A program made the translations under genes and the position numbers. The notes beneath the pieces were generated by a model, which saw nothing but the letters and a program-made list of their open reading frames with translations, was not told the origin of the DNA and searched no databases. 64,000 bases of DNA from Gammaproteobacteria bacterium (GTDB lineage: Bacteria; Pseudomonadota; Gammaproteobacteria; UBA4575), in NCBI GenBank assembly GCA_965243395.1, contig CBDEUS010000002.1:1056001-1120000 (forward strand), in the 5' to 3' direction. The stretch's first letter is position 1. Every line of letters begins with the position of its first letter. This document shows positions 1 through 64,000 of the stretch, piece by piece.

Positions 1-44
1 ATTCTGAATTTTATCGATACTTTAATAAATCTGAGCAAAATTAA
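1..44 (+). CDS. hflC: 3' end of FtsH protease modulator HflC (partial)
   Basis: Frame reads SEFYRYFNKSEQN*, resembling the HflC C-terminus; expected order hflC-DUF2065-hisZ-purA. Confidence 0.7.
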   Translation, partial: SEFYRYFNKSEQN

Positions 45-81
45 ACTGTCTAGTCTAGTTTCCTATTTTTAGCCTGAATTT

Positions 82-276
82 ATGTGGAATGAAATACTGG
101 TTGCGATAGCGCTGGTTTTAGTTGTTGAGGGAATCATACCTTTTTTAGCGCCAGAAAAATTTCGTCAAGCACTTGCGCAACTTGTGCAAATGCCAGATCA
201 AGTGCTTCGCATGATAGGTTTGGCAAGCATGACATTAGGAATCATCTTCCTGTATATCTTAAGATTAGTTAATTAA
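82..276 (+). CDS. DUF2065 (YjeT-like) small membrane protein
   Basis: ALVLVVEGIIPFLAP...LRMIGL motif; position between hflC and hisZ. Confidence 0.85.
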   Translation: MWNEILVAIALVLVVEGIIPFLAPEKFRQALAQLVQMPDQVLRMIGLASMTLGIIFLYILRLVN

Positions 277-278
277 TT

Positions 279-1460
279 ATGAGTCAAGATCGCTGGTTAC
301 TGCCGGAAGGAATTGAAGAGTCATTGCCGGATGAATCTGCCTGGCTTGAAAGATATCGACGTGAACTCGTTGACATGTTTTCAACCTGGGGCTACGAACT
401 GGTAATGCCTCCGTTAATTGAATATTTAGATTCGTTATTAATTGGTCCTAGTGATGATCTTGATCTACAAACATTCAAGTTAACGGATCAATTAACTGGG
501 AAAATGATGGGAGTTCGTGCGGATATGACTTCGCAAGTGGCTCGGATAGATGCGCATATGTTAAAACGTGATGCTCCAACACGTTTCTGCTATATGGGGA
601 CTGTGTTACATGCTCGTCCAGGTGGGCGTGATTTAACACGTAGCCCTTTGCAAGTTGGTGCAGAACTATATGGTCATAGTGGATTGGATAGTGATCTAGA
701 AGTTATTTGTTTAATGCTTGAAGCATTAAACTTAGTGGGTATCGAGAATATTCTGCTTGATTTGGGACATGTTGGTATTTTTACTAAATTAGTTGAACAG
801 GCTGGTTTAAGTGATGCACAACAAAAGCAACTCCAAACCCTTTTACAGCAGAAAGCATTTCCTGAATATGAACAGTTTATTTCAAACTGTTCTTTAGATG
901 ATAATTGTCACAATGTATTTTCTTCTTTGATAGAGTTAAGTGGTGGCGCAGAAGTTATTGTGACGACTAAAGAGCTTTTAAAAGATACTGGTTCTGAAAT
1001 TATTAAGCATATCGAATATATAGAAGAGCTTGCGTTACGTGTTTTGGATCGTTATCCAAATATTCAATTACATTATGATTTTTCTGCATTAAGTGGATAC
1101 CACTATCAAAATGGCGCAGTTTTTGCGGCATATATTTCAGGACAAGGCGGAGAAATAGCGCGTGGTGGTCGTTACGATATGATTGGTGAAGTATTCGGGC
1201 GTTCAAGACCTGCCACTGGTTTTAGTATGGATCTTAAAGCCTTGGCAAAAATTTCGCCTAAACCTAATCAAGTTGTAAAAGGTATATATGCGCCAGGTGA
1301 CAGCGACCCAAAATTGCAAGTAAAAATTAAAGAATTACGTGCACAGGGTGAACGAGTGATATGTGAATTGTCTGGTCAGCAAGGTAAAGCCCAAGAGTTT
1401 GCTTGTAACCGTATCTTAGTAAAAGAAAACCAAGAGTGGATTATCAAAGAAATCCAATAA
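279..1460 (+). CDS. hisZ: ATP phosphoribosyltransferase regulatory subunit
   Basis: RWLLPEG N-terminus, RADMT, GGRYD; HisRS-like; upstream of purA. Confidence 0.95.
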   Translation: MSQDRWLLPEGIEESLPDESAWLERYRRELVDMFSTWGYELVMPPLIEYLDSLLIGPSDDLDLQTFKLTDQLTGKMMGVRADMTSQVARIDAHMLKRDAPTRFCYMGTVLHARPGGRDLTRSPLQVGAELYGHSGLDSDLEVICLMLEALNLVGIENILLDLGHVGIFTKLVEQAGLSDAQQKQLQTLLQQKAFPEYEQFISNCSLDDNCHNVFSSLIELSGGAEVIVTTKELLKDTGSEIIKHIEYIEELALRVLDRYPNIQLHYDFSALSGYHYQNGAVFAAYISGQGGEIARGGRYDMIGEVFGRSRPATGFSMDLKALAKISPKPNQVVKGIYAPGDSDPKLQVKIKELRAQGERVICELSGQQGKAQEFACNRILVKENQEWIIKEIQ

Positions 1461-1473
1461 AATAAAAAAATAG

Positions 1474-3289
<1,816 letters not shown>

Positions 3290-3291
<2 letters not shown>

Positions 3292-4279
3292 GAGCCTTGA
3301 AAATAAAACTTTTTTAGTCGTTGGTGGAGCGGGTTATATAGGTTCACATATGACTTTAATGCTTCACGAATTAGGTTATCAAGTGCTTGTGTTAGATAAC
3401 CTATCAACTGGTTTTGAAGAAGCTGTGATAGGTGCTGAGCTCATTCGTGGGGATATTCATGATTCTAAAATTCTTAGTCAAATCTTTAAGCAAAATAATG
3501 TTGATGTAGTAATGCATTTCGCCGCATGTATCGACGTTCGCGAGTCTGTTCGTGACCCATTTAAATACTACCGAAACAATGTAGTAGGTACTCAATCGTT
3601 ACTAGAGCAGATGGTAGCCAACAATGTGAAAAATTTTATTTTTTCATCTACAGCAGCAATATTTGGTAAGCCTGAATACGTACCTATCGACGAGGAACAT
3701 AATAAAAATCCTGTTAACCCATATGGGCACAGTAAATTGATGGTCGAGCAGATGCTTGATAAATACGACCAAGCATATGGAATAAAATCAGTTTGTTTGC
3801 GTTACTTTAATGCAGCAGGTGCAGATCCAAAGACTCGATTAGGTGAGTGTCATGATCCGGAAACACATCTCATTCCATTGGTATTGCAAGTGGCATCAGG
3901 TCGTCGCAAGAGTATCAGTATATTTGGAAATAATTACGACACGGTTGATGGCACATGCGTACGTGACTATATCCATGTTGTTGATTTATGCAATGCACAT
4001 TTATTAGCAACCGAGTTCTTATTGACACAACAACACAGCCAACAATTCAATTTAGGTAACGGTAATGGTTATTCAGTTCAGCAAATCATTAATGCAATTG
4101 AACAAATATCCAACCAGCCTATTAATATAGTTCATGCTGATCGAAGAGCAGGAGATCCTCCAATATTACTTGCGGATTCTTCATTGGCAAATAAAGTATT
4201 GAATTGGGTACCAGAATTTTCCGATATTGAACAAATAATTAAACATGCCTGGAAATGGGAAAAGCAGCGATCCCAATAA
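3290..4279 (+). CDS. galE: UDP-glucose 4-epimerase
   Basis: GGAGYIGSH, YGHSK (YxxxK), LRYFNAAGA, DGTCVRDYIHV. Confidence 0.95.
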
Positions 4280-4390
4280 TTCATCAAAATCTGCATTAGA
4301 TAATCAGATTTTCTTATTACTAACAAATGCTTAGCTAATTTTTGTTATTTTAACAAGGCCTTTTTTGCCTAGTTTTCATGTCTTGCTTGT

Positions 4391-4418
4391 GAACCTTTTT
4401 ATCATTGGTTTAGTCCAA
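4391..4418 (+). promoter_or_regulatory. Putative RpoE/AlgU-type promoter
   Basis: GAACCT-N16-GTCCAA about 90 nt upstream of a lipoprotein gene. Confidence 0.5.
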
Positions 4419-4507
4419 CACGAGTAAATATGCTTTCTGCGTGTAAACCAAATTTCAGGTGGCACGTTGTAAAAATATGAACAACTCAAAAACTAAAGAG
4501 GTTACCC

Positions 4508-4981
4508 ATGTATAAGCATTTCGTGTTTTCAATGGTTTTAATAATGAGCCTATTTTTAACGGCTTGTGCAACAAATCCTTATAGTGCTCCGAGTAAACAA
4601 ACTCAAGGAGCAGTTGCTGGAGGTGTGATAGGTGGTCTTTTGGGCTCTACAGTGGGAGATGGCAGAGGTACAGTTTGGGCTGCTGCTGCGGGTACATTAA
4701 TTGGTGCTTTGGCAGGTGCACATGTAGGTCGTCAGTTGGATGAATTGGATCGCTACCACGCAGGTAGAACATTAGAAACTGCCCCTACAGGTGCTACTAA
4801 GGAATGGGTAAATCCTGACTCAGGAACAGCTTATTCGGTTACGCCAACACGAACTTATGATTCCGGACATGGAACGCCGTGTCGAGAGTTCACAATGGAT
4901 GCAGATATCGGTGGTCAAACGGAGCAAGTATACGGAACCGCTTGTAGACAAGCAGATGGTAGTTGGAAAATGTCTGCTTAA
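4508..4981 (+). CDS. Glycine-zipper outer-membrane lipoprotein (17-kDa surface antigen / RT0821-Lpp0805-like)
   Basis: Lipobox LTAC, glycine zipper, WVNPDSG, CREF...GTACRQADGSW. Confidence 0.85.
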   Translation: MYKHFVFSMVLIMSLFLTACATNPYSAPSKQTQGAVAGGVIGGLLGSTVGDGRGTVWAAAAGTLIGALAGAHVGRQLDELDRYHAGRTLETAPTGATKEWVNPDSGTAYSVTPTRTYDSGHGTPCREFTMDADIGGQTEQVYGTACRQADGSWKMSA

Positions 4982-4995
4982 ATATACGCTAAATT

Positions 4996-5026
4996 AAAAA
5001 GCCCTGTATGCACATACGGGGCTTTT
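4996..5026. terminator. Bidirectional intrinsic terminator
   Basis: AAAAAGCCCTGTATG-CA-CATACGGGGCTTTT between convergent genes. Confidence 0.85.
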
Positions 5027-5054
5027 AATACAGGGGTGTTAATGTCGCTAAACT

Positions 5055-5618
5055 CTATCTACGAGATGTAATCGTATCTTGTTTCATATTTTGAGCAAGC
5101 CATGCTTTGATGGGCCAGGGAAAATTATTTTCTGATTTTGAAATATCTTCCCATCCTTGCTCTACAAAACGTTTATAAGCATCCGCACCATAAATATTTT
5201 GCACATGAGTGGGTTTGCTTTCACTTGCAGAGTCACCCTTTATTTCTTCGTCCCTAAATGCATAAAGAATGGGTTCTGCATCATGCTGTTCGTTTGTTTG
5301 TAATATGGTGATATACGCGCATTCTACATTTTTACGATATAGTACTTGGTAATTAATAATTTCTAGACTTTCGAAAACAGGTTTTTCTTCAGTAATTTCT
5401 TCTGAATCATCTTGCTGAAACTGTTTAAAGACTTCGTCAAATTCATGGTCACCGATATCTGCAGTAGAAATTTCTAAACCTTCCGTTCTGCGACGATCAC
5501 CAAATGTTCGACGTTCATTTTCTACTTGTTCGCCATGGTCATCTTTTAGTGGGAACGATTTCTCTTCATTATTTCTTCTACGGTCGTCACCAGATCTGCG
5601 ATCGTATACAACTTTCAT
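5055..5618 (-). CDS. Hypothetical protein with two [D/E]RRxxxDRRR motifs
   Basis: 187-aa ORF, SD-like AAGGGA; motifs DRRSGDDRRR and ERRTFGDRRR. Confidence 0.75.
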   Translation of the reverse strand: MKVVYDRRSGDDRRRNNEEKSFPLKDDHGEQVENERRTFGDRRRTEGLEISTADIGDHEFDEVFKQFQQDDSEEITEEKPVFESLEIINYQVLYRKNVECAYITILQTNEQHDAEPILYAFRDEEIKGDSASESKPTHVQNIYGADAYKRFVEQGWEDISKSENNFPWPIKAWLAQNMKQDTITSRR

Positions 5619-5695
5619 ATATTTAATCCCTTAAAGTAATTACCATAATGAGTATGCGTAAAATTGTTTAAGACCATACCAGCCATAGAATCTAT

Positions 5696-5717
5696 AAATG
5701 CGAAGTAGGTCACATTG
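5696..5717 (-). promoter_or_regulatory. CRP/Vfr-family binding site in class II position
   Basis: aaaTGCGA-agtagg-TCACAtt; extended -10 TGgTATGGT on the minus strand at 5681-5673 places the site near -41. Confidence 0.6.
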
Positions 5718-5904
5718 GGTCTTCCATTCGGTGGGCAATTTTTGCCTTTAGGGACAATATATACTAACTGGATTTTCCTCATTAGATGTTCATGCAAAAG
5801 CCTAAGTTTTTCCTAAAAAGGTAATTTCTCACTTTAGATTTCAGATATTTATCAATGATTCAAAATTTCCAGTTTTGCAGAGGAGATAGTAGAGTGCACT
5901 AGAT

Positions 5905-8166
5905 ATGGCACGTAAAAAGAAAAAAAAGTTAATCGACCCTTACGCAAAACGCGAGGCTTCTAAATACGAACAACCGATTGCCAGTCGGGAGTTGGTTTTG
6001 CAAATTCTTGAACAAAGCGATGGCCCACTGTCGCTTAGTGCGTTGCATGAGGTGCTAGAAATAAATTCAGAAGAAGTGATAGATGCACTTGCACGACGTT
6101 TAGCCGCTATGGAGCGGGATGGCCAGCTTATCCGCAATCGCCAAAATCATTATTTACCGATTTCAAAAGTTGATCTGGTTCGTGGGCGTGTGATGGGACA
6201 CCCTGATGGGTTTGGGTTTTTAATTCCAGATGAGGGTGGTGAGGATTTATTTTTACCTCCATATGAAATGCGAACATTAATGCATGGTGATCGTGCAGTA
6301 GTCCGTCCTGCAGGTAAATCTAAACGCGGTAAGTTACAGGGCAAATTAGTAGAAATCATTGAGCGTAATAATAAACAGATCGTTGGTCGCTACTATAAAG
6401 AATCTGGTATAGGTTTTGTTGTGCCAGATAATAAACGTCTCAGTCAAGACGTTATGATACCTGCCAAAAATACAATGCATGCTACAAACGGACAATTTGT
6501 TGTGGCATCTATCCTTGAGCAACCAAATAAATTTCGTCAACCGATAGGGAAAGTGATAGAAGTTATTGGCGATCATCTTGCGCCAGGGATGGAAATCGAC
6601 GTTGCCATCCGCTCTTATGATTTACCTTATAAATGGACTGACGAGACCCTTCAACAAGTCGAACAATTTAGTCAAGATGATATACAGCAACAGCTTAAAC
6701 ATCGCAAAGATTTGCGCGAATTTCATTTTGTTACCATTGATGGTAGTGATGCTAAAGATTTCGATGACGCAGTCTATTGTGAACCTCGTGATAATGGTTG
6801 GCGGTTATGGGTTGCTATAGCGGATGTGTCATATTATGTAGAACCCGATACGGCTCTTGACCTAGAAGCACGCAACCGAGGCACTTCTGTGTATTTCCCT
6901 GAGCGTGTCATCCCTATGTTACCGGAAGCTCTTTCTAATGAGCTATGTTCGTTAAAGCCTGAAGTTGATCGTCTTTGCATGGTTTGTGAGATGTTCATAA
7001 ATCAAAGTGGCGAACTAAAAAGTTATAAATTTTATGATGCGGTAATGCGATCATCGGCGAGACTGACATACGATGAAGTGCAAAGAATATTATATGAAAA
7101 AGATAAAGAAGTCAGAGAGCTAAATGAACATTTATTAAAGGACTTAGAGAATTTGCAAGGTGTTTATAATTGTTTACGTAAACAACGCAAAAAACGTGGC
7201 GCAATTGATTTTGATACTAAAGAAACATTATTTGAATTTGATAAAGACAAAAAGATAAAAGCCATTCTGCCTCGTGAACGGTTTCAGGCGCACATGATTA
7301 TTGAAGAATGCATGATAGTTGCCAATGTTGCTGCTGCAAAATTTATTACGCGTAAAAAACTACCTACATTATTCCGTGTGCATGAAGAACCCACAGCTGA
7401 AAAATTACGCGATATGCGTGAATTTCTTGAATCATTAGGTGTTGGATTTAGTAAAGCTAAAAAACCACAGCCTAGTGATTACATGGCAGTGATGAAAAAG
7501 GTTAGTCATCGTAAAGATAAGCACATCATTGAGATGATGTTGTTAAGGTCTATGGCACAGGCCGTTTATAGTCCTGATAGCATTGGTCATTTTGGTTTAG
7601 CGCTTTCGTTGTATGCACATTTCACTTCTCCTATTCGTCGCTATCCTGATTTAGTGGTGCATCGAACAATTCGTCATTTGCTTGCTGGTGAAAATAAGAC
7701 TTCTTTCCCTCTTTCGCAAAATGATTTGGTATTGCTTGGCGAGCATTGCTCTATGTGTGAACGACGTGCAGATGATGCAACGCGTGATGTGGATGCCTGG
7801 TTAAAGTGTGAATTTATGTTGGATAAGATAGGAAAGGAATTTGATGGGATAATCACATCGGTGACTGCATTTGGTTTTTTTGTGATGTTGAATAATTATT
7901 TTGTTGAAGGATTAGTGCATGTCACTACATTGAAAAGTGATTATTATCATTTTGATGAGCAATCACACTGTTTGTTTGGCGAGCGCAGTAAGACTCGTTA
8001 TGCTTTGGGTGATGAAGTAAAAATAATAGTTGCAAGAGTGAGCTTAGATGAACGCAAAATGGATTTTTCGTTATCTAGAGGTGACGATAAAAATTCAAAG
8101 CACTTAAAACGTTCAAAGCAATACAAGCCAAAAACCTCAAAGAAGAAAAGAAAAAATATTAAATAA
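5905..8166 (+). CDS. rnr: Ribonuclease R
   Basis: GHPDGFGF CSD, TIDGSDAKDFDDA, HFTSPIRRYPD, S1 domain, basic tail. Confidence 0.98.
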   Translation: MARKKKKKLIDPYAKREASKYEQPIASRELVLQILEQSDGPLSLSALHEVLEINSEEVIDALARRLAAMERDGQLIRNRQNHYLPISKVDLVRGRVMGHPDGFGFLIPDEGGEDLFLPPYEMRTLMHGDRAVVRPAGKSKRGKLQGKLVEIIERNNKQIVGRYYKESGIGFVVPDNKRLSQDVMIPAKNTMHATNGQFVVASILEQPNKFRQPIGKVIEVIGDHLAPGMEIDVAIRSYDLPYKWTDETLQQVEQFSQDDIQQQLKHRKDLREFHFVTIDGSDAKDFDDAVYCEPRDNGWRLWVAIADVSYYVEPDTALDLEARNRGTSVYFPERVIPMLPEALSNELCSLKPEVDRLCMVCEMFINQSGELKSYKFYDAVMRSSARLTYDEVQRILYEKDKEVRELNEHLLKDLENLQGVYNCLRKQRKKRGAIDFDTKETLFEFDKDKKIKAILPRERFQAHMIIEECMIVANVAAAKFITRKKLPTLFRVHEEPTAEKLRDMREFLESLGVGFSKAKKPQPSDYMAVMKKVSHRKDKHIIEMMLLRSMAQAVYSPDSIGHFGLALSLYAHFTSPIRRYPDLVVHRTIRHLLAGENKTSFPLSQNDLVLLGEHCSMCERRADDATRDVDAWLKCEFMLDKIGKEFDGIITSVTAFGFFVMLNNYFVEGLVHVTTLKSDYYHFDEQSHCLFGERSKTRYALGDEVKIIVARVSLDERKMDFSLSRGDDKNSKHLKRSKQYKPKTSKKKRKNIK

Positions 8167-8915
8167 TGAAAAATATATCTTTTGGGTTTTATAGCTCTTT
8201 AGCAGCGGTTCAACATCGCCCTTTCCATATTAAAGAAGTGTATTTATTGGATAGTAGAAAAGATAAACGTCTTCAAGAACTCAAACATGAAATTATTTCG
8301 AATGATATTGCCTATCGTTTAGCAAATAAAAATGAACTCGAACAACTGTGCGGGGTAAAGAATCATCAAGGTGCTGTGGTGGTTTACAAACAGCAACAAT
8401 CATATAGTGAATCAGCATTGTTAGAATATTGTGCATCAGCTACAGAGCCATTATTGCTTTTGGTGCTGGATCAAATAGTTGATCCACATAATCTTGGAGC
8501 ATGTATGCGTACCGCTGAAGCTGCAGGGGTGAGTGCAGTCATCAGTTCGACGCGAAATTCTGCACCGCTTACACCAACAGTGCGTAAGGTTGCTTGTGGG
8601 GCTGCTGAGCGTATACCGCTAATATTTGTTAAAAATCTCGCGCGATTCATGGATGAGCTTAAACAATTTGGAATCTGGGTATACGGCACACAACCAGAGG
8701 CGAGCAAATTGCTCTATGAGGCTGATTTTTGTCGTTCTGTAGCATTGGTAATTGGTGCAGAAGGTAAAGGTATGCGCCGTCTAGTGAGCGAAAAATGTGA
8801 TGAGCTCTTGCGCATGCCGATGTCGGGAGAAATGGCGAGCTTAAATGCTTCCGTTGCGGCAGGTGTTGGCTTATTTGAGGCCGTACGACAACGATCAGGC
8901 AGCGCTATCCTCTAA
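8166..8915 (+). CDS. rlmB: 23S rRNA Gm2251 methyltransferase
   Basis: DPHNLGACMR, GAEGKG, SLNASVA SPOUT motifs; coupled to rnr. Confidence 0.95.
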   Translation: MKNISFGFYSSLAAVQHRPFHIKEVYLLDSRKDKRLQELKHEIISNDIAYRLANKNELEQLCGVKNHQGAVVVYKQQQSYSESALLEYCASATEPLLLLVLDQIVDPHNLGACMRTAEAAGVSAVISSTRNSAPLTPTVRKVACGAAERIPLIFVKNLARFMDELKQFGIWVYGTQPEASKLLYEADFCRSVALVIGAEGKGMRRLVSEKCDELLRMPMSGEMASLNASVAAGVGLFEAVRQRSGSAIL

Positions 8916-8951
8916 TGTCCATTCATATTCCAAGGATAAAGTTGCCTTAGC

Positions 8952-8980
8952 TTGCTTGCGCCTAAGTCATCACGTAGACT
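8952..8980 (+). promoter_or_regulatory. Sigma70 promoter of the rpsF operon
   Basis: TTGCTT-N17-TAGACT followed by a GC-rich discriminator. Confidence 0.55.
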
Positions 8981-9000
8981 TCGCGGCTCAAAATTTGTAA

Positions 9001-9061
9001 CTCCTTGCTTCACTGGGGCGCAATTGTCACCAGGAGGCTTTAACCCATAGGGAGCATATAT
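9001..9061 (+). promoter_or_regulatory. S6:S18 autogenous ribosomal protein leader
   Basis: CTCCTTGCTTC...GGAGGC...ACCCATAGGGAGC: nested stems with CC motif and SD pairing, same layout as the enterobacterial rpsF leader. Confidence 0.75.
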
Positions 9062-9520
9062 ATGCGTCACTACGAAATAGTGTTTCTGGTGCATCCGGAT
9101 CAGAGTGATCAAGTACCAGCAATGATTGAGCGTTATCGTTCAATTATAGATCAAGGTAAAGGTAAGGTTCATCGTCTCGAAGATTGGGGACGTCTGCAAT
9201 TAGCCTATCCAATTCAAAAAATTCATAAAGCACATTATGTGTTAATGAATATCGAGTGTAATCAAGAAGTATTAGATGAATTAACGAGCTCGTTTCGTTT
9301 TAACGATGCAGTTATTCGTAACATGGTAATTTCAGCGAAAAGGGCTGAAACGGAGAAATCTGCTATGTTAAAGATGATCGAGCAAGAAGATGCTGATAGT
9401 GGAAAAAAAGCAACAACTCAATCTTATTCTGAAAATGAATCGAGCACAGATGAAGAAAGTTTTGCACCTGCCTCAGATGATCAGACTGCTGAAGCAGTTA
9501 CCGAATCACCCGAAAGCTAA
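9062..9520 (+). CDS. rpsF: 30S ribosomal protein S6 with long acidic tail
   Basis: [27 protein letters not shown]. Confidence 0.98.
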
Positions 9521-9546
9521 ATAAATAATATTAAAGGAAGAGTATC

Positions 9547-9771
9547 ATGGCACATTATTTTCGTAGAAGAAGGTATTGCCGCTTCACTGAAGAAGGTATT
9601 GATGAAGTAGATTATAAAGATATTGCAATCTTGAAGGATTTCATAACTGAAACAGGCAAGATTGTTCCAAGTCGAGTGACAGGTACTAAAGCTAAGTATC
9701 AGCGCCAATTATCTACTGCAATCAAACGTGCACGTTATATTGCGTTATTGCCTTATAGTGACCGCCACTGA
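9547..9771 (+). CDS. rpsR: 30S ribosomal protein S18
   Basis: [21 protein letters not shown]. Confidence 0.99.
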
Positions 9772-9813
9772 AATAACTCAATTAATAATTTTGTGTGATT
9801 GAGGAATTTTTTA

Positions 9814-9882
9814 ATGTATTGCCTGAAGCGATGTTTAAGTATTTATCTGGGTATTTTTTGCAATATCATGGTTAATAAATAA
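9814..9882 (+). CDS. Possible 22-aa small ORF (MYCLKRCLSIYLGIFCNIMVNK)
   Basis: GAGGA SD 8 nt upstream of the ATG in the rpsR-rplI gap. Confidence 0.25.
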   Translation: MYCLKRCLSIYLGIFCNIMVNK

Positions 9883-9933
9883 GCAAATTTACAACCCAAA
9901 TTTTATTATAATGGATCAAACGAAGAGAACGCT

Positions 9934-10383
9934 ATGGAAGTTATATTATTAACAAAAGTGGATAATCTTGGTGACTTAGGTGAGAAGGTTAAAGTACGCC
10001 CTGGTTATGCGCGAAACTTTTTAATACCAAGTGGTAAAGCAAAGTTTGCTACTGCTGAAAATTTAGCAGAGTTTGAGGCACGTCGTGTCGAACTTGAAAA
10101 AATGGCAGCTGAAACATTAGCAAATGCTGAAGCACGTAAAGCAGAACTGGATGGCACTAAAATCAGTATTACCGCCAAGGCTGTTGGTGAAGGAAAATTA
10201 TTCGGCTCTGTTGGTATGGTGGATATTGTGAATGCCTTAAGTGAAGCAGGTAAAAAAGTTGAAAAGAAAGAAGTACGCCTACCTGATGGTTCTTTTCATC
10301 ATGCTGGAGAATATCAGGTTGATATCCATTTGCACTCTGATGTAAACGCAACGATTAATTTAGAGATTATTGGCGAAGAATAA
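9934..10383 (+). CDS. rplI: 50S ribosomal protein L9
   Basis: VRPGYARNFLIP, GKLFGSV. Confidence 0.99.
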   Translation: MEVILLTKVDNLGDLGEKVKVRPGYARNFLIPSGKAKFATAENLAEFEARRVELEKMAAETLANAEARKAELDGTKISITAKAVGEGKLFGSVGMVDIVNALSEAGKKVEKKEVRLPDGSFHHAGEYQVDIHLHSDVNATINLEIIGEE

Positions 10384-10412
10384 TAAATGTATCGTCATTT
10401 TAGAAAAATCTT

Positions 10413-11942
10413 GTGGCTGAGCTAACTACGATAGGAACAGAATTTGGGGCCACAAATACGGAAAGCCTACGCACGCCACCTTATTCCTTGGAAGCTGAAC
10501 AAGCTGTAATTGGTGGATTAATTCTCGATAACTCAACCTGGGATCAGGTTGCAGATCGAATCAATGAAAATGACTTTCATTTGTTTCAACATCGATTGAT
10601 TTTCAGATCAATCGATGAATTGATTGAAAAACAACAACCATTTGACGTTCTTACGCTTTCTGATTTATTACGTCAGAAAGATGAAATTGCAGATACCAAT
10701 ATTCTGGCTTATCTCGGCACACTCGCGAATGACACTCCGAGTGCTGCAAACATTCGTGCTTATGCGGATATCGTTCGTGAAAAATCAATTCTAAGACAGC
10801 TAGTAACGGCTGGAAATGAGATAGCATCTAGTGGTTTGTCACCGGATGGTCGTGATGTAAATGAATTATTGGACGAAGCTGAAAAAAAGGTTTTTCAAAT
10901 TTCTGATCACAGTGTTCATACTGACCAAGGTCCTCAAAACATAAAGTCATTGCTTAAAACGACTGTTGAACAAATTGATGAGTTATTTGAGCGTGGTGAT
11001 CATATTACCGGCTTGCCCAGCGGCTATGACGAATTTGATGAAAAAACTGCAGGTTTGCAAAATGGTGAATTGATTATTGTTGCAGGTCGCCCATCAATGG
11101 GTAAGACCAGTTTTGCAATGAATATAGTTGAATACGCTGCATTAAGAAGCAATGCTTCAGTTGCAATTTTCAGTATGGAAATGCCCGGCCGTGCGCTCAC
11201 GATGCGTATGTTGTCTTCTATGGGGCGTATTGATGCACAAAGAATTCGAACTGGTAAGTTAACCGATGACGACTGGCCGCGTTTAACCAGTGCGGTGTCA
11301 ATGTTGTCTGAGTCTAATTTATTCATCGATGATACCGCTGCACTTTCTCCTACTGAACTGCGTGCGCGTGCACGAAGACTAAAACGCGAGCATGGTTTAT
11401 CTTTAATTGTGGTGGATTACTTACAGCTCATGCAGGTAAGTGGTACTACAGAAAATCGAGCAACGGAAATTTCGGAAATATCTCGATCGTTAAAGGCATT
11501 GGCGAAAGAATTAGATCTCCCAATAGTTGCTTTATCGCAGTTAAATCGAAGTTTAGAACAACGCCAAGATAAGCGACCTGTAATGTCAGATCTTCGCGAG
11601 TCGGGTGCGATTGAGCAAGATGCAGATTTAATTGTGTTCATCTATCGCGATGAAGTTTATAACGAAGATTCACCCGATCAAGGTACGGCTGAAATCATCA
11701 TAGCTAAACAGCGCAATGGTCCTATATTTAAATCTAGATTAACCTTCTTAGGCCAATACACACGATTTGAAAATTATGTACCTGAGATTTATACGGGCGG
11801 GGCAATTGCCGGTGAAGGATATTCCAATCCAACTACAGCAGGCCCTGATACTACGATTACTGAGTCGGGTTTTACTGAACAAAAATTTTCAGATAAGGAT
11901 TTTACTAACAGCGATTTTCCTGACGAATTTGATGATGATTAG
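10413..11942 (+). CDS. dnaB: Replicative DNA helicase with acidic C-terminal extension
   Basis: AGRPSMGKT, VVDYLQL, SQLNR, DLRESGAIEQDAD, KQRNGP. Confidence 0.98.
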   Translation: MAELTTIGTEFGATNTESLRTPPYSLEAEQAVIGGLILDNSTWDQVADRINENDFHLFQHRLIFRSIDELIEKQQPFDVLTLSDLLRQKDEIADTNILAYLGTLANDTPSAANIRAYADIVREKSILRQLVTAGNEIASSGLSPDGRDVNELLDEAEKKVFQISDHSVHTDQGPQNIKSLLKTTVEQIDELFERGDHITGLPSGYDEFDEKTAGLQNGELIIVAGRPSMGKTSFAMNIVEYAALRSNASVAIFSMEMPGRALTMRMLSSMGRIDAQRIRTGKLTDDDWPRLTSAVSMLSESNLFIDDTAALSPTELRARARRLKREHGLSLIVVDYLQLMQVSGTTENRATEISEISRSLKALAKELDLPIVALSQLNRSLEQRQDKRPVMSDLRESGAIEQDADLIVFIYRDEVYNEDSPDQGTAEIIIAKQRNGPIFKSRLTFLGQYTRFENYVPEIYTGGAIAGEGYSNPTTAGPDTTITESGFTEQKFSDKDFTNSDFPDEFDDD

Positions 11943-11981
11943 AAAGATTCTGTATCAAAGCTGTTACTATGAGTTGATTAC

Positions 11982-13058
11982 ATGAAGCGTGCAGCGTTCG
12001 CGCGTATTAACTTTTCCCACCTTAAACATAATCTCGCAACCATACGAAAGATTGCGAATCAATCAAAAATCATGGCGGTTGTCAAAGCAGATGCTTATGG
12101 CCATGGCATGTTAGAAGTATGTCAAAGTCTTGGTGATGCAGATGCCTTTGCGGTTGCATATGTAAATGAAGCGATGGAATTGCGTGAAAATGGTATTCAG
12201 AAACCTTTAGTGGCTTTGCAGGGCTTTAGTGATTCAGAAGATTTACATAATGCAATTGCACAAAAAATTGATGTAGTTATTCATCATGAAGAGCAATTAA
12301 AAATTCTAAAAACACTTTCTACCGTAGCGGAATTGGATGTATTTATAAAAGTTGATACTGGCATGCATCGTTTAGGATTTGCTGTAGAAGAATTTCCAAA
12401 TGTATTAAAACAAGTGCAATCACTGCTTAATGATGATTCGAAAATTAGATGCATGACACATCTGGCATGTGCAGATGAAATTAACAATTCTGCAACCACG
12501 CAACAACTTGAGCGATTTGATTTTGTTGTTAAAAATAATACTTATAAACAAACCATTGCCAATACTGCTGCTATTTTAGCTTGGCCAGAAAGCCATCGAG
12601 ACTGGGTTCGTCCAGGCATAGCTCTATATGGTGTTAATCCAATTGAGCCACAGTACAGGACAGATTTATTAGATTTGCGCGCGGTGATGAGTCTCCATGC
12701 GCCATTGATTTCAATAAAAAGCTGTAAAAAAGGTGAGAAAATTGGCTATGGAGGCGATTTTTGTTGCCCTAATGATATGCTCATAGGCATCATAGCAATT
12801 GGCTATGCAGATGGTTATCCACGGCATTTGCGAAATGCGCCTAATGTTTTAATTGGTTCAAAACTGGCGCCTATTGTGGGGCGAGTGTCGATGGATATGA
12901 TTGCGGTAGATCTTGCAGGAGTAGAGACACATATTGGAGCGATAGCTGAACTATGGGGCGAGTCTGTTTCTGTTGAAGAAGTTGCGAAACATGCTGAAAC
13001 CATAAGTTATGAATTGTTGTGCGCTGCAGGCAATGCTGTAGAGAAGAAATACATTTAA
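11982..13058 (+). CDS. alr: Alanine racemase
   Basis: AVVKADAYGHG, DTGMHRLG, GYADG, GRVSMD. Confidence 0.97.
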   Translation: MKRAAFARINFSHLKHNLATIRKIANQSKIMAVVKADAYGHGMLEVCQSLGDADAFAVAYVNEAMELRENGIQKPLVALQGFSDSEDLHNAIAQKIDVVIHHEEQLKILKTLSTVAELDVFIKVDTGMHRLGFAVEEFPNVLKQVQSLLNDDSKIRCMTHLACADEINNSATTQQLERFDFVVKNNTYKQTIANTAAILAWPESHRDWVRPGIALYGVNPIEPQYRTDLLDLRAVMSLHAPLISIKSCKKGEKIGYGGDFCCPNDMLIGIIAIGYADGYPRHLRNAPNVLIGSKLAPIVGRVSMDMIAVDLAGVETHIGAIAELWGESVSVEEVAKHAETISYELLCAAGNAVEKKYI

Positions 13059-13073
13059 TAATGGCGGTGTGAT

Positions 13074-14738
13074 ATGGAAAAAGTTTGGTTAAAAAGCTAT
13101 CCAGAAGGCGTTCCAGAGTTTGCTGAATTAGGTCAGTATAATTCGTTAGCGCATATGTTTGATGAATGCGCAGAGCGTCACAGTCATTTGCCCGCGTTTA
13201 CAAACATGGGTGCAACATTGAGTTTTTCTGAGCTCAACATTGAGAGTTATAACTTTGCGGCATATTTACAGTCTGAATTGGGTTGTAAAAAAGGTGATCG
13301 CGTTTCGATTATGCTTCCCAACATTTTGCAGTTTCCGGTGGCACTTTATGGAGTATTGCGTGCTGGTTGTGTGGCAGTAGATGTAAACCCTCTTTACACC
13401 TCAAGGGAACTAGGTCATTACCTAAAAGATTCGGGTGCAAAAGTCATTGTTATTTTAGAAAATTTTGCTGATGTATTGGCAGAAATTATTCATGAAACGG
13501 ATGTTGAGCATGTGATACTCGCTCGAGTAGGCGATATGCTTGGTTTTCCAAAATCACTATTGGTAAATTTTGTTCTTAAATACGTACAGAAAAAAATTCC
13601 CAGTTACTCGCTTGATAAAGTCATCCCATTTAATGAAGTTTTAGCAGTTGGTCAGCAACGACAACTAGTAAAACCTGAAATCACACGTGATGATCTGGCG
13701 TTTTTGCAATTTACAGGTGGAACCACCGGTTTGGCAAAAGGCGCGATGTTGTCGCATGGAAACTTATTGTCCAATGTTGCCCAGGCAGGAACTTTTTTTA
13801 GCCCTATATTAGAAGAAGGCACAGAGACGGTTATTACTGCGTTACCGCTTTACCACATCTTTTCATTAACTGCGAATTGCTTTTTGTTTACAAAAATTGG
13901 TGGACTAAATTACTTAATAACTAACCCCCGTGATATGAAAGGCTTTGTTAAAGAATTAAGTAAAGTTAAATTTTCTGTAATCACAGGAGTGAATACATTA
14001 TTTAATGGCTTACTTAACACTGATGGATTTTCTGAATTAGATTTCTCAAATCTAAAGGTCACTTTGGGTGGAGGTATGGCGGTGCAAGAATCAGTGGCAA
14101 CAGAGTGGCATGAAACAACAGGATGTGTATTGGCTGAAGCTTATGGCTTAACTGAGGCTTCTCCCGCGGTGACTATGAACCCCTATAACTTGAAAGAATA
14201 CAATGGCACCATTGGCTTACCCATACCAAATACTGAAATTTCGATTCAAGATGATGATGGTAATCATCTTGGTATTGAAGAAGCCGGCGAGCTCTGTGTA
14301 CGTGGTCCACAAGTCATGCAAGGATATTGGAATCGACCCGAGGAAACTAAAAATACTATTAGTGAAGACGGTTGGTTAAAAACCGGTGATATCGCGATGG
14401 TGTCGGAAGAAGGGTTTGTGCGTATCGTTGATCGCAAAAAAGATATGATTTTAGTTTCAGGCTTCAATGTGTATCCAAATGAAATTGAAAATGTAGTGCA
14501 ATCACATTCAGGTGTTCTAGAAGTGGCTGCGGTTGGAGTCGATGATGAAGAATCTGGTGAAGTGGTAAAATTATTTATTGTCAAAAAAGACCCTGCGTTG
14601 ACCGAAGATGATATTTTGGATTATTGCAAGGACCGCCTCACACGATATAAGTGGCCTAAATACATAGAATTCCGCGATGAGCTACCCAAGACAAATGTCG
14701 GGAAAATTTTACGCCGTGCATTGAGGGACGGTGAATAG
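13074..14738 (+). CDS. fadD: Long-chain fatty acid-CoA ligase
   Basis: QFTGGTTGLAKG, YGLTE, TGDIA, DRKKDMI, PKTNVGKILRR. Confidence 0.93.
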   Translation: MEKVWLKSYPEGVPEFAELGQYNSLAHMFDECAERHSHLPAFTNMGATLSFSELNIESYNFAAYLQSELGCKKGDRVSIMLPNILQFPVALYGVLRAGCVAVDVNPLYTSRELGHYLKDSGAKVIVILENFADVLAEIIHETDVEHVILARVGDMLGFPKSLLVNFVLKYVQKKIPSYSLDKVIPFNEVLAVGQQRQLVKPEITRDDLAFLQFTGGTTGLAKGAMLSHGNLLSNVAQAGTFFSPILEEGTETVITALPLYHIFSLTANCFLFTKIGGLNYLITNPRDMKGFVKELSKVKFSVITGVNTLFNGLLNTDGFSELDFSNLKVTLGGGMAVQESVATEWHETTGCVLAEAYGLTEASPAVTMNPYNLKEYNGTIGLPIPNTEISIQDDDGNHLGIEEAGELCVRGPQVMQGYWNRPEETKNTISEDGWLKTGDIAMVSEEGFVRIVDRKKDMILVSGFNVYPNEIENVVQSHSGVLEVAAVGVDDEESGEVVKLFIVKKDPALTEDDILDYCKDRLTRYKWPKYIEFRDELPKTNVGKILRRALRDGE

Positions 14739-14951
14739 CTGATAATTCCTAATTATCAAATAACGCTCTGAGTGTATGTGAATTTATCCTCTGGTCTGGC
14801 ATCGATTGGCTAAAAAAATCCCAAAAAAATATATGGAATTTATAAAAAGTGTGACGTAGTTACGTTGATCAAATGACAATAATTCGTGACTATAGGAAGT
14901 CTAAATTTCTAATAAGCCTCATTAGAGGGCTGGCTTTGGAGTTGGCGATAC

Positions 14952-15449
14952 GTGAAGTCATACGAACAATCTGAGGATTCAGTGAGCGATGCTCAGCTTG
15001 CATTAGAACGTCGGGACCGTAGTGACCGGCGTAGACCTTCGTTTAAAGGGTTTATCTATGGGCTCTTCTTGGCCAGGCGCCGTGGCCCAAGACGTGCAGA
15101 AAACTTATATCAATATAGCGACTGGTATGACGTAAAGTTACTCGTCTTATCTTTGAGCTTACTGCTGCTTTCTTGTCTAGATGCTGCTATGACTATGAAG
15201 TTATTGTCACTAGGGGCTGTGGAACTAAACCCTATTATGAATGAACTGATTAATCAGGGTACGCGCTATTTTATTTGGATTAAAATTGCAGTGACAGCAT
15301 TATGTATAGTAGTGCTGGTAGCACACAACCGCATTAAGTTATTTAATTTTTTGCGTGTGGATGTAATATTAATTACTGCGGTTTTTATTTATCTTGGATT
15401 AGTGACCTACGAGTTTTACCTTTATACTTTAGGTGTTCCTGCAGCTTAA
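14952..15449 (+). CDS. DUF5658-like membrane protein with Arg-rich N-terminus
   Basis: LSCLDAAMT...GAVELNP, about 3 TM helices; GGAG SD before GTG; ERRDRSDRRR. Confidence 0.75.
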   Translation: MKSYEQSEDSVSDAQLALERRDRSDRRRPSFKGFIYGLFLARRRGPRRAENLYQYSDWYDVKLLVLSLSLLLLSCLDAAMTMKLLSLGAVELNPIMNELINQGTRYFIWIKIAVTALCIVVLVAHNRIKLFNFLRVDVILITAVFIYLGLVTYEFYLYTLGVPAA

Positions 15450-15802
15450 TTAAGCGATTGAATTAGGCTCTCGTTTGGATCTTGGCGAATCTTTCTTAAT
15501 TCTCTTTGCCACAGTTTTATATTTTTAGGACTTATTCCTTTTTCAACACTGTCTAACCATTGGTCATGGCAGTTCATGACAAGTTCTAAACCTTCATCGG
15601 TAAAATCCGAAACTTTGATTTCCAGTGAATGCCAATCTTCAATAGTCTTAGGAATATTGCATTTGTATAAATTGCTTTCTAGCAAAAAACCTAAGAGTGG
15701 TTCATATCTTAATTTGAACTTTTCGATGACTTCCAGTCTTGCTGTGTCGTCCATTTCTTCGTGTATGTACCATTTGCACGCATCAATTGTAAATTCTTTC
15801 AT
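15446..15802 (-). CDS. Hypothetical protein (resembles polymorphic-toxin immunity-like proteins)
   Basis: 118-aa ORF with AAGGA SD; SDFTDEG...DQWL...KG..P motif. Confidence 0.6.
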   Translation of the reverse strand: MKEFTIDACKWYIHEEMDDTARLEVIEKFKLRYEPLLGFLLESNLYKCNIPKTIEDWHSLEIKVSDFTDEGLELVMNCHDQWLDSVEKGISPKNIKLWQRELRKIRQDPNESLIQSLN

Positions 15803-15979
15803 CGCGCATCCTTTCCGTTAGAGGTTCATATCCATATACTTTTTTTATGTTCAGAAATCATATTTCGTTAAAACCCGTATTGTTGTTCAATTTATCTTGA
15901 GCATACAAACTTTATTTATTCATATCGTCTGGATTTGTTAACCACTTATCCTAATTGCTTGTAACAAATTGTTAACAAT

Positions 15980-16678
15980 CTAAACTTCAACAATCACAGC
16001 ATTGAAGTACTGGGCATATACTTCTAAAGCACGATCTTTTGCTAAGCCTAGGTGGTCTGCAAGAGCCAAATCCATACCGCGAAAGCTAGTTTCAAAATCA
16101 GTAGAGTTTTTTTCACCTTTCGTATAAAAGGGAGACTCTTTACTATTAAGTAAAAATATTTTTGCAATAGACTGTTCGATGGGTATGTCTAATGATACAT
16201 ATTGTATATCGGAGTAATGCTGCTTCGTATGTTCCCTGGCTGCTATAGAAATATCATCAAAGCGTGCGGTTAATGCAAATGCTTGTTTGCGATCTAGCCA
16301 AGTTTCGATATGTTTACTTTGAATTTCTAGTATTCTTTCTGCATGTACACTACCAAGCTCACTGATTGCATAAACAAAAAAGATATAAAGTTGGTAAAGT
16401 TTAATTGCATTAGTAAAAACAGGTACAAAAGATTTTGGTGTTTGATGATCTTCTTGAACGGTGTAGCTAAATGGACTTAGATTTTTAAGTAATAAATGCA
16501 ACGGATAAAATGCAACACTCTCTATGGTTCTAACTTCGTTACCTGCATCTACATCTTGATCGATATGATATTCTTGGAGACTTAAACGCGCAGTAGATTT
16601 TCGATTCGCTACTTCATTGGCTGTTAAACCCCATAAGTCAGGAAAATCTGTTGAATCGATTAATTGCGTCTGACTCAA
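15980..16678 (-). CDS. Hypothetical protein
   Basis: 232-aa ORF, TTG start with strong GGGAGGA SD. Confidence 0.7.
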   Translation of the reverse strand: MSQTQLIDSTDFPDLWGLTANEVANRKSTARLSLQEYHIDQDVDAGNEVRTIESVAFYPLHLLLKNLSPFSYTVQEDHQTPKSFVPVFTNAIKLYQLYIFFVYAISELGSVHAERILEIQSKHIETWLDRKQAFALTARFDDISIAAREHTKQHYSDIQYVSLDIPIEQSIAKIFLLNSKESPFYTKGEKNSTDFETSFRGMDLALADHLGLAKDRALEVYAQYFNAVIVEV

Positions 16679-16869
16679 TGTGATCCTCCCTAACGATAAA
16701 TTCAGTGGAAATACGCATATTAGAGTGGCTTTCTGATTATGCTCTACAAGCTTGAGATCGTCCGTTGCAAAGCCGCGATGGAAGGGTATTGGTTAAGAAT
16801 TTATTAATACAAGATCAGAGCGGGCTTGGCTTTTAGGTAGTTTTCGACATGCTTAATGAGTGCTTTTCT

Positions 16870-16891
16870 AAATGTGATGTAGTCCACACTT
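16870..16891. promoter_or_regulatory. CRP/Vfr-family binding site
   Basis: aaaTGTGA-tgtagt-CCACActt, one mismatch to TGTGA-N6-TCACA. Confidence 0.5.
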
Positions 16892-17439
16892 AGGTGCTGA
16901 TTGCACAAATATAACTTTGCTTCTGTTGAATGCTGATGCTTGTGCGAAACTGGTTAAATCCTTATCCGGCAGAAATTAAATTAGGCTTGTTGTATTCCAA
17001 ATGCCATGCAATTTGAATCCAGTGCTTCAGATAGGCTGGTTATCATTTCATATCTGCTATCGTCGAAATTTAGCTAATAAGCTACCGTTCATCTGAGGGA
17101 AAATTGCGTTGATTTATGGAAAATGTATGAAATAAAGTAAAAAATACTGCAACTCATCGGCTCTATTGAAGGTGTGGTAGTGTAATTTGAGCCAGACTAC
17201 TCAGAGTTAGCTGTGAATGAATTAAAATTGTCTGCCAACTTACTTGATGATGTTAAGGATTTAGAATCTCTAAAGCATAGCTGGCGATAACTTCGGGCTT
17301 GGGATATTAGGATTTGCTGATATAGTAGGAATTGCTTGAGTATAGAGCGAAATTGATAGAATTCTAGTCTGTCTTTCATGATACTGAGAATAGATTGAGG
17401 TTTTGTTTAAATTAAATTGTTTCCATTTAATTGTAATTT

Positions 17440-19293
17440 ATGACTAGTTCAAATATTGAAACATTAACGTCTTTATATCGAAGGCTTGGGATTGTTGTGT
17501 TAGAGCAGCGACAAGATAAAAGCCTTTGGTTGATTTCACCGATGCCTGATTGGTTTCCTATGTTAGCTGAGCTAAACGAAGATGCTAAAGAAGGTCAGGT
17601 AAGAGCCCTCAAATCGAATGTTTTAAATTCTTTCATTGAAAAAGATGTTCAAAACATGTGGTCCAGTGGACAAGAAAGAAATGTATCGTCCATATGGATT
17701 GAGTTAGATTCAGAAGAAAATAGTATACCCCTCCAAGCAACTGCTTTGCGTCAAGTGGACAGCATGCTAGTCATTATTGAACATGTACCTAATGCGTATG
17801 AAGCGAAGCAATCTCAAGCAAAACAAATGCGTGAAAACGATTTGCTTAAAGAATTGTTGGAAGACAAGAAAGCTGAACAGGCTCAAAAAATTGCCTCACG
17901 TGAGACAGAGTTAGAGCAGGAAATCAGTGAGCGACGTGCTTTAGAAAAACAACTTACTCATTTAGCTTTTCATGATTCGTTAACAGGATTGCCAAATCGA
18001 TCTCTGTTTACAGATCGATTACAAAGATCCATTGCAGAAGCAGAACGTAAAAAAGAATCTGTAGTGGTAATGTTCATAGACTTGGATGACTTTAAAAAAG
18101 TAAATGATTCATTTGGTCATCATGTAGGGGATAAGGTAATTCAAAGCGCAGCATTACGCTTAAAAAAATGCTTACGTGATATTGATTCAATTGCACGTTT
18201 GGGAGGTGATGAGTTCACCTTGCTTGTTCCGCATATTGGCGAACGTGAAGATATTGAAATAATTGCCAGGAGACTAATTGAATCTTTAGATGAGCCGATT
18301 ATCGCCGAGGGTAATGAATTTCGCATGTCAATCAGTATAGGAATTTCAGTTTATCCCAATGATGCCAGCAACGAAGACAATTTATTGCGCAATGCTGATA
18401 CCGCTATGTATTTCGCGAAACATACCCGCGGCCCAAGCTTCAGATTTTATGAGGCGGATATGGGTACTTCACCCTCTAAACGTTTGGCATTAGTTTCTGA
18501 TATTGAATTGGCATTACAACAAAAAGAATTTTTCTTGGTATATCAGCCTATCGTCAATGTCCAGAGTATGGAGGTGATGGGCGCTGAGGCCTTATTACGC
18601 TGGCGACGTTCTGATGGTGAAATTGTAGAACCAGATCGTTTTGTGCCATTGGCTTGTGAATCGGAACTGATCGTTAAAATTGGTTTATGGGTGATCAATC
18701 AGAGTTGTAATCAACTTAGGAACTGGCGTGGTATTTACGGTGATAAATTTAGAATGGTTATAAATTTATCTTTGCGTGAGCTGGAATCTAAAAAGTGCAA
18801 AGACACTTTACGCGAGCAGATGGAAAACATGAATTTGCCTCCAGGTTCATTGGAAGTGGAGATTACTGACTCAGCACCTATAGATAACTCAAACATAATG
18901 CAAACACATGTTGATTTTCTAAAAAGCTTACATGTGTCAACCGCTATTGATCGCTTTGGTGATCGTCAAACTTCATTAAAGTCAATCAAATCTCTTGGGT
19001 TACATTCTATAAAAATAGATCGCTATTTTGTAAAAGGTATTGAATCTGACCAGGATAGTTATGACGTGTTTAGCGGTATTGTAAAACTAAGCTTATCTTT
19101 ATCGGATAATGTGCTTGTAGAGGGAATCGAGACTAAAGAACAGTTAGATATAATTCAAAATATGGATGTTAAAGAAGCGCAAGGCTTCTTTTTCACACAG
19201 CCATTAGAATCACACTTTTTTGATCAGTGGATGAAAGAGTTTGATAAGAAACAAAAAACCCAGCTTAAACTTGTAAAGCAAAAGAAAGCCTAG
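17440..19293 (+). CDS. GGDEF-EAL protein (diguanylate cyclase with probably degenerate EAL domain)
   Basis: HDSLTGLPNR, RDID I-site, RLGGDEF; EAL present but DDFGTG replaced by DRFGDR. Confidence 0.92.
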   Translation: MTSSNIETLTSLYRRLGIVVLEQRQDKSLWLISPMPDWFPMLAELNEDAKEGQVRALKSNVLNSFIEKDVQNMWSSGQERNVSSIWIELDSEENSIPLQATALRQVDSMLVIIEHVPNAYEAKQSQAKQMRENDLLKELLEDKKAEQAQKIASRETELEQEISERRALEKQLTHLAFHDSLTGLPNRSLFTDRLQRSIAEAERKKESVVVMFIDLDDFKKVNDSFGHHVGDKVIQSAALRLKKCLRDIDSIARLGGDEFTLLVPHIGEREDIEIIARRLIESLDEPIIAEGNEFRMSISIGISVYPNDASNEDNLLRNADTAMYFAKHTRGPSFRFYEADMGTSPSKRLALVSDIELALQQKEFFLVYQPIVNVQSMEVMGAEALLRWRRSDGEIVEPDRFVPLACESELIVKIGLWVINQSCNQLRNWRGIYGDKFRMVINLSLRELESKKCKDTLREQMENMNLPPGSLEVEITDSAPIDNSNIMQTHVDFLKSLHVSTAIDRFGDRQTSLKSIKSLGLHSIKIDRYFVKGIESDQDSYDVFSGIVKLSLSLSDNVLVEGIETKEQLDIIQNMDVKEAQGFFFTQPLESHFFDQWMKEFDKKQKTQLKLVKQKKA

Positions 19294-20517
19294 CTATATT
19301 GCCGTATAATGTTCTGCAACATAGTTTTGTAAAATAGATTTAAATTCTTCTGCAATGTTTTCACCTCTCAAAGTGGTGAATTTTTTTCCGTCGACATAAA
19401 CTGGCGCAATTGGAGCTTCTCCTGTGCCGGGCAAGCTTATTCCTATATTTGCATGTTTGCTCTCGCCTGGACCGTTTACAACGCATCCCATAACTGCGAC
19501 TTTCATATTTTCAACACCCGTAAATTGTTGTTTCCATAATTGCATTTCAGATTTTAAATATTCATCGATATCTGCAGCTAAATGTAGAAAATATTCACTG
19601 GTTGTTCGCCCACATCCAGGGCATGAAGTAACTTGTGGTGTAAATGAACGTAGCTCCATCATTTGTAGAATTTGCTGTGCAATGCGCACTTCCTGTGATC
19701 GATCCCCGCCGGGTTCGGGGGTCAGAGAAATACGAATCGTATCGCCGATGCCTTCTTGCAGTAATACCGATAAAGCTGCAGTAGAAGCTACGATACCTTT
19801 GCTGCCCATACCGGCTTCAGTGAGACCTAGATGTAATGCGTAATCACATTGTTTGGCTAAATCTCGATAAACGCGTATTAATGCCTGCACTTCGCTTAGT
19901 TTGCAGGAGAGTATAATCTTGTTGTGAGCCAGACCTAATTTTTCTGCAAGTGTAGCGCTTTCCAATGCAGATGCTATGAGTGCGTCATGCATCACCTCTT
20001 GTAAACTTTTTGGCTGTGAAGATGCGGAGTTTTCATCCAGCTTCTTAGCTAATAAATCTTGGTCCAGGCTGCCCCAATTGACGCCAATGCGTACAGGTTT
20101 ATTTTGTTTACATGCGATTTCGATAATTTCTGCAAATTGTTTGTCATGTAATTCACCGCGACCAACATTTCCAGGATTAATACGGTACTTATCGAGTAGT
20201 TGTGCACACTCCGTATACTTACTTAATAGTCTTCCGCCATTAAAATGAAAATCGCCAACAATTGGTACATTAATGTTTGTTTGTTGCAGTAGCTCATAAA
20301 TTTTTGGAACTGCCTGAGCAGCATCTTTATTGTTAACAGTAATGCGTACAATTTCAGATCCTGCATTGGCTAGCGCGGTAATTTGCGCTACCGTTTTGCT
20401 TACGTCAGCAGTATCAGTATTAGTCATGGACTGAACCACAATGGGCGCATGACCCCCTACGGTTACATTCCCAACTTGTACAGCAGTGCTATTACGACGA
20501 AAATTCATTGAGCTCAT
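19294..20517 (-). CDS. ispG: HMBPP synthase (flavodoxin)
   Basis: [36 protein letters not shown]. Confidence 0.97.
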
Positions 20518-20635
20518 AATTGAGATCTATATATATTTTATTTGAACTATGCAGAATAGTAACTCATTCAGATCATATTGCGGGTAGAATTAAGCTATTA
20601 GATCTACAAAAAAACCCTATATTTTTTAACCCATC

Positions 20636-21052
20636 ATGTTTTGGCAAGACACACTCACTCTGCAATCTTCTGGTCGTGGTACTTACGAGGTTACGCAAAA
20701 GATCGAAAATATGATCCGCGACTCAGGCATAAAACAGGGGCTTTGTCATTTATTTGTTCGACACACGAGTGCTTCGTTAATTATCAGCGAAAATGCAGAT
20801 CCTGCTGTGCATCGCGATTTAGAAACATTTATGTCAAAACTTAGTCCAGATGGAGATCCAATGTTTACACATTGTTCAGAAGGTGATGATGACATGCCTG
20901 CTCACGTACGTTCCGTACTAACTCAAACCGAGCTTAATATACCAATTACAAAAGGATCTTCTGGGCTAGGCACTTGGCAAGGAATTTATTTGTGGGAACA
21001 TCGAACATCACCTCACCAAAGGAAAATTATCGTTACAATTCACGGCCAATAA
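20636..21052 (+). CDS. yjbQ: YjbQ/UPF0047 family protein
   Basis: HTSASL...ENADP, DDMPAH, LGTWQGIYLWEHR. Confidence 0.9.
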   Translation: MFWQDTLTLQSSGRGTYEVTQKIENMIRDSGIKQGLCHLFVRHTSASLIISENADPAVHRDLETFMSKLSPDGDPMFTHCSEGDDDMPAHVRSVLTQTELNIPITKGSSGLGTWQGIYLWEHRTSPHQRKIIVTIHGQ

Positions 21053-21079
21053 GTCGTTACTCGCGTGTAACTAGCCTAT

Positions 21080-21787
21080 ATGAATACTTTTGCTGAAATT
21101 AAATGTGTTACTTTTGATTTGGATGACACGTTATGGCCTTGTGAGCCGACTATTATCAAGGCGGAAAAAGCTTTATATGAATGGTTAACAAAAAATTACT
21201 CAAAAATTTGTCAACAACTTTCATTTGAAGAAATTAAAGAGCATCGTGTTGATTTTGCCAATCGAAATATGCATCTAGCGCATGATGTGACAGCACTACG
21301 AAGAGAATCTTTGCTTGAATTAGCAAAAAAGTTTGAGTATCCAATTCATATGGCAGACGAAGGTTTAGCTTTGTTTAGAAAACATAGAAACCGTGTCAAT
21401 TTTTTCTCTGATGCATTATCTACGCTCAGTAAGCTCGCTGAACACTATAAGATAGGAGCGATTACAAATGGTAATGCAGACTTAGAATCAATAGGAGTTA
21501 AAGAATATTTTGATTTTATTGTGACTGCTCAAGAAGCAGGGGTGGCAAAACCGGATAAAAAAATTTTTGCTTATGCGCAAAATAAAACCAATCTAGCATG
21601 TAATCAGTTTATTTATGTAGGTGATCATCCTACGATTGATATGCTGGGCTGCATAAAAAGTGGTTGGAAATCACTATGGTTTAATCCTGAAAAAAATCCA
21701 TGGCCTGACGATGAAATACATCGAGAATTTCAGCCTGATGCTGAAATTCAAAAATTAAGTCAGTTGCCTGAATTATTAAAAATTTAA
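21080..21787 (+). CDS. HAD-superfamily hydrolase (YigB-like)
   Basis: FDLDDTLW, ITNGN, AKPD, YVGD. Confidence 0.9.
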   Translation: MNTFAEIKCVTFDLDDTLWPCEPTIIKAEKALYEWLTKNYSKICQQLSFEEIKEHRVDFANRNMHLAHDVTALRRESLLELAKKFEYPIHMADEGLALFRKHRNRVNFFSDALSTLSKLAEHYKIGAITNGNADLESIGVKEYFDFIVTAQEAGVAKPDKKIFAYAQNKTNLACNQFIYVGDHPTIDMLGCIKSGWKSLWFNPEKNPWPDDEIHREFQPDAEIQKLSQLPELLKI

Positions 21788-21813
21788 AATTTTGTAAAAA
21801 AAAGGAGTACAAA

Positions 21814-22149
21814 ATGTCTGAAATAATTCCAGATATGGAAGAAAGAGTAAGAAAATTAGAACGAATAATGTTTACCGTACGTGTGGCAATCATTGTCATC
21901 GTAGGATTTATGATGTACGACGCGCTATCACCAGATACAGGCTCAGATATTATTTTTGCAGATAAAATTAAGTCCAGAGCATTTGTGCTATTGGGCTCCG
22001 GGGATCAACCAGTGGGTTATTGGGATGATAAAAAAACTAATGGGTTTAAGATGTATTCCAAACAGGGCAATCACGTTTTGTTAAAACCTGAAGCGCTTAC
22101 TTTTTATGAAGATAAATTAAATCCTGAAGTTAAAGCGAAATATGATTAA
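21814..22149 (+). CDS. Hypothetical single-pass membrane protein
   Basis: AAGGAG SD; short coiled coil followed by a TM helix. Confidence 0.7.
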   Translation: MSEIIPDMEERVRKLERIMFTVRVAIIVIVGFMMYDALSPDTGSDIIFADKIKSRAFVLLGSGDQPVGYWDDKKTNGFKMYSKQGNHVLLKPEALTFYEDKLNPEVKAKYD

Positions 22150-22174
22150 AAATTTACATATGTCACAATTATTT

Positions 22175-23677
22175 TTATTCTATTTTTTCTCCATATTTCT
22201 TTTTATGTAGTTTTTTAGATTGGCTGACCCATTTGTCGCGGTTAATACGATCTGGGAAACTACCTAAAGTTTCAGCTAAAGTTTCAATATCGCCTTTGGT
22301 GAGTCGGCCAAGCTGCTCATAGGAGTACACGCCAAAGTCGTTTAGCTTGCCTTCCATTACAGGGCCAATCCCTTTTATAACTTGCAACTCATCTTTAACT
22401 TTTGCTGCCGCGATCTTTAAGCCTTTGGCAGGTGCTTTTAAACCTGTTGCTCGTTTGCTTGTTGTTTTTTTGACTTTTTTTGCGGCTTTTTTAACAGTTC
22501 GTTTGGGGCGTTGTGGCTGAGGAGCAGGACGCTTTATTTTACTTTTAAGTGCTTCAATGGTGTGTTCATGTTCACGCAACATGGATAGATCAAGTTTGGA
22601 GGACTGTAATTCACTTTCCAATTCAGACATTTTAGATTTGTATTCCTGAACCACGGTAGCGCTTGAAGCCTGCGCACGACTTTCAGCGGTACGTAATTGT
22701 TCACGTAAGTCATCAATAACCGCATCTTTTTCTTCACAAGTGTCTACGTATACGCGTTCTTTTTCACTTGCTTCAAGCTTAACTTCATTAATTTGTTTGT
22801 ATGTGCGGCCTAGTACAGTATTTTTAGAAGTTCCAAGTAGTCGCACTTTGTCCATGAAGCGATTAAATTTAGTATCTTGCCCTGGTTCTTCACCTTCTAG
22901 TGGTGTGAGCTGATCAATTCGATTTTGTAGCTTAACTAAAGTTTCCTGGTTGCGTGCATTTTGTTCGGCTAAGTCTTTTGCGCGAAGTTTTTGCAGCTCA
23001 TTCATTTCAGTTTGAGACTTATTCTGTAAATCATATAGTTGGGCTTTGGTTTCACTGACTTGTTTTTCGAGCTCAGGATTCATTAAAGAGCGGTCTTGTC
23101 TCCACTTCGTTTGAATTTGGCTGATCATGCCATATAGCCCTTTCAGGTCATTTTCAGATGAAGTGACTTTGTCATTTAGTCGATAAACTTTTCCAATCAT
23201 GTCATCAAGCCTATATTTAAAAGACTCTTGATCAGTAACACGATTATTTAAACGTTTTATTTTCTGGTTCGCATCGGAGTGTAAATCAGCATAGTGGCAC
23301 GCAAGACTTTCGAAATCATCGCGTTCACTAAGTGTTTGTTGATACATGCCCTGGACTTTCTTTAGCCAAGCTTGATGGATGGGTAATTGTTTAGCTTTTT
23401 CTAGAGAGGTTTGCCATCGTGAAGTCATCAACATTAAGTCACCACTTTGACGATCATATTGAGCTTGAATGTTGTTGCGCTGAGTTTTATAGCTAGCTGC
23501 TTGTTGTTTAGTTTCTTCTAATTCTCTTGATTGAATAGAAATTTTGTTTTCTAAATCTGTGCGTAATGCAATTAAATCACGGTTACATGTGTATCGGCGT
23601 ATAAACCACCCCACTGCTATACCTAGTGCTGTCGCCGCTAATAAATAGCCAAATAATTCAATTAATAAATAGCTCAT
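22175..23677 (-). CDS. Membrane-anchored coiled-coil protein with C-terminal helix-hairpin-helix (COG3743-like) domain
   Basis: N-terminal TM; about 350 aa of heptad-rich sequence; K/A-rich linker; DELQVIKGIGP...LNDFGVYSYEQL...RINRDKWVSQ. Confidence 0.8.
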   Translation of the reverse strand: MSYLLIELFGYLLAATALGIAVGWFIRRYTCNRDLIALRTDLENKISIQSRELEETKQQAASYKTQRNNIQAQYDRQSGDLMLMTSRWQTSLEKAKQLPIHQAWLKKVQGMYQQTLSERDDFESLACHYADLHSDANQKIKRLNNRVTDQESFKYRLDDMIGKVYRLNDKVTSSENDLKGLYGMISQIQTKWRQDRSLMNPELEKQVSETKAQLYDLQNKSQTEMNELQKLRAKDLAEQNARNQETLVKLQNRIDQLTPLEGEEPGQDTKFNRFMDKVRLLGTSKNTVLGRTYKQINEVKLEASEKERVYVDTCEEKDAVIDDLREQLRTAESRAQASSATVVQEYKSKMSELESELQSSKLDLSMLREHEHTIEALKSKIKRPAPQPQRPKRTVKKAAKKVKKTTSKRATGLKAPAKGLKIAAAKVKDELQVIKGIGPVMEGKLNDFGVYSYEQLGRLTKGDIETLAETLGSFPDRINRDKWVSQSKKLHKKKYGEKIE

Positions 23678-23730
23678 AGTTATGGTCTCTTATTTATTTC
23701 GGTTTTTATGTCTTAGATGTTTAAAGAATA

Positions 23731-24537
23731 TTATTGTATACGGGAAACCGCGAACTCTATGCGACGGTTTTGTGCTCGCCCCTCAACGGAATCATTAGAT
23801 GCAATCGGCAATGTTTCACCAAAACCCGATGCGGTTAAGCGTTCGGGTTGAATACCATTGTTGCTGAGATAATCTAATACGGACTGTGCACGTTGTTGGC
23901 TCAATTGCAAATTCAATTCATCGTCACCAGCATTATCAGTATGGCCTTCAACCGTAACATTAAACTCTTTATGTTCATTTAATACTCTGATTACATCATT
24001 AAGAATTAATTTACCTTTTTCTGTGATTTCATCACTACCAAATAAAAAAGTAATTCCTGACAGATCCAAGGTTTGTAGTAATTCCTCCACGACTTCTTCT
24101 TGGGCAGTCTCAATCTCAGCTTCGGGTGTCATAGCCACTTCAATTTCGGGCTCCGGTTCAAGTTCAGGGAGTGGCTCAAGCTTGGGTTTAATGACTACTT
24201 TGGGTTTTGTCATTCCGGGCTCTGCTCTTGCAACGACAAGCTGATTATCCACAGTTCTGATGCCTGGCATGGACGCAATAATTTGTTCAATTTCATCAGA
24301 ACGACTTTGGCTCGCGACAGCTCCTGTAAGAGTAGCATCACGACCATCTACGTTGACAATCGCGTTTCCAATTTGGTTTTCCTTTAAAAGTTGATTGCTT
24401 TTTAAATTCAAGTCGTTTTCTATGTACTCAGCTTTACTGTCTTGGGTAAACCAATACAGAGCTATAAATCCTATCAAGCCAAGAATGAGAGGAAGTAATA
24501 AGCCAAGAATAAAACTATTTGTACGTTGATCCGTCAT
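23731..24537 (-). CDS. TM-BON-OmpA-like peptidoglycan-binding protein
   Basis: N-terminal TM; BON (VDGRDATLTG...VDNQL); EP-rich linker; GHTDNAG...LSQQRA...NRRIEF. Confidence 0.88.
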   Translation of the reverse strand: MTDQRTNSFILGLLLPLILGLIGFIALYWFTQDSKAEYIENDLNLKSNQLLKENQIGNAIVNVDGRDATLTGAVASQSRSDEIEQIIASMPGIRTVDNQLVVARAEPGMTKPKVVIKPKLEPLPELEPEPEIEVAMTPEAEIETAQEEVVEELLQTLDLSGITFLFGSDEITEKGKLILNDVIRVLNEHKEFNVTVEGHTDNAGDDELNLQLSQQRAQSVLDYLSNNGIQPERLTASGFGETLPIASNDSVEGRAQNRRIEFAVSRIQ

Positions 24538-24778
24538 GGTTGGTATCTGTTATTTTTAGTTTTAATTTGTAGAGAAACTAATTTCTCGACTCAAGGTTAA
24601 GTATTGCTTGAACGTAGACAATTCGCAAACAAAATTATATGAATAACGTCCATTAGACGTTTAGATGTGAGGACTAAAAAGGTTTTTCCTTATAAAATTA
24701 AGGGAATTACAAAATGCCAATGAAAGCTTAAATTAAATATTTGCAGAGTAGTTATTTTGTTGGTTTAACTTAGCAGTT

Positions 24779-25240
24779 TCATACGGAAGTAAACTCATCG
24801 GGGATACGTTTATTCAGTTTTGTGATTAGGGCTATAAAATGTTTACTCTCAGTCCTTGTGAGATCAGAAAACATTTTACTGTATGCATGATCCATTAAAG
24901 CAATTCCAAGTTTGGCAATCTCTTCACCTCTCGGAGTAAGCTTGATGTCCACCACTCTTCGATCGAATTGATTATGTGTGCGCTCAATACAACCCCTGTC
25001 CTCAAGCTGATCTAAATATCGGCTTACGGTTGCGCGTTCTATCATCAGGTCATCTGCTAGCTTGGCTGGGGTGTAAACTACCTTGCTGGAAATAGCGTGA
25101 ATTAAGCGCCATTGGTTAAACTTAAGACCATGACTATTCAACTCTTTATTTAATTTTGCGCGTGCAAAAGCGTTAAGCTTATCTGCAAATGAGATAATCA
25201 CAGGAAATGACGAATGAGTATTACTGAATTTGTCATTCAT
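24779..25240 (-). CDS. MarR-family transcriptional regulator
   Basis: LA...ERATVSRYLDQLEDRG..ER...DRRVV...LTPRG. Confidence 0.9.
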   Translation of the reverse strand: MNDKFSNTHSSFPVIISFADKLNAFARAKLNKELNSHGLKFNQWRLIHAISSKVVYTPAKLADDLMIERATVSRYLDQLEDRGCIERTHNQFDRRVVDIKLTPRGEEIAKLGIALMDHAYSKMFSDLTRTESKHFIALITKLNKRIPDEFTSV

Positions 25241-25415
25241 ATATTTTGATCGACTAACAAAAATTAATCAGTTACTTATTTTTAGCATACTCTTTGCATA
25301 TAAAGTGTTGATAAAGCTTAAGATTACGATTGTTTACAGTTACAGGTGTTCATAATTAACATTTGTTAACTATTGCCGCCTGGAATGTGAGTGACTCTAC
25401 GTATCTGGAAAATAA

Positions 25416-25492
<77 letters not shown>

Positions 25493-25569
25493 AGGCCACA
25501 TCCACAAATCAAATAATAACTGGATTGGGATATGTAACTTATCATCTTTAGCTAATTGAAAGAAAAGGT

Positions 25570-25613
25570 GTCGCTACGCGACGATTTAATTTGCGTGGAA
25601 TACCCCCACGCAA
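25570..25613. repeat. Two hairpins in the tRNA spacer
   Basis: GTCGC-TAC-GCGAC and TTGCGTGG-N7-CCACGCAA. Confidence 0.55.
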
Positions 25614-25616
25614 GTG

Positions 25617-25703
25617 TGGTGCCGAGGGAGAGAATCGAACTCTCACTCTGTTTCCAGAACCGGATTTTGAATCCGGCGCGTCTACCAGTTCCGCCACCCC
25701 GGC
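25617..25703 (-). tRNA. tRNA-Leu(CAA)
   Basis: GCCGGGG acceptor, CCGGA-TT CAA AA-TCCGG anticodon arm, long variable arm, TTCGATT, CCA. Confidence 0.97.
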
Positions 25704-25797
25704 AAATATGTGTTCAAATCAATGTCTAGTGTAGCGCAAATTGCTAAGCTAGTAACAACTTGTCAAATAATTACAAAAGCATTTTTGAACACATTTT

Positions 25798-27946
<2,149 letters not shown>

Positions 27947-27980
27947 TACGCCGCTTCTTATTGAATCAGAACTCAACACT

Positions 27981-28307
27981 ATGTTTTTAATATCAGACGC
28001 AATGGCCGAAGGGGCAGCAGCTCAGGGAGGCGGTGGAATAGAATTATTTGTCATGATAGGTATTTTCTTTGCCATCATGTATTTCATGATAATTCGCCCG
28101 CAGTCAAAGCGTCAAAAAGAACATCAAAAACTCATAGGTTCACTTTCTAAAGGAGACGAGGTAGAAACTACGGGCGGTATGCTGGGGAAAATTATAAAAG
28201 TGGGTGATAACGCTCTACAAATAGAAATTTCCGAGGGTGTGATAATCAAATTACAAAAAAATTCAATTTCCAAAGTACTGCCGAAAGGCTCGCTTAAACA
28301 AGACTGA
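27981..28307 (+). CDS. yajC: Preprotein translocase subunit YajC
   Basis: YFMIIRPQ, GDEVETTGG; start moved to MFLISDAMA. Confidence 0.93.
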   Translation: MFLISDAMAEGAAAQGGGGIELFVMIGIFFAIMYFMIIRPQSKRQKEHQKLIGSLSKGDEVETTGGMLGKIIKVGDNALQIEISEGVIIKLQKNSISKVLPKGSLKQD

Positions 28308-28357
28308 AAACTTTCATTTCATTTACAGTAATCAATAGCAAGGCAAAATAAATTCTT

Positions 28358-30226
28358 ATGATTCCAATGAATCATTATCCATTGTGGAAGTATCTGCTGA
28401 TTTTATTCATTGTTGCAGGTGCTGCGTTATACGCTTTGCCAAATTTGTATCCGAATGTTCCAGCAGTACAAATTTCTCATGAATCAGGAGAATTAGCTGA
28501 CACAACTTTAGGTACCGTAAAAGAAGCGTTGAACAAAGAAAACCTTCAAATTCAAGGTGAGGAAGAACAAGATAATCGCATTTTGTTGCGATTCGAAAAC
28601 ACAGAGCAACAACTTCAAGCATCTGAAATCGCAAAAGATACTTTAGATGGTCAGCATGTAGTGGCATTAAATTTAGCGCCAGCTACACCAAAATGGCTAC
28701 GTGCACTCGGTGCGTCGCCTATGAATCTTGGTTTGGATCTGCGTGGGGGAGTTCATTTCTTACTGCAAGTCGATATGAAGGCAGCGAAAGAGAAAGCTTT
28801 GAACAACTATGTGTCTTCATTTCGTACCTCATTGCGGGAGGCTGACTTACGTCGTTTTTCAGTTTCACAAGATAAAGGTCAACTGAATATTAAGTTTCGT
28901 GATGCAGAAAGTGGTGCTGAAGGTTTGGCGACTTTGCAAAAAGAATATGCAAATGAATTAACTTTTGATGAAAACACTGACGGTGGTGAATATTTTATTA
29001 CCGGAAAAATTAGTGAAGATTCTTTGAGAGAAATACAAAGCTTAGCAATTCAACAAAACATTCAAACCTTACGTAATCGAGTTAATGAGTTAGGTGTTGC
29101 TGAACCAGTTATCCAGCAGCAAGGTGCTGAACGTATTGTGGTGCAGTTACCGGGTGTACAAGATACTGCACAAGCCAAAGAAATATTAGGTGCTACCGCA
29201 ACAGTCGAATTTAGACTTGTTGACGAGCAAAATGATCCTTTTGCAGCTGCAGACTCGGGTAGAGTTCCGGTAGGTTCTGTTCTTTATTATGAGCGCGATA
29301 GTAAAAATCCAATTTTGCTTAAGCGTAATGTCATGCTTACAGGTGACAGAATTATCAATGCGAACTCAGGCTTTGATGAAAATGGTAGGCCTGCGGCGAT
29401 TATTACCCTAGATGGACAGGGTGCGAGCCGATTTAGCAAAGTCACATCAGAGAATATTAAAAAACTTATGGCTGTTGTCTTTATTGATAATAAAACAGTT
29501 ATCGTCAATAAAGATGGTGAAAAAGTCAGGAAAACAATTAAATCAGAAGAAGTTATTAATGTTGCGCGCATTCAAGAACAGCTGAGTAAGCGTTTTCAAA
29601 TTGAAGGTTTAGATTCAACACATGAAGCGTTGAAACTATCTTTATTATTGCGTGCCGGCGCATTAGCGGCTCCCGTAGAGATTGTAGAAGAGCGAACAGT
29701 AGGCCCAAGTCTTGGACAGGAAAATATTCGTCTAGGCAAAAAGTCAATTTTAATTGGTTTAGTGCTGGTAATGATTTTTATGTTGCTCTACTACCGCATG
29801 TTTGGAATCGCGGCAAATGTTGCACTTGCGGCAAACTTGGTTTTGATTATTGGCATCATGTCACTTATTCCGGGAGCTACGCTTACACTCCCAGGTATAG
29901 CGGGAATTGTTCTAACAGTGGGTATGGCAGTAGATGCCAATGTGCTTATTTTTGAACGTATACGTGAAGAATTGAAAAATGGTAATTCACCTCAAGCGAG
30001 TATCCATGCCGGCTATGCCAAGGCACTGTCTACCATTGCCGATGCAAATATTACGACTTTAATTGCTGCAGTAGTGTTATTTATTTTTGGAACTGGACCT
30101 ATCAAAGGTTTTGCTGTGACGTTATCCATTGGAATCGTCTGTTCCATGTTTACTGCAATTATGGGTACGCGTGCTTTAGTGAACTTATATTATGGAAATA
30201 AGAAAACACCGTCGCTTGCGATTTAG
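28358..30226 (+). CDS. secD: Protein translocase subunit SecD
   Basis: LGLDLRGG, RVNELGVAEP, GMAVDANVLIFERIREE. Confidence 0.98.
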   Translation: MIPMNHYPLWKYLLILFIVAGAALYALPNLYPNVPAVQISHESGELADTTLGTVKEALNKENLQIQGEEEQDNRILLRFENTEQQLQASEIAKDTLDGQHVVALNLAPATPKWLRALGASPMNLGLDLRGGVHFLLQVDMKAAKEKALNNYVSSFRTSLREADLRRFSVSQDKGQLNIKFRDAESGAEGLATLQKEYANELTFDENTDGGEYFITGKISEDSLREIQSLAIQQNIQTLRNRVNELGVAEPVIQQQGAERIVVQLPGVQDTAQAKEILGATATVEFRLVDEQNDPFAAADSGRVPVGSVLYYERDSKNPILLKRNVMLTGDRIINANSGFDENGRPAAIITLDGQGASRFSKVTSENIKKLMAVVFIDNKTVIVNKDGEKVRKTIKSEEVINVARIQEQLSKRFQIEGLDSTHEALKLSLLLRAGALAAPVEIVEERTVGPSLGQENIRLGKKSILIGLVLVMIFMLLYYRMFGIAANVALAANLVLIIGIMSLIPGATLTLPGIAGIVLTVGMAVDANVLIFERIREELKNGNSPQASIHAGYAKALSTIADANITTLIAAVVLFIFGTGPIKGFAVTLSIGIVCSMFTAIMGTRALVNLYYGNKKTPSLAI

Positions 30227-30242
30227 TTAAATCAAAATAATT

Positions 30243-31181
30243 ATGCAACTATTAAAAGACAACTTAAAAATTGACTTTATGGGTAAGCGCAAGCTTGCTT
30301 TGATTTTGTCTTTAGTGTTGATCGTTGTTTCTCTTGCTGCTATTACTATGCGCGGGTTGAATCTAGGTATTGATTTTACAGGTGGTACATTAGTTGAAGT
30401 TGGTTATGAGGATTCTGTTGAGCTTGAACCGGTCAGGCAGGCCTTGTTTAGCAGTGGCTTTGATGATGCCATTGTGCAACATTTCGGTACTTCTAAAGAT
30501 GTACTGATTCGTTTGCCGGTAGCCGATCAAGACGAAGACAAAGCACAGTTAAGTAACAATGTATTAGATGCCCTTGCTTCAACCGGTGCACCACAAATGC
30601 GCCGAGTTGAGTTTGTTGGACCTCAAGTAGGGGATGAACTACGCGATAAAGGCGGCTTAGCCATGTTATACGCATTAGTCGGCATCTTGGTATATGTATG
30701 GTTGCGATTTGAAATCCGATTCTCAGCTGGATCCATTGCGGCTTTGGTGCATGATGTTATTTTAGTAGTAGGTTTTTTTGCTCTTACGCAAGTTGAGTTT
30801 GATTTAACCGTGCTGGCCGCATTATTAGCTGTAATTGGTTACTCATTGAATGACACCATAGTGGTGTTTGATCGCATAAGAGAAAATTTCAGACGTTTGC
30901 GAAAAGCAACTTCTAAGGAAGTAATAAATACTTCAATAAATCAAACCTTATCAAGAACGTTAATGACGTCTTTGACCACCTTATTGGTACTTTTTGCATT
31001 GTTTTTATTTGGTGGCGAAGTTATTCATGCGTTTTCAATCGCATTAATCGTAGGTGTAATTGTAGGAACTTACTCTTCTATTTATGTTGCGAGTTCTTCG
31101 TTACTCACGCTTAACGTAAGTAAAGAAGATTTAATGCAACCAGAAGTGGAATCGGCTAATGAGGACGGCAGTCAAGTTTAA
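30243..31181 (+). CDS. secF: Protein translocase subunit SecF
   Basis: GIDFTGG, GYSLNDTIVVFDRIREN. Confidence 0.98.
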   Translation: MQLLKDNLKIDFMGKRKLALILSLVLIVVSLAAITMRGLNLGIDFTGGTLVEVGYEDSVELEPVRQALFSSGFDDAIVQHFGTSKDVLIRLPVADQDEDKAQLSNNVLDALASTGAPQMRRVEFVGPQVGDELRDKGGLAMLYALVGILVYVWLRFEIRFSAGSIAALVHDVILVVGFFALTQVEFDLTVLAALLAVIGYSLNDTIVVFDRIRENFRRLRKATSKEVINTSINQTLSRTLMTSLTTLLVLFALFLFGGEVIHAFSIALIVGVIVGTYSSIYVASSSLLTLNVSKEDLMQPEVESANEDGSQV

Positions 31182-31966
31182 CTATTTTTGTTAAGCGCTT
31201 GTAAGATTAAGCGAAATAGTTTCGCATTTGCTGCAACTATATTTCCCGATTCTAAATGTGTGTGTCCTCCGTATGTGTCTCCTACTAATCCTCCGGCTTC
31301 CTGAACAATTAAGCAGCCTGCAGCAATATCCCAAGTATTGATGCCATATTCCCAAAATCCATCCACTCTTCCTGCTGCAACATAAGCAAGGTCAAGTGCG
31401 GCAGAACCTGCTCTGCGAATTCCTGAAGTTTGTAGCATTAATTCTTTAAGAGATGCTAAATAATGATCAATGTTTTGGTTTTCGCGAAATGGAAATCCGG
31501 TTGCAAGCAATGCTCCTTCAAAGCTTGTGAGACTGGATACTCTAATTTTGCGGTCATTCAATGTCGCACCATTACCCTGACCTGCACAAAATAATTCGTC
31601 TTTGAAAGGATCATAAATTACTGCAACTTCAAGACGATTTTTATGTTTAAGTGCAATCGAAACCGAGTAATGTGGAAAGCCTCGCAAGAAATTAGTAGTT
31701 CCATCTAGTGGATCGATGATCCACTGGTATTCATCTTGATTACCGCTATTACTATCTCCACTTTCTTCGGCAAGAATCCCATGTTGTGGATATGCGCGAT
31801 GTATAATATTAATAATTTCCTGTTCTGCTTTAAGGTCCACTTCACTCACAAAGTCATTTTTTTCTTTAGTCTGAATAGATAAGGAATGCACACGAGACAT
31901 ATTACGAAAAATAATTTTTCCAGCTTCACGTGCGGCTTCAATTGCAATATTTAAAGTTGGTTGCAT
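31178..31966 (-). CDS. suhB: Inositol monophosphatase family, SuhB
   Basis: WIIDPLDGTTNF, GSAALDL, WDIAAG; divergent from trmJ. Confidence 0.93.
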   Translation of the reverse strand: MQPTLNIAIEAAREAGKIIFRNMSRVHSLSIQTKEKNDFVSEVDLKAEQEIINIIHRAYPQHGILAEESGDSNSGNQDEYQWIIDPLDGTTNFLRGFPHYSVSIALKHKNRLEVAVIYDPFKDELFCAGQGNGATLNDRKIRVSSLTSFEGALLATGFPFRENQNIDHYLASLKELMLQTSGIRRAGSAALDLAYVAAGRVDGFWEYGINTWDIAAGCLIVQEAGGLVGDTYGGHTHLESGNIVAANAKLFRLILQALNKNS

Positions 31967-32063
31967 GCAGAAAATTTAATTTTATGAAATGATCCATCAG
32001 CATAGCATTGAGCTGTAAATAGCGTATACACTCCTTATTTAATAATTTTGAACTCCATAACTT

Positions 32064-32813
32064 GTGAGCACATCGTATAAAATTAATATCGTTTTGGTGG
32101 AGCCATCGCATCCAGGCAATATCGGTGCTGCTGCACGTGCAGCAAAAACTATGTGCATTGAAAATTTGGTGTTGGTGAATCCAGCGGAATTTCCAAGTGG
32201 GCAAGCAAGGGCTCGTGCCACAGGCGCTTTAGATGTGCTCGAGCGGGCTATTGTTTGTGAGACATTGAACGAAGCAATAGCAAATTGCACATTTGTGGTA
32301 GGAGCAAGTGCGAGATCACGCGGTTTACAATGTCCGGATATCACTCCCGATGCCTTGGGCGAAAAAGTCTGGCTAGAAGTCGAACAAGGAAACGTTGCAA
32401 TTGTGTTCGGGAGAGAAAGTAGCGGTTTATCTAATGAAGAATTAGATCAATGTCACTATCTAACAACGATTCCAGCAAATTGGGAATTCAGTTCATTGAA
32501 TATTGCTTCTGCAGTTCAAGTCATTTGTTATGAGATTCATAAAGCGTATCTAAATAAAATGAGTAATAATTCTGTACTTGAGCCCACATCAGATACGGAT
32601 AGATTGGCGACTACTAAAGAAGTGGAAAATTTGCTCGAACATATGCAACAAGTACTGTACGAAATTGAGTTTTTTGATCCCAAGCAACCCAAGTTATTAA
32701 TGCGCCGCTTACGTCAACTCTATAGCCGTGCGCGTTTATCTCAGGTCGAGACCAATATCCTCAGAGGTATCCTGAGTGCAACACAAAAGTACCAACGCAA
32801 TTCAAACAAATAA
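32064..32813 (+). CDS. trmJ: tRNA C32/U32 2'-O-methyltransferase
   Basis: HPGNIGAAARA, FGRESSGL, SSLNI. Confidence 0.93.
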   Translation: MSTSYKINIVLVEPSHPGNIGAAARAAKTMCIENLVLVNPAEFPSGQARARATGALDVLERAIVCETLNEAIANCTFVVGASARSRGLQCPDITPDALGEKVWLEVEQGNVAIVFGRESSGLSNEELDQCHYLTTIPANWEFSSLNIASAVQVICYEIHKAYLNKMSNNSVLEPTSDTDRLATTKEVENLLEHMQQVLYEIEFFDPKQPKLLMRRLRQLYSRARLSQVETNILRGILSATQKYQRNSNK

Positions 32814-32885
32814 AACCTTAATTAATAAAGGGTTATTGACTCTCTTTCTTAAGAGATAGTGCCGTTAAAGGACCACCTATCTATA

Positions 32886-32946
32886 ATACCTGAGTAATTT
32901 GCTAGGTTATTGGCTATACTCATAACCTAGTATTTAAGCTAACTCT
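32886..32946. promoter_or_regulatory. Two putative type-1 IscR operators
   Basis: 25-mers ATACCTGAGTAATTTGCTAGGTTAT and ATAACCTAGTATTTAAGCTAACTCT directly upstream of iscR; CTAGGTTAT/ATAACCTAG form an inverted pair. Confidence 0.6.
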
Positions 32947-32963
32947 GATTAAGGTGGAATAGC

Positions 32964-33422
32964 ATGAAACTGAGCACTAAAGGACGATATGCAGTAACTG
33001 CAATGTTTGATATTGCGCTACATCACCAAGCTGGTCCAGTGTCCTTATCAGATATAGCTGATCGACAAGGAATTTCATTGTCGTATTTAGAGCAACTGTT
33101 TACTCGATTACGCAAACAAGGTTTGGTTAAAAGTACTCGTGGTCCGGGTGGTGGTTACTCACTTGCAGTTGATTCTGAGCAAATTGCAATATCGGATGTG
33201 ATTGATGCAGTAAATGAAAATGTTGATGCAACACGATGCGGTGGTAAAGCCGATTGTCAAAATCATCAACGATGCTTAACACATGACTTATGGGAAAACT
33301 TGAGTGATGAGATTAGAAATTATCTTTCCAACATTAGTCTCGCACAGGCCGTGAGTGATTTAAATGTTCGTAAAGTAGCGAATCGGCAAGATCATCAAGT
33401 GTATCCCGTAGAATTCAATTAG
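32964..33422 (+). CDS. iscR: Fe-S cluster regulator (Rrf2 family)
   Basis: KGRYAV, SYLEQLF, RGPGGGY, C-x5-C-x5-C and THDLW. Confidence 0.96.
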
Positions 33423-33462
33423 GTCGAGTTTAGTAAAGAGAATTATTAAAGGTAAAGTAAAA

Positions 33463-34686
33463 GTGAAAGAATTAAAAGTACCCATCTATTTAGATTACAG
33501 TGCTACCACACCAGTCGATGAGCGTGTGGCGCAAGCCATGATGGAGTGTTTAACTAAAGAAGGTAATTACGGTAACCCAGCATCGCGCAGTCATAGCTTT
33601 GGCTGGAATGCAGATAAAGCGGTAGAAGATGCACGCGCGAATGTTGCTGCATTGATCAACGCTAATCCTAAAGAAATTATTTGGACCAGCGGTGCTACTG
33701 AATCAAATAATTTAGCTATCAAAGGTGCTGCTCACTTTTATCAAAAAAATGGTAAACACCTTATAACCTGTAAAACGGAACATAAGGCAGTTTTAGATAC
33801 TTGTCGTCAACTTGAGCGCGAAGGATTTGAAGTTACTTATTTAGAGCCGCGTGATAATGGTTTAGTTGATTTAGAGGATTTAAAAGCTGCGATTCGTGAG
33901 GACACTGTCTTGATTTCAATTATGCATGTTAATAATGAAATCGGAGTGATCCAGGACATTAAAGGAATTGGTGAAATTACACGTGAACGTAAAATCATTT
34001 TTCATGTGGATGCTGCACAAAGCCCAGGTAAAGTACCCGTTGATGTAGAAGATATGAATGTAGACTTAATGAGTTTATCTGCGCATAAAGTATATGGCCC
34101 TAAAGGTATTGGCGCTTTATATGTGCGTAGAAAACCACGCGTACGTATTGAGGCACAAATACATGGTGGCGGCCATGAACGTGGAATGCGTTCTGGTACA
34201 TTACCGACACATCAAATTGTAGGTATGGGAGAAGCATTTCGTATCGCTAAAGAAGAAATGGCTGCTGACAACGAACGTATTTTGATGTTGCGCAACAGGT
34301 TGCTAAATGGTCTTAAAGACATTGAGGAAATTTATATCAATGGCGATTTAGAGCAACGTATACCGGGTAATTTAAATGTAAGTTTTAACTATGTTGAAGG
34401 TGAAAGCTTAATCATGGCACTAAAAGATATTGCGGTGTCATCAGGTTCAGCATGCACTAGTGCGTCACTTGAGCCTAGTTATGTGTTACGTGCTTTAGGT
34501 AGAGATGATGAGCTCGCACATAGTTCGATACGTTTTACAATCGGCCGCTTTACCACAGTTGAAGAAGTAGACTATGCAATTGAGTTGATTAGAAGCGCGG
34601 TTGTTAAATTGCGCGACCTTTCACCTTTGTGGGATATGTATAAAGAAGGCATCGATCTTAAATCGATCGAATGGGCCGCACATTAA
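33463..34686 (+). CDS. iscS: Cysteine desulfurase
   Basis: [21 protein letters not shown]. Confidence 0.98.
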
Positions 34687-34719
34687 GAAATTATTATTTG
34701 GAAATAGGAGACGATAACC

Positions 34720-35124
34720 ATGGCATACAGTGACAAAGTATTAGATCACTACGAAAATCCACGCAACGTAGGGTCATTTGAGAAAGATGATCCAAGTGTT
34801 GGTACCGGTATGGTAGGTGCCCCTGCTTGTGGTGATGTAATGAAATTACAAATCAAAGTCGATAATGATGGTGTTATTGAAGACGCTAAATTTAAAACCT
34901 ATGGTTGTGGTTCGGCGATTGCTTCATCTAGCCTGCTTACCGAATGGGTAAAAGGCAAAACCCTAGAACAAGCGAGTGAAATTAAAAATACAGATATCGC
35001 AGAAGAGCTTGCGTTACCCCCTGTTAAAATTCACTGTTCAGTTTTAGCTGAAGACGCCATTAAAGCTGCAATTACAGACCTGAAATCAAAAGCAGAAGGC
35101 GAAGATCAAAAGAAAATTGCGTAA
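34720..35124 (+). CDS. iscU: Fe-S scaffold protein
   Basis: [19 protein letters not shown]. Confidence 0.99.
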
Positions 35125-35135
35125 GAATTAAAGAC

Positions 35136-35459
35136 ATGTCTATTTCCCTAACAGATAATGCTGCAACGCATGTTAAAAGTTATCTTGAAAAAAGAGGTAA
35201 AGGTGTGGGTGTGCGTTTGGGTGTTAAAACTACTGGTTGTTCGGGTATGGCATATACAATCGAGTTTGCTGACCAAGTTGAGAATGAAGACCAGGTTTTT
35301 GAAGATAAGGGTGTAAAGGTTATCGTCGACCCTAAAAGCATGGTCTATCTAAGTGGCACTGAATTAGATTTTACGCGTGAAGGGTTAAATGAAGGTTTTA
35401 AATTTAGTAACCCAAATGAGAAGGATAGGTGTGGGTGTGGAGAAAGCTTCTCTGTCTAA
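35136..35459 (+). CDS. iscA: Fe-S carrier protein
   Basis: TTGCSG, CGCGESF. Confidence 0.97.
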
Positions 35460-35585
35460 AAATATGTCTTTTTACACGATATTTCGTTACTACTTTTCTC
35501 TGCGTTGCTCATTTACGAGTTTGTAAACTCCGCTACTCGAGAAAAGCGCGCCTCATCTCGAGAAAAAATCCATTATTTTTAGATA
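35453..35585. repeat. About 133-bp imperfect palindromic element (MITE/REPIN-like)
   Basis: Nested inverted repeats TCTAAAAATA/TATTTTTAGA, CTTTTCTC/GAGAAAAG, TTTAC/GTAAA. Confidence 0.65.
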
Positions 35586-35607
35586 TCTCTTTTAAGTTAA
35601 TAAGATA

Positions 35608-36150
35608 ATGAATATTGATTTAACTCGAAATTATTTCGAGCTGTTTGGCTTTGCGGAGAGTTATGCAATTGACCAAGAACAGTTAGCTGAGAAATATCGC
35701 ATTTATCAAGCTGAGTTACATCCCGATCGTTTTGCAAATGCGAGTGAGCAAGAAAGACGAATATCGGTGCAAACCACCGCATTCGTAAATGAAGCATATG
35801 CAACACTTAAGAGTGACTTAAAACGCGCACATTATTTATTACGTCTAAGTAACATCGATTTTAATGCCGATACTGAAACATCGAGTGATGCGGAATTTTT
35901 AATGCAGACTATGGAATTACATGAGCAAGTAGAGAAGGCAAGTCAAGCAGAGCAGCCATTGCAGTCCCTGCAAGATTTGTCATTACAACTAAAACAAAAT
36001 CAACAAGATCTAATTAATCAATTTGAGACGCAATTTAATGCAGACGATCTAATTAATGCAAAAGATACAGCTCTTAAATTGCAATTTTATGAGCGTTTAA
36101 CCAATCAAGTACGTAAGCAGCAAGAGAAACTAGAAGACGAATTATTATAA
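35608..36150 (+). CDS. hscB: Fe-S co-chaperone HscB
   Basis: NYFELF, J-domain HPD, in the isc operon. Confidence 0.95.
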
Positions 36151-36160
36151 GAATGTACTA

Positions 36161-38032
36161 ATGGCTTTATTGCAAATTTCAGAACCCGGCCAGTCAACCC
36201 CTCCACATGAACATAAGCTTGCGGCTGGTATAGATTTGGGTACAACCAATTCCTTGGTGGCTACCGTACGCAGTGGTGTTGCCGATACATTGGCGGATAA
36301 AAATGGGGAGCATATTTTACCTTCCGTAGTACATTTTGCCGAAAAAGATGAAATTTTGGTTGGTACTCAAGCTTTAGCTTATGCAACGACAGACCCACTG
36401 AATACATTAGCTTCAGTTAAACGCATTATGGGTCGATCAGTAAATGATTTAGCGACCCTTGAAGGCTATTTGCCTTATAAATTCATCGATAATGAAAGTC
36501 ATGTTCCTCGTATTGAAACGGCTGCAGGAGCCTTAACAGCGGTTGAGGTTTCTGCCGAAATTCTCAAATCTTTGCGAGAACGTGCCGAAGCGAGCCTGGG
36601 CGGTGAGCTAATAGGCGTGGTTATTACCGTACCTGCCTACTTTGACGATGCCCAGCGCCAAGCCACTAAAGATGCAGCTACTTTAGCTGGTATAAATGTC
36701 TTTCGTTTGCTAAATGAGCCGACAGCCGCAGCAGTAGCGTATGGATTAGATCAACAAGCGGAAGGAATCACTGCAATTTATGATTTAGGCGGCGGTACAT
36801 TTGATATTTCTATATTAAGACTGACTAAAGGTGTATTCGAAGTATTGTCTACGGGTGGTGATACTGCCTTGGGCGGAGATGATTTTGATCGAGAAATTGC
36901 CAGTTGGATACTCAATCAAGCAAGGCTTAAAGCTACAAATGATCACCAAATGATGCGACGTATTATGAAAGAAGCACGTCGTGCTAAAGAAGCGTTAACT
37001 GCTGCTGAATCTGTTGAGATTAATGTGAAGCTGGATGGCGACAGGCATTTTGAAACTACACTCGACCGTCATCAGTTTGAGCAATTAATAGAAGCGCATA
37101 TAAATAAGACGATTACGTGGTGTCGTAAAACAATTCGTGATGCAGGAGTTGAAGTAAGCGAAGTACAAAATATTGTCATGGTAGGTGGATCAACACGCAC
37201 ACCTTATGTACGTGAAAAAGTTGCAGAATTTTTTGGCAAACAACCACTAACGAATATTGATCCAGATAAAGTAGTAGCAATAGGTGCAGCACTGCAAGCG
37301 GATAAGTTGGCAGGTAATAATCCTGAAGAAGAAATGTTGTTACTGGATGTTTTGCCATTGTCTTTAGGTATTGAAACCATGGGTGAGTTGGTTGAGAAAA
37401 TCGTTGACCGTAATACTGTAATTCCCGTGACGAGAGCGCAAAAATTCACAACTTTTAAAGACGGGCAAACTGCAATGCGCATACATGTATTGCAAGGTGA
37501 GCGCGAAAAAGTAGCGGATTGTCGATCCTTAGCAACATTTGATTTAACAGGTATACCGGCTATGGTTGCAGGTGCGGCACACATCTTGGTGACATTTCAG
37601 GTTGATGCGGATGGATTATTAAGTGTCAGTGCCGAAGAGCAAAATAGTGGTGTTCGTGCCAGTGTAGAAGTAAAACCATCCTATGGTCTTAGTGATAGCG
37701 AAATTGAAACAATGCTGAAAGCTTCTTTTGAGTATGCAGAAGAAGATGTGCAGACAAGGGCGCTTATAGAGCAGCAAGTGGAAGCAGATCGAGTGCTTGA
37801 AGCGTTGCGTTCTGCATTAGCAAAAGATGGATCTCTATTAACAAAAAAGGAGGCCGCTAAAATAGAACAAGCAAAAAGTATTTTATTAAGTGCCCGCCAA
37901 GGTGGAGATGGAGAAATAATTAAGCAAGCAATTAAGAATCTGGAAAATGAAAGCGAAGAATTTATTGCTCGACGTATGAACCGTAGCGTGCAACAAGTAA
38001 TGAAAGGTCACAAAGTAGAAGAGTTTGAGTAA
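36161..38032 (+). CDS. hscA: Fe-S chaperone HscA (Hsp70 family)
   Basis: [27 protein letters not shown]. Confidence 0.97.
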
Positions 38033-38098
38033 CAAGTTTTTAATTAAAGCGTCTAACATTAGGATCAAACGTTAGGCCCATACATTAGGAAATAAACC

Positions 38099-38437
38099 GT
38101 GCCAAAAATTACATTTAAACCTCATGAAGAAATTTGCCCAGAAGGTAAAGTGATTGAGGTTGAACCTGGAGTTAGCATATGCGATGCAGCTTTGAGTAAT
38201 GATATCGAAATCGAACATGCTTGCGAGAAATCTTGTGCTTGTACGACATGCCATGTGTATGTTCGTGAAGGGCTGGATTCTTTGCCAGAAGCAGAAGAAA
38301 ATGAGGAAGATTATCTGGACAAAGCTTGGGGATTAGAGCCTGATTCACGCTTGAGCTGCCAAGCTATTGTGGGTTCAGAAGATCTGGTGATCGAGATTCC
38401 GAAATATACTATTAATATGGTTTCCGAAAATCACTAA
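38099..38437 (+). CDS. fdx: ISC [2Fe-2S] ferredoxin
   Basis: HACEKSCACTTCH, SRLSCQ. Confidence 0.97.
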   Translation: MPKITFKPHEEICPEGKVIEVEPGVSICDAALSNDIEIEHACEKSCACTTCHVYVREGLDSLPEAEENEEDYLDKAWGLEPDSRLSCQAIVGSEDLVIEIPKYTINMVSENH

Positions 38438-38466
38438 TAACATCATTCAAAATTTGAGGTATATAA

Positions 38467-38667
38467 ATGCAACTAAAATGGACTGATTCATTAGAAATTG
38501 CCATTGCTTTGGATGAAGCGCATCCTGAGGTAGACCCACAATATGTGAGATTCACTGATTTACATGCTTGGATATGTGCTTTGGAGGAGTTCGAGGATGA
38601 CCCCGAATCATCCAATGAAAAAATCCTCGAAGCGATACAAATGGCCTGGCTTGATGAGCGTGATTAG
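38467..38667 (+). CDS. iscX: Fe-S assembly protein IscX
   Basis: LKWTDS...VRFTDL...NEKILEAI. Confidence 0.96.
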
Positions 38668-38857
38668 AGGGCTAGATATTATCCTCAGATAGTCGGCATT
38701 TTTGTCGTTCTTTGCGATCCCGCAAAACATTGCTTCCTGCTGCTCGCTGGGAGTAGAATTCACTGAAAAATCAAGGAAAGTTACGGATAATCAATCTGTA
38801 ATAATTACTAATTAGATTTCATATTAAATATAATATTAACTTAGGAACACAAATTTT

Positions 38858-39316
38858 ATGGCAATGGAACGCACTTTATCCATCATCAAACCTGATGCGG
38901 TATTGAAAAATGTAGTAGGAGATATTCAATCGAGAATAGAAAGTGCAGGGCTTTCTATTATTGCGGTAAAAATGACTCGCTTGAGTAAAAAACAAGCTAG
39001 CTCATTTTACGAAATACATAAGGGAAAAGAATTTTACGAATATCTAATTAAGTTTATGACTTGTGGCCCAGTAATTGTACAAGTGCTTGAAGGTGAAAAT
39101 GCTATTAAGAATTATCGCAAAGTAATGGGTACAACCATGTTTGGAACTGCAGAAAAGGGAACCATTAGAGAAAAGTACGCAACTTCAAATGCACATAACG
39201 CAGTGCATGGGTCAGATTCTCCTGAAAACGCAATGCGTGAAATCGGATTCTTTTTTCCTGAAAGACAAATTTATCCAAAAGAAAATTATAAATTAACTGT
39301 AGATCCGAAAGCATGA
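38858..39316 (+). CDS. ndk: Nucleoside diphosphate kinase (divergent Kpn loop)
   Basis: [23 protein letters not shown]. Confidence 0.95.
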
Positions 39317-40464
39317 GTAATATTCAGCAGAAATTAATAAACAAAAACTTGATGGGTATGCCACATCAAGATCTTGAAGAATTTTTTTCTGTTATTGATG
39401 AAAAATCATTTCGTGCCACGCAACTAATGAAGTGGACACATCAGCAGGGTATTACGGATTACAAACAAATGACTAATCTCAGTAAATCATTAAGAGATTG
39501 GTTGGGTGAAAATGCCATTATGCAAATGCCTGAAATGGTCAATGAAGAAATTTCTATTGATGGCACGCGCAAATGGTTACTACGAGTAGATGATAAAAAT
39601 GCTGTAGAAACTGTATATATACCTGAAGATGATCGAGCTACTTTATGCGTTTCTTCACAGGCTGGATGCGTATTGGACTGTACGTTTTGTGCGACGGCCA
39701 GACAGGGGTATGCTGGGAATCTCACTTCAGCACAGATTATTTCCCAACTGTGGTTCGCAGAACATCACTTACGCAAACAGCTAAATAAGCCACGTGTCAT
39801 TAGTAATGTTGTGTTTATGGGGATGGGTGAGCCGCTTGCTAATTTTGATAATGTTATCAAAGCCATTCGCATTATGATGGACGATAATGCATACGGTTTA
39901 GGAAAACGAAAAGTAACCGTTAGTACATCAGGTATAGTTCCTAAGATAGATAAATTACGTGAAGTGATAGATGTAAGCCTAGCGGTATCATTGCATGCAC
40001 CGAATGATGAAATCCGCAATCAGCTTGTTCCATTGAACCGGCATTATCCCATTAACGAGTTGATTGCCGCATGTCATCGTTTTCTGGCTGATAAAAATCG
40101 CAAGCATAGTATAACTTTCGAGTATGTCATGCTTGATCAAGTGAATGATCAGCCTGAGCACGCCAAACAATTAGTAAAGGTGATCCAAGGTTTGTCATCT
40201 AAAGTCAATTTAATTCCGTTTAATACCTTTCCAAATTCAGGTTACAAGTGCTCGGCGGATGAGATGATTGAAAATTTCAGAGAAATATTACAAGCATCGG
40301 GTATTACAACAATTACACGACGACCACGTGGTACAGATATAGCAGCAGCGTGTGGGCAATTGGCGGGAAGTATTAAAGATCAGGTCAAACGCAAGCGTCA
40401 TTATGAAAAGCTCTACGAAGCGGATTTATTGAAGCAAAAAGTTGAGGTTCAATGCGTGTCATGA
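39313..40464 (+). CDS. rlmN: Dual-specificity RNA methyltransferase
   Basis: CVLDCTFC radical SAM motif, MGMGEP, AACGQL. Confidence 0.96.
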
Positions 40465-41237
40465 TGCAAAAGTTATTTTTAATCATCTTTTATTCTTGCA
40501 TCTTGTCTGCTTGTGCGTCTACTTCACAAAATGATGGACCTTTAGGGCAAAATCAGAAAGCAGCAGCAATCAACGTTCAATTAGGTGTGAACTATATACG
40601 CCAAGGAGAATTAAAACTTGCCGATGAAAAATTGCGTCGCGCTATTCGACAAGATCCTAATTCATCAACTGCACATTGGGTATTTGCACTATTACAGGAA
40701 AGGCTAGGTGAAGATGATGTTGCAGAAAAGCATTTTCGCAAAGCTATTTCCATCAACCCCAAAGATTCAAAAGCGCATAACAATTACGGCACTTTTTTGT
40801 GTAACCAAAATCGTGTACGCGAAGCAGAAAAAGAATTTTTACACGCTGTAGAAAATCCTTTATATGCTGAAGCTTCTTCAGCATATGCGAATGCTGGCTT
40901 ATGTGTACTTAAACTTCCTGACAAGATCAAAGCTGAAGAATACTTTCAAAAGGCATTAGAGCTAAATGCTTCACAACGAACAGCTTTATATCAAATGGCA
41001 TTACTAACATTTGAGCGCGAGGAATATACACAAACTTCTTATTATCTTCAGCGTTATGAAGATGTTGCTAAACATAATTCTAAATCGCTATGGGTAGCTT
41101 TCCAAACTGAAACGAGTTTGGGTAATCCAGGTAAAGCTGAAGATTATGCACACCAGCTAAAAAGGTCATTCCCCGCTTCGCAAGAGGCGAGACTGTTAGC
41201 TGAAACTTATTGGAATGCACAAACGAAGAATCAATAA
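40452..41237 (+). CDS. pilW: Type IV pilus secretin pilotin lipoprotein PilW/PilF
   Basis: Lipobox LSAC, TPRs, NNYGTFLC; follows rlmN. Confidence 0.9.
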   Translation: MRVMMQKLFLIIFYSCILSACASTSQNDGPLGQNQKAAAINVQLGVNYIRQGELKLADEKLRRAIRQDPNSSTAHWVFALLQERLGEDDVAEKHFRKAISINPKDSKAHNNYGTFLCNQNRVREAEKEFLHAVENPLYAEASSAYANAGLCVLKLPDKIKAEEYFQKALELNASQRTALYQMALLTFEREEYTQTSYYLQRYEDVAKHNSKSLWVAFQTETSLGNPGKAEDYAHQLKRSFPASQEARLLAETYWNAQTKNQ

Positions 41238-41238
41238 T

Positions 41239-42153
41239 ATGACACAAGATTCAGTGCAAAAAACAAATGATAAAAGTGTAGTTATTGGCGCTTTATTAGT
41301 GAGTGCGCGCAATGAAGTTGCATTGAGTCAAATCGATGTTGCAGAACAAATAAATTTACCTTTGCGTACTATTCAGGCACTGGAAACTGATGATTTTGAT
41401 AATCTTCCTGAGAATACTTATATATGTGGTTACTTGCGAAACTATGCACGAGTTGTGGGAATAAATCCTGATTTACTAGTCAATACATTTAAAGAGCAAA
41501 ATTATCAAGAACCTGAAATTATTACTCCTACTCGTTCCAAACAAAGTTATGATCCAGCCATACTTTGGAGTACTGCGGCAGTATTTACAATTCTTGTTGG
41601 TTTGGTGATTACTTGGTGGTTTGAATCAGCCCAAAACAATGCTCCTGAAGTCGAACTGGCAAGTGTTGAAGAATCAGTAGTAAATGAATCATCTGAAAAC
41701 ATTCAAAATGAAAAGGCTTCTGTAGCAGAGACTAATGTTGACATGCATGAGCCTAATGCTGTAGCTGAGTCTCCGTCTCCAGGACTTGAAGACCAAGATC
41801 AAATAGCGAGTAATCCCGCTGACATAATCACTACAGACCAGCAACAGGCTATGGAAGATGAGTTACGTAATCCTAATTTAGTCTCTCTCAATGATGGAGC
41901 TCAAATGCTTACAGTCACTTATGTGGAGAAAAGTTGGACTGAAATTAGGGATGCGGATGCAAATACTTTAATGCAAGGTTTGATTGAGCCCGGAGTCGTG
42001 AGAAACTTAAGCGGTAAGCCGCCATTTGAAGTTTTTCTTGGTAACTCCCCAGGTGTGGTAATTGAAGTTAACGGGCATTATTTTGATCATTCACAATATA
42101 ATAGAAGCAATCGCACTGCACGATTCCAGGTTTCGGGTAGCTCACTCAACTAA
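41239..42153 (+). CDS. rodZ: Cytoskeleton protein RodZ
   Basis: HTH with GYLRNYAR, TM, C-terminal SWTEIRDA (DUF4115); start moved to MTQDS. Confidence 0.9.
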   Translation: MTQDSVQKTNDKSVVIGALLVSARNEVALSQIDVAEQINLPLRTIQALETDDFDNLPENTYICGYLRNYARVVGINPDLLVNTFKEQNYQEPEIITPTRSKQSYDPAILWSTAAVFTILVGLVITWWFESAQNNAPEVELASVEESVVNESSENIQNEKASVAETNVDMHEPNAVAESPSPGLEDQDQIASNPADIITTDQQQAMEDELRNPNLVSLNDGAQMLTVTYVEKSWTEIRDADANTLMQGLIEPGVVRNLSGKPPFEVFLGNSPGVVIEVNGHYFDHSQYNRSNRTARFQVSGSSLN

Positions 42154-42177
42154 ATTTCCAACTCAGAGCATTCTTTA

Positions 42178-43461
42178 ATGTCTAAACGAATACAATCTAT
42201 TCGTGGCATGCACGATGTTTTGCCGCCAGACAGCACCTTATTACGTGCAATTGAAAATGCTACTCAGGGCATATTACGACAGTATGGTTATCATGAAATT
42301 CGTATGCCCTTGCTTGAACAAACTGAATTATTCAAACGTTCTTTAGGTGAAGTCACAGATATTGTAGAAAAAGAAATGTACACCTTTGATGATCGTAACG
42401 GTGACAGTTTAACGTTACGGCCTGAAGGAACTGCAAGCTGTGTGCGCGCAGGAATTCAACATGGTTTCCTGTATGGCCAGCCACAAAGACTCTGGTATTG
42501 CGGACCTTTTTTTCGACATGAGCGTCCCCAAAAAGGACGTTATCGTCAGTTTCATCAGCTTGGTGTAGAAACCTTTGGCTATGTAGGTCCGGATATAGAT
42601 GCCGAATTAATAATATTAAGTGCTCAAATGTGGAAGAAAATTAATCTACCTTTGCAACCTAAATTACAAATAAATAGTTTAGGGTCGTCGCAAGCACGAA
42701 AAAATTATCGCGAAAAATTGATTAATTACTTACAGCAATATAAAGATAAACTAGATAAGGAAGCTCAACACCGTTTACAAACGAATCCTATGCGTATTTT
42801 GGATAGCAAAAATCCTGATATGCAAGAAATCATTCAAAATGCGCCTAGTTTGTTAGAGCATTTAGATGCTGAATCTGCAGACCATTTTTTACAACTTCAA
42901 AAAATATTAGATGAAGCTGAAATTGAATATGAAATTAATCCGCGCTTAGTACGAGGTTTAGATTATTACAGTAAAACAGTTTTCGAATGGATTGCAGATG
43001 GTTTGGGTGCGCAAGCTACCATATGTGCAGGTGGTAGATATGATGGTTTAGTTGAACAGCTTGGTGGAAAATCATGCCCGGCTGCAGGTTTTGCCATGGG
43101 TCTTGAGAGATTAGCTTCTTTGTTAGAAGGGACTGCTGCTCAAGCCCAGCTGGCCGACGCTTCAACTGATGTTTACATGGTACTCATGGGCGAAGAAGCA
43201 GAAATGACGGGATTGAAATTAGCTGAACAACTGCGTATTCAAGTCCCCACCTCTTCTGTGGTAACAAATTGTGGTGGAGGTAGTATAAAATCCCAGATGA
43301 AGCGAGCCGATAAATCACAAGCGAAGCTGGCTTTTATTTTGGGTGAAGATGAATTAAAAAATGACCTAATCACAGTCAAGTATCTACGTGAAAAACGTGA
43401 TCAAGACTCAATTGCACAAACCGAAGCAGTATCTTTTTTAGAAAATTATCTTAATAAATAG
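42178..43461 (+). CDS. hisS: Histidyl-tRNA synthetase
   Basis: LRPEGTA, ERPQKGRYRQF, LVRGLDYY, GGRYDGL. Confidence 0.99.
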   Translation: MSKRIQSIRGMHDVLPPDSTLLRAIENATQGILRQYGYHEIRMPLLEQTELFKRSLGEVTDIVEKEMYTFDDRNGDSLTLRPEGTASCVRAGIQHGFLYGQPQRLWYCGPFFRHERPQKGRYRQFHQLGVETFGYVGPDIDAELIILSAQMWKKINLPLQPKLQINSLGSSQARKNYREKLINYLQQYKDKLDKEAQHRLQTNPMRILDSKNPDMQEIIQNAPSLLEHLDAESADHFLQLQKILDEAEIEYEINPRLVRGLDYYSKTVFEWIADGLGAQATICAGGRYDGLVEQLGGKSCPAAGFAMGLERLASLLEGTAAQAQLADASTDVYMVLMGEEAEMTGLKLAEQLRIQVPTSSVVTNCGGGSIKSQMKRADKSQAKLAFILGEDELKNDLITVKYLREKRDQDSIAQTEAVSFLENYLNK

Positions 43462-43471
43462 GCGAGGGAGT

Positions 43472-44119
43472 ATGGCCGAATACGAAACTGAAGAACAACA
43501 AGTCGAAGCCATAAAAGAATGGTGGAAACAAAATGGCATAGCAGTAATTAGCGGAGCTGTGCTGGGAATTGCAGCTTTGGTAGGTTGGCGTGGCTGGAGT
43601 TGGTATCAAGAAAAACAAGCCACAGAAGCATCTGATATTTTTACAGTAATGCAAGAAGCAATAAATAAAAACGATACTGCGGCATTACAAGTACAAGCTA
43701 AAAGTTTGCGTGATAATTATGCTTCGACGCCTTATGCATCTCTTGCGGTTTTACATGAAGCAAAAATACAAAATGAAAATGGTGATCACGCTGCTGCTGA
43801 AGAAAGTTTGCGATGGGTGTTGAATAACAGCAAGCAAGATTCAGTGCAAGACATTGCACGCTTACGATTAGCGCGCTTATTGTTAGCAAATGATAAAGTG
43901 GATGAAGCGCAAAGCATGGTTAATGTTGAAATGTCTGATGCCTATGCATCATTACTCAATGAAATTCGTGGAGATATTTTTGTTGCTAAGGGTGAACTTG
44001 AACAGGCAAGAAAAGCTTATGATCAAGCGATGCTCACAGCGGGCGGTAGCGGTGTAGAATTCTTAGAATTAAAACGTAATGATTTAGGTAGTTCGTTTGG
44101 AACTCAAAATGATACTTAA
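43472..44119 (+). CDS. yfgM: Ancillary SecYEG subunit YfgM
   Basis: TEEQQVEAIKEWW, TM, TPR. Confidence 0.9.
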   Translation: MAEYETEEQQVEAIKEWWKQNGIAVISGAVLGIAALVGWRGWSWYQEKQATEASDIFTVMQEAINKNDTAALQVQAKSLRDNYASTPYASLAVLHEAKIQNENGDHAAAEESLRWVLNNSKQDSVQDIARLRLARLLLANDKVDEAQSMVNVEMSDAYASLLNEIRGDIFVAKGELEQARKAYDQAMLTAGGSGVEFLELKRNDLGSSFGTQNDT

Positions 44120-45296
44120 CAACAGTATCAAATTTTTCTTTATTTTATTATTTGCAAGCTGTCTACAGCTTGCAGGGTGTAGTGTGCTAAAAAAACCGAA
44201 AGAATGGTTTGAGAAAGAAGAAAATCCAAGAGAGCCCACAAAACTTACCAAAATCGAAGCTGAAAAGATTCAAGTACAACAGGTATGGCGCAATTCGGTC
44301 GGAAGTTTAGAAGATTCCTATAATAAAATTCGTCCTTATATTACTGACGCACATATTTATCTATGTGATGCAGAAGGTCATGTAGAAGCATGGCAACGTG
44401 AGGATGGTAAACGTTTATGGTCTGTAAACCTTAAAGAAAATATTTCTGGCGGTGTAAATGGTGGTGAAGGAATTATTGCTATTGGAACTGAAAATGGAGA
44501 GGTTATTGCGCTGAGTGCTGATGATGGTGCGGAAAGCTGGCGCGCAAAAGTGCCAAGTGAAGTCATGTCTTTTTCTGAAGCTAAATATGGTGTTATCGCA
44601 GTACGAACTAACGATAGTAAAGTGCATGGGCTAGATTTGATTTCTGGAAATATTAATTGGAGTGCAGGTAGAGGTGCGCCTCCTTTGACATTGCGTGGTG
44701 CAAGTCAGCCAATAGTAATTGGTGATGTAGTTTTGGTAGGTTTTGATGATGGAAAATTGTCAGCTATTAATATTCGTGATGGGGAATTGCTGTGGGAAGT
44801 ATCGGTTTCAACGCCTAAAGGTCGTTCAGAGCTGGAGCGCATGTCTGATGTGGATGGAGAGTTAGCTTATCTTGATGGAATTGTATTCGCAGCAAGTTTT
44901 AATGGACGTGTTGTGGCGATAGATCTTGATACGGGTAAAACATTATGGAGTAAAGATCTCTCATCTTATGCTGGTTTAAGCGCGGATCGGGATCGCGTGT
45001 ATGTAACTGATGCGGATGATAGTATCTGGGGATTAGATATTTCCTCTGGAGCCACTTTGTGGCGCCAGGACAAACTTTTGTATAGAGAGCTGACCGCTCC
45101 GCAAGTAATGGGAAATTACATCGTCGTAGGAGATTACAAAGGCTATTTGCACTGGCTTTCAAAAGAAGAGGGCAAAATTATCGGACGTGATAATGTTGCA
45201 GGTGAAGCCATTGAGGTTGCGCCTATCATTATAAATGATCGTGCATATGTATTAGCAAATAATGGATCTCTTTCAGTATTGCAATATCGCAAATAA
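44109..45296 (+). CDS. bamB: Outer membrane protein assembly factor BamB
   Basis: Lipobox LAGC, PQQ-type beta-propeller repeats, GRSELER. Confidence 0.93.
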   Translation: MILNNSIKFFFILLFASCLQLAGCSVLKKPKEWFEKEENPREPTKLTKIEAEKIQVQQVWRNSVGSLEDSYNKIRPYITDAHIYLCDAEGHVEAWQREDGKRLWSVNLKENISGGVNGGEGIIAIGTENGEVIALSADDGAESWRAKVPSEVMSFSEAKYGVIAVRTNDSKVHGLDLISGNINWSAGRGAPPLTLRGASQPIVIGDVVLVGFDDGKLSAINIRDGELLWEVSVSTPKGRSELERMSDVDGELAYLDGIVFAASFNGRVVAIDLDTGKTLWSKDLSSYAGLSADRDRVYVTDADDSIWGLDISSGATLWRQDKLLYRELTAPQVMGNYIVVGDYKGYLHWLSKEEGKIIGRDNVAGEAIEVAPIIINDRAYVLANNGSLSVLQYRK

Positions 45297-45345
45297 TTGC
45301 TAATTTTTCTTTTTCAAATATTGATTTACCAACGAGTGTATAGAT

Positions 45346-46755
45346 ATGAAACCTGTCATTGCACTGGTCGGTCGACCAAATGTTGGTAAGTCAACATTAT
45401 TTAATTATCTAACCAAGTCTAATACTGCATTAGTCGCAGATCAGCCAGGATTGACACGTGATCGCATTTACGGCGTCACTCGGCGTTTTGATGACCGCTA
45501 TATTGTGATTGACACAGGAGGGATAGCTCCTCCAGATGATTCCATAGACCAAAACAAAATAAATATTTCGATCAGTAACCAAGCGTGGTTAGCCATAGAG
45601 GAAGCCGATTTAGTTTGTTTTTTGGTAGACGGTATTGAGGGCCTAGTGCCTCAGGACCAAGAAGTATTTTCTAAATTAAGAAATGCTAATAAAAAAACGA
45701 TCATCTTAGTGAACAAAGCAGATGCAGGTATGCAGAGTTTACTTTCCAGTGACTTTTATTCTCTGGGTGCAGAGCATGTCTATGAAATCTCCGCAAAGTC
45801 TGGCAAAGGGGTTAGAAGTTTATTTGATGAATTAGATGAGCAATTCCCAGTCATAGAAGAAACTGAAGAAGAATCTGAAAAAGTAAAAGTCATTAAAGTG
45901 GCATTGGTTGGGCGTCCAAATGTTGGCAAATCAACTTTGGCGAATGCGCTTATCGGTGAAGAACGTTTTGTAACCTCCAACATTCCAGGAACAACCCGGG
46001 ACAGCATTTCGGCACGGATCGAAAAATTTGGTACTCAATTTGAGCTTATCGATACAGCCGGAGTACGCAGGCGCAGCAAAGTCCTAAATATGGTTGAAAA
46101 ATTCAGCGTGGTAAAAACGATACAAGCTATTGAAAATGCTCATGTAGTGATCCTTATGTTAGATGGCACGCAAGAATTTGCAGAACAAGATGCACGGTTG
46201 GCAGGCATGGTATTAGAAAGTGGTCGTGCAGTAGTTGTTGCAATTAATAAAATGGATGCTAGTTCAATTGAAGATCGTAAACAGATGCAAAAAGGCTTTG
46301 ATTTAAAATTACGTTTTCTTGAATATGCAGAAAAGTTATTCATCTCTGCCAAAAATAAAGAAGGAATTACAAAATTATTACGTGCGGCAGTGCGAGCCTA
46401 TAAATCTTCAAATATAGAAATTACAACCGCAGAAATTAACCGTATGTTGGAAAATGCCTTGGAAAGTTTTCAGCCGCCATTAGTGCGTGGACGGAGAATT
46501 AGACTTAAATATGCAGCTCAAGTAGGGAAAAATCCTCCCACAATTGCAATTCATGGCAATCAAATTGGAAGAATTCCTGGTTCTTATAAGCGTTATTTAG
46601 AAAACTATTTTCGTAAAACACTTAAGTTAGTCGGAACACCCATCTTATTAGTATTCAAACAACCCGATAATCCCTATGCAGGTAAACGCAATAAATTAAC
46701 GCCGAGACAACAACGTTCTAGAAAGAAAATGCTTAAGAAAGTGAAACGCAAATGA
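45346..46755 (+). CDS. der: Ribosome biogenesis GTPase Der
   Basis: Two GRPNVGKS P-loops; KH-like C-terminus. Confidence 0.98.
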   Translation: MKPVIALVGRPNVGKSTLFNYLTKSNTALVADQPGLTRDRIYGVTRRFDDRYIVIDTGGIAPPDDSIDQNKINISISNQAWLAIEEADLVCFLVDGIEGLVPQDQEVFSKLRNANKKTIILVNKADAGMQSLLSSDFYSLGAEHVYEISAKSGKGVRSLFDELDEQFPVIEETEEESEKVKVIKVALVGRPNVGKSTLANALIGEERFVTSNIPGTTRDSISARIEKFGTQFELIDTAGVRRRSKVLNMVEKFSVVKTIQAIENAHVVILMLDGTQEFAEQDARLAGMVLESGRAVVVAINKMDASSIEDRKQMQKGFDLKLRFLEYAEKLFISAKNKEGITKLLRAAVRAYKSSNIEITTAEINRMLENALESFQPPLVRGRRIRLKYAAQVGKNPPTIAIHGNQIGRIPGSYKRYLENYFRKTLKLVGTPILLVFKQPDNPYAGKRNKLTPRQQRSRKKMLKKVKRK

Positions 46756-46781
46756 TGCTAACGCTTAGAAAATAATTAGAT

Positions 46782-47159
46782 ATGTCTGAATATCAAGAAA
46801 TCGTATTTGAAAAACTAATAGTTTCACTGTTAATTTTATTTGTAATCGCGATTCTATATTTTATTTTTAATAAAAATCATTCAATAATTAATCGTTTTAT
46901 TACTACACTGCATTCAGTAATTGCTATTACAGGTGCAATGTATGCAATTGTGGTTTGTAAACTTACTGGACCAAATTCTTTTGAACCACACACAGTTATT
47001 TTTTCCAATATATTAGCGATTTCTGCAATATTTGGATTCGTTGCAATTTTTTTATTTAAAGGGAATAAATCAATTCACCTTTTGTTATTCCCATTTCTGG
47101 TTTGTTTGGCTTATGTTTGGCATGTGGGTGGTATGGCGATTACCCACACATTGCTGTAA
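46782..47159 (+). CDS. Hypothetical 4-TM membrane protein
   Basis: 125-aa ORF with four hydrophobic segments. Confidence 0.6.
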   Translation: MSEYQEIVFEKLIVSLLILFVIAILYFIFNKNHSIINRFITTLHSVIAITGAMYAIVVCKLTGPNSFEPHTVIFSNILAISAIFGFVAIFLFKGNKSIHLLLFPFLVCLAYVWHVGGMAITHTLL

Positions 47160-47162
47160 GTG

Positions 47163-47867
47163 TTATAGACCGAACTTAGGCAAAATAATTTGCAAATACA
47201 AATCTGCAATTTTTTGATGCCCGTCATTATTTGGATGAAAACCATCCTTTTTGCTCACTAACATATCTCCAGGTGCAGCTTTGTAGAAATCTACAATAGG
47301 CACGTTGTATGCATTGGCCTGACGGGTAATGGCAGCATTAAATGCGGCGACTCTTTCTACTGTTACATCATTGTCAGGGTCTTCCCTAAAGCGTTTAATT
47401 TGAGTGAGCTCAGGTAAATTCATAATTACAATAAAAGCGAAGCTTTTATTGCGTATGCGTCTTAACATACTTTCTAAATATTCTTCAAATTCATTCACAT
47501 CATTTCCACCAATTAAGTCATTGGCACCCGTCCAAATCGTGATTAAATCAATGTCCTTATCACGTTTAAGTGCTGTTTTTGCAGATTTTTTAATGGCGGG
47601 GATGTCTGCGGTGGGAATGCCCAGGTTGAGTAAACTGACTCTTCTACCTCGATCTTCTAAACCGTCTTTTATTCGGTACACATAACCTCTTGTGATAGGG
47701 TTAGCACCTATTCCAAATGCATCACTTGCTCCTAAGGCAACATAATGTACAGGTGGAAGATTGTTTGCAGGACCTTCTTTTAAGTCATCATCATTTGATG
47801 AGGTTGCACAACTGCTTATTATGAAAATAACAAACAGACAAATAAATAAACGGATCATTTTTTTCAT
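47163..47867 (-). CDS. SGNH/GDSL hydrolase lipoprotein
   Basis: Lipobox ISSC; blocks ALGAS, GAND, DGFHPN. Confidence 0.88.
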   Translation of the reverse strand: MKKMIRLFICLFVIFIISSCATSSNDDDLKEGPANNLPPVHYVALGASDAFGIGANPITRGYVYRIKDGLEDRGRRVSLLNLGIPTADIPAIKKSAKTALKRDKDIDLITIWTGANDLIGGNDVNEFEEYLESMLRRIRNKSFAFIVIMNLPELTQIKRFREDPDNDVTVERVAAFNAAITRQANAYNVPIVDFYKAAPGDMLVSKKDGFHPNNDGHQKIADLYLQIILPKFGL

Positions 47868-47943
47868 ATATAGCTGCCAACTGTTTTGGCAGTATTATAT
47901 AAAAAATGTGTATTTTGACGTAATCTTTTTGTAATGTTTTGGT

Positions 47944-48324
47944 TTATGCCTTGGATAACATTGATTTAGCATTGTGCATACGCTTATAAAGCGGCGCGCA
48001 TTCAGGAAGTATAGTATCAGTGAATTCTTGTTTGGATAAGTTGTTATCAGCTGCGTATTTTTTGACAAGTTTGATATACATATCGCAAATTGCGATTTCA
48101 TTTTCATAGTTTTTTTCTTTTCTAGATAACACTGCCACCTGCTCGAAGTATTTTGGGGCAGGCATGATTCCTGTGTCTACTGATTTCTGTATCTCTTCTC
48201 TACAGAACTCTACAACAGTATTTATATCTGTTGTATCTGCATCTAAATTTTTAGTGTTAGTATGTATATCTTTAAGAGGAATAACTTTTCTAATAATTGT
48301 ATTTAACCTGTTCTTCGCCATCAT
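47944..48324 (-). CDS. Hypothetical helical (TPR-like) protein
   Basis: Likely start MMAKNR after AAGGA SD; PAPKYFEQVAVLSRKEKNYENEIAIC motif. Confidence 0.65.
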   Translation of the reverse strand: MMAKNRLNTIIRKVIPLKDIHTNTKNLDADTTDINTVVEFCREEIQKSVDTGIMPAPKYFEQVAVLSRKEKNYENEIAICDMYIKLVKKYAADNNLSKQEFTDTILPECAPLYKRMHNAKSMLSKA

Positions 48325-48529
48325 GTCTTCCTTGTATGATGTCTCTATATTCATATAAAAAAGCTCAGTCGGACGTTCAGTCCCGATAAACGGACAATAA
48401 AATAATACGAAGTTCCACATACATCAATGTATTAAAACTACTGTTGTATTAATTAAGAAAAGAGAATTTTCTCAATAAAATTAACTATAAAATAGTAAAT
48501 AACAGAGTAAACAACCAAAATTGAATGAG

Positions 48530-48727
48530 TTAGTTGAGTTTGTTTACCAGCCGATAGGCTCCTATCAATATACCAATACCTACATATAGGCCTAAGAGCG
48601 AAATAAACAATAATAAGCCTAGCTCGAAAGGTATGAAGCGGGATTTAACAGCATAAAATAGTCCAAACACAAGACCGACGAATAGCCATACCGCTGCGAG
48701 CACATAAATTAGTTTTTTCTTATTCAA
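48530..48727 (-). CDS. Small 2-TM membrane protein
   Basis: 65-aa ORF with two hydrophobic helices; TTG start. Confidence 0.55.
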   Translation of the reverse strand: MNKKKLIYVLAAVWLFVGLVFGLFYAVKSRFIPFELGLLLFISLLGLYVGIGILIGAYRLVNKLN

Positions 48728-48855
48728 AGTATGTTCTTTATTTTGAACCTTTTAACTAAAGACTTCATTTTACGAGATGAACCCAAACTTATGTGTAGAA
48801 TGGCACGTTTCAAAATCAAGTATTTGTAATACTTGTATTATGCCTTACTGATTAA

Positions 48856-50940
48856 TCAAGAAATAGCCTGAATCTTACGGTTTAAATAGTTTAACTCTGC
48901 TTTAAGTACATCTAGATTTTGTTTAGAGCACTTTTGGCTCGGATCATAGAGTAATGAATTAATCATATCGATTACAGGTGAATATTCAGCTTTAGAAAGG
49001 TTAATTTGTTTGCTGACATGCTCGATAAACTTTGCCGGGGTTTCTTCAAAATTGCGTTTGAATCCTTTTTTACAGAGTTTAGAGGCAAATTCTAGATAAA
49101 GCTTGATTACTGGATGTTGATGTTTAGCTCTATTAGTAAAAATAAGAGGAATAATCACTATTACAACGCTTAGCAATGCCCCAAGTAATAAGACAAATGC
49201 GATTTTGATTGTTGTTATATTTCCGAATAGTTTTTGAAGAAAGTCGGTTTGAAGCTCAGAATTGTAGCCAATAATAAATAAATTCCATCTATGTTCAATC
49301 GATTCTAAAAAAAACATTATTTTTTGCATACCTGGAACACCATTGAGCCGAGCATTTGTAAATGCAGATAGTGAACCTAAATCATTTTCTGATAATGCCG
49401 CACTTAAGCTTTCGTGAATTCTAGATGGCGCAACAGCAGCAGTAGGGTCAATGCGTTGCCAACCCTGGTTTGCGATCCAATATTCTACCCATGCATGTGC
49501 CAGGTATTGCCGAACTACAACATGGCCTGTAATAGGATTGATTTCTCCACCTTGATATCCGCCTACCATACGTGCGGGTATACCTACAGAGCGAAGCATA
49601 TATACCATTGCACCTGCGTAGTGAGTACAGAAACCTTGTCGGGTATTAAACCAAAATTGATCAATACTATTTTCACGCTCAAGTTGTGGCGGTTCTAATG
49701 TGTAGTGATAAGCTTCGTCTCGAATGTGTTTAAGTAAATTATCTATAAACGATTCATGGTCAGATGATTCTGCATATAAATTTTGAGCAAACTCAATAAT
49801 TTTTGGATTATCATTTTTATCAAATTGTGTAGTTTGAATTCGAATAAACTCAGGTAACCAAGTGTTTAATGTTGCATTTGGATATGAATCTACATCGTAT
49901 TGTAAGATGGAGTGTACAGGATGTTTGTTGATGAGCTTATAGTCCCATGTTAATCCCATAGATTGAGTTATGGGTATGGCAAGATCAATGCCTATAAGAT
50001 GTTGACTATTTGTTGGTTCAAACAAAATAGAATAAGAAAATTTAGAATTGCTATCACCCAGTTCATTTGGTATGAACCAAGCTTTATTTTTATTATTCGC
50101 CCAACTAATTTTGGGTATATTATTAAACTTGGGTGGGATAGTGGCTTCAGACCATTTGCCTTTATAAAAGTCTGTGTACACTCTACCTCGCCAATATAAT
50201 TTGCTTGTAGAAGGCGGCTCTTCTTTAAAAATTGCACGAAAGGCAATTTCATCTGAACGAGCAAGTTTCGTAATATCACCAGGGGTCATTTCAGATCCTA
50301 AGCCAGTGCGCGCTTGTTGACTTGGGCTTGAGATTGCCCAGATTGGTCCGATACGTGGAAAAAGAATAAATAGCACAACCATAAGGGGAATTGCTTGCGC
50401 TAATAATTTACTTGCAACTTTTAAAGACTCATAAGGTTTTACATGAGTATGAAGTTGATTCATACCTACCATAGATGCAGTCACAAGAATCAAAACGCAG
50501 AGCTCATAGGCAACTATTAACATACTATTATTGAAAATAAATTCTATTGCTATGACAAAGTAAGCAATAAAGATAACAACATATGCGTCACGTTGAGTCT
50601 TCATTTCCAGCAATTTGAGTGCAAATGCCATAATTAGTAATGCAGCCCAAGTTTCCAGGTTTTGTTGAATACCTTCAGTTATGATGATTCCTGCCGTACT
50701 TATTAATACTAAAACGGCTTTTTGCCAAAAAGATAAAAAGCTTTTACGGCCTAAGAAAATCATCCAGCGCCAGATCACACAAAATAAACCTGCAGCAATA
50801 ATCCAGAATGAAACTTGTTTTGCATGTGGGATAATTACCATTACAAATGTTGCAAGCAACATGATTAAGCTATTGCGCGGAATTTGTGTAACCACGCCAT
50901 GCTGCCATTTGCTTTCTTGTCGACTTCTAAATATCTTCAT
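48856..50940 (-). CDS. TgpA-like membrane transglutaminase (DUF3488 + transglutaminase core)
   Basis: N-terminal TMs, LYWRG, triad GFCTHYA / AHAWVE / IDPT. Confidence 0.9.
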   Translation of the reverse strand: MKIFRSRQESKWQHGVVTQIPRNSLIMLLATFVMVIIPHAKQVSFWIIAAGLFCVIWRWMIFLGRKSFLSFWQKAVLVLISTAGIIITEGIQQNLETWAALLIMAFALKLLEMKTQRDAYVVIFIAYFVIAIEFIFNNSMLIVAYELCVLILVTASMVGMNQLHTHVKPYESLKVASKLLAQAIPLMVVLFILFPRIGPIWAISSPSQQARTGLGSEMTPGDITKLARSDEIAFRAIFKEEPPSTSKLYWRGRVYTDFYKGKWSEATIPPKFNNIPKISWANNKNKAWFIPNELGDSNSKFSYSILFEPTNSQHLIGIDLAIPITQSMGLTWDYKLINKHPVHSILQYDVDSYPNATLNTWLPEFIRIQTTQFDKNDNPKIIEFAQNLYAESSDHESFIDNLLKHIRDEAYHYTLEPPQLERENSIDQFWFNTRQGFCTHYAGAMVYMLRSVGIPARMVGGYQGGEINPITGHVVVRQYLAHAWVEYWIANQGWQRIDPTAAVAPSRIHESLSAALSENDLGSLSAFTNARLNGVPGMQKIMFFLESIEHRWNLFIIGYNSELQTDFLQKLFGNITTIKIAFVLLLGALLSVVIVIIPLIFTNRAKHQHPVIKLYLEFASKLCKKGFKRNFEETPAKFIEHVSKQINLSKAEYSPVIDMINSLLYDPSQKCSKQNLDVLKAELNYLNRKIQAIS

Positions 50941-51925
50941 GAGGGAAACCGAAAAGTGCGAGTTCTTTTAGTATTTGATCTAAATGTGTTTTGCCTGTGT
51001 TTGGCGGGATTTCAACGTCTGGCAGTCTTAATCCATATTCTTTATTGTTTTTATATGCATTTAATGCCATGCCGGTTAATCGGCTTAAGCGTAGTTCTGT
51101 TTCTCCTTCCAGCTGAGACCAATCCAGTATTAAGCGGGAATCAACGTAGGCTGAAAATTGTTTGACTAGCAAGTTATCTTGACGAGCATAGCTGCGCCAA
51201 AGAATATGCCGAGGGGAATCTCCTGGATGATAGTTACGCATATCATGAAAATCGTCACTCCCACTTCGATGGCTTAAATGCCCCTCATCATTATTACTGA
51301 TATTCTCAAACTGAAATTCGCAAAAAATAGGTTTAGGATAGACAATAGCTTGAGCATTTAGGTCAATCCAAGTCCAGGCACGTAGTAAACCTAGTGGGTA
51401 ATAAGTTTCTACTAGAAGTCGTTTTGGTTTAAACCAACCTCGTTGTTTACTTTTAGTGAAACAATGTACGGTAGTAGAAGCATTATCATATAACTCTACC
51501 CACTGCTTTACATGATTTGGCCAACCAACTTGTATTCCTTCTCGATTTGAGTTTTCAGGACGCGTGACCTTAATTACAAATTCTATATCTTCATCAACAA
51601 AACCTGTTCCTGTTTTTTGTAACTCAAACGTAATTCCTGCTAAATTCTTATATGTATAAAAAATAGTAATAAAAAAAACACTTCCCAACCAGAAAGCTAG
51701 CCCAAATATCAGCGAATTTTCATAATTTATTGCCGCTAAGAGTAAGGCTAATAATAATACTGAAAATACAAACCCAATTTGTGTTGGAAAAATAAATATC
51801 GACTTTTGACTAAGTGTGATTTTTTGTTGAGGAGGAATACGTTGATTGAGCCAATTCTTAAATTGGTTTTTTAAGGACCGTTTCGGCCAAATTGAGTCGC
51901 TAGTAGAACGGCTAAGCGAGGACAT
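50927..51925 (-). CDS. DUF58 protein
   Basis: YPLGLLRAW, DFHDMRNYHPGDSPRHILWR. Confidence 0.9.
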   Translation of the reverse strand: MSSLSRSTSDSIWPKRSLKNQFKNWLNQRIPPQQKITLSQKSIFIFPTQIGFVFSVLLLALLLAAINYENSLIFGLAFWLGSVFFITIFYTYKNLAGITFELQKTGTGFVDEDIEFVIKVTRPENSNREGIQVGWPNHVKQWVELYDNASTTVHCFTKSKQRGWFKPKRLLVETYYPLGLLRAWTWIDLNAQAIVYPKPIFCEFQFENISNNDEGHLSHRSGSDDFHDMRNYHPGDSPRHILWRSYARQDNLLVKQFSAYVDSRLILDWSQLEGETELRLSRLTGMALNAYKNNKEYGLRLPDVEIPPNTGKTHLDQILKELALFGFPHEDI

Positions 51926-52880
51926 CTACACCAGTAAGTAGTTTTTGTGCTAAGGAAATAGCTCCATGCCCACTAAAGTCAGCACTACCTCTTAAACGAT
52001 GTTCTACTACACTGGGTAGTACATTTTGAACATCTTCAGGAATTACATGATCCCGTTGATGGATGAGTGCCCATGCTTTTGCAGCACGTAATAGTGACAA
52101 TGCGCCACGAGGTGAAAGTCCAATCGCAAACTCATTTTGCTTGCGTGTGTAGTCTACTAAGCGTTGTACATAATCAAGCAATGTGTCTGCTATTTTTACT
52201 TGCTCCACTTCATTTTGAATTGCAATTAATTTTTCTGCACTTATCACAGCATTAAGTTTTCCTAATTGCTTGCGTCGATCGCCATCGAGTAATAGTTGAC
52301 GTTCTGCTTCTTTATTAGGATAACCAAGTTCTATTCGCATCAAAAACCGATCTATCTGTGATTCTGGCAATGGGTATGTGCCAGTTTGGGTGGCAGGGTT
52401 TTGTGTAGCAATTACAAAGAAGGGTTGCGGAAGTTGATGAGATTCACCTTCTATGGTGACTGTTTGCTCTTCCATAACTTCTAATAATGCGCTTTGACTT
52501 TTTGGAGTTGCGCGGTTTATTTCGTCTGCAAGTAATACTTGTGAAAATACTGGTCCCGGCATGAAGCGAAATTCAGAGGTGTTTTTGTCAAATATGGAAA
52601 CTCCAATTACATCACTAGGCAGTAGGTCACTGGTGAATTGAATGCGATTGTATTCAAGGCCCAAAATTTGTGCGAGCGTCTGGGATAGTAGGGTTTTCCC
52701 CATGCCTGGTAAATCTTCAATGAGTAAATGTCCTCTTGCAAATAAACATGTTAGCGCTAATCGAATTTGATCATCTTTCCCAAGCAGGACTTTTGAAACT
52801 GCCTCAATAATGGCATCAATTGTGTCTGCTTGAGAAATGTTAACTTGAGAGAATTTTCTAGCGTTAGATTCGGTAGCCAT
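51912..52880 (-). CDS. MoxR-family AAA+ ATPase
   Basis: EDLPGMGKT, RIQFTSDLLPSD, LLADEINRA, ATQNP. Confidence 0.95.
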   Translation of the reverse strand: MATESNARKFSQVNISQADTIDAIIEAVSKVLLGKDDQIRLALTCLFARGHLLIEDLPGMGKTLLSQTLAQILGLEYNRIQFTSDLLPSDVIGVSIFDKNTSEFRFMPGPVFSQVLLADEINRATPKSQSALLEVMEEQTVTIEGESHQLPQPFFVIATQNPATQTGTYPLPESQIDRFLMRIELGYPNKEAERQLLLDGDRRKQLGKLNAVISAEKLIAIQNEVEQVKIADTLLDYVQRLVDYTRKQNEFAIGLSPRGALSLLRAAKAWALIHQRDHVIPEDVQNVLPSVVEHRLRGSADFSGHGAISLAQKLLTGVDVLA

Positions 52881-53066
52881 GTGTATTCATTCCTTTGTGA
52901 ATAACCATAACTGTAAATAGCTGCTAGGCCTAGGTCATTGGTCAGTCATATGTGTTCAAAAAAGGGGAATACATGTACATATATGATTATATAGGCCTAA
53001 TTCATGGTAATTCCAGCCAGCAGTTTCATAACTTTATTGATCAGACAAACAGAACAGTTCTCGTAT

Positions 53067-53954
53067 TCAGGGAATTTTCGCTTCTAAGTCTTCAACATTG
53101 ACTTTTGGATGTGCCTGCTTAAATTTTTGTAACTGGCGCGCAGCTTCCGCATAGTCTTTGCGTGCGATCAGTTTTTCGATCATTAACAGCCAGTCTTCAA
53201 CAGGTATAGGGGTGAATTCTTGTTTCGTGCTTTCCGTTGTATCTCTGTTTCTTTGAATCTCTGCACCGGAAATAACATCTGAGGTAGTATCAATATATTC
53301 CTCTGAATGAATTTGTTCACCTTCAACAGACTTTTGTTGCCTGATATCTTCAGTGGCTGGGCTAGATCGATTATCACTATCGAATTCTTCGATACTTGTA
53401 GCACCAGAAGGTTTAGATTTTTCCAGTGGCTGTTCTGATCTCAAAGGCTCACGAGAAAATTCTAGGCTTGTATCGGATTTTCTTTTTGCTTCTTGTTTTT
53501 TTGGTCCCTGTTTTTGATTTAGGGTACGTTCTTCCATCTGCGCATCCCCCAACGCATCCGGCTCTGATTCTTTAATATCTTTGTTATATGTTGATATGTC
53601 CTCGGATTTGGTTTCTTCTAATTTGTTTAACGGATTTGTTTGAGTTTTATCCGGTCTGCTTGTTGTTGATTCAGCTGGAGCAGAAATTTCAGGAATAGGG
53701 GGTAATTCTAATTGTTCAGGGCTTTGGTCGAGTTGCACTAATAAACCAAATACTACAACTACGCTCGCGGCCAATGATAAAGGAACTTTCCAGTCACCTG
53801 CAAAGTGACTGCTGCCCGAGTGTTTTTCTGCGTTCTTGGCATAGTTAATAATTTCATAGTTTAGCTTAGCTGGGGCAGTTTCTTTGGCACCTGCTTTGTA
53901 AAGCTCTGCTAAAACTTGATCATCTTGACTCTGATTGTTTTGTGTATCAGTCAT
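53067..53954 (-). CDS. Putative anti-sigma factor (SbrR-like)
   Basis: Short cytoplasmic N-terminus, WKVPLSLAASVVV TM, disordered periplasmic region, C-terminal WL..I..L......EA...L..F..AHP; follows an ECF sigma. Confidence 0.65.
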   Translation of the reverse strand: MTDTQNNQSQDDQVLAELYKAGAKETAPAKLNYEIINYAKNAEKHSGSSHFAGDWKVPLSLAASVVVVFGLLVQLDQSPEQLELPPIPEISAPAESTTSRPDKTQTNPLNKLEETKSEDISTYNKDIKESEPDALGDAQMEERTLNQKQGPKKQEAKRKSDTSLEFSREPLRSEQPLEKSKPSGATSIEEFDSDNRSSPATEDIRQQKSVEGEQIHSEEYIDTTSDVISGAEIQRNRDTTESTKQEFTPIPVEDWLLMIEKLIARKDYAEAARQLQKFKQAHPKVNVEDLEAKIP

Positions 53955-53970
53955 AAATTAAATTTCTTGT

Positions 53971-54588
53971 TTACTTCAGTAGAGCTGCTTTAAGTTTATT
54001 TTTCGCATATCGTAAGCGGCTTTTAGCTGTTTCCATTTTTACTTGAGTAATCTCGGCAATTTCTTGCACAGACATTTCCTGTTCAAAATACAATATTGCT
54101 GTTTCTTTTTGATCTGCAGGCAATTCTTCTAAAGCCTGCAAAAATAGCTTGCTTTTTTGTTTTAAGGTGAATTCATCTTCAGGTAAAGCGATGGGTGTTG
54201 AGTCATATGAAAAATCTTCGGGCATATCAGACTCTTCAAACTCGATTGTTTGGGAAGGCTTTGCTTTACGGTAATAATCTACTAATGTGTTATGTGCAAT
54301 AGTAAACAAATATGTTTTAAATTTTGCCTTAGGTTTATAACGGCCAGCACTTTTAATCACCTTTATCCACACCTCCTGATAAAGCTCTTCAGATTGTGGT
54401 TTATCACTACAGTGTTTAACAAAATATCGATAAAGTACATCTTTGTACCTGTTGTACAAGTCTTCGAAAGCAGCTTGCTCACCACTTTTATATTTGAGCA
54501 TTAAGCTTTCGTCACTAATAGTGTCAATACGATAGTTACGTGCTCTATTCATGGCTGGCAGCCTAGCGGTGCTAACCATTAAGTGCAA
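53971..54588 (-). CDS. ECF RNA polymerase sigma factor (SbrI-like); start uncertain
   Basis: SDESLM, AFEDLY, EELYQEVW, TYLFTIAHN, ETAKSRLRYA. Confidence 0.9.
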   Translation of the reverse strand: MHLMVSTARLPAMNRARNYRIDTISDESLMLKYKSGEQAAFEDLYNRYKDVLYRYFVKHCSDKPQSEELYQEVWIKVIKSAGRYKPKAKFKTYLFTIAHNTLVDYYRKAKPSQTIEFEESDMPEDFSYDSTPIALPEDEFTLKQKSKLFLQALEELPADQKETAILYFEQEMSVQEIAEITQVKMETAKSRLRYAKNKLKAALLK

Positions 54589-54620
54589 TAGGGCTGCACA
54601 ATAGTGCTATCTAAGTATAT

Positions 54621-54647
54621 AAACGAATAAATACGAGCAAGGGGTTA
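54621..54647 (-). promoter_or_regulatory. Putative autoregulatory ECF promoter
   Basis: TAACCC-N16-CGTTT on the minus strand just upstream of the ECF gene. Confidence 0.6.
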
Positions 54648-54705
54648 AATACCCTATACATTAATATTGGTATCGTTGATTCGACAAGCTTGTTAGGATT
54701 CTGCC

Positions 54706-55872
54706 ATGGCTAAAGCTAAGGTTTCTAAGCGACTACAGGATGTGAATGCCTTTCACGTAATGAGTCTTATGGCAGAGGCTAAAAAGTTGGATAGTCAAGG
54801 ACACAAAGTTATTCATATGGAAATGGGCGAACCGGATTTCTCTACACCTCAACCCATTATCGATGCAGGTATTCGTGCGTTGCAATCAGGCATCACACAT
54901 TACACGCCTACATTGGGATTGCCCGCATTGCGAGATGCAATTGCTGATTTTTATTTTAAAGAATATCAAGTCTCTGTAGATGCAGAGCAGATTATTATTA
55001 CACCGGGATCTGCCACAGCGCTGCAACTAGTGTTGAATCTGATGGTTAGTAGTGGAAAAAGTGTTGCTATCACAGACCCTGCTTATCCGAGCACTCATAA
55101 TCTGGTGCGTTTGTTGGGAGGCCAGGTATTGCAGATTCCAGTACATGAAGATTCTTCTTGGCAGCTTACTTCTGACATACTCGAAGAAAATTGGAACGAA
55201 TCTATTAATGCAGTTTTATTAGCGAGCCCTTCAAATCCTACCGGAACGATTCTTGAGAATTCTGAATTACAAAAAATAGCTGATTACTGCGTTTCTAAAA
55301 ACACATTCTTATTAGTTGATGAAATTTATCATGGTTTGGTTTATTCGAATGCTCCCAGAACGGCAGTAGGATTGAATGAAAATACTTTTGTAATAAATAG
55401 TTTCTCAAAATTTTATGGCATGACGGGCTGGCGTGTTGGCTGGATTGTTTCGCCAAAACATTATTTAGAGGATTTAAATAAACTCGCGCAACATACATTT
55501 TTGGCAGCCCCTACTCCTGGGCAGTATGCGGCTTTAGCGGCATTTGAAGATGTTACACAAAAAATACTTATTGAAAGAAGAGATAAATTTAAGGCACGTC
55601 GTGATTATTTATACGATGCATTAGAAAATATCGGGTTTAAAATGCGTGTTAAGCCACAAGGTGCATTTTATATGTATGCAGATAGTTCGGCTTTCAGTGA
55701 TAATAGTTTTGAGTTTGCTAGCCAAGCTTTGCAGGATAAACATGTAGCATTTACACCAGGAATTGATTTTGGAATATCTGGGGCAAATCAGCATGTGCGT
55801 TTTGCATATACAACCAGCATTGAAAATTTAAAGATAGGTATACAACGCCTAAGCGAGTACAGAGAAATTTAA
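54706..55872 (+). CDS. PLP-dependent aminotransferase class I/II
   Basis: GEPDF, SPSNPTG, DEIY, NSFSKFYGMTGWRVG. Confidence 0.92.
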   Translation: MAKAKVSKRLQDVNAFHVMSLMAEAKKLDSQGHKVIHMEMGEPDFSTPQPIIDAGIRALQSGITHYTPTLGLPALRDAIADFYFKEYQVSVDAEQIIITPGSATALQLVLNLMVSSGKSVAITDPAYPSTHNLVRLLGGQVLQIPVHEDSSWQLTSDILEENWNESINAVLLASPSNPTGTILENSELQKIADYCVSKNTFLLVDEIYHGLVYSNAPRTAVGLNENTFVINSFSKFYGMTGWRVGWIVSPKHYLEDLNKLAQHTFLAAPTPGQYAALAAFEDVTQKILIERRDKFKARRDYLYDALENIGFKMRVKPQGAFYMYADSSAFSDNSFEFASQALQDKHVAFTPGIDFGISGANQHVRFAYTTSIENLKIGIQRLSEYREI

Positions 55873-55881
55873 TTTCGGAAA

Positions 55882-56460
55882 ATGGGAAGCTTTATGAATT
55901 ATGTAATACGTTATTTGTTGTTTTTAATCATTATTTCGCTTTGCGTGTCTTGTTTAAATGCTAATAAAGATACTGATGAGACTGCAGATGAACAAATATT
56001 TATTAATGAGCCAATGAATAATGCACGTATGCATGATCTTTTATTGCGCATTGATCCAGATCTTCAAGGGCAGTTAGGGTCTTGGTTATTAAAGTATGAA
56101 TCATTACAGGTACAAGTAATTACAGATGAAAATGCAGACCGCATGCGTGTCATCGTACCCATAGACAAAATTGAAAATGTAGATCGAGAAGAGTTTATTC
56201 GCTTAATGCAGGCAAATTTTGATTCTGTTTTAGATGCACGCTATAGCGTGGCGAATGGTGTGTTATGGAGTGCTTTTATACATCCACTTTCAATTTTATC
56301 GGATGAAGAATTTATTTCAGGGCTTGCACAGGCCATAACGGCAGCGGCTACATATGGATCTACTTATAGTTCGGGTGCTTTGATTTTTAGAGGCGGTGAT
56401 AGTGATGAGCAACAGCGAGACTACTATGAAAGTATCATAGAAAAGGGGTTGAAGATTTAA
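55882..56460 (+). CDS. Putative lipoprotein with YbjN/T3SS-chaperone-like domain
   Basis: Signal peptide with CVSC; DRMRV..PI, LMQANF..LDARY, LWSAFIHPL. Confidence 0.6.
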   Translation: MGSFMNYVIRYLLFLIIISLCVSCLNANKDTDETADEQIFINEPMNNARMHDLLLRIDPDLQGQLGSWLLKYESLQVQVITDENADRMRVIVPIDKIENVDREEFIRLMQANFDSVLDARYSVANGVLWSAFIHPLSILSDEEFISGLAQAITAAATYGSTYSSGALIFRGGDSDEQQRDYYESIIEKGLKI

Positions 56461-56474
56461 AGCTTATTTATTAC

Positions 56475-56684
56475 TTATGTTGCAAGTGATGAATTGTGAT
56501 ATAACGAAGAGGCTTTTTTGCAAATGTTTTTGCGTATTTCCTCTTGGTACTGATCTTCAAAACGCGGCATTTGTGACGCTGCAGACATGAGATACCACAA
56601 TCCATTGCGTTGCTTCATGAAATAAGAAACAAGCTTGTTTGCTTCTCGTTTTGCTCTTGCGAGCATGAGTTCATCTTGCATCAT
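56475..56684 (-). CDS. Small hypothetical protein
   Basis: 69 aa with strong AAGGAG SD. Confidence 0.6.
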   Translation of the reverse strand: MMQDELMLARAKREANKLVSYFMKQRNGLWYLMSAASQMPRFEDQYQEEIRKNICKKASSLYHNSSLAT

Positions 56685-56855
56685 TCGTCTCCTTGTTTGA
56701 ACTGAATGATTACGACATCATTGTGCACATATAAATGAGTATATGTGTTGACGCCTTAGATTAATGGTGCTGAATAGCTTAATCAAAGGCATCAGAACTA
56801 GCTAAGTAGTTGTTATTAGTTAGAGGATAAATATCAAGATTAGTTCAGCCTGAAA

Positions 56856-57617
56856 TCATTCAGAATGAAGCAAATTTGTTGAACTTGTTGATTTTAAATT
56901 TTTAGACCAAAGTGATGTAGCTGCTGCAACGCCAACAGGCATCGCAAAAAAATTAAGAATAGGTGTGATGGTCATAAACATTAATGCAGCACCCATGCCT
57001 ATACATTTAAATCGATTTTGTTTTATCAAAATTAATTGATCTTTAAATTTTATATCGTGATTACCCATGGGATAGTCTAAATATTCTATTGCTAACATCC
57101 AGGCGCCAAATAAAAACCATAAGAAAGGCGCAATTAGGTTTACACCAGGAATGATGGACAAGATAAGTAACGGGATTGCGCGGCTGACAATATATAAAAC
57201 TTTTCGTAGTTCATTGCCGAGCCCCAAGCTTGCTGCTTTTATCAGATCTAAATAATTACTATTACCAGTAGATTTTCTATTTTCTGTAGGTAAAAGGTGA
57301 TGTTCGATTTTTTCAGATAACACGCTATTAAAAGGTGCGCCTAAAAGGTTAGCCACTAATGTAAAGGCAAAAAACATCACGACTAAGCTGGCTAATATAA
57401 CAAGAGGCCATATAATAAATTCAAGCCAAGCAAGCCAAGTGGGTAATATTTGTTCGATATAAGCGTCTAGTTTTGTAAATCCGAACCAAAATGCACTCGA
57501 AAATAAAATTAAATTTATAAGTGCTGGAATAACTACATAACGCTTAACGCCTGGCTTTTTGATTAAACGAAAGCCGTTTAATACATGAGAAACTCCGTAT
57601 AGTGCATCTTTTAACAT
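56856..57617 (-). CDS. cysZ: CysZ/EI24-family membrane protein
   Basis: ANLLGAPFN, AWMLAIEYLDYP, MPVGVAAAT..W. Confidence 0.88.
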   Translation of the reverse strand: MLKDALYGVSHVLNGFRLIKKPGVKRYVVIPALINLILFSSAFWFGFTKLDAYIEQILPTWLAWLEFIIWPLVILASLVVMFFAFTLVANLLGAPFNSVLSEKIEHHLLPTENRKSTGNSNYLDLIKAASLGLGNELRKVLYIVSRAIPLLILSIIPGVNLIAPFLWFLFGAWMLAIEYLDYPMGNHDIKFKDQLILIKQNRFKCIGMGAALMFMTITPILNFFAMPVGVAAATSLWSKNLKSTSSTNLLHSE

Positions 57618-57656
57618 CTAAAAGATCTTTATAATTCGTCTGTTTGTTATATAAAC

Positions 57657-58055
57657 TTAAAGTGAATTGGGAAGTTCGACAGGTGTTTTGGGTTGCCACC
57701 CTTGTTTGCGGTGTTCGACCGTAACATAAGTATAGATACCACCTCGTATATTAAAGTCTCCTGTGATTCGCATAAATCGGGGCTTTAGCAATGTCGCAAT
57801 ATCGCTTAGAATTTCATTAGTTATTGCTTCATGAAATGCTCCTTTGTCTCTAAATGACGTCATATACAATTTGAGAGCCTTAAGCTCTACACATAGTTCG
57901 TCAGGAACATATTCAATTAAGAACTTGGCAAAGTCAGGTTGGCCTGTAAGTGGGCATAAGCAAGTGAATTCAGGAATACGAATGCGGATAGTATAGTCAG
58001 TTTCGATTTGTGGGTTTTCGAAAGTATCTAAATGTTGTGTATGAAAATTCGTCAT
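57657..58055 (-). CDS. queF: PreQ0 nitrile reductase (unimodular type)
   Basis: [31 protein letters not shown]. Confidence 0.95.
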
Positions 58056-58114
58056 CGGAGTTTCTATTTTGTTTTTAATATGGCTATTTTAGCGAATAAC
58101 GAGTGAATAAATAG

Positions 58115-61100
58115 ATGCTGCTTAGTTCAATCAAAATGGCCGGATTCAAATCTTTTGTAGATCCAATTACCTTGGATTTTCCAACTTCTATGGTGGGTAT
58201 TGTAGGCCCGAATGGTTGTGGTAAATCGAATATCATCGACGCCGTACGCTGGGTGATGGGTGAAAGCTCTAAGCATATACGCGGCGATACCATGGAAGAT
58301 GTGATTTTTAATGGTTCCTCAACCCGTAAACCAGTCGGTCAGGCTTCAATTGAATTAGTGTTTGATAATAGTGAAGGTAAATTGGGCGGGGAATATTCTT
58401 CTTATAACGAGATTTCCGTGCGTAGGCAAGTGACTCGTGACGGGCAATCTAAATATTTTCTAAACGGTACAAAGTGTCGCCGTAAAGATATTGTTGGTCT
58501 TTTCTTGGGAACAGGTTTAGGTCCTCGCAGCTACGCAATAATTGAGCAGGGAATGATCTCACGTTTAATTGATGCGAAACCGGATGAGTTGCGTGTCTAT
58601 TTAGAAGAAGCAGCTGGAATTTCTAAGTATAAAGAGCGCCGACGTGAAACCGAAAATCGAATTCGTCATACGCGAGAAAATTTAGATCGTTTAAATGATG
58701 TAATTGAAGAAATCACCAAACGTATAGAACATCTACAAAGACAAGCCCGAGCTGCAGAACGATATAAAGGGCTTAAAGCTGAAGAGCGACAAGCAAAAAC
58801 CGAATTGTTAGCTTTGCGTTGGCAGGCGCATCAAGATGAAGTGCTAGAGCGAAAACACACAATGGAGCATAAAGAAACAGAAATTGAAAAAGTAATTTCT
58901 GAAATTCGTGGCATTGAGGCAGAAATTGAAAAACTACGTCAGCAACACGCAGATGAAACAGAAGAGTTTAATCAAGTTCAGGGAGATTATTATAAGTTAG
59001 GCGGGGAAATTTCTCGAATAGAACAATCTATTCAACATGTGAAAGAGTTAAATAGTCGTTATGACGAAGAGCTTGCGCAAGTACAAGAAGCTTGGGCAAA
59101 ATCCGAGAAAAGTTTGATTGAAGAGCAAGCCAAAGCAGCAGATTTGGAAAATAAAATTGCAGCGATCGAGCCACAATTAACAGCTGCTCGTGAGGAATTA
59201 AGTTCCAATACTGAAAAGTTAGGTAAAGCCGAATCAAAAATGGCTGAATGGCAAGACGCATGGGAAGCATTGAGCGAAAAAATTGCCGAACCTGCACAAA
59301 TTGCTGAGATCGAAGCTTCTCGTGTTGATTATTTGGAAAATCATCTCGAGCAATTAACAGAGCGTAAAGATAAGCTCTTAGAAGACTTACATCAGTTCAG
59401 TAAGCACAAGTCGTCTAAAGAATCAGAAGATTTTGTATCTCGTGTGAATGAAACCAATATTGCATTGCAAGCCATTTCTCCAAAAATAGCTGAGTTGACT
59501 AAAAAGATCAGTGCGGGGCGCGATTCAAGTCAAACGTTAGGTATGCAACTTGAAAAGTCACGTGACAGATTACAAACAATGCAAACTGAACTCTCCTCGC
59601 TACAAGCTTTACAACGTGTGGTCTTGGGTGAGGAAGGTAAAGACGTTAGTAAATGGTTAGATCAGCATGGTTTAACGAAAGCACCACGTTTGATGGACCA
59701 GATAAAAACTGAGCCTGGTTGGGAAGCGGCAGTGGAAGCCGTATTGGGAGATTACTTGGAAGCAGTTTGTGTAAAAGACATCAAGCAAGTAGCGGCTTCA
59801 ATGAAAGATATTCGAACAGGTCGCGTGATGATGCTTAATCAAAACACTGATGTTAAACAACATTCTCGAGACGCACTCGCGAGTAAAGTAAAAACCCCTG
59901 TAGATTTATCAGAAAAACTAGGGAATGTATTTGTTGCCAATAACGTTCAAGATGCGCTGAAAAAGAGCGCTTCACTCGAGACGGGAGAATCTGTAATTAC
60001 CAAAGATGGTGTTTGGATAGGCCCAGATTGGTTGCGCGTCTCAAGAATAGCAGCTAACAAAGGTAATGTGTTGCAGCGTAAAAATGAAATTCGCTCACTA
60101 GAAAAACAAGTGCATACATTACAAAGTGAAATTAATGCGATGGTAGAAAATCTGGAAGCATGTCAAAGTGAGTTGTATGAGAATGAAAAAGAACGTGATC
60201 AAGTTCAAGCAAGCTTAACCAATGCACAAAAGGTACATGCACAGGCTGAAGCTGAAATGTCGGGTTGGGAAAGTGAAAAAGAGCATATTACACGCCAAGA
60301 AGAGCAGGTGCGTGATTACCTGGAAGATGTAAATCGTCAAATTAAACAGTCAGAAGAAGAATTAGAAGATTCAAGAAACTCTAAACAAGAAGCAGATGAT
60401 GTACTAGAAACATTAAATGTAGATCGTGAAAAATTGTTAGAACAACGTGACAATACTGTTTTCCATTTAGACGGCGCTAGAAGCGAGGAAGTTGAGCGTC
60501 GAGAGTCAACCCATCGACTAGCATTAAATTTAGAATCTTATCGCAGCTCCTTAAAAGCTGCTCACGCGTCGTTAGAACGTATGAAAGAGCAAGGTGAGCA
60601 ACTTAAGCATCGTGAGCAAGCATTGCGTGAATCAATTGAAGATGGCAACACACCGCTCACAGAGCTTAATGCAAATCTTAAGAACTATGTGGATAAGCGC
60701 GTTAAGATTGAACACAACCTTGCAGATGCGAGAGCTACTGCACAACAAACAGAAGAATTGGTGCGTAGCAAGCAAGAATATAATGTAGAAACACAACGTA
60801 GTCTTGAAGAACATAGAAACGCATTAAATCAGTTGCAACTCGCATGGCAAGAAGCAAATGTTCGAAGTAAAACCGTGCAAGAACAATTACAAGAATATGA
60901 TGTTTTACCTGAGTCAGTATTAGAAAAACTTGATGAAGACGCTAGTTTAGAAAAATGGGAAGACAAAACGCAGTCATTAGAAAGAAAAATTAATCGACTA
61001 GGTCCTATTAACCTTGCCGCAATTGGCGAGTTTGAAGAGCATAATGAACGTAAAGAATATCTAGATAAACAGCATGAAGATTTAATGAATGCTCTAGAAA

Positions 61101-61615
61101 CACTTGAAGATGCAATTCGGAAAATTGATAAAGAAACTAAAGATCGTTTTAAAGATATTTTTGAAAATGTGAATAGTCATCTACAAGCTATGTTCCCACG
61201 CTTATTTGGTGGCGGGAAAGCGTTTCTTGAGATGACTGGAGATGATCTTCTTACCACTGGAATAGCGATTATGGCTCGCCCGCCAGGCAAAAGATTATCC
61301 TCGATTCAGTTGATGTCAGGCGGTGAGAAAGCGCTTACAGCTGTGGCACTGGTATTTTCATTATTTGAACTTAACCCCGCACCATTTTGTCTACTCGACG
61401 AGGTTGATGCGCCATTGGATGATGCCAATGTGACGCGTTTTTGTGATTTATTAAAAGATATGAGTGACCGAGTGCAGTTCATATACATCACGCATAACAA
61501 AAATACTATGGAATATGCTAGTCAACTACTAGGTATTACAATGCATGAGCCTGGTGTTTCAAGAATTGTATCTGTAGATGTAGATGCTGCTGCTGAAATG
61601 GCTGCTGTTTCTTAA
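58115..61615 (+). CDS. smc: Chromosome partition protein Smc
   Basis: GFKSF, GPNGCGKSN, coiled coils and hinge, MSGGEK, LLDEVD. Confidence 0.98.
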   Translation: MLLSSIKMAGFKSFVDPITLDFPTSMVGIVGPNGCGKSNIIDAVRWVMGESSKHIRGDTMEDVIFNGSSTRKPVGQASIELVFDNSEGKLGGEYSSYNEISVRRQVTRDGQSKYFLNGTKCRRKDIVGLFLGTGLGPRSYAIIEQGMISRLIDAKPDELRVYLEEAAGISKYKERRRETENRIRHTRENLDRLNDVIEEITKRIEHLQRQARAAERYKGLKAEERQAKTELLALRWQAHQDEVLERKHTMEHKETEIEKVISEIRGIEAEIEKLRQQHADETEEFNQVQGDYYKLGGEISRIEQSIQHVKELNSRYDEELAQVQEAWAKSEKSLIEEQAKAADLENKIAAIEPQLTAAREELSSNTEKLGKAESKMAEWQDAWEALSEKIAEPAQIAEIEASRVDYLENHLEQLTERKDKLLEDLHQFSKHKSSKESEDFVSRVNETNIALQAISPKIAELTKKISAGRDSSQTLGMQLEKSRDRLQTMQTELSSLQALQRVVLGEEGKDVSKWLDQHGLTKAPRLMDQIKTEPGWEAAVEAVLGDYLEAVCVKDIKQVAASMKDIRTGRVMMLNQNTDVKQHSRDALASKVKTPVDLSEKLGNVFVANNVQDALKKSASLETGESVITKDGVWIGPDWLRVSRIAANKGNVLQRKNEIRSLEKQVHTLQSEINAMVENLEACQSELYENEKERDQVQASLTNAQKVHAQAEAEMSGWESEKEHITRQEEQVRDYLEDVNRQIKQSEEELEDSRNSKQEADDVLETLNVDREKLLEQRDNTVFHLDGARSEEVERRESTHRLALNLESYRSSLKAAHASLERMKEQGEQLKHREQALRESIEDGNTPLTELNANLKNYVDKRVKIEHNLADARATAQQTEELVRSKQEYNVETQRSLEEHRNALNQLQLAWQEANVRSKTVQEQLQEYDVLPESVLEKLDEDASLEKWEDKTQSLERKINRLGPINLAAIGEFEEHNERKEYLDKQHEDLMNALETLEDAIRKIDKETKDRFKDIFENVNSHLQAMFPRLFGGGKAFLEMTGDDLLTTGIAIMARPPGKRLSSIQLMSGGEKALTAVALVFSLFELNPAPFCLLDEVDAPLDDANVTRFCDLLKDMSDRVQFIYITHNKNTMEYASQLLGITMHEPGVSRIVSVDVDAAAEMAAVS

Positions 61616-61693
61616 CTTCAATCTCAGATTACTAATCTGTGTCTGCAAAATTTTCTCAATTTAACTTAGTTTGCCAGTACGAATTCGTATAGC

Positions 61694-62470
61694 ATGGAAT
61701 TAGAACTTCGTATTGCATTATTACTCATCGGTATAGCGATGATTGCTGCGTTGTATTTTTTTGGTAAATCCAAGCGTGCAGTTCAAAAGCGAGAAGATGA
61801 TGAGTTTGATTTTTCTTCAGGTGATTTTCCTGATCCTCTAGAAATAGACCAGCCACTTGAATTGGATGATGATCTAGTAAACGAAAACGATCCAATAAAT
61901 GACATCAGTGATGGTTTGAGTAATTTGGTTCGTGAAGAAATTACGGAATCATCACATGTAAGGTCAGCTAAAAATAAAGCTGCGTTTAAACACCAACCTA
62001 GCTTATTAGATGAGGATCCAGAACCACCCAAACTTGAGGAAAAGCTTGTAGTGTTACATGTAATGGCACGTCGACCACAAAAATTCTCAGGCGATGGAAT
62101 TGAAAGCTTGAGTAGAGAACTTGATCTTGAGCTTGATGAAATGCAAATTTTTAATAAATACGTTGAAAGGTTTAGTGGCAAGAAAACACTTTATCATATG
62201 CTAAATATTGTTAAGCCTGGGACTTTCAATAAACAATCTATGCGAGAGTTTGAAACACCAGGGCTGAGCTTTGTTTTAAATTTACCCGGGCCAGAAGAGG
62301 GCTTGCGAGCTTTTAATATTATGCTTGAGGATGCTCGAAAATTTGCAGAGCGTTTGAATGGAGATTTACTGGACGAATCACGAAATCGTTTAAATCCACA
62401 AATGACTGCGCACATTCAAGAAGATATACAGCTTTTTAGTTTGAAAAATCCCCGCACAGCTCAAGCTTGA
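61694..62470 (+). CDS. zipA: Cell division protein ZipA
   Basis: N-terminal TM, acidic linker, KPGTF...TPGLSF C-terminal domain; smc-zipA-ligA order. Confidence 0.9.
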   Translation: MELELRIALLLIGIAMIAALYFFGKSKRAVQKREDDEFDFSSGDFPDPLEIDQPLELDDDLVNENDPINDISDGLSNLVREEITESSHVRSAKNKAAFKHQPSLLDEDPEPPKLEEKLVVLHVMARRPQKFSGDGIESLSRELDLELDEMQIFNKYVERFSGKKTLYHMLNIVKPGTFNKQSMREFETPGLSFVLNLPGPEEGLRAFNIMLEDARKFAERLNGDLLDESRNRLNPQMTAHIQEDIQLFSLKNPRTAQA

Positions 62471-62504
62471 AATAGCTCTAAAAAATTTTATCTTTGTTGC
62501 ATAA

Positions 62505-64000
<1,496 letters not shown>

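Follow-up and report, generated by a model that had tools for sequence, protein, structure and literature searches.

The 64,000-nucleotide window analyzed here carries two adjacent genes, designated A and B. The pair recurs across distant phyla, and its products may connect the chromosome with the cell wall. Gene A encodes a membrane-anchored protein with BON and OmpA-like domains; gene B encodes an anchor followed by a long helical rod and a C-terminal domain of the helix-hairpin-helix (HhH) type. A literature search found no description of this gene pair. Genes A and B are very probably functionally coupled.

Organization of the locus

The ORF list gives both genes on the minus strand, co-oriented and 53 bp apart, as a preliminary description made from the sequence had read them. 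The coordinates within the window are:

24538..24778, minus strand: upstream region of gene A, 241 bp, intergenic between a MarR-family gene and gene A
23731..24537, minus strand: gene A, a 268-aa TM-BON-linker-OmpA-like protein (ORF list, Pfam, orthologs, alignment A3)
23678..23730, minus strand: A-B spacer, 53 bp, with gene B downstream of gene A
22175..23677, minus strand: gene B, 500 aa, with anchor, helical rod, basic linker and (HhH)2-type domain (ORF list, 92 homologs, alignments A1 and A2, model)

A sequence scan detected neither a terminator-like site in the spacer nor a promoter-like site on its minus strand. In relatives, A/B-type genes abut or overlap, with gaps mostly of -4 to +15 nt, and genes A and B are probably expressed as a single transcript. 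The promoter of the pair is likely to lie in the 241-bp upstream region, a placement based on position since a consensus scan of the minus strand of this region gave no sigma-70-like site. Within the window's own clade, the block Tgt-QueA-MarR-A-B-orf111-HAD-YjbQ-IspG is syntenic.

Gene A, the wall-binding partner

The predicted elements of gene A are as follows.

24448..24513, minus strand: membrane anchor, residues 9-30 (hydrophobic stretch in the translation)
24229..24393, minus strand: BON domain, residues 49-103 (Pfam PF04972)
24058..24228, minus strand: Glu/Pro-rich linker, about residues 104-160 (printed sequence, alignment A3)
23764..24051, minus strand: OmpA-like (OmpA-C) domain, residues 163-258 (Pfam PF00691)

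Both Pfam domains score above their cut-offs: BON with E 3.9e-8 and 33.9 bits (curated cut-off 27), and OmpA-C with E 6.9e-25 and 87.7 bits (cut-off 27.2), the whole model being covered. Together with the hydrophobic residues 9-30, these matches bear out the TM-BON-EP linker-OmpA architecture that had been read earlier. Eight residues, one of them Arg, lie ahead of the anchor, and the flank after it is acidic. Among 50 orthologs (alignment A3), L14, G20 and L27 of the anchor are nearly invariant and R66, G72 and G92 of the BON domain are invariant, as are D201 (in G-H-T-D), R216 (in L-S-x-x-R-A) and N257-R258-R259; the linker varies in length and falls in gapped, poorly conserved columns. We take D201 and R216 to be the peptidoglycan-contacting Asp/Arg pair seen in OmpA and Pal structures. 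When compared with the PDB, the OmpA part matched YiaD (E 1.1e-18) and Rv0899/ArfA (2l26, E 1.3e-18). Gene A is predicted to encode a peptidoglycan binder that is anchored in the inner membrane and exposed to the periplasm.

Gene B: anchor, rod, core and basic linker

Six segments were distinguished in gene B.

23585..23677, minus strand: N-terminal anchor module, residues 1-31 (conserved columns in 59 sequences)
22910..23584, minus strand: helical rod, first part, residues 32-256 (AlphaFold2 helices 4-197 and 201-256)
22688..22909, minus strand: conserved core, residues 257-330 (dense invariant or nearly invariant columns in alignments A1 and A2)
22532..22687, minus strand: helical rod, last part, residues 331-382 (within predicted helix 285-382)
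22394..22531, minus strand: basic disordered linker, residues 383-428 (charge count, pLDDT)
22193..22393, minus strand: five-helix (HhH)2-type domain, residues 429-495 (PDB matches, domain model, VIA-align)

The anchor module comprises a 3-residue N-terminus, a TM helix (hydrophobic residues 4-26), the pair RR and a nearly invariant Cys31; within the helix, G19, G23 and W24 of the motif G19-x-x-x-G23-W24 are invariant in the 59 sequences. The same module also begins the partner proteins of other phyla and the DUF4332-type partners. The AlphaFold2 model has helices at residues 4-197, 201-256, 270-281 and 285-382, about 350 aa of long helices, and the first part of the rod has pLDDT values of 72-95 over most of its length. 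An SMC coiled-coil model matches the rod weakly (E 0.0024), and the rod is presumably a coiled coil. The translation and the predicted helices agree with the TM-RR start, the helical region of about 350 aa, the Lys-rich run and the IKGIGP motif of the preliminary description, in which the coiled coil is the presumptive element.

Apart from the anchor and the C-terminal head, the core is the best-conserved stretch of gene B, with conserved residues P259, D268, R273, D276, R279, G282, N286, G290, R291, R308, D312, C314-E-E-K317, D318 and L324; two stretches of it, 258-270 and 278-287, have pLDDT values under 50. The 46-aa linker that precedes the head has 17 K+R and 0 D/E, a net charge of +17, and its residues 383-409 have pLDDT below 50. 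Many paired relatives have similar Lys/Ala/Pro-rich linkers, but not all; the basic linker is missing in L006, L012, L013, L019, L027 and L029.

The C-terminal head

Gene B had no Pfam match at E <= 0.1 except one at chance level, so its HhH assignment rests on non-Pfam evidence. The C-terminal domain is of the Urf1-NuoE-tail type, labeled COG3743 in the preliminary description. Gene B alone matched the PDB chains 9wqv_a (E 2e-12) and 8yy9_O (E 5e-8), and a profile of the domain matched them at E 1.1e-30 and 2.4e-28, respectively. The Urf1/protein-O type match spans the whole domain of about 67 residues, including D-D-L-x-x-I-K-G-I-G-P and G-R-I-x-R-D-x-W. NCBIfam models for NuoE, L21, S2 and PhaH also match the tail, through the C-terminal extensions of those proteins, and among relatives the domain is found on NuoE, ActC/NrfD, L15, L20, S2, PhaE, dodecin and LivG. 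The residues that never vary across 44 head domains are D, L, K, G, G, P, G, Q and W. The same domain in relatives is matched by HHH_5 (PF14520, cut-off 27) in L017 (41.6 bits), L019 (35.1), L054 (31.4) and L022 (29.3). Outside its own family, the profile matched eL32 (1.4e-3), Dpo4/Dbh (7e-3), ComEA (2duy_A, E 0.0086), RecG and RadA. DUF4332 (PF14229) does not match gene B; it matches the L019 domain at E 2.8e-6, and the gene B and DUF4332 heads are related at clan level only.

The model of the head domain (pLDDT 86.5, pTM 0.75) was compared with known structures using VIA-align, and the top matches, at Z 6.7-5.9, were to NusA AR1/AR2, the Rad51 N-domain, POLQ, Y-family polymerases and Pol X. 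The best of these (Z 6.7, rmsd 2.3-2.5 Å, 63 aligned) were NusA AR1 and the Rad51 N-domain; all head matches lie below the Z of 8 that marks a clear match, in a range common for small helical domains. Foldseek gave no match to the head model at E <= 0.001. The fold search lends some support to a (HhH)2-type fold for the modeled domain. Its net charge averages +1.4, close to neutral, and some lineages have an acidic head. The preliminary description had the HhH domain and the Lys/Ala-rich stretch bind DNA; the (HhH)2-like fold is probable, and DNA binding by the head is putative, given NusA AR1/AR2 among the top matches, the near-neutral head and the absence of the Lys-rich linker from several paired relatives.

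Membrane topology

Charges flanking the TM segments were summed over 26 pairs. For the B-type proteins, the N-flank has a net charge of -8 with 1 K/R in total, and the 15 residues after the TM have a net charge of +37. For the A-type proteins, the N-flank is +20 and the C-flank -18. These flank charges indicate that gene A is oriented N-in/C-out, with predicted periplasmic domains, and that gene B is oriented N-out/C-in, with rod and head predicted to be cytoplasmic. A cytoplasmic location of the rod and HhH head had also been proposed from the sequence of gene B; it agrees with the charge statistics and with the occurrence of the same C-domain on the cytoplasmic proteins NuoE, S2, L15, L20 and PhaE.

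Conservation of the gene pair

In close relatives, a BON-OmpA gene lies directly upstream of the gene B ortholog in 5 of the 6 loci with upstream sequence (L001-L004 and L006), a count that leaves out L005, L007 and L009, where the sequence ends at the 5' side. At L008, where the gene B ortholog has 30% identity, it follows MarR with no gene A between.

More distant relatives were found via the C-domain, which gave 71 loci (L010-L080). Among 56 upstream neighbors of these loci, Pfam identified OmpA in 13 and BON alone in 1; three more pairs (L010, L019 and L043) were recognized by tblastn and ORF reading, and at L027 the BON-OmpA gene is directly downstream instead. A partner is present in 18 of the 20 distant loci in which the C-domain protein carries one anchor, at its N-terminus, and lacks an enzyme domain; L011 and L028 have an anchor-HhH protein without a BON/OmpA neighbor. 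Pairs were found in Actinomycetota, Bryobacteraceae (Acidobacteriota), Rhodothermaceae, Bacteroidetes (Bacteroidota), a delta proteobacterium, Devosia, Maritalea, Hellea and Maricaulaceae (Alphaproteobacteria), and Gammaproteobacteria. The genes around the pair are unrelated and different in each lineage examined, and no third conserved gene beside the pair was detected among 45 flank proteins.

The genome from which the window comes has exactly 2 BON matches, each directly upstream of an anchor-HhH gene. The second pair consists of a 123-aa TM-BON gene and, after 25 bp, a 212-aa anchor-DUF4332 gene (DUF4332 E 2.3e-25). A 623-aa paralog in this genome, with an anchor and two HhH domains, has no partner adjacent.

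A class sample of 300 other genomes was searched from both sides of the pair. Each of the 8 anchored DUF4332 proteins has a gene for an OmpA-like domain before it, at -4 to +3 nt, and BON was also detected in 7 of these genes (the exception is L092); among soluble DUF4332 proteins, this arrangement was found in 0 of 21. Starting from TM-BON, 11 of 11 further TM-BON-OmpA genes were followed by an anchor-bearing gene, 8 of these with an HhH-type domain. In total, 19 of 19 TM-BON-OmpA genes in the sample are followed by an anchor-bearing gene, and an HhH-type domain is found in 16. The partners L151, L155 and L158 have the anchor and no detectable HhH domain, so the constant feature is the anchor rather than the head. 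The pairing exceeds chance and is more than local synteny. Conserved adjacency had been set beforehand as a test that could refute the proposed link, and the pair was found to be kept across genomes and phyla with differing flanks.

Comparison with known systems

In mycobacteria, the gene for ArfA shares a small operon with genes for other membrane proteins; ArfB and ArfC, whose anchors may resemble that of gene B, are small and are not known to have a rod or an HhH head. The arfA operon has been proposed to function in ammonia release and acid adaptation, a role with no counterpart in the evidence on genes A and B. PMC6151718 describes ArfA (Rv0899, OmpATb) as a protein of three parts, with a membrane-anchoring sequence at the N-terminus, a BON-superfamily domain in the middle and an OmpA-like domain at the C-terminus. 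Gene A has TM, BON and OmpA-C in the same order, so that the earlier comparison with ArfA stands at the level of this layout; the sequence match to 2l26 is restricted to the OmpA-like part, residues 164-265.

The head of gene B is the same C-terminal domain as in the tails of Urf1/protein-O/protein-3h, NuoE, L21, S2 and PhaH (PRK12373, PRK12278, PRK12311, PhasinPhaH). PMC12079452 reports that the C-domain of Urf1/protein-O is absent from the cryo-EM map, and PMC13066640 that only the N-terminal portion was found, cleaved in a loop; both papers, which deal with photosynthetic complexes, call the function of the C-domain obscure. Like gene B, the Urf1-type carriers are associated with a membrane or particle and hold the head on a flexible, often Lys/Ala/Pro-rich linker. 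Their N-terminal parts, in contrast, are unrelated to gene B: some consist of a U-shaped pair of helices plugged into the LH1-RC complex, others of an enzyme or a ribosomal protein. Their loci have NuoD or NuoE upstream and no BON/OmpA partner.

In its mode of action, the pair would resemble the polar landmark proteins HubP/FimV/TspA, and the SPOR proteins DamX/FtsN, in combining a periplasmic peptidoglycan binder with a large cytoplasmic part. Each of those proteins is one polypeptide that has LysM or SPOR domains and one span, and its cytoplasmic part positions components relative to the wall. The pair, unlike HubP/FimV and DamX/FtsN, would consist of two oppositely inserted proteins, with BON plus an OmpA-like wall binder and an HhH-type cytoplasmic tip; Pfam and NCBIfam gave no sequence relation to either group.

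Gene A also shares an N-terminal span and a periplasmic OmpA-like domain with MotB/PomB, TolR-Pal, ExbD and ZorB, and stator-type models of NCBIfam and PADLOC match it through the OmpA-like domain; the inserted BON domain sets gene A apart from these subunits. The helix at residues 9-30 contains no D or E, and is therefore not a proton-conducting helix of the MotB/TolR type. The neighbors of gene A are MarR and gene B, and no multi-pass gene of the MotA/TolQ/ExbB/ZorA type was found beside it or in the flanks of 12 distant pairs. A stator function of the MotB/TolR/ExbD/ZorB kind was rejected on these grounds.

ComEA and proteins with histone-H1-like Lys/Ala/Pro tails, such as PhaM, are attached to a membrane or particle and hold DNA without sequence preference, by (HhH)2 or by the tail. 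The HhH domain of ComEA lies on the non-cytoplasmic side and functions in taking up DNA, whereas the head of gene B is cytoplasmic by charge statistics and its DNA binding is putative.

A model for the pair and its alternatives

We propose that genes A and B make up one functional cassette. Gene A would be inserted N-in/C-out, with the BON domain next to the inner membrane on its outer side and the OmpA-like domain gripping peptidoglycan, and gene B would be oppositely inserted, N-out/C-in, via its GxxxG-W anchor helix, sending the rod, the strongly basic flexible linker and the (HhH)2-type head into the cytoplasm. Since gene A has almost no cytoplasmic part and gene B almost no periplasmic part, the two could meet only within the membrane, most probably by contact of their helices. 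Together they would act as one bitopic protein in two pieces, a wall-fixed post with a cytoplasmic tip that binds a polyanion. The likeliest ligand would be DNA without sequence preference, so that part of the nucleoid would be fixed to the sacculus; alternatively, whatever else the head binds would be fixed there. We infer that genes A and B are co-transcribed, that the two helices touch directly, that the rod oligomerizes and that the ligand is DNA. A putative direct, membrane-embedded A-B complex is fairly probable. DNA as the ligand of gene B is plausible, although we lean slightly away from it, and the whole chain, a two-protein wall-anchored inner-membrane complex that probably tethers DNA, is offered just as tentatively. 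It seems somewhat unlikely that the pair is a widespread, so far unrecognized trans-membrane linker in which a peptidoglycan-fixed TM-BON(-OmpA) protein is joined helix to helix with the oppositely inserted anchor protein, the rod and (HhH)2 head of which would hold the chromosome, so that sacculus and nucleoid would be coupled mechanically.

The split bitopic complex might instead be a wall-anchored scaffold with a (HhH)2 head that binds protein, as in NusA AR1/AR2 or SAM domains, and brings a conserved cytoplasmic partner, for instance RNA polymerase, the ribosome or some other large assembly, to a site fixed on the wall in the manner of HubP/FimV. NusA AR1 and AR2 are protein-binding domains, and they are top fold matches of the head (1u9l_B, Z 6.7; 2jzb_B, Z 6.0), with SAM domains at Z 4-4.6; DNA-binding (HhH)2 domains are equal in score, however: the Rad51 N-domain reaches Z 6.7, and the Y-family polymerases and Pol X reach Z 5.9-6.0. 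The near-neutral or acidic charge of the head in many members is in line with a scaffold, but the head often follows Lys/Ala/Pro-rich stretches with a net charge of +10 to +16, as polyanion binders typically have. The strictly conserved G-R-I-x-R-D-x-W with its invariant W suggests a specific pocket, and the occurrence of the head on very diverse cytoplasmic proteins, from NuoE to LivG, is what a generic docking module would show. Against a scaffold, the G-I-G-P hairpin is invariant, and no candidate partner gene is conserved beside the pair; on balance we consider a scaffold rather unlikely. The HhH-type head, present in 16 of the 19 class-sample pairs, would be left unexplained if the pair were a sensor or stabilizer of envelope state, with BON and OmpA-like domains that report or resist changes of periplasm, membrane or wall under osmotic or mechanical stress, and with gene B relaying to the cytoplasm or stabilizing the membrane from inside, nucleic-acid binding being incidental. 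BON is associated with osmotic protection and membrane binding, and it is the constant periplasmic element, since several partners are TM-BON without OmpA (the second own-genome pair, L013). Wall-remodeling genes are near some pairs, namely SLT (L018, L077), MipA (L027) and Peptidase_M15 (L072), but they are on other strands and lineage-dependent, and gene B has no signaling output domain recognizable in Pfam or NCBIfam. Such a sensor appears improbable.

A Zorya-like anti-phage or DNA-directed defense module, in which a membrane protein fixed to the wall and bearing a long cytoplasmic rod would sense invasion and act on DNA, or a membrane nuclease encoded by gene B, is very improbable. ZorAB also combines a wall binder with a long cytoplasmic rod, and ZorB models match gene A (PADLOC, E 8e-15), but only over the generic OmpA/MotB C-domain (residues 161-264); gene B has no PADLOC match, a MotA/ZorA-like multi-pass partner is missing, the gene A helix has no acidic residue, and the surrounding housekeeping synteny is conserved (tgt, queA, ispG), with no variable island. 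Several gene B relatives bear the JGI name 'predicted flap endonuclease-1-like 5' DNA nuclease'. A FEN-1-like 5' nuclease was rejected: Pfam and NCBIfam detected no nuclease family (PIN-like or 5'-3' exonuclease) on gene B. The name could stem only from the small HhH-type tail. The genes could also be unrelated neighbors with an inherited order, as is suggested by the Tgt to IspG synteny of the own clade and by L008, which has no gene A. Own-clade adjacency alone says little because the whole surrounding block is syntenic, but the pairing recurs in at least 5 other phyla or classes with unrelated flanks, is found twice in the window's genome, and tracks the anchor helix (8 of 8 anchored against 0 of 21 soluble DUF4332 proteins). 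Mere inheritance of gene order is therefore extremely improbable.

Implications

To our knowledge, no dedicated envelope complex ties the bacterial wall to the chromosome in growing cells, and the wall-anchored landmarks that we know of (HubP, FimV) are single proteins with other domains. The pair gives a shared, testable context to three orphan elements: the ArfA-like TM-BON-OmpA proteins, the HhH-type tail and the GxxxG-W anchor. Genetics is feasible, since the cassette is present in the cultured isolates Devosia algicola G20-9 and Maritalea mediterranea P4.10X. If the head binds protein, the cassette would be a new kind of wall-fixed scaffold. If it binds DNA, the finding would matter for how the nucleoid is positioned and contacts the membrane, and would account for the same tail on respiratory and ribosomal proteins of some lineages. 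Were the proposed linker true, the head on NuoE, ActC, Urf1, S2, L15, L20 and PHA proteins would be a general device that docks large assemblies onto DNA.

The A and B genes

The ORF listing of the window contains the two minus-strand ORFs at the positions given in the preliminary description, separated by a spacer of 53 bp:

24537..23731, minus strand: gene A, ORF of 268 aa
23677..22175, minus strand: gene B, ORF of 500 aa

The gene A product had been read as a transmembrane (TM) segment followed by BON and OmpA-like domains, and both domains score above the Pfam curated cut-offs (BON, residues 49-103, E 3.9e-8; OmpA, residues 163-258, E 6.9e-25). An N-terminus of 8 residues precedes a 22-residue hydrophobic helix, in which G20 is nearly invariant in the orthologue alignment, and a Glu/Pro-rich linker lies between the BON and OmpA domains. 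Among solved structures, YiaD (E 1.1e-18) and Rv0899/ArfA (E 1.3e-18) come closest, with matches confined to the OmpA-like part. Gene A can be assigned to both the OmpA-like and the BON family and has the architecture of ArfA. A MarR-family regulator (window 24779-25240, minus strand) is located 241 bp upstream of gene A in the same orientation; it was found at the same place in close loci L001, L002, L006 and L008 and was undetected in L003 and L004. This regulator could control the A-B pair. A scan for promoters and terminators detected no terminator-like site, nor did it place a promoter-like site on the minus strand ahead of gene A; with 6 promoter-like sites versus 10.0 expected from shuffled sequences, the scan was uninformative.

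Gene B had no Pfam family match, and its closest clusters in the ESM Atlas (score 0.94) are unnamed hypothetical proteins, none of them annotated. An AlphaFold2 model built from 59 homologues (mean pLDDT 76.5) predicts very long helices (residues 4-197, 201-256, 270-281 and 285-382), a disordered linker at residues 383-428 with 17 Lys/Arg and zero acidic residues, and a compact five-helix domain at the C-terminus, here called the head. In the N-terminal anchor, G19, G23 and W24 are invariant in the alignment, forming a GxxxG-W motif, and Cys31 is nearly invariant just inside. The same anchor pattern opens the DUF4332-type partners described below as well as partner proteins from other phyla. 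Cys31 (window 23585-23590) comes right after the anchor helix, facing the cytoplasm, and is often Cys-Cys in the DUF4332-type partners (L089-L097); metal binding, acylation and dimer cross-linking are possibilities for its role. Convergent with gene B is an ORF of 111 aa (window 21814-22149, plus strand) that matches no family and has a single hydrophobic segment; it is present at the same position in all nine close loci (L001-L009) at 31-74% identity.

Conservation of the pair

Within the clade of the window, the block Tgt-QueA-MarR-A-B-orf111-HAD-YjbQ-IspG is syntenic. Gene A precedes gene B in five of the six close loci with upstream sequence, three more loci being cut; in the exception, L008, MarR is followed by gene B with gene A absent between them. 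By itself, such synteny is poor proof of pairing. The decisive loci for pairing beyond inherited gene order are 71 distant ones (L010-L080), which were recruited through the C-terminal domain of gene B. A Pfam search of 56 upstream neighbours found OmpA in 13, most with BON too, and BON alone in L013; three further pairs (L010, L019, which is cut, and L043) were recognized by tblastn and ORF reading, and in L027 the BON-OmpA gene is directly downstream. In 20 distant loci the C-domain protein is anchored by a single N-terminal segment and includes no enzyme part; a BON/OmpA neighbour accompanies it in 18 of these, the exceptions being L011 and L028. The proteins of L020 and L021, which start differently and contain two hydrophobic segments, were for that reason not counted. 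Judged by record titles, the 18 pairs come from Actinomycetota, Bryobacteraceae, Rhodothermaceae, Bacteroidetes, a delta proteobacterium, Devosia/Devosiaceae, Maritalea, Hellea/Maricaulaceae/Caulobacterales and Gammaproteobacteria, and in many of them the genes abut or overlap. Carriers of the pair include the cultured, non-pathogenic Devosia algicola and Maritalea mediterranea. Across 15 loci, the 45 proteins of the flanks included no third conserved gene, and the surroundings are unrelated; the pair is present in 12 of these loci, the partner is lacking in two (L011 and L028), and the last is the second cassette of the window's own genome (L086). The preliminary description had staked its proposed tether on, among other things, adjacency across genomes, and adjacency is what these distant loci exhibit.

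Some members of the distant pairs differ in length or composition. The A-type partners of L018, L043 and L077 (Devosia, Devosiaceae, Maritalea) have 850-1159 aa, with extra sequence, repetitive as judged by eye, joining the anchor to the OmpA-like domain; they are long enough for a wide periplasm. In the 792-aa B-type partner of L014 (Bryobacteraceae, L014:2850-5228), about forty tandem 15-residue repeats rich in Pro, Asp, Ser and Gly run from anchor to head in place of the coiled coil, so that the spacer of a B-type protein can be of quite different kind. The partners in L036 and L044, the two loci scanned for this with Pfam, have a DUF2853 domain past the head (E about 1e-24), and those of L058, L060, L072, L073 and L078 have post-head tails alike in length and sequence; the lineages concerned are Hellea, Maricaulaceae and Caulobacterales.

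Related genes in the same genome and class

The genome of the window (G000; 2.58 Mb, 2 contigs) has 7 OmpA-domain matches and exactly 2 BON matches. Each BON gene immediately precedes an anchor-HhH gene, and gene A with gene B is the first such case. The second BON gene and two further proteins with tails of this kind are as follows:

L086:1822-2857 (G000:C2:736500-742000): second, smaller cassette; 123-aa TM-BON gene, 25 bp gap, then 212-aa protein
L085:4081-5952 (G000:C2:752500-762500), minus strand: 623-aa gene B paralogue; anchor, long coiled-coil region, two tandem heads
L087:2123-3202 (G000:C1:379000-385500), plus strand: ribosomal protein S2, 359 aa; C-terminal Lys-rich stretch and DUF4332-like HhH tail

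The 212-aa protein joins a gene B-type N-terminal anchor to a DUF4332 domain (E 2.3e-25), and the pair has no OmpA-like domain. The 623-aa paralogue has no BON/OmpA gene beside it, its neighbours being an ABC-F-type ATPase gene and a divergent membrane protein. The S2 gene is upstream of tsf; its tail is on a gammaproteobacterial S2, and NCBIfam models such tails in alphaproteobacterial S2. Fused A-B proteins were sought in two weak tests: the one longer relative of the anchor-DUF4332 protein (917 aa) is without OmpA or BON, and PF00691 was found in 0 of 92 gene B homologues.

When the anchor-DUF4332 protein was searched against 301 genomes of the class, G000 included, 39 matched, among them the window's own. 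The 29 loci analyzed from other genomes hold 8 anchored proteins and 21 short soluble DUF4332 proteins. A TM-BON-OmpA gene lies ahead of all 8 anchored proteins, at -4 to +3 nt, with BON detectable in 7 and three of the upstream genes cut by the locus edge. Such a gene is directly upstream of none of the 21 soluble proteins; an OmpA match is 1.1 kb away in L099 and a convergent one was found in L108. In L098, L104, L108, L109, L111 and L116, the gene for the short soluble protein (about 135 aa) often follows one of 107-135 aa. The N-termini of these upstream products resemble each other in 6 of 6 loci, and the two genes may form a further conserved pair.

A second sample, with the TM-BON protein as query, gave 24 places in 19 other genomes, 8 of them loci of the first sample. 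Fifteen of the remaining 16 were analyzed: 2 are at contig ends, 2 encode OsmY-like BON proteins without OmpA or partner, and 11 are TM-BON-OmpA genes. Every one of these 11 is directly followed by an anchor-starting gene, and 8 of the products have an HhH-type head; none was found by tblastn or Pfam in the partners of L151, L155 and L158. The counts of both samples are given without a p-value because related genomes are not independent. With these samples, the pairs known number roughly 45.

The head domain

The C-domain of gene B is that found at the C-termini of the models for alphaproteobacterial NuoE, L21, S2 and phasin PhaH, and on PDB chains 9wqv_a and 8yy9_O, the Urf1-type proteins of LH1-RC complexes named protein-3h and protein-O. 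Other hosts are NuoE (with NuoD upstream), L15, L20, PhaE, dodecin and a LivG-type ATPase. The head belongs to the Urf1/NuoE-tail family, the function of which is termed obscure in the literature; one study uses this word and has the N-terminal helices alone traced (PMC12079452), and another has the N-terminal portion alone found, with cleavage in the loop (PMC13066640). In nine loci from Flavobacteriaceae (L022, L024, L025, L038, L041, L048, L063, L074, L075) the head forms the C-terminal end of an NrfD-type membrane protein (about 580 aa). This NrfD/ActC-type host comes after a 4Fe-4S protein (about 1040 aa) in a gene order that may correspond to ActB-ActC of alternative complex III.

Folded alone from 44 diverse copies, the head gave a pLDDT of 86.5 and a pTM of 0.75. 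In an all-against-representatives structural search, its best matches were NusA AR1 and the Rad51 N-domain (both Z 6.7), followed by POLQ (6.6), NusA AR2 and Pol iota (6.0), Pol X (5.9) and SAM domains (about 4-4.6); all are below Z 8, the tool's level for a clear match. Foldseek against the PDB had zero matches at E <= 0.001 for either the whole gene B model or the head. Past its own family, the sequence profile of the head had weak HhH matches to eL32 (1.4e-3) and Dpo4/Dbh (7e-3), then to ComEA, RecG and RadA, and relatives bearing this type of head pass Pfam HHH_5. Taken together, the structural, profile and HHH_5 matches argue for an (HhH)2-like fold, which takes in DNA binders and protein binders alike. 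The AR domains of NusA are protein binders.

Topology and possible contact between A and B

Charges flanking the N-terminal helix were counted over 26 pairs, the C-side being the 15 residues past the helix.

Net charge of the helix flanks in 26 pairs
B-type: N-flank -8 (one Lys/Arg across all N-flanks); after helix +37; N-out/C-in
A-type: N-flank +20; after helix -18; N-in/C-out

From these charges and from the cytoplasmic proteins that host the head domain, B is assigned a cytoplasmic rod and head, as had been proposed for its coiled coil, and BON-OmpA is assigned to the periplasm. Since A would have few cytoplasmic and B few periplasmic residues, we infer that direct contact between them must be within the membrane. 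A complex prediction for A(1-105) and B(1-80) scored 0.00, was run without controls and weighs neither for nor against binding.

Likely function

That A and B form a conserved cassette is near certain, and a membrane-embedded A-B complex is likely. The pair would act as one bitopic protein split in two, the outer half being a post fixed to the wall and the inner half a rod that ends in a binding head. For the ligand of the head, the invariant G-I-G-P hairpin, the (HhH)2-type fold, the gene B linker of net +17 and the Lys/Ala/Pro-rich linkers (net +10 to +16) of many alphaproteobacterial pairs all favor a polyanion, of which DNA is the simplest. Against this, the head is nearly neutral, several paired relatives have no basic linker, three partners have no head, and NusA AR domains match as well as any DNA binder. 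Putative DNA tethering is the single most probable function; its main rival is a wall-anchored protein scaffold.

Three other functions were considered and rejected. A stator would need an acidic residue in the gene A helix and a MotA-type partner, and neither is present; gene B has no catalytic domain of a nuclease; and in the case of a defence system, PADLOC matches the generic OmpA part of gene A alone and nothing in gene B, and the synteny is with housekeeping genes.

HubP/FimV-type landmarks are alike in principle of design but have no domain in common with the A-B pair. A search of the open full-text literature found no paper that pairs a BON-OmpA gene with one for an HhH-type membrane protein; titles and the first parts of abstracts retrieved with COG3743 held nothing related and DUF4332 appeared in the context of heliorhodopsin. 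The A-B pair can be rated as a wall-anchored membrane protein, here split, with an HhH head at its tip. Should DNA tethering be demonstrated, this envelope-nucleoid link would be of a new kind.
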